A DNA stretch of 64,000 nt. It comes from Squalus acanthias (lineage: Eukaryota). The position numbers and the translations under genes are program-made. The notes beneath the pieces are model-generated. The model did not search any database. It was not told the DNA's origin and was given only the letters and a program-made list of their open reading frames with translations. Positions 1-64,000 of this stretch are shown in pieces (positions within the stretch are counted from its first letter, which is position 1; each line of letters begins with the position of its first letter). The stretch spans positions 139,750,001 to 139,814,000 of the forward strand of contig CM059431.1 of assembly GCA_030390025.1 (NCBI GenBank), given 5' to 3'.

Positions 1-57
1 TACAGCTTCCCTCTGTGCCTCTCTTGGCATCCTCCGAATCTCCCACCGTGGCACTCG

Positions 58-870
58 TTGCTGCCTCCTCACGAGCAGCAACCCCAACTGTATTATGCGA
101 CTCTCTCGTCGACCTTCTGCCCAGCCAGCCCGCTGGGGGCTAATCTTCTCAATCTCCTTCCCGTCCAACTCACCCCTCCCAGCGCAGACCGTGTGGACAC
201 TGGCAGTGGGTTAGCCATCACCGAACCTCTCCCCATCTCCCTCCAGAATGTCCATTCAGCTGCGAACAAGGTCCTTGCCATCCATGAGCTTATCGTGGAT
301 GACTGCATCGACATCATGGCCCTGATGAAAACTTGGCTGAGGGGTGATGACGCGTTACCCTTAAATGAAGCCTCCCCGTGTGACTATATCTTCCACCACT
401 TGCCCCGCCCAGACACCATGGGCAGTCTCATCACCCACTCACACCTTGGTCTTTCCCCCTACTCCTCCGCCACTTTCTCCTCCTTTGAGCATCTCACCTT
501 ATTCCACAACTCTCACCTCATTTTAAATTCTCATTCTCTCCCGCCCACCCAAATTCCATTATAAATTTATCACCCTCTGCACCTGCACCGAGCGACTTCT
601 CATCCTCGGTGATTTCAACCTCCATTTCAATTCATCATGGTCTCTGTCCTCTTGAATGGATATGGCGGACAACTGGTTTAGCCATTCGCCGCCAGATCTG
701 GCTGCACAACATAAAGCATTATCGGGTCCTGCTGTCGTCTGCCAAAATTGCTCACTATTCCAGAACCTGGAATGCAAAGCTAAAAACCGGCTTCTCTTCT
801 CCACTGCTAACCATCTTCTTAAACCCGTATCCCCGGTCTCCTCCACCCTCACCTCCTTCGCTTCAACCAC
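58..870 (+). mobile_element. Degraded L2-clade LINE ORF2 5' part (APE endonuclease)
   Basis: ORF 58-564 has APE motifs (LQNVHS...ALMKTWL...HHLPRP); the DNA at ~597-626 reads LILGDFNLHF; downstream RLLFSTANHLLKP is typical of L2 ORF2; frameshifted. Confidence 0.75.
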
Positions 871-1289
871 TCCCTGTTACAGCGAGTTCCACATTCTCAC
901 CACTCTCTGGCTAAACATGTTTCTTCTGAATTCCTATTTGATTTCTTGGTGACTATCTTATAGCTTGCTCATCCACCGCATTGATACAGCCAAACAACGA
1001 AACCCCACTGAACCAGCACCTTCCCGCCTGCCCACCGACTTAGCCCCGCCCCCGGCCGACCCAGCCCTGCCGCCCCGCAGCCCCTCTGCCCCAGCCCCGC
1101 CGACCTAGCCCCGCAGCCCCTCCGACCCAGCCCCGCAGTCCCAGCTATTTGTGCTGTAAATTAATTGCAGGGTCCAGGGACTGATTCCGAATGACATGGC
1201 GTGCAGCAAAGATCCTGGCTGGATACGATAGCCAAATACCCGACCTATCGGGTTGATGAGGCAAGATTACAGGTCTCCATAATAGCAGC

Positions 1290-2030
1290 TTTCATTTATA
1301 TACCTTCTTTAATATAATAAGGCGTTCCAAGGCACTTTGCAGAAGCGTTATCAAACAAAAATTGACACCGAGCCACATATTAGGACAGGGGACAAAAGCT
1401 TGGTCAAAGAGGTAGGTTTTAAGGAGCATCTTAAAGCAGAGAGGGGGAATTCCAGACTCTAGGGCAGTAGAAGGCATGGCAGCCAATGGTGGAGTGATTA
1501 AAATCGGGGGTGTGCAAGAGGCCAGAATTGGAGGATCGCAGAGATCTTGAGGGTTTAGGGTTGGAGGAGGTGACAGAGATAGTGAGTGGTGAGGCCATGG
1601 AAGGATTTGAAAACAAGGATGAGAATTTTTAAACCGGGGTGTTGCCGGATCGGGAGCCAATGTAGGTCATAAAGCAAATGGGTGATGGGTGGACGGGACT
1701 TGGTGCGAGTTTGGGCTGTGTTCAAGCTTATGGAGGGTGTGAGATGGGAGACCGACCAGCAGTGCTTTGGAATAGTCTTGTCTAGAGATAACGAAGGCAG
1801 GGAAGTGGGTTTCAGCAACAGATGAGCTGAGGCGGGGTGGAGACGGCAATGTTACGCAGGTGGAGGAAGAGGGTTTTGGTGATGGAGTGGATATGCGGTC
1901 GGATGCTGATCATAGGGTCTAATATGACAGCAAGTTTGCGAAAGGTCTGATTCAGCCTCAGACAGTGGGCAGGGAGAGGGATGGAGTCGATGCCTCGGGA
2001 ACACAGTTCGTGGCGGGGACCGAAGACAAG
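1290..2030 (-). mobile_element. L2-clade LINE 3' fragment
   Basis: Minus-strand frames give HITPLLxDLHWLP-like (ITHLLYDLHWLPIRQ), KILILVFKS, LRSSNSGLL and FKMLLKTYLFDQAF; same family as 22215-22625 and 63225-63920. Confidence 0.85.
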
Positions 2031-2379
2031 GGCTAATGTTACCCGTCTACCTGTCCCACAGGTGCTGCTCACCCGAGAATCCCTCCCACTGACACGGCTT
2101 GTTGATGCTTTTCATGCATCTCCACACATCAGCAGGGTGCACGGTCAAGGAAACACTTACTTTGGAAAGCCTGGTCGCAGTCAGATGCCGAGGGGTGCTC
2201 CGGGGATCAGACTGGGAGGCAGGGGCCCGATGGGCTGTGCGAGGGGGCGGGGAAGGACAGGAACTTATTGCAGTCTTACCCTGAATATAACGGACATTGT
2301 AGCTGGGAGGAAACATACATCACTTATAATATCAAAACGAACTTCTAATCTTATTACAAAATAGCTAAATACAGGAAAT

Positions 2380-2580
2380 CTGTAATAAAGTCAGAAAATG
2401 CTGGAAACACTCAGCGGGTCAGGCAGGGTCTGTGGGGAGGGGACGGTGGGATTAACGGTTCAGGTCAATGACCTTTCCTGAAAACGGGTTCAGGATCTGA
2501 AACATTAACCCCACCTTCCTCTCCCCACAATCGCTGCCTGACCCGCTGAGTGTTTCCAGCATTTTCAGCTTTTATTTCTA
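2380..2580. mobile_element. Penelope-derived palindromic (inverted dimer) remnant
   Basis: Arms aaaatgctggaaacactcagcgggtcaggcag / ctgcctgacccgctgagtgtttccagcatttt are exact reverse complements; homologous to the repeat at 9938-10070; hammerhead cores degenerate. Confidence 0.7.
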
Positions 2581-3152
2581 ATAATATTACTCATCCCCAT
2601 TTCAGACTATATTCTGTGCTTTACTTGGTTTGGGTTCTCACCATTTCAGAATACACTGGGAATCTGATGCTCGCTGTGTCTCTGACGTTGATTTTGGAAG
2701 CACATTCCCTGCTTGCTTTGACCGGTGTTGTTCTACTTCTGTATTGTGTGTGTCTGTGACCAATGAAACAGGAGGCAAACACTCACCCGGCGTTTAATGT
2801 CTTTCACCGTCCCCAGTACTAACACTGGGGATATCCAAAGGTAATGAAACTGTGCTCAGCATTCACTATCTGACAATACTCTGTACCCGCTGGTCACAGG
2901 CCGTGCTGATCTGTGAGGTTTGTCTCTGCATTGAGTATAATTAGTTTCTCTGTTCAATCTTTCCCCTTGATTTCTCACCAGATCTGAGTTATTTTAACAC
3001 TGAGATCTGATGGTGTCGGTGTGAGTTCAGCCCCAGCTAATAAACATACATGTGTCCATCTGCTGGATTCTGCCCCAGACGGGAGTCACCCCTTAGATCA
3101 AATTCCTTTACTCTAAAATACACACAAGATTCGCTGTGACTGTGTGTTTAGA

Positions 3153-3300
3153 GTAGCCATGATGTGGAGGTGCCGGTGTTGGACTGGGGTGGACAAATGT
3201 GAGAAGTCACACAACACCAGGTTATAGTCCAACAGCTTTATTTGAAATCACAAGCTTTCGGAGCGCTGCTCCTTCGTCAGGTGTTGTGCGACTTCTCACA
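3153..3300 (-). mobile_element. Short Penelope-like insertion with a minimal hammerhead motif and inverted tail
   Basis: Minus strand cacCTGACGAaggagcagcgctccGAAAgcttgtg (3249-3283); internal inverted repeat tgtgagaagtcacacaacacc / ggtgttgtgcgacttctcaca; flanked by a 12-bp direct repeat tgtgtgtttaga (3141-3152) / tgtgtatttaga (3301-3312). Confidence 0.75.
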
Positions 3301-3439
3301 TGTGTATTTAGAAACAGAAACTGATCTCACTTCATATCCCATTGCACGGCCTCATGCTGGATAATTGTGCACAGTGGTCAGACTCTCCCAGTCTCATTCT
3401 CACCATTTCCTGCCTTACCCTGTAACCATTGTGTACTGT

Positions 3440-3850
3440 CTCCAGGACCAGTGTGTATCTGAGTCAATGGGACTCTCTCTGACCTTTCTCCCCAGTCCAT
3501 CGCCAGGACCAGTGTGTATCTGAGTCAATGGGACTCTCTCTGACCTTACTCCCCAGTCAATCTCCAGGACCAGTGTGTATCTGAGTCAATGGGACTCTCT
3601 CTGACCTTACTCTCCAGTCCATCTCCAGGACCAGTGTGTATCTGAGTCAATGGGACTCTCTCTGACATTTCTCCCAGTCCATCTCCAGGACCAGTGTGTA
3701 TCTGAGTCAATGGGACTCTCTCTGACCTTTCTCCCCAGTACATCTCCAGGACCAGTGTGTATCTGAGTCAATGGGACTCTCTCTGACCTTTCTCTCCAGG
3801 ACCAGTGTGTATCTGTGTCAATGGGACTCTCTCTGACCTTTCTCCCCAGT
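3440..3850. repeat. Minisatellite, ~60-61 bp unit, ~7 copies
   Basis: Repeated ccaggaccagtgtgtatctgagtcaatgggactctctctgacctttctccccagtccatct. Confidence 0.95.
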
Positions 3851-4231
3851 CGATCTCTGGGAGCTCTTTGAATCGGAAGGGTTCTCTCTGGTTGGTGTTC
3901 TCACAATCCTGTGCTGGTTCACCTGCTGTTGTTCCTCGGTCTACAATCCATGTTTACGCCAGCTGTGGACCTTCCTCAATCACTCCGTCATTCCCCGGGA
4001 GATCTAATTATGGCAGAGCAGAAAATGAGAATAATATTGATGTTGTGAAGTGGAATGTAGTGTACAATTTTCCTCCAACGTTTCAGATAAGTAAAAGTTC
4101 AGGGCCGAGTATTTCTGTTTGATTTTCTCCATTTCCTCAGATCCTCGTCCCGCCCACCTGGGCTTCTGGAAAATCACCAGAATTCTGGATGGAAATGTAC
4201 AATGTCACCGTGCTTTAGAGAAACCGGCGCT

Positions 4232-5147
4232 ATCTGATCTCACTGGGCCCATCCTCCCCGGGATACACACTGCCTGATCTCACTGGGCCCATCCTCCCCG
4301 GGTTACACACTGCCTGATCACACTGGGCCCATCCTCCCCGGGTTACACACTATGTGATCTCACTGGGCCCATCCTCCCCGGGTTACACACTGTCTGATCT
4401 CACTGGGCCCATCCTCCCCGGGTTACACACTGCCTGATCACACTGGGCCCATCCTCCCCGGGTTACACACTATCTGATCTCACTGGGCCCATCCTCCCCG
4501 GGATTCACACTGTCTGATCTCACTGGGCCCATCCTCCCCGGGATTCACACTGTCTGATCTCACTGGGCCCCATCCTCCCCGGGTTACACACTGCCTGATC
4601 ACACTGGGCCCATCCTCCCCGGGTTACACATTATCTGATCTCACTGGGCCCATCCTCCCCTGGTTACACACTGCCTGATCTCACTGGGCCCATCCTCCCC
4701 TGGTTACACACTGTCTGATCATACTGGGCCCATCCACCCCGGGTTACACACTGTCTGATCTCACTGGGCCCATCCTCCCCGGGTTACACACTGCCTGATC
4801 ACACTGGGCCCATCCTCCCCGGGTTACACACTATCTGATCTCACTGGGCCCATCCTCCCCGGGATTCACACTGTCTGATCTCACTGGGCCCATCCTTCCC
4901 GGGATTCACACTGTCTGATCTCACTGGGCCCATCCTCCCCGGGTTACACACTGTCTGATCTCACTGGGCCCATCCTCCCCGGGTTACACACTGTCTGATC
5001 TCACTGGGCCCATCCTCCCCGGGTTACACACTGTCTGATCTCTCTGGGCCCATCCTCCCCGGGTTACACACTGTCTGATCTCACTGGGCCCATCCTCCCC
5101 GGGTTACACACTGTCTGATCTCACTGGGCCCATCCTCCCCGGGTTAC
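4232..5147. repeat. Minisatellite, 40 bp unit, ~23 copies
   Basis: Repeated ctgatctcactgggcccatcctccccgggttacacactgt with 40-nt period. Confidence 0.97.
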
Positions 5148-5149
5148 AG

Positions 5150-6760
5150 AATAATAGAAACTTACAGCACAGAAGGCGGGCATTCGGCCTATCTTGTCCG
5201 TGCTGGCCGACAAAGAGCTATCGACGACGCTTGCGTCTGCGCTCACTCGGAGGTCGAACTCCAAACCGTCATCAACACCTTCACCGAAGCATACGAGAGC
5301 ATGGGCCTTACACTAAACATCCGTAAGACAAAGGTCCTCTACCAACCCGCCCCCACCACACAGTACCGCCCCCTGATTATCAAAATCCACGAAAAGGCCT
5401 TGGACAACGTGGACCGCTTTCCATACCTCGGGAGCCTACTGTCAACAAGGGCAGACGTCGACAAAGAAGTCCTACAGCGCCTTCAGTGTGCCAGTGCAGC
5501 CTTTGGTCGTGTGAGGAAGAGAGTGTTTGAAGACCAGGATGTCAAACCCGGCACTAAGCTCATGGTCTACAGAGCAGCAGTGATACCTGCCCTGCTGTAT
5601 GCCTCAGAGACATGGACCATGTACAGCAGGCACCTCCATGCACTGGAGAGGTACCACCAACGCTGCCTCCGCAAGATCCTGCAAATCCATTGGCAGGATA
5701 GGCGCACCAACGTCAGTGTCCTTGCTCAGGCCAACACCCCAGCATCGAAGCTTTGACCATGCTCGATCAGCTCCGATGGACGGGTCACATTGTCCGCATG
5801 CCCGATACGAGACTCCCAAAACAAGCGCTCTACTCGGAGCTCCGACACGGCAAGACAGTCCCAAGTGGACAGAGGAAACGCTTCAAGGACACCCTCAAAG
5901 CCTCCTTGAAAAAGTGTAACATCCCCACCGACACCTGGGAATCCCTGGCCCAAGACCGCACAAAGTGGAGGAGAAGCATCCAGGAAGGCGCCGAACAGCT
6001 CGAGTCTCTTCGCCGGGAACAAGCGGAAGCCAAGCGCAGGCAGTGCAAGGAGCGCACCACCCGCCCCTTCAACCACCGTCTGCCCCACCTGTGACAGAGA
6101 CTGTAGGTCCCGCATTGGACTCATCAGTCACCGGAGAACTCATTTTTGATGTAGAAGCAAGTCATCCTCGGTTCCGAGGGACTGCCTAAGAAGATGATCA
6201 TCCACCCTAATCCTACTTTCCAGCACTTGGTCCGTAGCCTTGTAGGTTACGGCACTTCAAGTGCATATCCAAGTACTTTTTAACTGTGATGAGGGTCTCT
6301 GCCTCTTCCACCCTTTCAGGCAGTGAGTTCCAGACCTCCACCACCCTCTGGGTGAAAAACATTCTCCTCAAATCCCCTCTAATTCTTCGACCAACCGCTT
6401 TAAATCTATGCCCCCTGGTTATTGACCCTTCTGCTAAGGGAAATAGGTCTTTCCTATCCACTCTATCTAGGCCCCTCATAATTTTATACACCTCAATTAG
6501 GTCTCTCCTCAGCCTCCTCTGTTCCAAAGAAAATAACCCCAGCCTATCCAATCTTCCACATAGCTAAAATTCCCCAGCCCAGGGAAAATCCTCGTAAATC
6601 TCCTTTGCACCCCCTCTAGTGCAATCACATCCTTCCTGTAATATGGTGACCAGAACTGCACGCAGTATTCTAGCTGCGGCCTAACTCGTGTTTTATACAG
6701 TTCAAGCATAACCTTCCTGCTCTTGAATTCTATGCCTCGGCTAATAAAGACCTTTCGCCC
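5150..6760 (-). mobile_element. CR1 LINE 3' fragment, interrupted by an RTE insertion
   Basis: ORFs 6509-6871 and 6213-6551 (RPQLEYCVQFWSP, LGLFSLEQRRLRRDLIEVYK, FFTQRVVEVWNSLP); the 3' UTR continues on the other side of the RTE at 5150-5222. Confidence 0.9.
5222..6197 (+). mobile_element. RTE-clade LINE, 5'-truncated
   Basis: RT C-terminal motifs (GLTLNIRKTKV, FPYLGS, LLYASETW, LRWTGHIVRMPDTRLPKQALY, GQRKRFKDTLK), C-terminal CPTC...GLISH finger and (aag)n-type tail; 1-bp frameshift near 5735. Confidence 0.92.
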
Positions 6761-6769
6761 CGGTCCATC

Positions 6770-6930
6770 CACTAGAGGGTGCACAGGAGATGTAATTTTT
6801 TTCACCCAGAGGGTGGTGGGGGTCTGGAACTCACTGCCTGAAAGGGTGGTAGAGGTAGAGAACCCCAGCACATTTAAAAAGTACTTGGGTGTACACTTGA
6901 AGAGCCATAACGTACAGGGCTACGGACCAA
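6770..6930 (+). mobile_element. Short CR1 3' fragment inverted relative to 6213-6420
   Basis: FFTQRVVGVWNSLPERVVE on the plus strand, reverse complement of the neighbouring CR1. Confidence 0.8.
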
Positions 6931-6931
6931 G

Positions 6932-9245
6932 AGTCTGCAGGACGAGTTCATGGAATGCATTTGGGACAGTTTCCTAGAATAATATGTCATGGAACCAACC
7001 AGGGAACAGGGAATTTTAGATCTTATACAGTGTAATACATAGATACATAGAAGATAGGAGCAGGAGTAGGCCATCCGGCCCTTCGAGCCTGCTCCGCCAT
7101 TTAATGAGATCATGGCTGATCCTCCAATTCAGTATCCCGTCCCCGCCTAATGAGACAGGGTTAATTAGCAATCTCATAGTAAAGGATCCTCTGGGGCAGA
7201 GTGATCATAACATGATAGAATTTCACATTCATTTTGAGAGTGACTTGCCTAAGTCCGAAACCAGAGTCTCAAACTTAAATAAAGCCAATTTCATAGGTAT
7301 GAGGGGCAAGTTCGCCAAGGTAGATTGGAAAAATAGATTAAAAGGTGCGGTGGTAGATAAGCAGTGGCTAGCATTTAAAGAAATATTTCATAATTCTCAA
7401 CAAAAATACATTCCATTGAGAAACAAAAACTCCACGGGAAAAGTGATCCAACCGTGGCTAACTAAAGAAGTTATGGATAGCATTAGATTGAAAGATGATG
7501 ATTATAATGTTGCAAATAATAATATTAAGTTTGAGGATTGGGAGAGTTTCAGAAACCAGCAAAGGTTAACCAAAAAATTGAAAAAAAACGTGAAAAAATG
7601 GAATGAGAGAAAACTAGCAAGAAATATAAAAGCAGATTGTAAGAGCTTCTACAATATGTAAAAAGGAAGAGAGTAGCAAAAGTTAATGTTGGTCCCTTAG
7701 AGGCTGAGACAGGAGAAATTATTAACGTAATTCATATAAGTAGAGAAAAAGTACTAGAGAAACTAATGGGACTAAAAGCCAACAAATCCCCTGGACCCGA
7801 CAGCCTACATCCTAGGGTTCTAAAAGAAGTGTCTGAAGAGATAGTGGATGCTTGGTTTTGATCTTCCAAAATTCCCTAGATTCTGGAATGGTCCCAGCAG
7901 ATTGGAAGGTTGCAAATGTAACACCGCTATTCAAGAAAGGAGCGAGAGAAAAACCAGGGAACTACAGGCCAGTTAGCCTGACATCAGTCGTCGGGAAAAT
8001 GCTGGAATCCATTGTTAAGAAAGTGGTATCAGGGCACTTAGAAAAATCATAACATGATTAGGCAGAGTCAACATGGTTTTATGAAAGGGAAATCATGTTT
8101 GACAAATTTATTAGAGTTTTTTGAGAATATAACTAGCAGGGTAGATAATGGGGAACCAGTGGATGTAGTATATTTGGATTTCCAAAAGGCAATCGATAAG
8201 GTGCCACATAAAAAGGTTATTACACAAGATTAGGGCTCATGGGGTTGGGGGTAATATAGTAGCATGGATAGAGGAATGGTTAATGGACAGAAAACAGAGA
8301 GTAGGGATAAACGGATCTTTTTCAGGTTGGCAGGCTATAGCTAGTGGGGTGCTGCAAGGATCAGTGTTGGGGCCTCAGCTATTTACAATCTATATTAATG
8401 ACCAAAATGAAGGGACCAAGTGTAATGTATCCAGGTTTGCTGACAATACAAAGCTAGGTGGGACAGTAAGCTGCAAGCAGAACACAGAGTCTGCAAAGGG
8501 ACATAGATAGACCAAGTGAGTGGGCAGTAAGGTGGCAGATGGAGTATAATGTAGGGAAATGTGAGGTTATTCACTTTGGTAGGAAGAATAGAAAAGCAGA
8601 ATATTTTAAAAATGATGAAAAACTTTTAAATGTTGGTGTTGAGAGAGATTTGGATGTCCTCGTGCAAGAAACACAGAAAGCTAGCATACAGGGACAGCAA
8701 GCAATAAATAAGGCAATGGCATGTTGGCCTTTATTGCAAGGGTGTTGGAGTATAAGAGTGAGGAAGTCTTGCTCCAATTGTACAGGGCCTTGGTGAGACC
8801 ACACCTGGAGAACTGTGCCCAGTTTTGGTCTCCTTATCTAAGGAAGGATATACTTGCCTTGAAGGTGGTGCAACAAAGGTTCACTAGATTGATTCCTGGG
8901 ATGAGAGGGCTGTCCTATGATGAGAGATTATGTAGAATGGGCCGATACTCTCTGGAGTTTAGAAGAATGAGAGGTGATCTCATTGAAACATACAGGATTC
9001 TGAAGGGGATTGACAGGGTCGATGCTGAGAGGTTGTTTCCCCCTGGCTGGAGTGTCCAGAACTCGGGGGCAGAGTCTCAGGATAAGGAGTCGGCCATTTC
9101 AGACGGAGATAAGGAGGAATTTCTTCACTCAGAGGGCTGCGAATATGTGGAATTCTCTGCCCGAGGGCTGTGAATCTGTGGAACTCTCTGCCCCAGGGGG
9201 CTGTGAGTGCTGAGTCTCTGATTATATTCAAGGCTGAGATAGATG
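6932..9245 (+). mobile_element. CR1 LINE ORF2 (end of APE to RT and 3' end), degraded, with an antisense CR1 tail inserted at ~7036-7130
   Basis: SDHNMIEF, WKVANVTPLFKKG...PGNYRPVSLTS, QGSVLGPQLF, FADNTKLGG, RPHLENCAQFWSP; several frameshifts and an internal deletion near 7725. Confidence 0.92.
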
Positions 9246-9630
9246 GATTGTTTGATCTGATTGAATGTTGGAGCAGGCTCGGGGCCGGTCACCCACTCCT
9301 GCTCCTGGTGTTCTGAGAGAGATGGATTGTTTGATCTGATTGAATGGTGGAGCAGGCTCGGGGCCGGGTCACCCACTCCTGCTCCTGATGTTGTTAGAGA
9401 GATGGATTGTTTGATCTGATTGAATGGTGGAGCAGGCTCGGGGCCGGGTCACCCACTCCTGCTCCTGATGTTGTGAGAGAGATGGATTGTTTGATCTAAT
9501 TGAATGGTGGAGCAGGCTCGGGGCCGGGTCACCCACTCCTGCTCCTGATGTTGTGAGGGAGATGGATTGTTTGATCTGATTGAATGGTGGAGCAGGCTCG
9601 GGGCCGGGTCACCCACTCCTGTTTCTGATG
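9236..9630. repeat. Tandem amplification (~80 bp x5) of a CR1 3' UTR-derived unit
   Basis: Unit gatggattgtttgatctgattgaatggtggagcaggctcggggccgggtcacccactcctgctcct... resembles the CR1 tail seen reverse-complemented at 7055-7120 and directly follows the CR1 body. Confidence 0.9.
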
Positions 9631-9940
9631 TTCTGAAGGAGCTGGAAAGTGGGCCTGGGGAGGATCGCTCTCTGTCGGCCGGCCGGCGGGGACAAGACTC
9701 CTTCTGTGCTGTAAATGTCTCTGATTCTCTGATCCCCAAACTCACCCGCACCATCGCCGCCCGCCCAGTCTGTGATACGGCTCCATCCGCCACTCCTCAG
9801 TCTGGTTCCCAGCCTCTCCCCGGTAACTCGGACCGTTTCTCCCTCAAGGAATTTTACTTCCTCCGGGTACAAGACTGGGGTGGGGTCAGTACCGAGCATG
9901 CGCACTGCGGCCACAGTGTCCACAAGAGCAATAAATAACG

Positions 9941-10335
9941 ATAGCAAAATACTGCGGATGCTGGAAATCCGAAATAACAACAGAAAACGCTGGAAAAACT
10001 CAGCAGGCCAGGCAGCATCCGTGGAGAGAGAAAGAGAGTTAACGTTTCAGGTCGATGACCTTTCATCAGAACTGGGAAGAGCCGGAAATCAAATAGATTT
10101 AAGGCCAGGGTAAAGAGCCAAACGGAAATCCCGTCGAAGAGAAGAGCAGAACTTCTTCAAGGTAGGCATTCCAAGAAGAGAGGTGGCAGTGAACCAAACA
10201 CTAATACGATAGCAAAATACTGCGGATGCAGGAAATCCGAAATAACAACAGAAAACGCTGGAAAAACTCAGCAGGCCAGGCAGCATCCGTGGAGAGAGAA
10301 AGAGAGTTAACGTTTCAGGTCGATGACCTTTCATC
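9941..10335 (-). mobile_element. Young non-autonomous Penelope-like insertion with two tandem terminal repeats
   Basis: Perfect 16-bp direct repeat agagcaataaataacg at 9925-9940 and 10336-10351; two ~133-bp copies (9938-10070, 10206-10338) differing at one visible base; spacer reads MPTLKKFCSSLRRDFRLAL on the minus strand, possibly an ORF start. Confidence 0.85.
10037..10073 (-). ncRNA. Minimal type I hammerhead ribozyme motif (second copy at 10305-10341)
   Basis: Minus strand agtt-CTGATGA-a-aggtc-atc-gacct-GAAAC-GTT^aact: stem I agtt/aact, stem II aggtc/gacct, palindromic stem III ACGT, NUH site GUU. Confidence 0.7.
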
Positions 10336-10638
10336 AGAGCAATAAATAACGTCGATCACTGAGCTCGTCTCTTCTATTGGGTGCGACTCATAGATTGACT
10401 GCCGCATACAACCAATGGGAGCCCGGACCGCCACAGGGCCCCGCCCAGTGTGCTGAAGGGCCGCTGTCGGGCCGGAGTCACGTGTCTCCTGACATGTCCT
10501 CCCGCGCGGCCGTTCAACCGCCTCAGCGCGAGCGCGGGAGCGCGCGGATGACGTCATAGCTTCTCCCACAGCGGCTGCCGTTCCTGAGGGTGGGGGCCAC
10601 TCCCAATGCGCCTGCACCAGACTCACTCTTAAGGAATA

Positions 10639-10890
10639 CCTCACTCTGTCAGAGCTGGTACTGGTCCCACTCCTCCAGTATTAACAGTGAGTCTTATCAC
10701 ACAGCACTGATGAATCCCTCACTCTGTCAGTGCTGGTACTGGTCCCACTCCTCCAGTATTAACAGTGAGTCTTATCTCACAGCACTGGTGAATCGCTCAC
10801 TCTGTCAGTGCTGGTACTGGTCCCACTCCTGCAGTATGAACAGTGAGCCTTATCTCACAGCACTGGTGAATCCCTCACTCTGTCAGACTG
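10639..10890. repeat. Minisatellite, 78 bp unit, ~3.2 copies
   Basis: cctcactctgtcagtgctggtactggtcccactcctccagtattaacagtgagtcttatc... starting at 10639, 10717, 10795 and 10873. Confidence 0.95.
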
Positions 10891-13800
10891 AACCCCCCCT
10901 CTCTCAGACTGAACCGCCCCCTCTATCAGACTGAACCGCCCCTCTCTCAGACTGAACCGCCCCTCTCTCAGACTGAACACACCCTCTCTCAGACTGAACC
11001 GCCCCCTCTCTCAGACTGAACCCCCCCTCTCTAAGACTGAATCGTCCCCTCTCTCAGACTGAACTGCCCCCTCTCTCAGAGTGAACCGTCCCCTCTCTCA
11101 GATTGAACCATCCCCTCTCTCATACTGAACCCCCTCTCTCAGACTGAACCCCCCCCTCTCTCAGACTGAACCGTCCCCTCTCTCAGACTGAACCCCCCCT
11201 CTCAGACTGAACGGTCCCCTCTCTCAGACTGAACCGTCCCCTCTCTCAGACTGAACCGTCCCCTCAGACTGAACCGTCCCTCTCTCAGACTGAAACCCCC
11301 CCTCTCTCAGACTGAAACCCGCCTCTCTCTCAGACTGAACCCCCCCTCTTTCAGACTGAACCGTCCCCTCTCTCAGACTGAACCGTCCCCTCTCTCAGAC
11401 TGAACGGTCCCCTCTCTCAGACTGAACCGTCCCCTCTCTCAGACTGAACCGTCCCCTCAGACTGAACCGTCCCCTCTCTCAGACTGAAACCCCCCCTCTC
11501 TCAGACTGAAACCCCCCTCTCTCTCAGACTGAACCCCCCCTCTTTCAGACTGAACCTTCCCCTCTCTCAGACTGAACCGTCCCCTCTCTCAGACTGACCC
11601 CCCCCCCCTCTCAGACTGAACCTCCCCTCTCTCAGACTGAACCGTCCCCTCTCTCAGACTGAACCGCCCATCTCAGACTGAACCGTCCCCTCTCTCAGAC
11701 TGAACTGCCCCTCTCAGACTGAACCGTCCCCTCTCTCAGACTGAACCGCCCCCTCTCTCAGACTGAACCATCCCCTTGCTCAGTCTGAACCAGCCTCTCT
11801 CTCAGACTGAACCCCCCCTCTCTCAGACTGAACCACGCCTCTCTCAGACTGAACCCCCCCCTCTCTCAGACTGAACCACGCCTCTCTCAGACTGAACCGC
11901 CCCGTCTCTCTCAGACTGAACCGTCCCCTCTCTCAGGCTGAACGGTCCCCTCTCTCAGACTGAACCGCCCCCTCTCTCAGACTGAACCGTCCCCTCTCTC
12001 AGACTCAACCGTCCCCTCTCTCAGACTGAACCATCCCCTCTCTCAGACTGAACCATCCCCTCTCTCAGACTGAACCCTCACTATCTCAGTCTGAACCCCC
12101 CCCTCTAAGACTGAACCCCCCCTCTCTCAGAATGAACCCCCCCTCTCTCCGACTGAATCGACCTCTCAGACTGAACCGCCCCCTCTCTCAGACTGAACCG
12201 TTCCCTCTCTCACACTGAACCGTCCAGATTCTCAGACTGAACCCCGCCTCTCTCAGACTGAACCGTCCCCTCTCTCAGACTGAACCGTCCCCTCTCTCAG
12301 ACTGAAACCCCCCCTCTCTCAGACTGAAACCCCCTCTCTCAGCCTGAACCCCCCTCTCTCTCAGACTGAACCCCCCTCTTTCAGACTGAACCGACCCCTC
12401 TCTCAGACTGAACCATCCCCTCTCTCAGACTGAACACCCCCTCTCTCAGACTGAACCCCCCCTCTCTCAGACTGAACCGCCCATCTCAGACTGAATCGTC
12501 CCCTCTCTCAGACTAAACCGTCCCTTCTATCAGTCTGAACCGCCCCCTCTCTCAGTTTGAACCGTCCCCTCTCACAGACTGAACCGTCCCCTCGCTCAGT
12601 ATGAACCACCCTCTCTCTCAGACTGAACCTCCCCCTCTCTCAGACTGAACCGCCCCCTCTCTCAGACTGAACCGTCCCCTCTCTCAGGCTGAACCGTCCC
12701 CTCTCTCAGACTGAACCGTCCCCTCTCTCAGACTGAACCGTCCCCTCTCTCAGACTGAACCGTCCCCTCTCTCAGACTGAACCGTCCCCTCTCTCAGGCT
12801 GAACCCGCACTATCTCAGTCTGAACTCCCCCCTCTCAGACAAAACCCCACCTCTCTCAGAATGAACCCCCCCTCTCTCCGACTGAACCGACCTCTCAGAC
12901 TAAACCGCCCCCTCTCTCAGACTGAACCGTTCCCTCTCTCAGACTGAACCGTCCACTTTCTCAGACTGAATCCCGCCTCTCTCAGACTGAGCCCCCCCTC
13001 TCTCAGAATGAAACCCCCTCTCTCCGACTGAACCGACCTCTCAGACTAAACCGCCCCCTCTCTCAGACTGCACCCCCCCTCTTTCAGACTGAACCGTCCC
13101 CTCTCTCAGACTGAACCGCCCCTCTCAGACTGAACCGCCCCCTCTCTCAGACTGAACCGTCCCTTCTCTCAGTCTGAACCGCCCCCTCTCTCAGTCTGAA
13201 CCGTCCCCTCTCTCAGACTGAACCGTCCCCTCTCTCAGTCTGAACCATCCTCTGTCTCAGACTGAACTGCCCCCTCTCTCAGACTGAACCGTCCCCTCTC
13301 TCAGACTGAACCGCCCCTCTCAGACTGAACCGTCCCCTCTCTCAGACTGAACCGCCCCCTCTCTCAGACTGAACCATCCCTTCTATCAGTCTGAACCGCC
13401 CCCTCTCTCAGTCTGAACCGTCCCCTCTCTCAGACTGAACCGTCCCCTTGCTCAGACTGAACCACGCCTCTCTCAGACTGAACCCCCCCCTCTCTCAGAC
13501 TGAACCACGCCTCTCTCAGACTGAACCGCCCCTCTCTCTCAGACTGAACCGTCCCCTCTCTCAGGCTGAACGGTCCCCTCTCTCAGACTGAACCGCCCCC
13601 TCTCTCAGACTGAACCGTCCCCTCTCTCAGACTCAACCGTCCCCTCTCTCAGACTGAACCATCCCCTCTCTCAGACTGAACCATCCCCTCTCTCAGACTG
13701 CACCCTCACTATCTCAGTCTGAACCCCCCCCTCTAAGACTGAACCCCCCCTCTCTCAGAATGAACCCCCCCTCTCTCCGACTGAATCGACCTCTCAGATT

Positions 13801-16800
13801 GAACCGCCCCCTCTCTCAGACTGAACCGTTCCCTCTCTCACACTGAACCGTCCAGATTCTCAGACTGAACCCCGCCTCTCTCAGACTGAACCGTCCCCTC
13901 TCTCAGACTGAACCGTCCCCTCTCTCAGGCTGAAACCCCCCCTCTCTCAGACTGAAACCCCCTCTCTCAGCCCTGAACCCCCCTCTCTCTCAGACGGAAC
14001 CTCCCCTCTTTCAGACTGAACCGACCCCTCTCTCAGACTGAACCGTCCCCTCTCTCAGACTGAACCCCCACTCTCTCAGACTGAACCCCCCCTCTCTCAG
14101 ACTGAACCGCCCATCTCAGACTGAATCGTCCCCTCTCTCAGACTATACCGTCCCTTCTATCAGTCTGAACCGCCCCCTCTCTCAGTCTGAACCGTCCCCT
14201 CTCTCAGACTGAACCGTCCCCTCGCTCAGTCTGAACCACCCTCTCTCTCAGACTGAACCCACCCCTCTCTCAGACTGAACCGCCCCCTCTCTCAGACTGA
14301 ACTGTCCCCCTCTCTCAGGCTGAACCGTCCCCTCTCTCAGACTGAACCGTCCCCTCTCTCAGACTGAACCGTCCCCTCTCTCAGACTGAACCGTCCCCTC
14401 TCTCAGACTGAACCATCCCCTCTCTCAGGCTGAACCCTCACTATCTCAGTCTGAACTCCCCTATCTCAGACTGAACCCCACCTCTCTCAGAATGAACCCC
14501 CCCTCTCTCCGACTGAACCGACCTCTCAGACTAAACCGCCCCCTCTCTCAGACTGAACCGTTCCCTCTCTCAGACTGAACCGTCCACTTTCTCAGACTGA
14601 ACCCCGCCTCTCTCAGACTGAGCCCCCCCTCTCTCAGAATGAAACCCCCTCTCTCCGACTGAACCGACCTCTCAGACTAAACCGCCCCCTCTCTCAGACT
14701 GAACCGTCCCCTCTCTCAGATTGAACCGTCCCCTCTCTCAGACTGAACGGTCCCCTCTCTCAGACTGAACCGTCCCCTCTCTCAGACTGAACCGTCCCCT
14801 CAGACTGAACCGTCCCCTCTCTCAGACTGAAACCCCCCCTCTCTCAGACTGAACCCCCCTCTCTCAGACTGAACCCCCCTCTCTCTGAGACTGCACCCCC
14901 CCTCTTTCAGACTGAACCGTCCCCTCTCTCAGACTGAACCGCCCCTCTCAGACTGAACCGTCCCCTCTCTCAGACTGAACCGCCCCTCTCAGACTGAACC
15001 GTCCCCTCTCTCAGACTGAACCGCCCCCTCTCTCAGACTGAACCGTCCCTTCTCTCAGTCTGAACCGCCCCCTCTCTCAGTCTGAACCGTCCCCTCTCTC
15101 AGACTGAACCGTCCCCTCTCTCAGTCTGAACCATCCTCTGTCTCAGACTGAACTGCCCCCTCTCTCAGACTGAACCGTCCCCTCTCTCAGACTGAACCGT
15201 CCCCTCTCTCAGACTGAACCACCCCTCTCTCAGACTGAACTGCCCCCTCTCTCAGTCTGAAGCCCACCTCTCTCAGTCTGAACCCCCTCTCTCTCAGACT
15301 GAACCGTCCCCTCTCTCAGTCTGAACCACCCTCTCTCTCAGACTGAACTGCCCCCTCTCTCAGACTGAACCGTCCCCTCTCTCAGACTGAACCACCCCTC
15401 TCTCAGACTGAACCGTCCCCTCTCTCTGACTGAACCACCCCTCTCTCAGACTGAACCGCCAAATCTCTCCGACTGAACCGCCCCCTCTCTCAGACTGAAC
15501 CACCCTCTCTCTCAGACTGAACTGCCCCCTCTCTCAGACTGAACCATCCCTCTCTCAGACTGAACCCCCCTCGCTCAGACTGAACCGCCCCCTCTCTCAG
15601 ACTGAACCGTCCCTCTCTCAGACTGAACCGTCCCCTCTCTCAGACTGAACCCCCCTCTCTCAGTCTGAACCGTCCCCTCTCTCAGACTGAACCGCCCCCT
15701 CTCTCAGACTGAACCGTCCCTCTCTCAGACTGAACCGTCCCCTCTCTCAGACTGAACTCCCCCCTCTCTCAGACTGAACCGTCCCTCTCTCAGGCTGAAA
15801 TGTCCCCCTCTCAGACTGAACCGCCCCCTCTCTCAGACTTATCCCCCACTCTCTCAGGCTGAACCTCCCCTCTCTCAGACTGAACCACCCCCTCTCTCAG
15901 ACTGAACCGCCCCCTCTCTCAGACTGAACCGTCCCCTCTCTCAGACTGAACCGTCCACTCTCTCAGACTGAACCGCCCCTCTCAGTCTGTACCGCCCCCT
16001 CTCTCAGACTGAACTGCCCCCTCTCTCAGACTGAACCGCCCCCTCTCTCAGACTGAACCACCCTCTGTCTCGGACTGAACCGTACCTCTCTCAGACTGAA
16101 CCCCCACTCTCTCAGGCTGAACCTCCCCTCTCTCAGACTGAACCCCCACTCTCTCAGGCTGAACCTCCCCTCTCTCAGACTGAACCGCCCCCTTTCTCAG
16201 ACTGAACCGCCCCCTCTCTCAGACTGAACCACCCCCTCTCTCAGACTGATCCGCCCCCTCTCTCAGACTGAACCGTCCCCTCTCTCAGACAGAACCACCC
16301 CCTCTCTCAGACTGAACCGCCCCCTCTCTCAGACTGAACCACCCTCTGTCTCGGACTGAACCGTACCTCTCTCAGATTGAACCCCCACTCTCTCAGACTG
16401 AACCGCCCCCTCTCTCAGACTGAACCGCATCCTCTCTCAGACTGAACTGCCCCCTCTCTCAGACTGAACCGCCCCTCTCTCAGACTGAACCACCCCCTCT
16501 CTCAGACTGAACCGTCCCCTCTCTCAGTCTGAACCACCCTCTGTCTCGGACTGAACCGTCCCCTCTCTCAGACTGAACCGTCCCCTCTCTCAGACTGAAC
16601 CCCTCCTCTCTCAGACTGAACCGTTCCCTCTCTCAGACTGAACCACCCTCTGTCTCGGACTGAACCGCCCCTCTCTCAGACAGAACCACCCTCTGTCTCG
16701 GACTGAACCACACCCTCTCTCAGACTGAACCGTCCCCTCTCTCAGTCTGAACCACCCTCTGTCTCGGACTGAACCGTCCCCTCTCTCAGACTGAACCGTC

Positions 16801-19800
16801 CCCTCTCTCAGACTGAACACACCCTCTCTCAGACTGAACCGCCCCTCTCTCAGACTGAACCACCCTCTGTCTCGGACTGAACCGTCCCCTCTCTCAGACT
16901 GAACCGTTCCCTCTCTCAGTCTGAACCCCCCTCTCTCAGACTGAACCACCCCTCTCTCAGACTGAACCACCCCCTCTCTCAGACTGAACCGTCCCCTCTC
17001 TCAGACTGAACCGTCCCCTCTCTCAGACTGAACCGTCCCCTCTCTCAGACTGAACCACCCTCTGTCTCGGACTGAACCACCCCCTCTCTCAGACTGAACC
17101 GTCCCCTCTCTCAGACTGAACCACCCTTCTCTCAGACTGAACCGTCCCCTCTCTCAGACTGAACATTCCCCTCTCTCAGACTGAACTGTCCCCTCTCTCA
17201 GACTGAACCGTCCCCTCTCTCAGACTGACCCGTCCCCTCTCTCAGACTGAACCGTCCCCTCTCTCAGACTGAACCATCCCCTCTCTCAGACTGAACCACC
17301 CTCTGTCTCGGACATAACCAGCCCCTCTCTCAGACTGAACCACCCCCTCTCTCAGAGTGAACCGTCCCCTCTCTCAGACTGAACCACCCTCTGTCTCGGA
17401 CTGAACCACCCCTGTCTCAGACTGAACCGTCCCCTCTCTCAGACTGAACTGTCCCCTCTCTCAGACTGAACCGTCCCCTCTCTCAGACTGAACCGTCCCC
17501 TCTCTCAGACTGAACCCCCCCTCTCTCAGACTGAACCGTCCCATCTCTCAGTCTGAACCGTCCCCTCTCTCAGACTGAACCCCCCTCTCTCAGTCTGAAC
17601 TGTCCCCTCTCTCAGACTGAACCACCCTCTCTCAGACTGAACCACCCTCTGTCTCAGACTGAACCACCCTCTCTCAGACTGAACCACCCGCTCTCAGACT
17701 GAACTACCCGCTCTCTCAGACTGAACCGTCCCCTCTCTCAGACTGAACCACCCTCTCTCAGACTGAACCACCCCCTCTCTCAGACTGAACCACCCTCTGT
17801 CTCAGACTGAACCGTCCCCTCTCTCAGACTTAACCGTCCCCTCTCTCAGACTGAACCGTCCCCTCTCTCAGACTGAAACGTCCCCACTCTCAGACTGAAC
17901 CGTCCCCTCTCTCAGACTGAACCCCCCCTCTCTCAGACTGAACCGTCCCCTCTCTCAGTCTGAACCGTCCCCTCTCTCAGACTGAACCGTCCCCTCTCTC
18001 AGACAGAACCACCCCCTCTCTCAGACTGAACCGCCCCCTCTCTCAGACTGAACCACCCTCTGTCTCGGACTGAACCGTACCTCTCTCAGACTGAACCCCC
18101 ACTCTCTCAGGCTGAACCTCCCCTCTCTCAGACTGAACCCCCACTCTCTCAGGCTGAACCACCCATCTCTCAGGCTGAACCACCCCCTCTCTCAGACTGA
18201 ACCACCCCCTCTCTCAGACTGAACCGCCCCCTCTCTCAGACTGAACCGTCCCCTCTCTCAGTCTGTACCGCCTCCTCTCTCAGACTGAACCGCCCACTCT
18301 CTCAGACTGAACCGCCCCCTCTCTCAGACTGAACCGCCCCCTCTCTCAGACTGAACCGCCCCTCTCTCAGACTGAACCACCCCCTCTCTCAGACTGAACC
18401 GTCCCCTCTCTCAGTCTGAACCACCCTCTGTCTCGGACTGAACCGTCCCCTCTCTCAGACTGAACCGTCCCCTCTCTCAGACTGAACCACCCCTCTCTCA
18501 GACTGAACCGTCCCCTCTCTCAGACTGAACATTCCCCTCTCTCAGACTGAACCGTCCCCTCTCTCAGACTGAACCGTCCCCTCTCTCAGACTGAACCGCC
18601 CCTCTCTCAGACTGAACCGTCCCCTCTCTCAGACTGAACCCCCCCTCTCTCAGACTGAACCGTCCCATCTCTCAGTCTGAACCGTCCCCTCTCTCAGACT
18701 GAACCCCCCTCTCTCAGTCTGAACTGTCCCCTCTCTCAGACTGAACCACCCTCTCTCAGACTGAACCACCCTCTGTCTCAGACTGAACCACCCTCTCTCA
18801 GACTGAACCACCCTCTCTCAGACTGAACTACCCTCTCTCTCAGACTGAACCGTCCCCCTCTCAGACTGAACCACCCTCTCTCAGACTGAACCACCCCCTC
18901 TCTCAGACTGAACCACCCCCTCTCTCAGACTGAACCACCCTCTGTCTCAGACTGAACCACCCTCTCTCAGACTGAACCACCCCTCTCTCAGACTGAACCA
19001 CCCCCTCTCTCAGACTGAACCACCCCTCTCTCAGACTGAACCACCCTCTGTCTCAGACTGAACCACCCCTCTCTCAGTCTGAACCACCCCCTCTGTCTCA
19101 GTCTGAACCGTCCCCTCTCTCAGACTTAACCGTCCCCTCTCTCAGACTGAACCGTCCCCTCTCTCAGACTGAACCGTCCCCACTCTCAGACTGAACCGTC
19201 CCCTCTCTCAGACTGAACCCCCCCTCTCTCAGACTGAACCGTCCCCTCTCTCAGTCTGAACCGTCCCCTCTCTCAGACTGAACCGTCCCCTCTCTCAGAC
19301 AGAACCACCCCCTCTCTCAGACTGAACCGCCCCCTCTCTCAGACTGAACCACCCTCTGTCTCGGACTGAACCGTACCTCTCTCAGACTGAACCCCCACTC
19401 TCTCAGGCTGAACCTCCCCTCTCTCAGACTGAACCCCCACTCTCTCAGGCTGAACCACCCCTCTCTCAGACTGAACCACCCCCTCTCTCAGACTGAACCG
19501 CCCCCTCTCTCAGACTGAACCACCCCCTCTCTCAGACTGAACCGCCCCCTCTCTCAGACTGAACCGTCCCCTCTCTCAGTCTGTACCGCCTCCTCTCTCA
19601 GACTGAACCGCCCCCTCTCTCAGACTGAACCGCCCCCTCTCTCAGACTGAACCGCCCCCTCTCTCAGACTGAACCGCCCCTCTCTCAGACTGAACCACCC
19701 CCTCTCTCAGACTGAACCGTCCCCTCTCTCAGTCTGAACCACCCTCTGTCTCGGACTGAACCGTCCCCTCTCTCAGACTGAACCGTCCCCTCTCTCAGAC

Positions 19801-22190
19801 TGAACCACCCCTCTCTCAGACTGAACCGTCCCCTCTCTCAGACTGAACATTCCCCTCTCTCAGACTGAACCGTCCCCTCTCTCAGACTGAACCACCCTCT
19901 GTCTCGGTCTGAACCGCCCCTCTCTCAGACTGAACCACCCTCTGTCTCGGACTGAACCACACCCTCTCTCAGACTGAACCGTCCCCTCTCTCAGACTGAA
20001 CCGTCCCCTCTCTCAGACTGAACCCCCCCTCTCTCAGACTGAACCGCCCCTCTCTCAGACTGAACCACCCTCTGTCTCGGACTGAACCGTCCCCTCTCTC
20101 AGACTGAACCGTTCCCTCTCTCAGTCTGAACCCCCCTCTCTCAGACTGAACCACCCCTCTCTCAGACTGAACCACCCCCTCTCTCAGACTGAACCGTCCC
20201 CTCTCTCAGACTGAACCGTCCCCTCTCTCAGACTGAACCGTCCCCTCTCTCAGACTGAACCACCCTCTGTCTCGGACTGAACCACCCCCTCTCTCAGACT
20301 GAACCGTCCCCTCTCTCAGACTGAACCACCCCTCTCTCAGACTGAACCGTCCTCTCTCTCAGACTGAACCGTCCCCTCTCTCAGACTGAACCGTCCCCTC
20401 TCTCAGACTGAACCGTCCCCTCTCTCAGACTGAACCGTCCCCTCTCTCAGACTGAAACGTCCCCTCTCTCAGACTGAACCACCCTCTGTCTCGGACTTAA
20501 CCACCCCCTCTCTCAGACTGAACCACCCCCTCTCTCAGACTGAACTGTCCCCTCTCTCAGACTGAACCACCCTCTGTCTCGGACTGAACCACCCCTCTCT
20601 CAGACTGAACCACCCTCTGTCTCGGACTGAACCGTCCCCTCTCTCAGACTGAACCGCCCCTCTCTCAGACTGAACCGTCCCCTCTCTCAGACTGAACCGT
20701 CCCCTCTCTCAGACTGAACCGTCCCCTCTCTCAGACTGAACCGTCCCCTCTCTCAGACTGAACCGTCCCCTCTCTCAGACTGAACCGTCCCCTCTCTCAG
20801 ACTGAACCCCCCCTCTCTCAGACTGAACCGTCCCCTCTCTCAGACTGAACCGTCCCCTCTCTCAGACTGAACCCCCCTCTCTCAGTCTGAACTGTCCCCT
20901 CTCTCAGACTGAACCACCCTCTCTCAGACTGAACCACCCTCTGTCTCAGACTGAACCGTCCCCTCTCTCAGACTGAACCACCCTCTCTCAGACTGAACTA
21001 CCGTCTCTCTCAGACTGAACCGTCCCCTCTCTCAGACTGAACCACCCTCTCTCAGACTGAACCACCCCCTCTCTCAGACTGAACCACCCCCTCTCTCAGA
21101 CTGAACCACCCTCTGTCTCAGACTGAACCACCCTCTCTCAGACTGAACCACCCCTCTCTCAGACTGAACCACCCCCTCTCTCAGACTGAACCACCCCTCT
21201 CTCAGACTGAACCACCCTCTGTCTCAGACTGAACCACCCCTCTCTCAGTCTGAACCACCCCCTCTGTCTCAGTCTGAACCGTCCCCTCTCTCAGACTTAA
21301 CCGTCCCCTCTCTCAGACTGAACCGTCCCCTCTCTCAGACTGAACCGTCCCCTCTCTCAGACTGAACCGTCCCCTCTCTCAGACTGAACCCCCCCTCTCT
21401 CAGACTGAACCGTCCCCTCTCTCAGTCTGAACCGTCCCCTCTCTCAGACTGAACCCCCCTCTCTCAGTCTGAACTGTCCCCTCTCTCAGACTGAACCACC
21501 CTCTCTCAGACTGAACCACCCTCTGTCTCAGACTGAACCACCCTCTGTCTCAGACTGAACCACCCTCTCTCAGACTGAACCACCCCTCTCTCAGTCTGAC
21601 CCACCCCCTCTCTCAGACTGAACCACCCCTCTCTCAGACTGAACCACCCTCTGTCTCAGACTGAACCACCCCTCTCTCAGTCTGAACCACCCCCTCTGTC
21701 TCAGTCTGAACCGTCCCCTCTCTCAGACTGAACCGTCCCCTCTCTCAGTCTGAACCACCCCTCTCTCAGACTGAACCCCCCTCTCTCAGACTGAACCACC
21801 CACTCTCTCAGACTGAACCACCCCCTCTCTCAGTCTGAACCACCCCCTCTGTCTCAGTCTGAACCACCCCTCTCTCAGACTGAACCGTCCCCTCTCTCAG
21901 ACTGAACCGTCCCCTCTCTCAGACTGAACCGTCCCCTCTCTCAGACTGAACCGCCCTCTGTCTCAGTCTGAACCGTCCCCTCTCTCAGACTGAACCGTCC
22001 CCTCTCTCAGTCTGAACCCCCCTCTCTCAGACTGAACCACCCTCTCTCAGACTGAACCGTCCCCTCTCTCAGTCTGAACCACCCCTCTCTCAGACTGAAC
22101 CCCCCTCTCTCAGACTGAACCACCCTCTCTCAGTCTGAACCGTCCCCCCTCTCTCAGACTGAACCCCCCTCTGTCTCGGTCTAATCCGCT
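10880..22190. repeat. Large satellite, ~22 bp unit (cagactgaaccgtcccctctct), ~11.3 kb, ~500 copies
   Basis: Continuous array with an almost invariant tcagactgaacc core and a variable C/CT tract. Confidence 0.99.
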
Positions 22191-22214
22191 CCCTTTCGCC
22201 TCACTGTCTCAGAA

Positions 22215-22625
22215 CAAAAATAGAAATTTCGGTAGCTCCTTTAATGAATTAAAATGTCTCGAGCGTAATCTGAAAAATCATTGACTCCAAGTCACGTCAG
22301 GAGATATTCGGACAGGTGACCAAATGCTTGTTGACAGAGGGAGGTTTTAAAGACAGTCTTAAAGGAGGAGAGAGAGGCGGAGAGGGAATTCCAGAGCTTA
22401 GGGCCCAGGCAGCTGAAGGCCAATGGAGTTATGAATGAAATCGGGGATGTACAAGAGACCAGAATTGGAGGAGCGCAGAGATCCCGGATGGTTGCAGGGC
22501 TGGAGGAGGTTACCGAGATAGGGAGAAGTGAGGCCATGGATGAGAACTTTAAAATCGAGGCGTTGCTGGACCGGGAGCCAATGTAGGTCAGTGAGCACAG
22601 GGGTGATGGGTGAACAGGGAGCGGC
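22215..22625 (-). mobile_element. L2-clade LINE 3' fragment
   Basis: PITPVLTDLHWLPVQQRLDFK, LRSSNSGLL, AFSCLGPKLWNSL...FKTVFKTSL. Confidence 0.88.
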
Positions 22626-23092
22626 ACTGAATACCATCCAGTCACAGGAGAGAAGTGACCATGGAGACATCATTTCCTCCCCATTCAAGGACACCTTCAT
22701 TCAGCAGTTAAATGGTTAATGTGTTGGCCCTTCGAGGTGGCTCGCCCTCCCCGCACTGAAACACCAGACACTGGCTCTGAGCTGTTGGTCTGAAAGATCA
22801 AACATCAGGGAATCCGTGGAACGGTTCATAAATGCCCAGATAGAGGCGTCACAATTCATTCCTAGAGATGGGTCTCTTTTATTGGGTTAATACTTCATAA
22901 AGAATTGTTTCTAACTCACTTTGTTCATAGTTAAATGAGTTATCAAATCGGTTCGATGAGTATTTTGAAACAGCAGCTTCCAGTCAGAGGGCGGAGATTG
23001 GCTCAAATCTCAAATAACAAGGATCAGCTCCAATTACCAAACTGTGATTGACAGGAAGAAAACCAGGAGCAGCCTCCTGATTGGTGGCAACC

Positions 23093-23845
23093 GGGCCAGA
23101 AATTCGGGTCTCCACGGGTGCGTACGCGCTGTGTACTCGCCCGTAGGCCCAACGAAAGTGCCGGTTTCGCGCATGCGCTGGAAACTGGAACTTCCGTTCC
23201 CTTGAAGGAAGGGTTCACAGGTCAAACGCGGGCGCCGGAGAGGCAGCGCGTAGACCTGGAACTTCCGATTTTTTTACAGGTTTCTCCGTGCGGGTCAATC
23301 CCGAGCAGTTGCGCGGGGAAAAAGCAGGCGCAAGGCCTGCCTTTAACAAGGTAAGAGGTGAATTAAGTAAAATTAAAACATTTTTTCCACAGGTTTATTA
23401 CTTTTAAATACTTTAAAGCAAGGTAAGTTTATTTTTAGCCCCATTAAAAACGGTAATTAATTTTTTCAAAAATTAAAATTATTGTTTTAAAATAGTTATT
23501 TTATGTCATTTAAAGTTATTTTAAAAATGTGATGTTTTTTAAAAAATTTATTTAAGTTTAAGTGCGGTTTTGGGGCCGATCCCTATTCATAGATTTGACA
23601 GGTCTTCCTGTCAAATATTTGAATGGAGATTCCCTGCTCCGATTGGCTCTCCATGGCCCACGAGATCCCAGGGGACGCTTTGAACTAACTGCGGCTCTGG
23701 GATACGTGAGCACTGCGCGCCGGCAGCTGGAGGAGGCCCAGGATTGGAATCCCACGTGGGCCCACAGCACAACGGCAGGCGTGCTAGGTAAGTGCACCCG
23801 CTATGCTTGCACCCGCGGGAAGCCTCCGACCCGAATTTCTGGGCC
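23093..23845. mobile_element. Non-autonomous PIF/Harbinger element (MITE 1)
   Basis: TIRs gggccagaaattcgggtc (23093) / gacccgaatttctgggcc (ends 23845); GC-rich arms around an AT-rich centre; arms homologous to both ends of the adjacent coding element; no matching TSD. Confidence 0.8.
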
Positions 23846-24033
23846 AATGAGTTTGCAAAGTCAGAACTGGCAGGCTGCACACGGAAAGGGAGAATCTGCG
23901 GTTCCAGGTAAATTCTGGTCGGAGGCTTCCCGCGGACACAAGCCCCCGACCTGCACTTTAGAAGCGCGCCGACCTTTGTGCTCTGGGCACGCGTGGAATT
24001 CGGTTTTAATGAAGAGGACTCCCGGGCAGCATC

Positions 24034-24133
24034 TGACGTCACACCGCACAGGAGCGCAGTGTGCGCGGATCCTCCGGTGCGGAGGTTAGGGGAGACCCGC
24101 CCTCAGAAGTCGCATTTGCATAGGCCACGCCCC
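24034..24133 (+). promoter_or_regulatory. Putative promoter of the Harbinger Myb/SANT gene
   Basis: CRE TGACGTCA 24034-24041, octamer ATTTGCAT 24114-24121 and KLF/Sp box ggccacgcccc 24123-24133, all upstream of ATG 24179. Confidence 0.5.
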
Positions 24134-24732
24134 TGACTTTTTTCAGATGATCCAAAGCTTTGGTAGATGCAGAACAGCATGGTAAGTAGGTTCTTTGTAT
24201 TTTTATGAATCTTTTGCTAACTTTTAGAAACTTTTAAAGACTTTTACATGGATTGGAAGGATCTTAAATAGTTTGAAAGAGATTTGAAGCAATTTAAAGA
24301 GTTTTTAAAGCCCTGAAAGCATTTTTTTCATTCATTTTATTTAATCAGCAAAGTGAAAGGGCTGGAATGAGCACAATTCACATCAATAAGAGAACTCAGA
24401 ATTTCAGTGACGATGTCCTCAGCACACTCCTCAATGAGGTTGAGGCAAAGCGCCTGTGGATCATTGGGAATGAGAATTCCAGGGCGCCGCGCAAAGGACA
24501 GATGATAGCTTGGTGAGAGTAGCCCAGGCTGTCAGCGCGAACTCCACCATTACACGGACAGCGGAACAATGCCACAAGAAATTTAGTGATTTATTGCAAT
24601 CTGTCAAGGTTCGTACAGTTATTAGAAAAGTCAACTGTAATATTTCTTTAAATTTAACTGAACTAGTTTTAAAAAGCTATTCAATGCATGTGTGTAGTCA
24701 AGTGACTTCATTATCCAGGCACCTGAGCTTGC

Positions 24733-25342
24733 TGTATGCCTCAGAGACATGGACCATGTACAGCAGGCAACTCAAAGCACTGGAGAGGTACCACCAACGC
24801 TGCCTCCACAAGATCCTGCAAATCCATTGGCAGGATAGGCGCACCAACATCAGTGTTCTTGCTCAGGCCAACATCCCCAGCATCGAAGCTTTGACCACGC
24901 TCGATCGGTTCCGATGGACGGGTCACATTGTCCGCATGCCCGATACGAAACTCCCAAAACAAGCGCTCTACTCGAAGCTCCGGCACGGCAAGAGAGCCCC
25001 AGGTGGGCAGAGGAAACGCTTCAAGGACACTCTCAAAGCATCCTTGAAAAAGTGTAACATCCCCACCGAAACCTGGGAATCCCTGGCCCAAGACCGCACA
25101 AAGTGGAGGAGAAGCATCCGGGAAGGCGCCGAATACCTCGAGTCTCTTCGCCGGGAGCAAGCGCAGGCAGCGCAAGGAGCGCACGTCAACCCAAGCATCC
25201 CACCCAACTGCCCCTTCAACCACCATCTGCCCCACCTGTGACAGAGACTGTAGGTCCGCATTGGACTCATCAGTCACCTGTGAACTCATTTTTAATGTGG
25301 AAGCAAGTCATCATCGGTTCCGAGGGACTGCCTAAGAAGACG
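24733..25342 (+). mobile_element. RTE-clade LINE 3' fragment in intron 2 of the Myb/SANT gene
   Basis: Highly similar to 5595-6195; flanked by imperfect direct repeat acctgagcttgc (24721-24732) / acctgtgcctgc (25343-25354). Confidence 0.92.
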
Positions 25343-26273
25343 ACCTGTGCCTGCCATAAAATTTTATGGCTTTGGGGCCAGCTCAGGGTCATCCATTGTG
25401 CTCTTATCTGGATTCCACTGGTTTGAGTTGTAAAATTTCAATTAGTGAGTGAAAAAAAACCCCTGTCTGCAAAGCAGGCTGTGTCCATGTTTCAAATGCA
25501 GGTGGGTGTAATCTGCAGAAAAAGCGGACGTTTCATATTTTCTGTTTTCATTTTGGAGTAAAACTGTTCCCAACGCCAGAGAGCGTGCACTGACAGGCGG
25601 TGGTGTTGTCACGCTAAGGGATTTATCCGAACATGAGGAAATGCTCGAGCAGCTGTTTGGATTTAGTAGCGGTTGCCCCTTGGCTGGTGTAGAATCAGAC
25701 ATTGGGATACGTAAACGTGAGTTGCTCTGGCCAGCTATATGTTTAAAACTGTTAGGTGTGTGTTGAATATCAGCTTCTGTGATGTGGCAGATCATGCTTC
25801 ACCTTTGCAAATGTTTACTGTTTCCATTCCACAGGTGGACAGCAGACCTCTGACACACGGGATGAGCAGTGCGTTGAGTCTGCGGCCGCAGAGGGCATTG
25901 GGGAAGGGGGTTACTGATACAGTGGGAGCAGTGAGTGAGGTGGTGGTGGAGCAGGAGCAATTTGTGCTTTGTCAGCTAGTGGAAGAGGAGGGTATGGACC
26001 CTGGGTTGCTGCACAGTCCCTCTCCATCTCCTGGCCCCTCTGGCTCTGTGCGAGGCACCGCTGACTGTTGTTCCACAGACAGACACCAGCCTGATACTGC
26101 AGAGCAGGTGAGAGAAGCAGAAAGACATTCAACAGAACGGAATGACTTACAAGCTCCGATGGAACAGATTGAAGGGTTGAGGCAATCGATGTGTTCTCTT
26201 ACTGAGAAGAAAGTTGACTCTCTCGCCTCCATCAGGCAGGGAATTGATGATCTTGGTAAAGATGTTAACATGT

Positions 26274-27227
26274 GATTTTTATCAATGACTTGGAGGAGGG
26301 GACTGAAGGGTGGATCAGTAAATTTGCTGATGACACCAAGATTGGTGGAGTAGTGGATGAGGTGGAGGGCTGTTGTAGGCTACAAAGAGACATTGATAGG
26401 ATGCAGAGCTGGGCCGAAAAATGGCAGATGGAATTTAACCCTGATAAGTGCGAGGTGATTCATTTTGGTAGGGCAAATTTGAATACGGATTACAGGGTCA
26501 ACGGCAGGGTTCTGAGGAATGTGGAGGAGCAGAGGGATCTGGGGGTTCATATCCACAGATCTCTGAAGGTTGCCACTCAAGTGGATAGAGCAGTAAAGAA
26601 GGCCTATAGTGTGTTGGCGTTTATTAACAGGGGGTTTGAGTTTAAGAACCGTGAGGTTATGCTACAACTGTACAGGACCTTGGTGAGACCACATTTGGAA
26701 TATTGTGTGCAGTTCTGGTCACCTCACTATAGGAAGGACGTGGAAGCATTGGAAAGAGTGCAAAGGAGATTTACCAGGATGCTGCCTGGTTTGGGGGGGA
26801 GGTCTTATGAGGAAAGATTGAGGGAGTTAGGGCTTTTCTCTTTAGAGCGGAGGAGGATGAGAGGCGACTTAATAGAGGTTTATAAGATGATGAGGGGGAT
26901 AGATAGAGTGGATGTTCAGAGACTATTTCCTCGGGTGGAGGTAGCTGTTACAAGGGGGCATAACTATAAGGTGCATGGGGGGGAGATATAGAAGGGATAT
27001 CCGAGGTAGATTCTTTACTCAGAGAGTGGGTGGGGTGTGGAATGGACTGCCTGCTGTGATAGTGGAGTCGGACACTTTAGGAACTTTCAAGCGGTTATTG
27101 GATAAGCACATGGAGCACACCAGAATGATAGGGAGTGCGATAGCTTGATCTTGGTTTCGGACAATGCTCGGCACAACATCGAGGGCCGAAGGGCCTGTAC
27201 TGTGCTGTACTGTTCTATGTTCTATGT
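26274..27227 (+). mobile_element. Young 5'-truncated CR1 LINE inserted in the last Myb/SANT exon
   Basis: Open ORF 26272-26991 (IFINDL...KFADDTKIGG...RPHLEYCVQFWSP); (ttctatg)n tail; atgt duplicated at both junctions; removing it restores ...KDVNM-SLNQIV... Confidence 0.95.
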
Positions 27228-28104
27228 CACTTAATCAGATAGTATTGCAGTTGCAAAAACAAGATCATGTTACAGTGGGGCTTAATCAAATAAATGAGTC
27301 TCTCGTTCGACTCTTGCAGTTGCTTAAACCACTTTCTGCTGCCATTACTTTGACTCCCGCAGAACCGCCCTTACCTGCTCCCAGCACAGAAACAGTGCGG
27401 GCCCAAGAGCCAGCTGCTCCTCCAGTCGTGATGCAAGCAAACGTTGCCTTGCAGCAGCAGCAGCAGCAACCCTGTCAGGAGCCAATTGCTGAAGTGCCAG
27501 AGATTGTACACAGGGGCCTTTCACTTGGCAGCAGAGGGCTCCGGTCACGGGAAGGGGGAAAGCGCAGGAGACAGTAGGGTGCCACCTATTGCACAATCCA
27601 CCTCCTTTGACCCTCAGGCACAGATGCGAGGGGGCAAATTGTTCAATTGTTTAATTTTTCGTTTTATTTAAATGTTAAATGTTGACGTTGCTTTTTTTAT
27701 TGAAATATATATTTGTGACTGAAAGTGTATGTAACCTTTGCGTTTAAAAAGTACAGCCTCTAATCACTTTGAAAAAAAATTCAACTTTTTTATTTGCAAA
27801 AATATTTAAAATTACAACTGTTTGAAATTTAGAAAATAGCTAGTTTCCATCTTGAATGTCTTAATTGCACTAAGAAACCAAAAAAGTCACTTTAAACTGT
27901 TTACAAACTTTATTCTAAACTATTATGTTTGCGAATGTTTGAAAAGTAGAAAATATCTAGTTAACATTTAAAAGTTATAAACTATGTACATCAACACTGA
28001 ACCTCAAAAGTCTTTGATGCTGCAATAAAAGTTCACTGTTTCACTTTAAATTGTGTCTGTTCCTTTATTTGCCTTGCTGGGGGAGGGGGAGGTACAAGGC
28101 AACA

Positions 28105-29253
28105 CTACCTCGTGAAGGTGTTGGCTACCAGCTGCTCCCGAGCAGCCTTACTTTCAGCAGCACTTGGCTCCTCCCCATCAGGCCTGGCCACAGGCACATC
28201 GGCATCGTCCATGTCCTCCATTTCAGCAGGGAGCTCCTCTGCGGGGTTAAGGGTCAGTCCTTCCCACAGGGCAAAGTTATGCAAAGCACAACAGGCCACC
28301 ACAATCCTTGCCACTTTCAGAGGAGAATACTGCAAGGTCCCCCCTGACCTGTCCAGGCACCGGAAGCGTGATTTCAGAATTCTGATTGTCCTTTCCACCA
28401 CTTGCCGTGTGGACACGTGTGCCCGGTTGTATCTCTCCTGAGCCTCATTATTGGTCTTGTGGTAGGGAGTCATCAGCCATGGTCTTAGCGGGTAGCCCTT
28501 GTCGCCCAATATCCATGCGGATCCTGGAGGCAATGCGCTGAGGGCGCCATATAAGTTCGAGTTATGGAGGACGAAGGAGTCACGATTACTTCCCCAGTGC
28601 TCTGCATTCACGTTTAGGATCCTGAGTTGCGCATCACAGACTATCATGACATTCAATGAATGAAACCCCTTCCTGTTGATGTATGTCACAGGTGCACTCA
28701 GTGGTGCCTTCAATGCAACATGGGTTCCATCAATGGCCCCAATCACTTTGGGGAATCCAGCAATGCTATAAAATGCAAGGGCCATCTCCTTTTGATGGCG
28801 AGTGGACAAGTCAAAGTCAATGAACTCTGAAGCCCTACGGAAAATGGCATCTGTGACCTGGTGAATGCAGGCCCTCGCAGCATTCTTGGAGATGTTGGTA
28901 ATGTTACCGGTCCTTGACTGAAATGACCCACTTGCAAAGAAGTTCAGTGCTGTGGTTACCTTCATGTTCACTGACAAGGCAGTGACGGTCTTCGAGCGTG
29001 TTTGAAGGTCCTCCTTTAACATGTCACATAGTCGGCCGATTGCCTCTTTACTGAAGCGCAGCCTCCTCACACACAACTCCTCCGACAGCATCTCAAATGA
29101 CAGCCTCTCCCTGTACACTCTCTGGGGTGGGTAGTAGTTTCTCCTGATCTGGAGACGGTTATGGTTTCTCAGTCTTCTTTCTTGTTCCCTGGCGTTTCCA
29201 ATTCTCTGAAGCAAAATCGCACCGAGGATCAGGGCAACATCCTCAAGGGGCAT
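28105..29253 (-). CDS. PIF/Harbinger DDE transposase (HARBI1-like), 382 aa, open
   Basis: RLRFSKE...LC and ALNFFASGSFQ N-terminal HTH region; catalytic motifs GAIDGTHV, NRKGFHSLNV, WILGDKGYP, RQVVERTI.ILKSRFRCL, IVVACCALHN. Confidence 0.95.
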   Translation of the reverse strand: MPLEDVALILGAILLQRIGNAREQERRLRNHNRLQIRRNYYPPQRVYRERLSFEMLSEELCVRRLRFSKEAIGRLCDMLKEDLQTRSKTVTALSVNMKVTTALNFFASGSFQSRTGNITNISKNAARACIHQVTDAIFRRASEFIDFDLSTRHQKEMALAFYSIAGFPKVIGAIDGTHVALKAPLSAPVTYINRKGFHSLNVMIVCDAQLRILNVNAEHWGSNRDSFVLHNSNLYGALSALPPGSAWILGDKGYPLRPWLMTPYHKTNNEAQERYNRAHVSTRQVVERTIRILKSRFRCLDRSGGTLQYSPLKVARIVVACCALHNFALWEGLTLNPAEELPAEMEDMDDADVPVARPDGEEPSAAESKAAREQLVANTFTR

Positions 29254-29355
29254 GTTTCTCCCTCACAGGCTTCCTCTTTAAACAGATAAAGTACTTGTAA
29301 GGAAAAAAATGGAAAGAGTTGTAAAAGTAATTTTAATAAAGTAAGTGGCTGGAAA

Positions 29356-29632
29356 ATCACGTGGGGCTGTGGTGTGAAACGTGCGGTATCGGATCGGGCA
29401 CACCTCATACCCGCCTGATCAATATCACGTGGGGCTGTGGTGTGAAACGTGTGGTATCGGATCGGGCACATCTCATACCCGCCTGATCAATATCACGTGG
29501 GGCTCTGGTGTGAAACGTGCGGTATCGGATCGGGCACACCTCATACCCACCTGATCAATATCACGTGGGGCTCTGGTGTGCAACGTGCGGTATCGGATCG
29601 GGCACACCTCATACCCGCCTGATCAATATCAC
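29356..29632. repeat. 68-bp tandem repeat x4 upstream of the transposase ATG
   Basis: atcacgtggggctgtggtgtgaaacgtgcggtatcggatcgggcacacctcatacccgcctgatcaat at 29356, 29424, 29492 and 29560; single homologous unit at 45421-45520. Confidence 0.95.
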
Positions 29633-29682
29633 GGCCCGACATGATTTTCCAATAACTGACATTTAAAAGGAATATAATTGAT

Positions 29683-30426
29683 GGCCCAGAAATTGATCTC
29701 GCTCTGTTCCCGCGGGGGTAAGGAGCAGGCGCGATCTCTCACTCCGCGTTGGCTTTTTCAGATCCAGCTCGCACGAACTTGATGTTCTGGACATCAGCTG
29801 GGCAGTGCTTGCGTATCCCACCGGCGTAGTGAATTCGTGCGAGCTGTGGGATCACGTGACTCAGTTAGAGCCAATGGCAGCACACCATCTTCCATTCATA
29901 AGTTTCACATACGTGCTGTGAAAGCTATGAATCTTACACACCCCCAAAATAACAGCTAAACCTCAATTAAATTTAAAAAAAAACCCATCACATTAATAAA
30001 ATAAGTATAGTTAAATAAATTAACCATTTTAAATAAAAAATTAAATTTTAGAAAAAATTTAAAATCTTTTAAAAAGTTATAAAAATAAACTTACCTGTCT
30101 TTAAAGTCTCTAAAAAAGATATACCTGTTAAAAAAAATTCAAAATAATACTTAATTCACTACTTACCTTGTTAAAAGTGGGTCTTACTCCTCCTTTTTTC
30201 GTTTCTAAAATCTTCCGTCCTTACCTGCGCGTCCAAAGCACTAAGTGCACCGCGTGCGCGCAGCCTGTAGCGCGCACGCGGTGCACCGAGGAACCGCCCC
30301 CTTTTCCAAAGACCAAGTGCCGGTTTTCAGCGCATGCGCAGTGCATGCAGAAAACCGGCAATTGGAGAGAGAATACGCGAGAGTACGCAGTGCGTACTCT
30401 CGCGCAGCGGGATCAATTTTTGGCCC
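29683..30426. mobile_element. Harbinger-type MITE 2 nested in the coding element
   Basis: TIRs ggcccagaaattgatctcgct / agcgggatcaatttttggccc; 3-bp TSD GAT (29680-29682, 30427-30429); absent from the paralog at ~45520-45560. Confidence 0.88.
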
Positions 30427-30964
30427 GATATTTTATTTTTTTAACTTTTGTAAATGTTACATAATTCATTTTTAAACAATCATTTTCACATTTAAGAAAA
30501 AAATATAATTCAATTAGGTCTTGCACACAGCAAGAGTTGCTCCTTATAACTACACTACTCAAAACATGGTCCAAACCCGTTTTTAACAAATTTTTAAAGT
30601 TGGAAACTTACCTCAGACTTTCTGAAAAGAACTTTGCTCCCTTTCACAATTAAAAATGTTCTGTTTAGTAGCCCCACTGCTGAAAGAGTTCTTCCTGATT
30701 GTCCAGGAGCTTCTGCCAAGACTGTACGCCGGCTTTTTCCACGCGCAGCTGCTAGGGACTTACCCGCACTGCACCAGCTGAGAAAAACACGGAAGTTCCA
30801 GGTCTACACGCTGCCTCTCCAGCGCAAGCGGTTGACCTGTGAACCCCTTCCTTCAAGAGAACGGAAGTTCCAGTTTCCAGCGCGTGCGCGAAAGCGGCAC
30901 TTCCGTTGGACCTACGGGTGAGTACACAGCGCGTACACACCGTAGGGAACGGAATTTCAGGGCA

Positions 30965-31245
30965 TTTAAATTTGCAGCCGGTGTCCAGTGTCTAACTTTA
31001 ATCTCCTTGTTTAAAGCCGCTGTCTCCCGGTGCAGCCTGTTTCCAGGGTCTAACTTTAATCTCCCTGTTTAAAGCCGGTGTCTCCCAGTGCAGCCTGTGT
31101 CCAGTGTCTAACTTTAATCTCCCTGTTTAAAGCCGGTCTCTCCCGGTGCAGCCTGTTTCCAGGGTCTAACTTTAATCTCCCTGTTTAAAGCCGGTGTCCA
31201 GTGTCTAACTTTAATCTCCTTGTTTAAAGCCGGTGTCTCCCGGTG
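30965..31245. repeat. Minisatellite, ~36-55 bp variable unit
   Basis: Repeated gtctaactttaatctccctgtttaaagccggtgtctcccggtgcagcctg. Confidence 0.9.
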
Positions 31246-31254
31246 AGATCGATC

Positions 31255-31928
31255 GGGCCAGAAATTCGGGTCGAAGGCTTCTCGCGGGTACAAGCCCCCG
31301 ACCTTCACTTACATAGCACGCCTGCCGTTGTGCTGTGGGCCCGCGTGGGATTCCGATCCTGGGCCTCCTCCAGCTGCCGGTGTGCAGTGCTCGCGTATCC
31401 CAGGGGCGCAGTTAGTTCGAAGCCATGGGGAGCCAATCGGAGCAGGGAATCTCCATTCATAGATTTGACAGGAACCTGTCAAATCAATGAATAGAGATCG
31501 GTCCCAAAACCTCACTAAAACTTAAAATAAATTTAAAAAAAACATCACATTTTTAAAATATCTATAAATTACATAAATTAACTATTTTAAACAATAATTT
31601 ACATTTTTGAAAAAATTAATTACAGTTTTTAACGGGGCTAAAAATAAAATTATCTTTCTTTAAAGTATTTAAAAAAGATAAACCTGTGGGTAAAATTTTT
31701 TAATTTCAGTTAATTCCCCACTTACCTTGTTAAAAGCAGGCCTTGACTTCCCCTCACTCCAAAACCTGTAAAAACCGGAAGTTCGCTGCGCGCGCGCAGC
31801 CTCTCCCGCGCACGCGGTTGACCCTTCAACCCCTTCTTTCACCAGACCGGAAGTTCCGGTTTCCCGGGCATGCGCACGGGGATCTCCGAGCAGAAAGCAG
31901 CTTTTTCCCAGAGGGTGAAACTCGGGCC
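31255..31928. mobile_element. Harbinger-type MITE 3, inverted relative of MITE 1
   Basis: Starts gggccagaaattcgggtc; 31255-31860 aligns by eye to the reverse complement of ~23170-23845; right terminus divergent. Confidence 0.8.
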
Positions 31929-32729
31929 CAAATCTCAACAACAAGGATCAGCTCAAATGATCAAACTGTGAGTCGCTCCATGAAAACCAGCCATTGGCTG
32001 CAGTGAATGTCCACAGACGGAGCTTGCAGAGAGACGGAGAATCCCGGGGACCAAGGTAATGTGAATGGAGATCTGAACCTGTATTCTGTCTCACTCGGCA
32101 TTGATTCTTTACTCTACCCGTTTAAAGCCGGGCTCTCCCGGGGAGATTCTGTTCCACGGGCCGCTGTGGCCAATCCATTCCCGGGCGGCTATCGCCATTC
32201 TCTGTGTCCGCTCGGACAGTGACCGAGGGCGGTCTGTCCAACACTGGGACCCTCGGCTCAACCTGCTCCCGTTCCCCACCATCCCTCTCATTGTTCAGAG
32301 GGGTCGAGCGAGAGTGACCAGGAACACGGGCTCCACAGTGTCCGCCAATCCTAGGCTGGTCAGGCAGACAGCGGCGGGATTGTAGAAGTAGTTTAATGTA
32401 ACACAATGTGGGACAATACACTCTGGATTGAAGGGTTACAGACTGGAATACAGCATGAATAGGGAATGACTGGGAGAGGGTCACACGGAGTTCACTCTAG
32501 ATACAGAAATCACTAAACCTTGGATTCCAGCTCTAAACAACACTCGAGGTCACTGCAGTTGTTCAGTGAGCTGGAACTCGCTGTGTTGAGCTTGGGACGC
32601 CTGTCCCAGGAAGGACAGATTGTCTCTGGAGGGAGTCCGGCTGGAATTGTTCAGGGTGAGAGCTGAGATGAAGGGACTGAGCTATGATGAGAGACTCGGT
32701 TTACTTTAGTAAGATGGTTAAACATAAGA

Positions 32730-32980
32730 TGAGAGGAAATCCTATTAAAAATGAGTTAAACTCTCTGTACAGCAATGCACACAGTGTTCGTAATAAGACA
32801 GGGGAGCTGGAGGCAATCATACGTCATGAGGAACCAAACATAATCGTGATTACTGAGACATGGCTACAGAAAAATCAGGACTGGGAATGAAACATTGCAC
32901 GGTATAACATATTTAGAAAAGATAAAGGGGGTGTGGAGTATCTGTACTTATTAGGGATAACATAATGGCAGTAGATAAAA
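32730..32980 (+). mobile_element. CR1 ORF2 N-terminal (APE) fragment
   Basis: LNSLYSNAHSVRNKTGELEAII...IIVITETWL. Confidence 0.8.
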
Positions 32981-32984
32981 GAGG

Positions 32985-33090
32985 AGGTCTCGGTCAGTCA
33001 CCACTGGAGAAGGTCTCGGTCAGTCTCCTCTGGAGATGGTCTCGGTCAGTCTCCTCTGAAAAAGGTCTCGATCAGTCTCCTCTGGAGGAA
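32985..33090. repeat. 26-bp tandem repeat x4
   Basis: ggtctcggtcagtctcctctggagaa repeated. Confidence 0.85.
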
Positions 33091-33399
33091 AATCTTGTCC
33101 AATTGTCTTTCCCTGAATTTTCTCGTTGCAGTTTTCAATAAATTTTCCTCAGAAGAGGGCGAAAATAAATTGAGTAAAACAAAGTACAATTAGTAAACAC
33201 ACAGCACAGGTCCAGGCTCCCTCTCTCTCACTCAGTTATACGGACAATCTCTCAGCAACACCATTTACCAACCAATCCCAGTTATAAACCAGCGAAACTG
33301 GAGAGTAAAAGATTGAGAGACAAGAAAGACATTGAAGACATACAGGAGAAACAAGATAGAGGTTTTTCCTCCAGAGAGGGAGGTGGTTTTGGAGTGAGA

Positions 33400-33820
33400 C
33401 TCACCCACCCTTGGGGCCCCCACCCTGGGACATACCCATCCAGACACCACTCCACACAGAAACCCACCCACCGAGGGACCCACCAACCGAGACACATCCC
33501 ACACTGGGAGAGACACACCCAGAGACCACCCCACCTAAAGACCCACCCAATCAAAGACACATCAACCGAGACACATCTCACACTGGGATAGACCCAACCA
33601 GAGGCCACCCCACCCAAAGACACATCAACCGAGACACACCCCACACTGGGAGAGACACACCCAGAGACCACCCCATCCAAAGACCCACCTACCCAAAGAC
33701 CCACCAACCGAGCCACACCCCACACTGGGAGAGACCCACCCAGAGGCCACCTCACCCAAAGACCCACCCACTCAAAGACCCACTAATCGAGAAACACCCC
33801 ACACTGGGACCCACCCACCC
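33400..33820. repeat. Degenerate C/A-rich minisatellite
   Basis: Recurring ccacactgggagagac, acccacccaaagac and caaccgagacaca blocks. Confidence 0.85.
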
Positions 33821-34339
33821 AGGTGAACAGGTTGTAAACTGCAGGTTGGAGCTCCTCCCCATAGCCCTTGACATGTTGGTTTATCGCTCTTGCACGCCCT
33901 GTGTTTCTGCCCATTCTCATGTTAATCCAGGCTAATGCTGTCCAGGACCGGAGCTGCTTTGTCCTGGAACATTCCAGGTTCCTGTTTGTTGATTTGAAAC
34001 CTCAGTATTTGTCGTGAATATTACTGCAGTTTGAAATAGTCCTAAAGACCGATTCCACTCGCAGGCCCCCTACATAGGGCTGGGCCAAGAACAGCCCCCA
34101 GTGAAACAGAGCAATTCTACCCACAGCTCACACCAGACCACACAGACAGGTCTGGAAGGAGCCAGTGTGACGTGGGACGGACTCCTTCCCCAACTTCTCC
34201 ACTCTATCCCTCCCCTGCTCCAAACTCCCCTGCGTGTATTCCCTGTCTGGGAATATCCCCTCTCCCTCGAAAGTGAAGAAATTTCCCTGTAAACTGATAT
34301 TAAGCTGTTGAACCTCAGAATCATCCAATCAAATAAAGG

Positions 34340-37110
34340 TTATAATACACGAGGAGGCCATTCAGCCCGTGGATTCCGTGCTGGCTCTCTGCAAGAGCAC
34401 TTCAGCTAGACCCACTCCCTTGCCCTTACACCCTGGCCCTGCAGATTTTTCCTTCAGATACTTATCTAATTCCCTTTTGTAAGTCACGATTGAATCTGCC
34501 TCGACCACCATTTCAGGCAGTGCATTCCAGATCCTAACCACTCACTGCGTAAACAAAATTTTCCTCATGTGGCCGTTGGTTCTTCTACCGATCATCTTAA
34601 ATCTGTGTCCTTTTGTTCTCGATCCATCCACAAATGAGAACAGTTACTCTCTATCTGCTGTGTCTAGACCACTCATGGTTTTGAACACCTCTATCAAATC
34701 TCCTCTCAACCTTCTCTGCTATAAGAAGAAAAATCCCAGCTTCTCCAGTCTATCCACGTAACTGGAGTCCCTCATCCCAGGAACCATTCTTGTAAATCTT
34801 TTCTGCACCCTCTCTAAGGCCTTCACGTCCTTCCTAAAGTGTGGTGCCCAGAATTGGACAGAATACTCCAGTTGAGGTCGGACCAGTGTTTAATAAAGGT
34901 TCATCATAATTTCCTTGCTTTTGTACTCTATACCTCTATTTATGATCCCAGGATCCTGTAAGCTTTTTAATCGCTTTCTCAACCTGCCCTGCCACCTTCA
35001 ACAATTTGTGCCCATATACCCCCAGGATGATGCAGCCCCTTTAGAATTGTACCCTTCAGTTTATATTGCCTCTCCTCGTTCTTCCTATCAAAATGTATCA
35101 CTTGACACTTTTCTGCATTAAATTTCCGTCTGCTGCGTGTCCGCCCATTCCAGCAGCTTGCCTGCTCTCCTCTTGAAGTCATTCACTATCCTCACTGTTC
35201 ACTATACTTCCAGGTTTTGTGTCACCTTCAGATTTTGAAATTGTGCCCTGTATACCCAAATCCAAATCATTAATATATATCAAGAAAAACAGTGGTCCTA
35301 GTACTGACCCCTGGGGAACACCACTGTGTACCTTCCTCCAGTCCTAAAAGCAACCGTTCACCACTACTCTCTGTTTCCTGTCACTCAGCCAATTTCGGAT
35401 CCTTGCTGCCACTGCCCGTTTATTCCATGGGCTTCAACTTTGCTGACAAGACTATTATGTTGCACCGTATCAAACGCCTTTTGGTAGTCCATGTACACCA
35501 CATGAACCGCATTGCCTTCATCAACCCTCTCTGTTACCTCATCAAAAAACTCAATCAATTTAGTTAAACACGATTCGCCTTTAACAAATCCGTGCTGGCT
35601 TTCCTTAATTAATCCACACTTGTCCTGTTGAGTTTGTCGTTTCTAAATTTTTCCCCACTACCGAGGTTAAACTGACTGGCCTGCAGTTGCTGGGTTTATC
35701 CTTACACTTTTTTGAACAAGGGTGTAACATTTGCAATTCTCCAGTCCTCTGGCACCGCCCCCGTATCTATGGAGGATTGGAAGATTATGGCCAGGACCTC
35801 CGCAATTTCCACCATTACTTCCCTCAGTATCCTAGGATGCATCCCATCCGGTCATGGTGACGTATCTACTTTAAGTACAGCTAGCCTTTCTAGCACCTCC
35901 ACTTTATCAATTTTTATCCCATTCAGTATCTCAACTACCTCCTCTTTCGCTATGACTTTGGCAGCACCTTCTTTCTTTGTAAAGACAGATGCAAAGTTCT
36001 CATTTAGTACGTCAGCCATGCCCTCTGCCTCCATGTGTAGTTCTTCTTTTTGATCCCGAATCGCACCCACCATTCCACTTACTACCCGTTTACTATTTAT
36101 ATGCCTACAGAAGACTTTTTGATTCCCTTTAATGTTAGCTGCCAGTGTTTCTCACATGCTCTCCTAGCCCCTCTTATTTCCTTTTTCACTTTCCCTCTGA
36201 ACTTTCTATATTCAGCCTCATTATCACTTATATTCTCAACCAACATCTGTCATAAGGGCTCTTTTTATGCTTCATCTTACTCTCTATCTCTTTCATCATC
36301 CATGGAGCTCTGATTTTAGTTACCCTACCTCTCCCTCTCGTGGAATGTACCTCGACTATACCCGAACATTCTCCTCTTTAAAGGCAGCCCATTGTTCAAT
36401 TACAGTTTGGCCTGCCGATCTTTGATTCTAATTTCACCGGGCCAGATCCATTCCCACCCCACTGAAATTGCCCTTCCACCAATTTGCTATTTCACTCTAG
36501 CTTGCTCCCTGTCCTTTTCCATAGCTAATCTAAACTTTATGATTCTAAGTTCTCTGTTCCCTAAATATGCCCCTACTGTCAATTGTTCCACTTGACCCAT
36601 CTCATTCCCCAGGACCAGATCCAGCAATGCCTCCTTCCTCCTTGAGACAGAATCGGACTGATCAAGAAAGAACACACTTCATAAATTCTTCCCCCTCTCT
36701 GACCTTTACACTATTACTATCCCAGTCTATATTAGGATAATTGAAGTCCCCATTATCACTATTCTATAGTTCTTGCACCTCTCTAAAATTTCCCTGCTAA
36801 TTTTCTGCTCTATATACTTCCCACTAGTTGGTGGCCTATAGAATACACCTAGTTATCCCATATTACAGCAGTGACTACAATCCAAAAGTACTTCATTGGC
36901 TGTAAAGCGCTGTGAGACATCCAGTGGTCATGAAAGGCGTTATATATATGCAAGTCATTTTTTCTTTCTTTCTATTAGTGTAATGGCACCTCTACTGTTT
37001 TTTTTAACTCTAACCAAATAGATTCTGTCCTTGACCCCTTCAGGACATCCTTTCTCTCCAGCACTGTAATATTCTTCTTAATCAATACTGCAACCCCACC
37101 TCCGTTGTTT
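34340..37110 (-). mobile_element. CR1 LINE ORF2, long degraded copy
   Basis: Minus-strand fragments LLDLVLGNEMGQV, MADVLNENFASVFTK, KFNAEKCQVIHF; 3' UTR near 34340-34520. Confidence 0.88.
36858..36972 (+). mobile_element. 3' fragment of a Deu-type SINE nested in CR1
   Basis: cattggctgtaaagcgct...gtggtcatgaaaggcgttatata...tttctttctttc, reverse complement of 48140-48255. Confidence 0.75.
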
Positions 37111-38019
37111 CCTTCCCTGTCTTTCCTGAACACCAATGGTTAACGTGTTCATTCCTTTGCTTTCTATTTTACATGTTGATATTAGATGATGTGGTTGATT
37201 ACACATCGCATTCTCACGATTGGAGCTGGGTTGAGATGCATCGCTGACTGATGGAATTAAAATCCCTGCTTATATCTGACTCGGGCCTTAAATAGAGTTG
37301 GTCAGCTCAATCCAGTGAAATGTGAACGTGCCTCTTAAACAGAATAGTCCAGAACTCACCATCACTTCCCACAGGAGCTGGATGACAGCTGATTAGTAGA
37401 GCTTGGGGTCCACGGGGACTGAAACCATGTGGCGTTTGGCATTTGGATAAACTCAGGATGATCCGGGACGTTCGAAAGTGACGGGTAAAGGGCGCCCTTC
37501 ATCACAATTAATAAATGAAGCCCATTCACATTTAAAGCACTGAGGCTATTGTTAGAGTAAGGTTTTCAATAAGGTTGTAATTTGAAGTGAGGTGTCACCG
37601 GTTTATTCAGCACGCGGTACATGCAATAGTATTAAACACACACTTAAAAGGCACAAATTACAGCCACATCTGATGATGGTTGTTGGTGATGGAGTCAAAA
37701 GTTTACGGTTCTGAGCTCAGTATCTTAGGCTTTTAAAAATTCAAAGACTCATTACAAACAGCTCGTTTTATACATTGCTCTCACTCCCGCTACGTGGGAA
37801 TCGATATAATTCTGTAATGCCTAATTTTATAAAAGTTAAAATTCAAATAACAACTAACCACCATTGTAACACATTGTTTCGACACTAAAGAAAACTTTAA
37901 CTATTAATTAAACTGAACGACTCATTCCAGTACCTGCGGTGTGAGGCAGTTAACGCTGATGCCCACATGTTCTACTCCACTGCTGAAAAACAGTCATGAC
38001 TGTTCTTTTAGACTATTAC

Positions 38020-38665
38020 GTAGCATTTACAGCAGTGAAACAGGCCATTCGGCCCAACAGGTTCATGCTGGTGTTTATGCTCCCCACGAGCCTCCTTCCA
38101 CCCCTCTTCCTCTAACCCCATCACCATATCCTTCCATCTCTTTCTCCCATATGTGCCTATCCAGCTTCCCATTAAATACATCTGTTATTCGCGTAAACTA
38201 CTCCATGTGGTAGCGAGTTCCACATTCCCACCACTCTCTGGGTAAAGGAGTTTCTCCTGAACTCCCTATTGGATTTATTAGTGACTATCCTTTATTTATG
38301 GTCCCTAGTTCCAGTCTCCCCCGCAAGTGGAAACATCTTCCCTACGTCGACCAATGAAACCCTTTCATAATCTTAAAGACCTCTATCAGGTCACCCCTCA
38401 GCCTTTCCTTTTCTAGGGAAAGCTTTCCTGATAGTTATACACTGTCAGTTCTCGTATCATCCCAGTAAATCTTTATTTACACCTTCTCCATTGTCTTTAT
38501 ATCCTTGTTTATAATATGGAGACCGGAAGTGTGCGCAGTTCTCCAAGTGTGGTCTAACCAAGGTTCGATACAAGTTTAATACAACGCAGCTGTTTTGCAA
38601 CTCTATTCCTCTAGAAATAAGCACTAGTGCTCGGTTTGCTTTTTCTGGCCTTATTAACCTGCCTC
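38020..38665 (-). mobile_element. CR1 LINE 3' fragment
   Basis: Reverse complement carries ttggttagaccacacttggagaactgcgcac (LVRPHLENCA), tttacccagagagtggtgggaatgtggaactc and the CR1 tail. Confidence 0.85.
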
Positions 38666-38692
38666 ATTAACATCTTGTTATTGTTGATAATG

Positions 38693-38862
38693 GAGTTATT
38701 GACTGAGCTCAGCAAACAATCTCTGATCAATTACACTACAACAACAACTTGAGTTATTGACTGAGCTCAGCAAACAATCTCTGATCAATTACACTACAAC
38801 AACTTGTGTTATTGACTGAGCTCAGCAAACAATCTCTGATCAATTACGCTACAACAACAACT
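38693..38862. repeat. ~55-58 bp tandem repeat x3
   Basis: gttattgactgagctcagcaaacaatctctgatcaattacactacaacaac repeated. Confidence 0.92.
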
Positions 38863-39107
38863 TGCATTGATAGGAAATCTCTTTCAATGTTGAGCGGGAA
38901 GGGCGCTGTTTTAGCGGGAATCGATTATGTTCACCCGGGGAAAGCAGCAGACATCAAACACCCGGCACAAAGTAGAGGAAATGTTTTCTGATTCCTGTTC
39001 ATTTTCACAAAAACAATTGGATTCCGTCCCAACAGAAAGACGGTCATTCCAAAATAGAACACGGGCTGTAATTGAACTTTAGCGAGCACAGGAAGCCTTG
39101 GGTTAAT

Positions 39108-39996
39108 GTTACATTTATTTAACCAATATCAGAATCAATGTCCAAGGAGATTTAACCACATTCCTCAGCTCTTCTCTGAATTTATTTTGTGTAGCTGCAT
39201 AAACAGGAACACAAGAGCTTATATCCGGTTTCTGTGGCGATGTCGGCAGGAACTGTATAATTGCCTCCGTAATGCGCGGTGTTTTTCAGTCTGGTAGTTA
39301 AAAAACTAACGATAGCCGTCACCCTCAACACTATAAAACTGCCCGATACAGTGAACAGTAAAATGATGGATTTACTTCGGTTCCCCATCTCTGGATCGCT
39401 CTGATTCTCACTGCTGTGACCACGGAGTCTCCTGCGGGCTCTACTGGACACTAAAACACGTCTGATTGTCAAACAATTAAACAGTAATATCAAAGCAAAA
39501 GGAATCCACATCGTTGAAATACCTTGTAACCGGGAGAACACGACACCTGCAGGCGATGAAACATAATCCAGTCCGGGGTAACAAACCCAATGAATATGGT
39601 TAATTATTCGATCAGGTTTATAGGCAATCAAATCTGGAATGTTTTGTAAATAGATCAGGACACAGACCGTTGTTATAGCCACAGCCGTAGTTCTCACTCT
39701 GCAATAATTTGTTTAAAACTTCGGACAACATATAGCTACAAATCGGTCAACTGTGAACCAGATTGTAAACCACACCGACATATCCAGGCTGGTAGAATTG
39801 ATATAAATAATGATCTTACAAACGGCAGTGTAGGACAGGAAGGAATGTGGAAAGTGATTTGTACAAATGTGATACCCTATTACATTGAGGATCAGGACCA
39901 GTAGATCTGCTGTTGCCATGGCCACCATGTAGACAGAGATACACTTGGAAAGGTCGCAGTTTCCTCCGGAGAGAATCACCATTGTCAGTAGGTTCG
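39108..39996 (-). pseudogene. GPR139-like class A GPCR pseudogene (exon 2 only)
   Basis: ANLLTMVILS...YMVAMATADLLV...FTVDRFVAICC; nonsense TAA at 39713-39715; frameshifting deletion in TM7 near 39205; no exon 1 found upstream. Confidence 0.9.
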
Positions 39997-40715
39997 CTCT
40001 GAGAAAGAGAGACAAGAGGTCAGTAACAGGGACACTCGGATAAATCTCACAGCTTATTGTGGGGAAATGTTGAGATGTGTTCCTTTTATTTTTAATATAG
40101 GTGAGCGACATGTTGTTGACATTTTGTTCAAAAGAAATGCATGATTCTGCACTCACTGTAGAGGGACTGAGAATTACCATCCTTCCACCACACTTCAGTC
40201 AGACGTTGTCCAGGTGGCGCGGGGAGGAGGGTCGCTCGGATTCAGTATCGGGAATGGACACGGAGAGCGATCCCCACCACCACAGACACCCAGGCACTGA
40301 TATAGGAGGATATTAACTTTGTGCGATAAAGTAAAAACGGCGACATTGGATCAGCCGTCCGTCATACATCTCTCCCCGATTGTCATTTCAATCACTATCG
40401 CCCCTGACACTAGACTGAGCCTCCATTCACAGTCTAACTGTGCGGTCCAGGTGAAGCCGAAGTACCTCGAAGGGAGGGTGCAGTTACAGATAAAAGACCC
40501 TTAAAGGGCAACCTTGGGTGGTTCTGTATAGTCATAGTTCATATTGGATAGTCAATAAAGAAGCGGATTGCCTTACATACACAAAAACACACATTCCATT
40601 GCAGTGTGGAGCGCTGAAACCATCCCGCCATGAGGCTGGTACCATGTGATGCACCGAGCCAATTTGATGAGTTACTACAGCGGCCCCAGGGAGCAATCGA
40701 TGGAATTTTACATTT

Positions 40716-41066
40716 AGAGTCATACAGCACAGAAAGAGGCCCTTCGGCCCATCGTATTCGCGCCGGCCATCAAGCCCTGTCGATTCTAATCCCATTTTCC
40801 AGCACTTGGTCCGTAGCATTGTATGCTATGGTGTTTCAAGTGCTCATCTAAATGCTTCTTGAATGTGTGAGGTTTCCTGCCTCTGCCACCCTTTCAGGCA
40901 GTGAGTTCCAGATTCCAACCATCCTCTGGGTGAAAAAGTTTTTCCTCAGATCCACTCTAAACCTCCTGCCCCTTACCTTGAAGCTATGCCCCCTGGTTAT
41001 TGACCCCTCTACTAAGGGGAAAATTTCCTTTCTATCTACCCTATCTACGCCCCTCATAATTTAGTA
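40716..41066 (-). mobile_element. CR1 3' fragment, inserted after the GPCR duplication
   Basis: MRGVDRVDRKEIFPL...FFTQRMVGIWNSLP; empty site ttttacatttaatctcatcgg at 50521-50541 in the paralog. Confidence 0.9.
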
Positions 41067-41449
41067 CATAATTTAATCTCATCGGTTTAATTGGCGAGTG
41101 GTATCTCGGGAGCGGCATCAGATGTCATCTGTATTCAATATAATTTACAAATAATAAATGGAAAGATATAAATGCAAACATTACATTCAGCTGGAACACA
41201 AAGCATTATACCCACAAACCGCGACCGCTGCTGCAGACCAGGGGATCACAGGATGGTGAAAATAACAACCATCGCAAAGAAATGAAGGGACACCTGATCA
41301 GTGAACTCCTGGTAAACTAGGGATGTGAGTAGGAGCTGGATCTCCAAATAGAGAAATACTACTGATTAAAAAGGATTCGATTCCTGAACTTACTGTTCAT
41401 AGAGTTAATCCCATGGGGCTGAGGGCTCAGGAGTAAAACTGTGAGAAAG

Positions 41450-41900
41450 GCCTTGATGCTTGTGACTGCTCCCGTGAGACGACGCACTGGATCCCACAGA
41501 CCATGGAGGGAGTGCAAGGTACTGAAGGATTCTTTCCCGGCTCTTTAAAGAGAGGAAACATTCCGGACAGACCATTCCGGACACAAAGCGATAGTCCCAG
41601 AAATCCCCGACCCATGGGCACAGCTCTTGGAGTCTGTCCACAGCTGAATGGGACCTTGAGGTCCAGTGTCGATTGATGGAAATTTAGCCCCAGCATCAAT
41701 GGGTCTCAGACCCTCTTCGCCGAATTCACTGATCACTGGCCACTCTGAGCAAAGCCGAGCCGCTCCCGCCATGGCCAGCGATTCCGACAGGGGAATGTTG
41801 GCTTTTACAGCCCGCAGCAAAGGGCTTTCACCCATTGCTGGACTTTCTGAGTTCAATTGGTTCCAGTCATTCTGCAATAAACTGAATCTACCCAGCATCA
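41450..41900 (-). mobile_element. Possible highly degraded Tx1/L1-clade LINE fragment
   Basis: Frame fragments EWSVRNV and HKHQGL recall the post-RT region of Tx1-like ORF2; weak, by-eye similarity only. Confidence 0.3.
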
Positions 41901-41939
41901 CCCGGGGTGTCATTTTCAAACTCTAACACTGTGCTGGGA

Positions 41940-42495
41940 CTGCATTGTAGTGTCGGCCAAAGGGAGCACATGGGCCTCAGCAACAGACTCAGAGAGACTC
42001 CCAGTACAACATGGTTTCATTCCCCACACCAGCCCCATTGTAATATCGGCCAAAGAAAGCACATGGGCCTCAGCAACAGACTCAGAGAGACTCCCAGTAC
42101 AACATGGTTTCATTCCCCACACCAGCCCCATTGTAGTATCGGCCAAAGGCAGCACATGGGCATGAGAAACAGACTCAGAGAGACTCCCAATACAACATGG
42201 TTTCATTCCCCACACCAGCCTCATTGTAGTGTCGGCCAAAGGCAGCACATGGGACTCAGCAACAGACTGAAAGAGACTCCCAGTACAACATGGTTTCATT
42301 CCCCACACCAGCCCCATTGTAGTATCGGCCAAAGGCAGCACATGGGCCTCAGCAACAGATTAAGAGAGACTCCCAATACAACATGGTTTCATTCCCCACA
42401 CCAGCTCCATTGTAGTATCGGCCAAAGGCAGCACATGGGCCTCAGCAACAGATTCAGAGAGCCTCCCAGTACAACAGGGATTTAATCCCCACACC
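41940..42495. repeat. Minisatellite, 93 bp unit, ~6 copies
   Basis: cattgtagtatcggccaaaggcagcacatgggcctcagcaacagactcagagagactcccagtacaacatggtttcattccccacaccagccc. Confidence 0.95.
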
Positions 42496-42819
42496 CGTGC
42501 CAATGTCGTCTCTCTAAGGGGAATTTCCTGCCACTTTTGCAGGGCCAGGATTGTTTTCTGTGGTGCGGGCCGATAATATAATGAACTGACGCTGATTTTA
42601 TGAACTAACTAGGACTAGAGAAAGGTCTCTGGTTTCACACAACAGACCTGGTGTGACCAACACTCACATTGGACAAGACTGCATAAAACAGGAAGCTTCA
42701 TCAATGATTGGAAAGGCTGCGAATCCCATCAGTAGAGGATTTTTTCAAGGTGAGATTCTATCAAGCTATTGGGCGCCGTTTAATTTTTGGCAAAAGGCTC
42801 GGTATTTGATGCGATAATT

Positions 42820-43503
42820 TGACTGTGGATTCACTGGTATGTAAAGCTCGCCCATACCTGACCTGGGAGTGCGTGATGTTTACATGTACAGGGATTTCTG
42901 TCCTGTATTCATACCATGCTGTGCGTGAGATGGTGAGCTTCATTGGGTAAGAGGAGCTGTACGCTGCTTTGGCCACATGCTGTATTTGAGTTCACTGTGC
43001 TTGATGAACGATAATACAGTGTGATTAACAATGTATCCAAATCCTGTCTACCTGCCCTGTGAGTGTTTGATGGAACAGTGTCGAGGGAGCTTTCTGTATG
43101 CGAACCGTGCTGTACCTCACCTTGGAGTCTTTGATGGGATAGTATGGAAGGAGCTTTACTCTGTATCTACCCCGTGCTGGACCTGTCGTGAGAGTCTTTG
43201 ATGGGATAATGTGGTGGGAGCTTTACTCTCTATGTAACGCATGCTATTCCTGACCTGGGAGACTTTGATGGGATAGTGTGGAGGGAGCTTCACTCTATAT
43301 CTACCCGGTGCTGGACATATTGTGGGAGTCTTTGATGGGATAGTGTGAAGGGTGATTTACTCTGTATGTGACCCGTGCTTGACCTGTCGTGGGAGTATTT
43401 TATCGGCAGTTTAAATATGCTTTACACTGTATGTAACCCATGTTGTACCTGAATTGGCAGTGTTTGATGGGACGGTGTAGAGGTAGCTTTAATCTGCATG
43501 TAT
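42820..43503. repeat. Degenerate ~67 bp satellite
   Basis: Recurring gagctttactctgtatct..ccgtgctg.acctg...gggagt.tttgatggga.agtgt. Confidence 0.88.
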
Positions 43504-43504
43504 A

Positions 43505-46113
43505 TGTTGCCTTTAAGCAGCAGCAGCAGCAGCAGTAACCCTGTCACGAGCCAGTTGCTGAAGGGCCAGAGATTGTCCACAGGGGCCTTTCACTTGGCAT
43601 CAGAGGTCTCCAGTCACGGGGAAGGGGAAAGCACAGGACGCAGTAGGGTGTCACCTTTTGCAAAATGCACCTCCTTCGATCCTCAGGCACAGTTGCGACG
43701 GGGATATCTGTCAATTTTTTAATGTTTGCTGTTATTTAAATGCTGGCGTTGTGTTATTTCGTGAAATTTATATTTGTGACTCATAGCGTATTTAACCATT
43801 TCGTTTTATATGTAAAGCCTCCAGTCACTTTATTTCTTTATTCAACTTTTTTTTATTAACAACCAATTGAACATTACAACTGTTTAAACAATTAGTAAAT
43901 AGCTAGATTTCATCTTGAATGAAAAGTCTTTATTGCGCTAAGTAACGCAAAAAGTCACATTAAACGGTTTACATTTTTTATCAACCAATTTATCTTTGCA
44001 AATGTTTACAAAGTAGAAAATAGCTAGCTAACAATTTGTATTTCAAGACGAAGAACATCAAAACAGTATAACAAAAGTCTTTAATGGTGCAATAAACATT
44101 TACTGTTTCACTTTAAATTATATCTGTTCTTTTCTGATCCTTGCTGGGGGAGGGGGAGGTAGGAGGCGACACTATCATCACCTCGGAAACGTGTTGGCTA
44201 CTGGCAGTTCCCTGGCAGCTTTGGCTTCGGCAGCACTTGGCTCCTCCCCATCAGGCCTGGCCACAAAGATGTTGGCATCCTCCATGTCCTCCATTTCAGC
44301 AGGGAGCTTGTCTGCAGGGTTAGGGCCAGTCCTTCCCGCAGGGCAAAGTTATGCAAAGCACAAAAGGCCACCACAATCTTTGCCACTTTCAGAGCAGAAT
44401 ACTGCAAACTCCCCCCCGCGTCCTGTCCAGGCACCGGAAGCGTGATTTCAGAACCCCGATTGTCCTCTCCACCACTTGCCGTGTGGACACGTGTGCCTGG
44501 AAGTATCTCTCCTGAGCCTCATTACTGGTCCTGCGGTATGGTGTCATCAACCATGGTTTTATCGGGTAGCCCTTGTCGCCCAATATCCATGCGGATCCTG
44601 GAGGCAATGCACTGCGAGTGCTATATAAGTCTGAGTGACGGAGGACGAAGGAGTCATGAGCACTTCCCCGGTGAACTGCATTCATGTTTAGGATCCTGAG
44701 TTGCGCATCACAGACGATTATTACATTTAATGAATGAAAACCCTTCCTGTTGTTGTATGTCAGAGGTGCATTAATTGGTGGCTTCAGTGCAACATGAGTT
44801 CCATCGACGGCCCCAATCCCTTTGGGGAAGCCAGCAATCCTATAAAATAAAAGGGCTCCTCTCCTTTTGCTGCCGAGTGGACAAGTCGAAGTCTATGAAC
44901 TCTGAAGCCCTGCGGAATATGGCATCTGTAACCTGGTGAAAGTAGGCCCTCGAGCACTCTGGGAGATGTTTGAAATGTCACAGGTGCCTGACTGAACTGA
45001 CCCGAGTGCAAAGAAGTTCAGTGCTGTGGTTACCTTCATGGACACTGACAAGCCAGTGCGGGTCTTCGAGTGTGTTTGAAGGCCGTCATTCAACATGTCA
45101 CATAGTAGGTCAAATGTTTCTTTACAAAATTGCAGCCTGCTCATACACAAATCCTGCAACAGCATCTGAAAAGACAGCCTCTCCCTGTACCCTCTCTGGG
45201 TGGGCAGTAGTTCCTCCTGATTAGGTAGCGGTCTTGGTTCCTCAGTCTTCATTGTTGTTCCCTGGCGTTTTCGATTCTATGGGCCAGAATCACACAACAG
45301 ATAGGGGCAAACTCCTCATGAGGCATGATTCTCCCTCACAGGCTTCCTCTTTAAATAGATGCAGTAACTGTTGGGAAGAAATGGAAAGAGTTGTAAACGT
45401 CATATTAATAAAGTGAGTGGTTAGAAATTCACGGCGGGCGGTGGCGGGAAACGGACGGTATCGGATCGGCCGCCCGTCAGACCCGACTGATCAATATCAC
45501 CGCCCGAGAACAATTTCTAAGACTTTTAAAACATTTTACAAAGTCATACATTAATTTTTAAACAGCATAAAAAAGTTAACATTTAAAACATTCATATATT
45601 TTGGCATAATTTTAAACATGAGTAAATGTGAACAAAATCATTTTTAAACAGTCATTTTCAAGTTTAAAAAAAATAAATCTATTTGAATGGAATGCTCACC
45701 TTGTCCACAGCGAAAGTTCCTCTTCTAATCACCGACACTCCTCAGAACTAGATTCAAAACCAAAGAAATATTTAACAAATTAAAGTTGTTAAAAACTTAA
45801 ATCAGGCTTTTAGTCAAGAACTTTGTTAACATTTAAAGTTAAAACAGTCCGCTTTCCAGCCCCCTGACTTCCACGTCTTCTTCCTGCTTCTTCTTTAGAT
45901 AGAATGTCGGCTGTCCGCCTGCTTTATTTCTGTCGTTGCAGAATCGTCAGTAACTGCTGGCCAGTAGTTGGAAAATTAGCGCAAATCTGCGCCAGATTGC
46001 AATTTCCGATTTTTTAGCGTATACGCTTTGCATGCCTAAACCCGGAACTTGCGCGGCCCCTACGGACTCGTGCGCAAGTCATACGCACCCATAGGTCCGC
46101 AAAATACGGCCCC
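43505..46113. mobile_element. Second PIF/Harbinger copy, left-truncated and degraded
   Basis: Collinear with 27443-30964 (Myb gene 3' end with CAG tract, AT-rich convergent UTRs, transposase, internal hairpin); right end aaaatacggcccc with subterminal motifs matching end type L. Confidence 0.88.
44178..45326 (-). pseudogene. Harbinger transposase pseudogene
   Basis: Frameshifted pieces MKVTTALNFFALGS, RGSAHDSFVL...WILGDKGYP...RQVVERTIGVLKSRFRCLD, VVAFCALHN. Confidence 0.92.
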
Positions 46114-46429
46114 GTGTAAACCACAGAAACTGTTGAATTGTAGCTTGCCTCAGCAGCAGAAGTTCCATTACCCTTTTCATGTTAACAATCCGATGACAAA
46201 CATAAAAAGGGCACAGGAATACCGGGCACCTGAATATGTGCGAGACACTGCTCTTTATCCACTAGGTAATGTGGATCATGACGAGCTGTTTAACCTTGTC
46301 CAGGACTGTAAAACCAGAGGACATGGCCTGAGATTGGTGGGGGTAAATTCAAAACTAATTTCTGGAACAGTTATTTCAATGAGCGACGGTCTATCTATGG
46401 AACAGACTTGCTCCTAATCTTTCGAATGA

Positions 46430-46970
46430 AAACTAGAGGACAGGGGAATTCAGCGAACACGAGAAGCATAAATAGAAATAGAATAAAGGGGAATTCAGGG
46501 GAACAATGTAAATGTTTAATTGGAAATGTAGAACAGGAACATTAAGTGGAACCAACGAACTGTTAATTAGAAATATAATAAAATAATATAGGGGAACTCA
46601 GTAATGGCTTATTTAGAAATAGAGGACAGTTGAATACGGCAACTGATATTAGAAATAGGGACCAGCGGAACACAATAACCCTTCATTCAGAAGTAGGGGA
46701 CAGGGGAAGACAGCAACGGTTCAATTAGAAATAGAGGACAAGGGAATTCAGGGGAATAAACTAACTTTCCAATTAGAAATAGAATAAAAGGAGACATGGG
46801 GTAACACAGTAAATAACTGTTTATTTAAAAGTAGTGGACTGGGGAGACAGTAACTGTTTATTTAGAAATAGAGGAGATGGGAATGTCAGGGAAACACAGT
46901 AACTGTTTAATTAGAAATAGAGAAGCACAAGGGAATACAACAATTGGTTAATTAGAAACAGGGAACGGGG
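46430..46970. repeat. Degenerate purine-rich tandem repeat
   Basis: Recurring taactgtttaattagaaatagaggacagggga. Confidence 0.8.
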
Positions 46971-48139
46971 AATCACAACCACACCAGATTGAATGTGGCA
47001 CGGTAATGTAATGGTTAATTATTCACGCCTTTGCTTTCCATTTTACCTGTGGAGTTTGGATGATGTGGTTGACTGCACGCCGCCTTCTCAGGATTGTAGC
47101 TGGGTGCAGAACATCTCTGACTGATGGAACTAAAACCTCTGCCGGCTGCCTGACTCGGGCCTTAAATACTACTGGTTGTCCGCATCCAGGTAAATGAGAA
47201 TGTGGCTCTTACACAAAACCGCCGGCAACTAATCTCCACTTTCCCCAGAATCTGGATGCCAGCCGGACTGGCAGAGCCCGGGCTCCACGGGGCCCTGCAA
47301 ACAGAGGATTTTGGTTTTGGAGAACGTCTGGGTCAAGGGGAACGTTAAAGAGTGACGGGTAAAACGGAGTCTTAATCACAGTTAATAAATGGAGCCCATT
47401 CACAATTAAAGTACAAAGGTTATTGTCAGCATAAGCTTTTCAATAATGCTCTGGAACATTGGAGTGAGGTGTCATAGGTTTATTAAGCACATAATACAGG
47501 CAATAGTACTTACACACACACTTGTGGAGACCCAAACATGTCACAGTCCTGAGCTCAGTATCTTAGGCCTTTACCAAATCGAACAAATTTATATACATTT
47601 TTCTCACTCCCTGTACTTCACAATCCTCGCAATTCTGCATTATATAATGATATCAAATTTAAAATAAAACTCCACACATATATATTTTAATTGATTTATC
47701 TGATCGATAGTTTCACTCTTGGTCCATATAATTGCAACTGCACCAAGTGAAACCTTTAACAGTAAGACTGTCTGTTTCTGTATCTCTTGTACTAATTGAA
47801 AATGATGATGGATGCCCGGATGTTTTGCTTTGCAGAACTAACTCTCTTCCCAAACTGTTTCCAAATGATGAAAGGTCGCTGAAATTGCTGAATCTGTTTG
47901 AAATGACATAAGTTTAATTAAATCGCTTATTACGTCATCATGAAACTGAGCATTGCTGCAGGGTCAGCCCTGTCCCAATAGCCCAGTGGTACTTCAAACA
48001 GATCAGTACTTCCCTGCTTAACAGGACGAGGCTAAAGGTTAACATTGCTACAATAGAAAGACGAACCAATACAGTATCACATTAGCAGACTTTAAGATAT
48101 TCTGATTAGCGGGAAATGATTATATTCACCCGGGGTAAC

Positions 48140-48606
48140 AGAAAGAAAAGGAAAGATTTCTATTTATATAGCTCCTTTCACGACCACCGGACGCCCCAAA
48201 GCGCCTTACAGCCAATGAAGTGCTTTTTGAGGTGTAACCACTGTTCTAATGTAGGAAACACAGCAGCCAATTTGCGCACAGCAAGCTCCCACAAATAGTA
48301 ATGTAATAATTACCAGATAATTTCTGTTTAATGATGTTAATTGAGGGATAAATATTGGCTGGGACACCCGGGATTACTCCCTGCTCCTCTTCGAAATAGT
48401 GCAAAGGATCTTTTACGTCCACCTGAGAGGGCAGACGGAGACACAGTTTAGCGTCTAATTCGAAAGAGGGCTCCTCCGACAGTGCAGCACTCCCTCAGTC
48501 CTGCACTGGAGTGTCAGCCTAGATTATGGTAGATTATTGAGTCTCTGGAGTGGGACTTGAAGCCACAACTTTCTCACGAGGTTGCTACCAGCTGAGCCAC
48601 GGCTGA
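48140..48606 (-). mobile_element. tRNA-derived Deu-type SINE (SacSINE1-like), near full length
   Basis: Minus strand head gtggctcagctggtagca...ggcttcaagtccc (A/B boxes), central domain and (tttc) tail; imperfect TSD acccggggtaa/acccagggaaa; empty site acccggggaaa at 38933-38943. The family name is recalled, not searched. Confidence 0.8.
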
Positions 48607-48772
48607 CCCAGGGAAAGCAGCAGACACAAAACACACGGCACAAAAAGGAAGAAAGGTTTTCTGATACCTGTTCATTTTCACAGCAACAATCGGCTTTCGT
48701 CCTAACGGTAAGACGGCCATTCTAAAATGGAACACGGGCTGTAGTTTAACTCTCGTTAAAGGAAGCTGTTGT

Positions 48773-49680
48773 TTAATTTTTCATTTCTTTAACAAATATC
48801 AGAATCAATGTCCAAGGAGATTTCACCACCTTCTTCAGCTCTTCCCTGAATTTAGTTTGGGTAGCTGCATAAATACACGTGTTTGTACAGGAACTCAAAT
48901 ACATCAGCAGATACCCGGTTTCAGTGGCGATGTATGCAGGAGATGTATAATCACGTCGGTGATGCACGGCCAGGTTGTTAACTACAAAACTCACGGCAGA
49001 TGTCAGCCACAACAATACAAAACTGGCCGATACAGTGAACAGTAAAATGATGGATTTCCTTCGGTTCTCCATCTCTGGATCGCTCTGATTCTCACTGCTG
49101 TGACCCCGGAGTCCCCTGCGGGCTCTACTGGCGACTAAAATACGTCTGACTGTCAAACAATTAAACAGTAATATCAAAACAAAAGGAATATATGTAATTA
49201 AAATATTTTCTAACTGCGAGAAAGCTACACCTGCAGGCGATGTATAAAATGCCATACTTGGGACGAAATCCCAAGGAACATTGTTGATTATTTGTTTGTG
49301 TTCAAAGGCAAACCAAAATGGGATGTTCTCTAAATAAACCAGGACAGAGACCGTTGTTAAAACCGCGGCCGCAGTTCTCACTGTGCAATACTTTGTTTTA
49401 AACTTCTGACAACATATAGCTACAAATCGATCAAATGTGAAGGAGACGGTAAACCACACCGACATATCCAGGTTGGTACAAGACATGTACATCATGAACT
49501 TACAAACGGCAGTGTAGGACAGGAATGAATCTGGGAAGAGTTTACTAAAAATATGATATACGATTACATTGAGGATCATGACCAGTAGATCTGCTGTTGC
49601 CATGGCCACCATGTAGATCGAGATACATTTGGATAGGCCGCATTTTCCTCTGGAGAGAATCACCATTGTCAACAGGTTCG
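48773..49680 (-). CDS. GPR139-like class A GPCR, exon 2 (joined to exon 1 gives 325 aa)
   Basis: Acceptor ttcttacag|CG; seven hydrophobic segments with MATADLLV, FTFDRFVAICC, IPFVLILLFN, SSCTNTCIYAATQTKFRE; 70+908 nt = 326 codons, open. Confidence 0.92.
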
Positions 49681-50129
49681 CTGTAAGAAAGAGGGACAAG
49701 AGTAAGTAATGGGGACACTCAGATAAATCTGACAGCATATTGTGGGGAGATGAACCGTTGTTTTCCTACTTAGGGTTATGCCCACCTTACAATATAGTCG
49801 AGCATTGACAGTATACCTTTTCAAATGAAAATACTCGTTAAACACCCAATATCGAGGGAGTGAGAATGCGACAACATTCCAGCACACTTCAGTCAGACTG
49901 TGTCAAGCCGGTGGGTGGAGCTTGGTGCTGGGAGGATCGCTCGTATTCAGTATCGGCAATGGTATCGGATAGAGACCCCCAACACCACCGACAACCAGGC
50001 ATTGATGTCTCAACCGAGGGGAATTTTGACTTTGGGCGACAGTGTAAAACGGGCGACTCCGGATCAGCCGACCATGATACATCTCTTCCGAATGAATTTC
50101 CATCGCTATCGCCACTGACACTATATTCT

Positions 50130-50230
50130 TGCATAAAAACAGAACATTCTGGAAATACTCAGCAGGACAAGCATTATTTGTGGAGAGGAAAACAAAGTTT
50201 ACGTTTCATGTTGAAACCTTTCGTTAGAAA
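50130..50230 (-). mobile_element. Degenerate Penelope-like terminal fragment in the GPCR intron
   Basis: ctggaaatactcagcagg...gtggagag...acgtttc...cctttcgttaga, homologous to 9985-10070; absent from the paralog at ~40410-40425. Confidence 0.65.
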
Positions 50231-51183
50231 TCCATTGAGGGTCCATTCAGACTTTAACGGTGCGGTCCAGGCCAAGACACATTACCTCGCAGGGACGGTA
50301 CAGTTACAGATTAACGCTAGTTAAAGAGCAACCTTGGATGGTTCTATAACTTGTTCATTTTCACAGTCAATAAAGAAGCGGATTCCCTTACATACACCCA
50401 AACACACATTCCATTGCAGTGTGGAGCGCTGAAACCATCCCGCCATGAGGCTGGGACCATGTGATGCACCGAGCCAATTTGATGAGTTACTAGAGCGGCC
50501 CCAGGGAGCAATCGATGGAATTTTACATTTAATCTCATCGGTTTAATTGGCGAGGGGGATCTCGGGAGCGGCATCAGATGTCAGCTCTATTCAATATAAT
50601 TTACAAACTATTACTGGAAAGATATGAATTTAAATAATACATTCAGCTGAAGCACAAACATTCGATGTAGGTCGAATCTCTGCGCTGTTTCTATTTATAA
50701 TCGCCTCGAGGAATCTGCTCGGTAACAGAGCGGGAGCTGGTGGAGCCGCGAAGGATCTTTGCAGCCGAGGGGAGGGGAATAGCGCCCTGAGCGGCAATTA
50801 TTGCTCCAAATATCTTTCACCGTCCTCTGATGGGTGGAGGTGGCTGCAGTACAAGGAATTATCAACGTTAAGTAGACAGGAAACAAAGGGACAGATGAAA
50901 TGATTACCATGGACACTGAGCAACACATTCTTTCATGATCTATGTACTATTGGAGGGGCCGGGAAATCAACCTCGCCCTCCCTCAGTATAGGGAGCATGA
51001 TTGAGCTCTGGCCTACCGACCAGAACAGCGCCTCAGTGGCCGCGCGGACTGATACGATTCCCGCTGATATTCAGCAACTGATCCCGGTGGATCAATGACT
51101 CTGGAATGAGGACATTCTCGGAATTTGTTACATTGACACTGAGATAGTCAACAGCTATTAGGCAACAGGATGCATTGACTTAC

Positions 51184-51253
51184 CGGGAGCCCCAAAGGCT
51201 GCGAGAATAGGATAGTAAATGTTCTTTATCTTTACCATTGTTGGCAGTTCCAT
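51184..51253 (-). CDS. GPR139-like GPCR, exon 1 (MELPTMVKIKNIYYPILAAFGAP)
   Basis: aaaATGG Kozak context; IYYPIL...G.P motif; phase-1 donor G|GTAAGT compatible with exon 2. Confidence 0.9.
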
Positions 51254-51305
51254 TTTTGGAAGAATCTGCGAATTCTGTGCAGCTTTACGGCACCGACTGG
51301 AGTTT

Positions 51306-51337
51306 AACTGAGATCTGGAAATTCACCCATCTTTATA
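51306..51337 (-). promoter_or_regulatory. TATA box + initiator core promoter of the GPCR gene
   Basis: Minus strand TATAAA (51337-51332) and TCAGTT (51311-51306); TATA begins 28 nt before the Inr A (51309), which is 56 nt upstream of the ATG. Confidence 0.7.
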
Positions 51338-51749
51338 GAACAATCGCTGCCCAGGAGAGAAAATCAGGTTACCCTATAATTGGCGTTAGTTACAGTCACT
51401 TAACAAACAACAGGCGATTTTCCCCTTCGGGGCGCCTGGGCCGCCACTGGGGAAATTGAACAGCTCAGTCCATGAAACACCGTCAATTAAAATCAATGAA
51501 CGGAACGTAATCCCAGAGGGAATGTGCGCTGCGCATGTCCCATAAACCCTGAAGGGAACAGCCCTCCCGGACACTGCGTTAGGATCTTGGCGCCTCATAT
51601 ATAATTCGATGAAACCTACACACATACATTGCATAATTTAAATTTGTTATGTATTGAAATGATAACCACTAAGGACTCGGATCTAACCTTACCGGCGAAG
51701 ATCCTACACTAACATTAAGAGTAATGAATATATTCTAACATGCATGTTG

Positions 51750-54700
51750 GTGAATCAAATCTAACTTTACTGATGGTGACTCACTCTAACATTACTGGTA
51801 GTGACTCACTCTAACATTATTGGTAGTGAACCTACTCTAACCTAACATTAATAAAGTGGTGACTGTACACTAACATTAATGGTTTTGAATCTATTCACCC
51901 ATTAGTGGTGGATACCGACTCTAACATTACTGCTGGTGACCGTACTCTAACATTACTGGTTGTGATATTGCTCCGACATTACTGGTAATGACCCAACTCT
52001 AACATTATTCGTGTTGCTACTAATATAACTTTACTGTTGTTGACTCTACACTAACAGTACTGGTGTTTACTCTACTCTAACATTACTGCTTGTGTCTAAA
52101 ATTACTGGTGGTGTTCCTGCTCTGACATTACTGCTGGTGACTCTACTCTAGCATTACTGCTGAGGATCCTACTCTAACATTACTGGTGGGGACGCTAATT
52201 TAACATTATTGGTGATGAATCAACCGTAACGTTACTGGTTGTGAACATGCCCTAACATTACTCATTGTGACACTTTTCTAAAATTACTGGTGCTGATTCT
52301 ACTCTAACATTACTGGTGGTGACCCTACTCGAACATTACTGGAGGCAAACCTAATCTAACATTACTGATGGTGACCCTACACTAACATTATTGTTGGTGA
52401 CTCTACTCTAACATAACTGGTGGTGACTGTACTCTAACATTGCTGGTGGTAACCCTACTCTAACATTACTGGTGGTGACCCTACTCTAACATTACTGTTG
52501 GTGATTTTAATCTAACATAACTGGTGGTGACTGTATTCTAACATTACAGATGGTGACCCTATTCTAACATTACTGGTGATGACCCTAATCTAACATTACT
52601 GGTGTAGACACTATGCTAAACTTAATGGTGGCGACTATACACTAACATTACTGTTGATGAGCCTACTCTAAAATTGCTGGAGGTGACACTATTCTATCAT
52701 TACTGGTCGTGAACCTACTCGGACATTACTGGGGATGACCCTACTCTAACATTATTCGTTGTGTACCAAATATAACATTACAGCTAATGACTCTACTCTA
52801 ACATTACTGCTAGTGACTCAACTCTAACATTTCTGGTGTTGTCTCTTCTCTAATATTACCGGTGGTGATCCTGCTCTGACATTACTGCTGGTGACACTAT
52901 TCTAAAATTACTGGTGTTGTGTCTTCTCTATTATTACTGGTGGTTTTCCTGCTCTGTCATGACAGCTGATGACACTATTCTAACATTACTGCTGGTGATC
53001 CTTCTCTAACGTTGCTGGTGGTGACCCTACTCTAACATAACTGTTGGTCACTCTACTCTAACATTACTGGTGGTGACCATATCATCACTGGTGGGGACCC
53101 TACTCGAACACTACTGGTGTTGACCCTACCCTAATATTATTAGTGATGCACCTAATATAACATTACTGGTGGCCACACTACTACAACATCACTGGTGGTG
53201 ACACCACTATAACATCACTGATGGTGACTCTACCATCAATGATGGTGACTCTACACTCACGTTACTGGTGGTCGATCTACACTACCATTATTGGTGATGA
53301 AACTACTCTAACATTACTGGTGGTGACCCTACTCTGACATTACTGGTGTTGACCAAATTCTAGCATTACTGGTAGTGAACCTACTCTAACATTACTGGTG
53401 GTGACTCTGGTCTATCATTACTGGTGCTGAACCTACTCTAACATTACTGATGGTGATTCTACTCTAACATTACTGGTGGTGATTCTACTCTAACATTGCT
53501 GGTGGTGAATCTACTCTAACCTTACTGGTGGTAACCTTACTCTACCATTACTGGTTGCGAACGTAATCTAACCTTACTGGTGTTGAGTCTACTGTAACAT
53601 ACTTGGTGGTGACGCTTCTCTAACATTACTGGTGCTGACTCTACTCTATGGTGATGACACCACTCTAACATGATTACAGTGGTGACTGTACACTAACATT
53701 ACTGGTGTTGATCCTATTGTGAAATTACTAGTGGCGACTCCACTCCAACATTACTGTTGATGAAACTACACTAAAATTGATGGTGGTGACACTACTATAA
53801 CATTACTAGTGTTGCCTCTTCTCTAATATTACTGGTGGCGATGCTGCTCTGACATTACTGCTCAGAACACTACTCTAACATTGCTGCTGGTGAACCTACT
53901 CTAACATTGCTGGTTGGGACGCTACTCTAACGTTACTACTGCTGACTCTACTCTAACCTTAGTGACTGTAGTCCTACGCTAACATTATGGTGGTCACCCT
54001 ACTCTAACATTACCAGTGGTGACCCAACTCTAACCTTACTGGTGGTGACTCTACCTTCACATTATTGGTAGTGACTCTCCTATAACATAACCTGTGGGGA
54101 CTCCACTCTAACATTACTGTTGTTGACTCTGCTCTAAAATTACAGGTGGGGACCCTACTCTAACATAACTGGTGGTGACTGTATTCTAACATTAGTGATG
54201 GTGACCCGATTCTAACAATACTGGTGATGACCCTAATCTAACATTACTGGTGTAGACACTATGCTAAACGTAATGATGGCGACTATACACGAACATTACT
54301 GTTGATGAGCCTACTCTAAAATTGCTGGAGGTGACACTAATCTATCATTACTGGTCGTGATCCTTCTTGGACATTACTGGGGATGACCCTACTCTAACAT
54401 TATTCGTGGTGTACCAAATATAACATTACAGCTAATGACTCTACTCTAACATTACTGCTAGTGATACAACTCTAACATTTCTGGTGTTGTCTCTTCTCTA
54501 ATATTACTGGTGGTGATCCTGCTCTGTCATTACTGCTGGTGACACTATACTAACATTACTGCTGGTGATCCTACTCTAACATTGCTGGTGGTGACCCTAC
54601 CCTAACATAACTGTTGGTCACTCTACTCTAACATTACTGGTGGTGACCATATCATCATTGGTGGTGACCCTACTCGAACACTACTGGTGATGAGCCTACA

Positions 54701-56900
54701 CTAATATTATTAGTGATGCACCTAATATAACATTGCTGGTGGCCACACTACTACAACATCACTGGTGGTTACTCCATTCTAATATCACTGATGGTGACTC
54801 TACACTAACGTTACTGGTGGTCGACCTACACTACCATTATTGGTGATGACACTACTCTAACATTACTGGTGGTGACCCTACTCTGACATTACTGGTGTTG
54901 ACCAAATTCTAGCATTACTGGTGGTGAACCTACTCTAACATTACTGGTGTTGACTCTGGTCTAACATTACTGGTGCTGAAGCTACTCTAACATTACTGGT
55001 GGTAACCTTACACTACCATTACTGGTTGCGAACGTAATCTAACCTTACTGGTGGTGACTCTACTGTAACATACCTGGTCGTGACGCTTCTCTAACATTAC
55101 TGGTGGTGACTCTACTCTATGGTGATGACACCACTCTAACATGAATAAAGTGGTGACTGTACACTGACATTAGTGGTGTTGATCCAATTCTGAAATTACT
55201 AGTGGCGAAACCACTCCAACATTACTGTTGATGAAACTACACTAAAATTGATGGTGGTGAGTCTACAATAATATTACTGGTGGCGATCCTGCTCTGACAT
55301 TGCTGCTCAGAACACTACTCTAACATTGCTGCTAGTGATCCTACTCTAACATTGATGGTGGGGCCGCTACTCTAACGTTACTGCTGGTGACTCTACTCTG
55401 ACCTTACTGTATGTAGTCCTACGCTAACATTATGCTGGTCACCCTACTTAACATTACCAGTGGTGACCCAACTGTAACCTTACTGGTGGTGACTCTACCC
55501 TCACATTATTGGTGGTGACTCTCCTCTAACATAACTTGTGCGGACTCTACTCTAACACTACTGGTGGTGATCCTACTCTAACATTAATAGTGGTGATCCT
55601 ACTCTAACATTACTGCTGGTGACTCTACTCGAACATTACTGGTGGTGATCCTACTCTAACATTACTGGTGGTGATCCTACTCTAACATTACTGGTGCTGA
55701 CTCTACTCTAACATTACTGGTGATGATCCTACTCTAACATTGCTGTTGGTGATCCTACTCTAACATTACTGGTGGTGATCCTACTCTAATATTAATGATG
55801 GTGATCCTACTCGAGCATTACAGTTGGTGGTGACTCTAATCTAACATTACTGGTGTTGTCTCTGTACTATCAGTTATGGTGGTGACTCTATTGTAACATT
55901 ACTGGTGGTGACCCCGCTCTTACATTAGTGGTGCTGCATCTACTCTAATTTTACTGTTATTGACCCTACTGAATCATTAATTGTACCTGTGCTACTGTAA
56001 TTTTGTTCTTGATGATGCTACTCTAAATTACTGGTGTTGACCCTTCCCCAACGTTACTCGTGGTGACTCTACACTAACATTACATGTTGGTGACCCTACT
56101 CTATCATTATTGGTGCTGACTCTACTCTAACATAACTGGTGTGGACCCTACTCTAACATTAATAAACTTGTGACTGTACACTAACATTAATGGTTTTGAA
56201 TCTATTCTAACATTACTGGTGGTGACCCTACTCTAACATTAGTGGTGGTGACCCGACTCTAACGTTAGTGGTGTTGCCTCTATTCTAACGTTACTACTGG
56301 CAACTCTACTCTAACATTACTGCTGATGACCCTACAGTAAAATTGCTGATGTTGTCCCAACATTACTGGTGATGATCCTACTCTGACATTACTGGTGATG
56401 AACCTACTCTAACATTACTGGTGGTGAATTTACTCTAACATTACTGGTGGTGACTCTACTCTAACATTACTGGTGGTGAACCTACTCTAACATTACTGGT
56501 GGTGATCCTACTCTAACATTACTGGTGTTGACTCTATTCTAACAATACTGGTGGTGACTCTACTCTAACATTGCTGGTGGTGACCCCGCTCTTACATTAG
56601 TGATCGTGAATCTACTCTAATTTTGCTGCTATTGACCCTACTGAAGCGCTAATGGTACCAGCGCTACATTAACGTTACTCTTGATGATCCTACTCTAACA
56701 TTACTGGTGCTGACCCTTCGCTAACATTACTGGTGGTGAACATACTATAATATTACTCTTGGTAAGCCTACTCTAACATTATTGGTGCTGCACCTTATCT
56801 AATATACTTGTGTCAACCCTAATTTAGCCTTACTGGTGACGCTCCTCTCTAGCATTAATGGTGCTGTCCATACACTAAAATTCTGGTATAGATCCGATTC
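51750..56900. repeat. Satellite, 26 bp unit (ctactctaacattactggtggtgacc), ~5.1 kb, diverged
   Basis: Continuous degenerate array. Confidence 0.98.
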
Positions 56901-56914
56901 CAACATTCCTTTGT

Positions 56915-59200
56915 GAAAAGTGCTGACTCCCAGGGTTCTGTACTGGGGCCTGACATTTTCACCATATTTATTAATGACTTCGATTAAACAATAGACCGCC
57001 ATGTATCCAAGTTTGGAAATGACACTAAGTTAGGTTGAAGCGTAAGTAGTGCCAATAAGATCGAGAAGTTGCAAAGAGACATGGAAAGATTAAATGAGTT
57101 AGCAAAACTATATCAAATGATGTTAAGTGTCGGCAAGTGTGAATCATCCACAATAAACCAAGAAAGATAACTCGGAGTATATTCTAAAGGCTTTTAAGCT
57201 AGAAACTGTAGTGGAGCATGAGATTCAGAATTTCAAGTTCTTAAATCATTGAAAACAAGTACATCAGATCAAAAGAAATAGGAGCAGGAGTAGGCCATTT
57301 GGCCCTTCAAGCATGCTCCGCCATTCAATAAGATCATGGCTGATTTTGTACCTCATCTCCACTTATATGAACTCTCCCTATATCCCTTGATTCCCCTAAT
57401 ATTCAAAAATCTATCGATCACTGTCTTGAATATACTCAACGACTGAGCCTCCACAGCCCTCTTGGGTAGAGAATTCCAGAGATTCATATCCTCTGAGTGA
57501 AGAAATTTATCCACATCTCAGTCCTAAATGGCCGATCCCTTATTCTGAGACGGTGACCCATGGTTCTAGACTCCCCAGCGAGGGGAAACATCTTCCCTGC
57601 ATCTACACTGTCAAGTCCTGTAAGAATGTTGTATATTTCAATAAGCTCAGCCTTCATTCTTCTAAACTCTAGAGAATATAGGTCTAGTGTACTCAATCTG
57701 TCTTCATAGGACAATCCCCTCAATCCAGGAATCAGTCTGGTGAACCTTCCTTGCACTCCCTCTATGGTAAATATATCTTTACTCAGGTAAGGAGGCCAAA
57801 ACCGTGCACAATACTCCAGGTTTGGTCTCACCAAGGCCAAATATATTTGTAGTAAGTCGTCTTTACTCTTATACTCAAATCCTCTTTTAATACCATTTGC
57901 TTTCCTAATTGCTTGCTGAACCTGCATGTTAACTTTAAGTGATGCGTCTACAAGGACACCCAGCTCCCTCTGAACACTAACATTTCCCAATCTCTCACAA
58001 TTTAAAAAATACTCTGCTTTTCTATTTTGCCTACCAAAGTGGATAACATCACATTTTTCCACATTATATTCGATTTGCCATGACCTTGCCCATTCACCTC
58101 CACTGTCTATATCTACTTGAACCCTCTTTGCATCCTCCTCACAACTTACATTCCCACCCAACTTTGTATCATCAGCAAACTTGGATATGTTACATTTGGT
58201 CCCCTCATCCACATCATTGAAGTAGATTGTGAATAGCTGAGGCCCAAGCATTGATGCTTGCGCTACCCCACTAGTTACAGCCCGCCAACACGAAAATGAT
58301 CCGTTTATTCTTACTCTCTGCTTTCTGTCCGTTAACCAATCCTCAATCCATGCTAGTATATTGCCCCCCAGTCCCAAGAGCCCTAATTTTGTTGAATAAC
58401 CTCTTGTGTGGCACGTTATCGAATGCCTTCTGAAAATTCACATAAACCACATCCACTGGTTCCCAAATATCTATTCTGTTAGTTACAAACTGAAAAAATT
58501 CTAACAGGTTTGTCAAACACGATTTCCCTTTCAAAAATCCTAGTTGACTCTGCCCAATCCTATTGTTATTTTCTAAGTGCCCTGTTACCTCGCCCTTAAT
58601 AGTAGATTCTAGCATTTTCCCTACGACTGATGTCAGGCTCACTGCTCTGTAGTTCCCCGTTTTCTCTCTCCCTCCTTACTAGGCATATACAAAAGACAAT
58701 GGAAACAGCAAATTTAATATTGGCCTATTTCTTCAGGGGGCAGGAATGCGACGGAGGTGATGCTTCAGTTGTTCGGAACCTCGATCATTCCCAGTACTTC
58801 ATTCAGATTTGGGCAGCCCTTCCCAGGAACGATATATTGGTGTTGCAGATGGTCCCGCACAGTTTCAACAGAGTGACACCGGAGCTTAGCGGGTTACATT
58901 ATGAGGACACCTCGCGGATACCAGGTTCTTATTCCATTGAGTATCGAAGATTGATTGGTAATCTGATCACGGTGTTCAAATCTAAAAGGGATTTGATACG
59001 GCAGATCTCCGGAGAAACTATTTCATCTGACGGCCGAATCAAAAGCAGCGGGAAATAATCTTAAAATGAGATCTAGGGCATTCTGTAGCGATGTCGTGCA
59101 GCACTTGTTCACACAAAGGGTAGCTAGGAATCTGGAACTCAGTCCTCAAAAAGACCGTGGAAGCTGGGACACTTGGAGCTTTCAAGACTGAGAAAGAACC
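56915..59200 (+). mobile_element. Old CR1 RT/3' fragment split by a younger antisense CR1
   Basis: cagggttctgtactggggcc...tttattaatgac (QGSVLGP...FIND) at 56931; resumes at ~58680 with degenerate C-terminal motifs. Confidence 0.75.
57270..58678 (-). mobile_element. CR1 LINE RT and 3' end
   Basis: ORFs 58343-58642 and 57484-58377 (SLTSVVGKMLE, KSCLTNLLEFF, SKFADDTKLGG, RPNLEYCARFW); tail at 57270-57340. Confidence 0.93.
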
Positions 59201-59319
59201 AGGCTGCCTTGCAAAGTTTGGAAATATATTAATCTGTTTTGTTGAGACGGCAGGAAATATCATCGTGAATTGCTCGTGCATTGTGCGGCTGCATGAAACT
59301 GGGAATTGAAAAAAAGCAT

Positions 59320-59391
59320 TGCCCGAACAGGGACTTGAAACCTGGACATCTGACTAAAAGTCTAATGTTCTACCGACTGAGCTGCCGAGGA
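59320..59391 (-). tRNA. tRNA-Lys(TTT) pseudogene
   Basis: Minus strand tcctcggcagctcagtcggtagaacattagacTTTtagtcagatgtccaggtttcaagtccctgttcgggca resembles vertebrate tRNA-Lys(UUU), with mismatched acceptor, anticodon and T stems; T7 run 5 nt downstream (59309-59315). Confidence 0.85.
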
Positions 59392-59609
59392 TTTGCTTTG
59401 CGGGGTTCACACAGTGAACTTCCCTGGCTGATATGGATCATACACCCTGCACATTTTGCAAATTCCTTCTGTCATAACGCCGCCTATCCGCAGCATTTCA
59501 CTCACACACTGCCTCCCACAGTATTCGCATCACAAATACTCTCCCTCCCTCCTCCCACACTCTCTTTAACAGCTGTATCTGATCTGACAAATGCTGTTTC
59601 CCAATGATC

Positions 59610-60420
59610 CGTAGTGGGGCCTCAAATTCTGGCCATTTTATTAATGACTTGGATGAAGCAATAATGAGTTGCGTGTCCAAATTTGAAGAAGACACTTAGT
59701 TATGAGGGAACGTTAGTAGTTGTAATGAGAGTGGGAAGTTACTGAGGGAATCAGACAGATTAAGTTAGTTGGTAAAACTATATTAACAGGAGTTTGTTGT
59801 CGGGAAATGTGAGGTCATCCACTCTGAAACCAAGAATTATATATCGGAGAATGTTCTAAAAGGTGGAAAGCCAGAAACTTTAGGGGAGCAGAGTGTTTTG
59901 GAAGTCCAGTCCATGCCGGCGTTTATGCTCCACTCGAGTCTCCTCCCGTCTTTCCTCATCTAAATCGATCAGCATAAACCTCTATTCACTTCTCCCTCAT
60001 ATGCTTGTCTAGACTCCCATTAAATGCATTCACAGAATCACAGAATCACAGAATCCCCACAGTGCAGATAGAGGCCATTTCGGCCCATCGAGCCTGCACC
60101 GACACATATCCCACCCTATCCCCGTAACCCCACATATTTAATCCCCCTAACACTAAGGGTCAATTTATCATAGCCAAATCAAAAAGAGTGGAAATTATGT
60201 TAAAATTAGATCGAGGCAATTATGGAGCAAAGACATGAAGCAATTTTTCACACAAAGCGTAGTTAGAAATCTGGAACTCAGTCTTCAAAAAGATTGGAAG
60301 CTGGGACAATTGAATCTCGCAAGACTGAGAAAGGTCAGGCTTTCTTGCAAAATTTCGAAATATATTTAACTGTTTGTTGAGACAGCAGGAAATATCGTTG
60401 TGAATTGCTTGTGCTTCGTG
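59610..60420 (+). mobile_element. Degraded CR1 fragments, partly duplicating 56930-57240 and 59060-59290, with small antisense CR1 tails
   Basis: Shared strings such as tttattaatgactt...tccaa.tttg and ggaactcagtc.tcaaaaaga...ggaagctgggaca...caagactgagaaag...gagac.gcaggaaatat. Confidence 0.7.
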
Positions 60421-60959
60421 GGTCCAAATTCACTTTTCTCAAGAGCGCTCGGGCCCATTGGGAAGGAAGTTATGCTTCCGATGTATCGAACGTTGATTAG
60501 TCCCATCGGGAGTACTGCGTTCAGTTTTGGCCATCAGAATAAGTGACTGGGCAAAACTAGGGCACTTGGAGTTCAATGTGAGCTACTGTGAAGTCATCCA
60601 CTTTGCAATCAAGAATGCTCCAGCATCAGAAGCTCTGTCACAGAACAAGTCTAAAAGGGGTGACCTCAGGGACATCAGAGGGCAAATATCCGCAAGGCTT
60701 CATCGATCGTCCGCGATGGCTTGGCGGATGATACACGGAAATCTTGTGGGTAAATGACATTTACAGCAGACAACCAGGAAAACCTCCAGAGAATCTACAT
60801 TGAATTTTTCGTATTATGATCTGAGGGCAGTGGCAAAACTTCAATCAAGTCAGCACAACATGGTGGCGATGCTAGTGGATAGTGGCGAACTTACACACCT
60901 CACTGATTTTTTTAATATCGACATCATCCTAATTAATATCACCAATATTAATTGTTAAC

Positions 60960-61175
60960 AGAAAGAAATATTTGCATTTATATAGCGCCTGTCACGCCCA
61001 CCGGATGAACCAAAGCACTTTACAGCCAATGAAGTACTTTTTGAAGTGAAGTCACTGTTGTAATGTGGGATACGTGGCAGCCAATTTGCGTCCAACAAGC
61101 TCCCAAAAAGAGCAACGTGATAATGACCAGATAATTTGTTTTTAGTGATGTTGACTGAGGGACAAATATTGGCCA
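60960..61175 (-). mobile_element. Deu-type SINE 3' half
   Basis: Homologous to 48140-48360 (tttatatagc...tacagccaatgaagt...agccaatttgcg...aagctccc). Confidence 0.82.
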
Positions 61176-61239
61176 TGAGAAAATATTGATTGTTCGTCAT
61201 GTAAATCGGAGATCTCACTCTGTGAAGGTGATCAGGGTA

Positions 61240-61810
61240 GGTATTGTGTCACTGGAAAAGAGGAGGTTGAGAGGTGATATGATCCCTCTTTTTAGGATCC
61301 TAATGGGACTAGATAATGTATGACCATGAGAGGTTAGTTCACCTTGCGCAAAAACAGTAGAGCCAGAGCATATGACCTGCACTTGAAGGGGTTAAATTCA
61401 AAACGAATCTGCGTAATCAACATTTCAGTGAGCGAGTGGTCAATCTATGCAACAGGCTTCCTGGGGAGACGGAGGGAGTAATTAGTATTGATACATTGAA
61501 ATGAAAATTAGATAGATTTCTTTCAGAAAATCAAATTTTGGGATAGAGTATATGGGTAATTTGAGACATGACCTGTGGTTTTTGTAGCATGCTTGGGAGA
61601 AACAGGTAATATTTTGGACCTATGATACCCAAAGCTCTCCACCACTGAGGGTTTTCCTCACCTCATGTCTGGGTCTGTTGTAGACTAATTGATAAAGATC
61701 GATTGCAATTAACAGTCAACAACTCCATTATCGCGGTATCGTATGACTAGCTGGATGGTAGAAAGCGAGCTTAGATGGCCCTAAGTATTTAGTCGGCTAA
61801 CAATTTCTAT
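61240..61810 (+). mobile_element. CR1-clade 3' fragment (distinct family; related piece at ~46260-46420)
   Basis: tcactggaaaagaggaggttgagaggtgatatgatc (SLEKRRLRGDMI) and ttcagtgagcgagtggtcaatcta (FSERVVNL). Confidence 0.75.
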
Positions 61811-62804
61811 GTTCGTAAAGAAACCACCTTGTTCACCTTCACTGCAACCGGGATATTGACCTGATGTTGAGGTATTGTATGTAAAGTTCAGGCAGAGTAG
61901 GGACATTTTTACCTTCTCTCAGATCCATGTGCTCTTTGACTAGTCACCCATGATTACTGGCGATGACTCAGAAAGAAACAAATTCGTGGACTCACAATTC
62001 AAATGCTCCATATGTTTCACTTTTAAGTCGACGTTTGAAAAATGTAGGCATGCTGTTCAACGCTAACCTCCTTGACATCGATATATAATTATTATCAGAA
62101 AACACTGAGCGGCCTTGATTAGATTCACACCCTTATGAGTTTGAACAATGGTGGATGGGAACATCCCTCAGCCTTGTTCCATTCAGCAGTGAAATATTAA
62201 TGAATCAACACCCTCGCCAGTTAACTTGACCTTGCCAACAAGTCCAAAATGTCATGTTAAGAACAATTGGAGCATAATTGCTCAATGGAAACAATCCATC
62301 AATCGACAGAAATGGGCTTTATTTTTCCGCATTACCTTGTAAAGCATGAGGGCAGAATAAATATCTGAGATAAAAATTTATGCAATTATATTGCCTTTAT
62401 CTTACATGTTAGCCTCATCGTGCACCTGGAAGGATAGTTTCCTCTGATTGTTATTACTAATAAAATCATGAATGCCTGCTTTCAAAACGCTTTTATACGT
62501 ATTGCTTGAAATGTGAATTTAGAAATTCCTCCCGCCGTATTCACAATGTCCGTAACGACCGACAGAAATCCATATAGTCCATTATATTCTAAAGCATTAA
62601 TCTGATTTCAGAATAGTTGTAATGGATATTTCTAAATTTTTAAATTGCTCTTGATGCAACGTTACTACAATTACAGAATCGCATTCAACTAGAATGGCAA
62701 GTTATAGCAGTGTGGAGCGCAGCACCATCAGGAGAGGACAGTCCAACTACTTTCCGGAGCTTCACAGAGTTTGATGTCTGTACTCGCCCAAGGCTTTCAC
62801 CAGA

Positions 62805-63200
62805 ATAGAGAAGGCCGAGGTGTGACCTGATAGGAGTCTTTAAGATTATGAAACTTTCGATAGATTAGATGGAGAGAAAATGTTTATACTTATCGGAGTG
62901 TCCATAACGAGGAGCCATCAATATAAGATAGTCACAAATAAATCCAATAGGGAATTCAGGAGCAACTTATTTACCCAGAGTTTGGTTAGAATGTGGAACT
63001 TGCTATAATATTGAGTATTTGAGGCAATTAGTATGCATGCATTTTAGGGGAAGCTGTATAAACACAAGAGACAGAAAGAATAAAAGGATATGCAGGCAGC
63101 ATCAAATGAAGAGGGGTTGGAAGAGGTTCGTCTGGAGCATAAAGGCCGACACCGGTCAGTTAGGCCGAGTGGGTTCTTTCTGTGCTATAAACTCTATATA
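62805..63200 (+). mobile_element. CR1 3' fragment
   Basis: agaaggccgaggtgtgacctgata..., tttacccagagtttggttagaatgtggaact and CR1-type tail. Confidence 0.78.
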
Positions 63201-63224
63201 ACTCTCTGTCACGAAACCAGATGG

Positions 63225-63920
63225 ACAGCGATCTGTTCAATGAACACAGTCCGCTGCTCAGTCTCTCGGACTCCCATGTGTTGCTCAGCTTCAAATTCTC
63301 CCTGGAAGCAAATTGAAAAGTTGTCTCAGGCTCAGCATTGTAATATTAACGTGCCTTTTCAAAGCTGTCCTGGCCAACATCCCATCTTGCAATCTCCGTG
63401 AACTTGAGCTCATCCAAAACTCTGTTGCCCGTATCCTAACTCGCACCAAGACCCGTTCGCTCATCACCCCTGTGCTCGCTCACCTATTTTCGCTCCCGGT
63501 CAGGCAACACATCGATTTTAAAACTCTCAACTTTTTTTTTCAAATGCCTCCATGGCCTCGCCCTTCCCTATCTCAGTTACCTCCTCCCGTCCTACAACTC
63601 TCCGAGACCTCTGCACTCGACCAATTCGGGCCTCTTGCGCATCCCTGATTCCAATCGCTCCACCATTGGCATTCGTGCCTTCAGCTGCCGAGGTCCTAAG
63701 CTCTCGAATTCCCTCCCTAAACCTCTCCGCTCTTTAACTCTCTATTTCCTTCTTTAAAACACTCCTTAATGCCTGCCTATTCGATCAAGCTTTTGATCAC
63801 CTGTCCTATTATCTCATTATGTGTCTTTGTGTTAAATTCTAGTCTGAAGACGATCCTGTGGATGTCTTGGACGTTTCATTACATTAAAGTCGCTGCTTAA
63901 ATGCAATTTGTTATTGTTGT
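63225..63920 (+). mobile_element. L2-clade LINE 3' fragment
   Basis: LELIQNSVARILTRTKTRSLITPVLAHLFSLPVRQHIDFK; tail ending ttgttattgttgttg. Confidence 0.87.
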
Positions 63921-64000
63921 TGTGTCTGTGTGTCCATAGATGCTGAATGTTTGCAGCATTTTCTGGTTTAACTTCACAATTAAAGCAACATAAATTTAGT

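Follow-up and report, generated by a model that had tools for sequence, protein, structure and literature searches.

The window (the whole 64,000-nt stretch of Squalus acanthias DNA that was analysed) contains a CpG-rich stretch at about 9660-10620, with a CpG observed/expected ratio of 0.6-1.1 against 0.50 for the window, which is interrupted by an insert (Table 1). The insert carries two 133-bp direct repeats, 132/133 identical and spaced 268 nt, their single mismatch lying at position 10230, where both letters occur within the wider repeat family in public contigs. This verifies the two ~133-bp repeats of 268-nt period that an earlier sequence-only reading of the locus had described. A 16-mer flanks the insert as a perfect direct repeat, and each of its copies overlaps the element by 3 nt. 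On the minus strand, the order is hammerhead, tail and about 93 nt of body start, then a 3-nt microhomology, then 45 nt of upstream pseudo-LTR, hammerhead and tail. Alignment to public contigs resolves the 135-bp "spacer" between the repeats into two pieces that meet at 10113-10115, and 3-nt matches are found at all three joints of the insert (both ends and the internal one). The 268-nt unit is thus present as 1.5 copies, and TRF, including at the settings of a 2026 preprint, detected no tandem array of it.

Table 1. Coordinates of the insert and of the DNA on either side of it
Feature	Position	Strand	Remarks
CpG-rich DNA left of insert, candidate first exon	9740..9924	-	ATG 9754-9752 in good context, splice donor 9745
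16-bp duplication, left copy (probable target-site duplication)	9925..9940	+	Last 3 nt common to element 3' end
Repeat copy B: hammerhead and downstream tail	9938..10070	-	3' end is the family's usual 3' end
Minimal type I hammerhead B	10037..10073	-	4-bp stem I, core from 10069, 5-bp stem II, palindromic ACGU, predicted cut 10041/10040
Pseudo-LTR, 45 nt upstream of hammerhead B	10071..10115	-	Past 10115 other copies diverge (21 and 21 contigs)
Internal junction, 3-nt microhomology	10113..10115		Joins the element's 5' and 3' parts
Element body start, coding-like	10113..10205	-	In-frame ATG 10169; past 10113 other copies diverge (14/15/3 contigs)
Repeat copy A: hammerhead and tail	10206..10338	-	5' end is the family's usual 5' stopping place
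Minimal hammerhead A	10305..10337	-	Core intact; stem I 5' strand is target DNA (1 bp); predicted cut 10309/10308
16-bp duplication, right copy	10336..10351	+	First 3 nt common to element 5' end
CpG-rich promoter-like DNA right of insert	10352..10620		Motif matches, named in the text

The queried stretch is partly present in 24 public runs, four of which (X1, X5, X6 and X12) were aligned, as contigs only. In one contig, found in both X5 and X6, 9906 is followed directly by 10355 and the insert is absent; its nearby sequence differs from the window, it lacks the 16-mer and it falls 21 nt short of an unaltered empty site. Judged by its sequence, it is a related promoter copy and indicates that the insert is not ancient. 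The earlier claim of a young insertion is supported. The same claim had included a perfect target-site duplication. The perfect 16-mer is indeed there on both sides, and its position makes it a probable target-site duplication; this status is not proven, because the sole insert-free related contig seen lacks the 16-mer. At the joint of that contig lies a CCAAT sequence (window 9907-9924 / 10352-10360), and its missing 21 nt include the duplicated 16-mer. One 6-mer opens both the target duplication (9924-9929) and the internal junction (10113-10118), which may be chance.

Each repeat carries a hammerhead core on its minus strand, with an additional base, 5 bp in stem II, a GUU triplet and a palindromic stem III that has no loop; the cores start at 10337 and 10069, and the predicted cuts follow GUU. 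Both copies therefore belong to the minimal, dimer-type class of type I hammerheads to which they had been assigned. The damage to the stem I 5' strand reported for the copy at 10305-10341 was likewise borne out, stem I having 4 bp in copy B and 1 bp in copy A. A strict minimal-hammerhead descriptor matched three times in the window, here twice and once at 3280 in another family, and in none of 100 dinucleotide shuffles; a loose hammerhead pattern discriminated less well, with two matches in the window and 7/100 shuffles reaching two. The hammerhead of the other family, at 3252-3280 on the minus strand, has a 5-bp stem II, a different palindrome and a 3-bp stem I. A covariance-model check, which had been proposed as confirmation, did not provide it: Rfam over the window returned nothing at gathering score, no hammerhead to E 10, hence neither copy, and two chance lncRNA matches (E 2.8 and 6.4). 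The first stem II pair, normally G10.1-C11.1, is A-U in both copies, and some family members in the public contigs have G in place of its A (10061). Cleavage is slower with GUU than with GUC, and slower with A-U than with G-C as the first stem II pair. As an NUH triplet, GUU is cleavable (PMC3138052). Invariant core bases are hit by none of the 40 family variants listed (of 72), which include changes at position 7, the first stem II base and the loop.

The 133-bp repeat belongs, by its occurrence in these contigs, to a very large family. Summed depth relative to the right flank, which is not to be read as copy number, was about 4x10^4-2x10^5 times for the 133-bp repeat and 5x10^2-8x10^3 times for the body and mid-spacer across the four runs. 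Loose contig ends were found before 9943 (261, 174, 36 and 12 contigs in the four runs), and hundreds of contigs stop behind 10072-10075, the 5' edge of the hammerhead; because contig ends cluster at these two places, both ends of the insert are the family's usual ends. Within the spacer, loose ends stand before 10113 (14, 15 and 3 contigs in X1, X5 and X6) and behind 10115 (21 and 21 in X1 and X5), on both sides of 10113-10115 with halves that overlap by 3 nt, and the spacer is therefore the junction of two parts. None of the 32 pieces listed (of about 66,400) crosses 10114, six of them begin at 10109-10119 and one ends at 10115. The link between body and tail at 10205/10206 is bridged by 2 of the 32, with at least 31 letters on each side, and is thus a feature of the family. 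A small young family carrying the 10113-10115 junction may exist beyond the pieces listed, given that young copies so alike would assemble into short contigs.

Minority variants of the family are common to both repeats of the insert (10034/10302 and 9970/10238). Three of the four runs contain joints to the opposite strand at the hammerhead's 5' edge. At 10075, a second common upstream sequence joins the hammerhead in all four (407, 330, 39 and 64 contigs), which suggests, as far as contig sequences can tell, subfamilies with different pseudo-LTRs. The great excess of solo ~133-bp copies over the body would be explained by a fixed internal start near 9941, if the element RNA begins at 10072-10075. 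The window itself holds four partial copies of greater age; one is short, and the other three span 85-115 bp with about 77% identity. Two of the four make up an inverted pair at 2343-2590 whose arms (2384-2466 and 2494-2576) are 86% complementary and lie between 15-nt direct repeats; this pair is probably an older insertion with its own duplication. Both 5'-truncated solo copies and inverted head-to-head copies are therefore seen in the family, in the window and in the contigs. Pattern scans for related loci found none in metagenome_contigs, viral_contigs or genome_contigs. Runs of other organisms contained shares of the stretch near 0.2, which fit the repeat alone.

The half of the spacer that adjoins copy A is an open frame on the minus strand. 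All four variants listed for 10113-10205 are silent in this frame and none of the four in each other frame (chance about 0.004-0.012, with 40 of 72 variants listed); a 3-nt gap at 10152 keeps the frame, and, read by hand, it is open over ten codons of both longer loose-end consensus sequences. On this pattern of variation, the segment looks like the start of a protein gene, 31 codons long. The hammerhead/tail repeat behaves differently, with 5/14 listed variants silent and a core ATG that reads ACG at about half depth, and these non-silent variants and unconserved ATG argue against a long frame beginning in the core. The 26-nt distance from that ATG to the cut equals the distance in an Anolis element; we dropped it as support, as this ATG is not conserved and occupies a different position in the core.

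Searches with the 74-codon frame returned no match to E 1 among longer proteins and none near its own length. Cluster representatives gave six matches, of which four are short unnamed singletons covering the hammerhead/tail part alone and two are repetitive chance matches, and Pfam, PDB and Atlas gave nothing above 0.76. No long protein homologue of Penelope-like elements (PLEs), RT or GIY-YIG, was reached from this frame, and no PLE RT was found within the window, where the RT frames resemble LINEs. These searches gave no link from the frame to a reverse transcriptase, and PLE membership is therefore argued from architecture, not from protein. The best Atlas matches of a receptor gene place the window in a chordate, and it carries LINE-type and DDE transposon remnants. 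DDE_Tnp_4 transposase-like frames lie on the minus strand at 28108-29262 and 44392-44892, and GPR139-like seven-transmembrane receptor frames at 48776-49765 and 39185-40198, also on the minus strand, the second being broken by a stop.

The insert has direct terminal repeats, each with a hammerhead, and minimal hammerheads are found in both repeats of PLEs (Cervera and de la Pena, 2014, PMC4209133). Truncated solo copies and head-to-head pairs, both present in this family, are typical of PLEs (PMC8557442; Arkhipova et al., 2013, PMC3846280; PMC4209133). Paired terminal hammerheads, solo copies and head-to-head copies thus support, at the level of architecture, the Penelope-like origin that had been proposed, and the missing middle would presumably have been that of a PLE.

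We consider it probable that the locus holds a single recent Penelope-like insertion with both of its natural ends and without its middle, whose two hammerheads are the normal terminal-repeat pair and which is most likely an inert copy. The element's endonuclease would have nicked the AT-rich 16-mer inside the CpG island, and reverse transcription would have begun near 9941, the internal start usual in this family, priming on a 3-nt match and copying 178 nt. Either a microhomology template jump at 10113-10115 to the 5' part of the RNA would have followed, or the whole element would have been copied and its middle later lost by microhomology-mediated repair; one allele cannot separate the two. 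Synthesis would have run to the 5' margin of the upstream hammerhead and stopped there, once more on a 3-nt match, so that the 16-bp duplication remained, and the two terminal-repeat hammerheads would thereby have moved from kilobases apart to 268 nt. About 100 nt separate cut B from the 3' end of the insert downstream of it. The Anolis Poseidon element begins reverse transcription of its uncleaved RNA at an internal position ~85-90 nt past the hammerhead cut and does so at AT-rich targets (Frangieh et al., 2024, PMC11167929), and rotifer Penelope copies with target-site duplications carry microhomology-mediated internal deletions (PMC3846280).

In a double hammerhead, each core pairs its own stem I 5' strand with the cleavage site of its partner (PMC4209133); cleavage of hammerhead dimers has been reviewed (PMC6765202). 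In the insert, core B closes 4 bp on site A and core A cannot close on site B (duplex -0.7 vs. +1.8 kcal/mol). By this pairing model, 10309/10308 alone should cut in cis if the RNA is transcribed, weakly at best and by core B on site A, in agreement with the earlier caveat that only one site may cut, which did not name the failing site. The idea of a cis-dimer releasing a 268-nt monomer fares worse: the damaged upstream stem I of copy A would remove the downstream cut, so that the monomer should not be released efficiently in cis and would need a second RNA in trans. The dimer lay above the free ensemble by 10-15 kcal/mol for one site and 17-23 kcal/mol for two, in a folding model that has no active control for scale and of a kind that penalises multiloops. 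Published minimal hammerheads cleave poorly in vitro, even as dimers (PMC4209133), cleavage of a minimal hammerhead needs the protein of the element (PMC11167929), and 1/9 predicted Xenopus dimers cleaved (Li et al., 2026, preprint 10.64898/2026.07.22.740005).

The leading alternative, which we nevertheless regard as unlikely, treats the 268-nt unit as a retrozyme, a non-autonomous derivative of a PLE that is still young, perhaps a hammerhead-cut and ligated circle copied 1.5 times. Its 268 bp, 46% GC and 16-bp duplication fit animal retrozymes (150-450 bp, <50% GC, duplication >4 bp; Cervera and de la Pena, 2020, PMC7229834), the cDNA reads through both cleavage sites as a circle would, and the repeats have minority family variants in common. 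The preprint 10.64898/2026.07.22.740005 moreover derives retrozymes from PLE ends and reports them in the one cartilaginous fish it covers. However, retrozymes are arrays of at least two units with a complete hammerhead in each, whereas here there are 1.5 units and copy A is without stem I; no piece among the 32 listed crosses the junction, and the repeats differ at 10230, with both letters in the family, where one circle would give identical copies. The read-through is equally explained by uncleaved linear RNA (PMC11167929). Animal retrozyme circles are highly self-paired (PMC7229834), and the 268-nt circle folds at -52.7 kcal/mol against a shuffle mean of -51.4 kcal/mol (z -0.3, 200 shuffles). 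The 1.5 copies, the composite spacer, its coding-like part and a circle no more structured than shuffles speak against the independent 268-nt retrozyme unit that the sequence-only reading had put forward.

A retrozyme caught at its birth is, to us, a still fainter prospect. A single deletion would have set the minimal hammerheads 268 nt apart, and kept the 5' body segment that the protein may need, all within an open CpG island, and the unit would be transcribed, cut in trans by the abundant family RNA, circularised and already copied elsewhere.

It is very improbable that the junction was made in RNA, through the splice acceptor of a pseudo-LTR intron, and that the processed RNA was then reverse transcribed. 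PLE repeats do contain introns (PMC4209133, PMC8557442), and reading the minus strand by hand shows that the loose end behind 10115 finishes in a pyrimidine run and CAG exactly at the junction. The strand is pyrimidine-rich throughout, though, and the microhomology allows four registers, which makes the CAG a modest coincidence; the other side of the junction, also read by hand, continues without a GT donor.

The CpG-rich surroundings raise another reading, that the insert serves the host gene, whose promoter it interrupts, as a cis-regulatory element or through self-cleavage, and to this we give equally little credence. The insert does lie within a CpG-rich stretch between promoter-like motifs and a candidate first exon; in the insert-free contig these lie about 430 bp closer together. 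To its right are what we take to be CCAAT boxes at 10380 and 10412, a GC box at 10446, an E-box at 10479 and a CRE-like site at 10549, and to its left presumably an NRF1-like site at 9896 and an ETS-like site at 9861. These motifs on both sides and the first exon on the left suggest, as a matter of motif layout, a host transcription start left of (downstream of) the insert, so that an RNA with both cores, as earlier proposed from a promoter at 10370-10620, is possible and not required. Related promoter copies in two runs lack the insert, however, the dimer fold carries the cost given above in a model without an active control, and minimal hammerheads are weak in vitro (PMC4209133), with 1/9 Xenopus dimers cleaved (10.64898/2026.07.22.740005).

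The candidate first coding exon (9744-9760, minus strand) reads Met-Val-Arg; a strong donor follows, and the presumed intron contains a LINE-like 3' end close to its start. Among 50 minus-strand frames left of the insert, Pfam gave one weak match without a stretch, and no host gene was named. Run X12, by guess an RNA run, has depth at 9781-9831, which we rejected as a hint of a start site, as the DNA runs X1 and X6 stop there too. The same run is without cover at 9853-9924 and low at 10364-10500, which proves nothing. Contigs show neither strand nor start of transcription. A ~22-bp repeat array with strong C-over-G skew begins right of the promoter and extends over about 10870-22000, and 78- and 80-bp repeats lie on both sides of the promoter. 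It is scarcely credible that the assembly produced this arrangement by wrongly joining fragments of repeats: no contig among the pieces listed spans the flank junctions or the internal junction and the aligned runs differ from the window in the flanks, but the perfect 16-bp duplication, the internal microhomology and the one repeat difference are signs of a real insertion.

The insert can be set beside several known systems. The pseudo-LTR hammerheads of metazoan PLEs (PMC4209133) likewise have a palindromic stem III that lacks a loop, a 4-bp stem I and an additional base preceding stem II, with one motif per terminal repeat, very many solo copies and opposite-strand pairs. They differ in a conserved G-C first stem II pair, A-U here, and in a spacing of about 3 kb, against 268 nt in the insert because its middle is missing. 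The Poseidon element PAc of Anolis carolinensis (PMC11167929) also ends about 100 nt past the hammerhead cut in an AT-rich target, has its body after the tail and is copied from uncleaved RNA. In contrast, PAc starts without target homology, where the insert has a 3-nt match at each joint, and its start codon follows G8, where the ATG here lies within the core and is not conserved.

Animal non-LTR retrozymes (PMC7229834, 10.64898/2026.07.22.740005) share with the insert their unit size, low GC, a type I hammerhead per unit, a long duplication and an origin from PLE ends. The insert differs from them in having 1.5 units instead of an array, minimal instead of canonical hammerheads, a coding-like fragment in the unit, no further unit copies among the pieces listed, an ordinary circle fold and a broken upstream stem I. 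Internally deleted Penelopes of Adineta vaga (PMC3846280) show the same microhomology deletion, target-site duplication and terminal repeats that include the ORF start, but with duplications of 8-10 bp and often an inverted repeat; the insert has 16 bp, direct repeats only and has lost nearly the whole body. In the open-access literature we found no study on a repeat family of this shark type or on such a deletion copy.

In its most likely reading, then, the locus holds one broken copy of a very abundant repeat with an already described class of hammerhead, and as such it matters little. That retrozymes are derivatives of PLE ends is already published, in the 2026 preprint (10.64898/2026.07.22.740005). 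The small value of the insert is as a clear snapshot of the route from Penelope ends to retrozymes proposed there, and it may further serve as a natural short dimer construct for tests of minimal hammerheads. If the junction were multi-copy and the RNA circular, the insert would be direct evidence for that route in cartilaginous fish.
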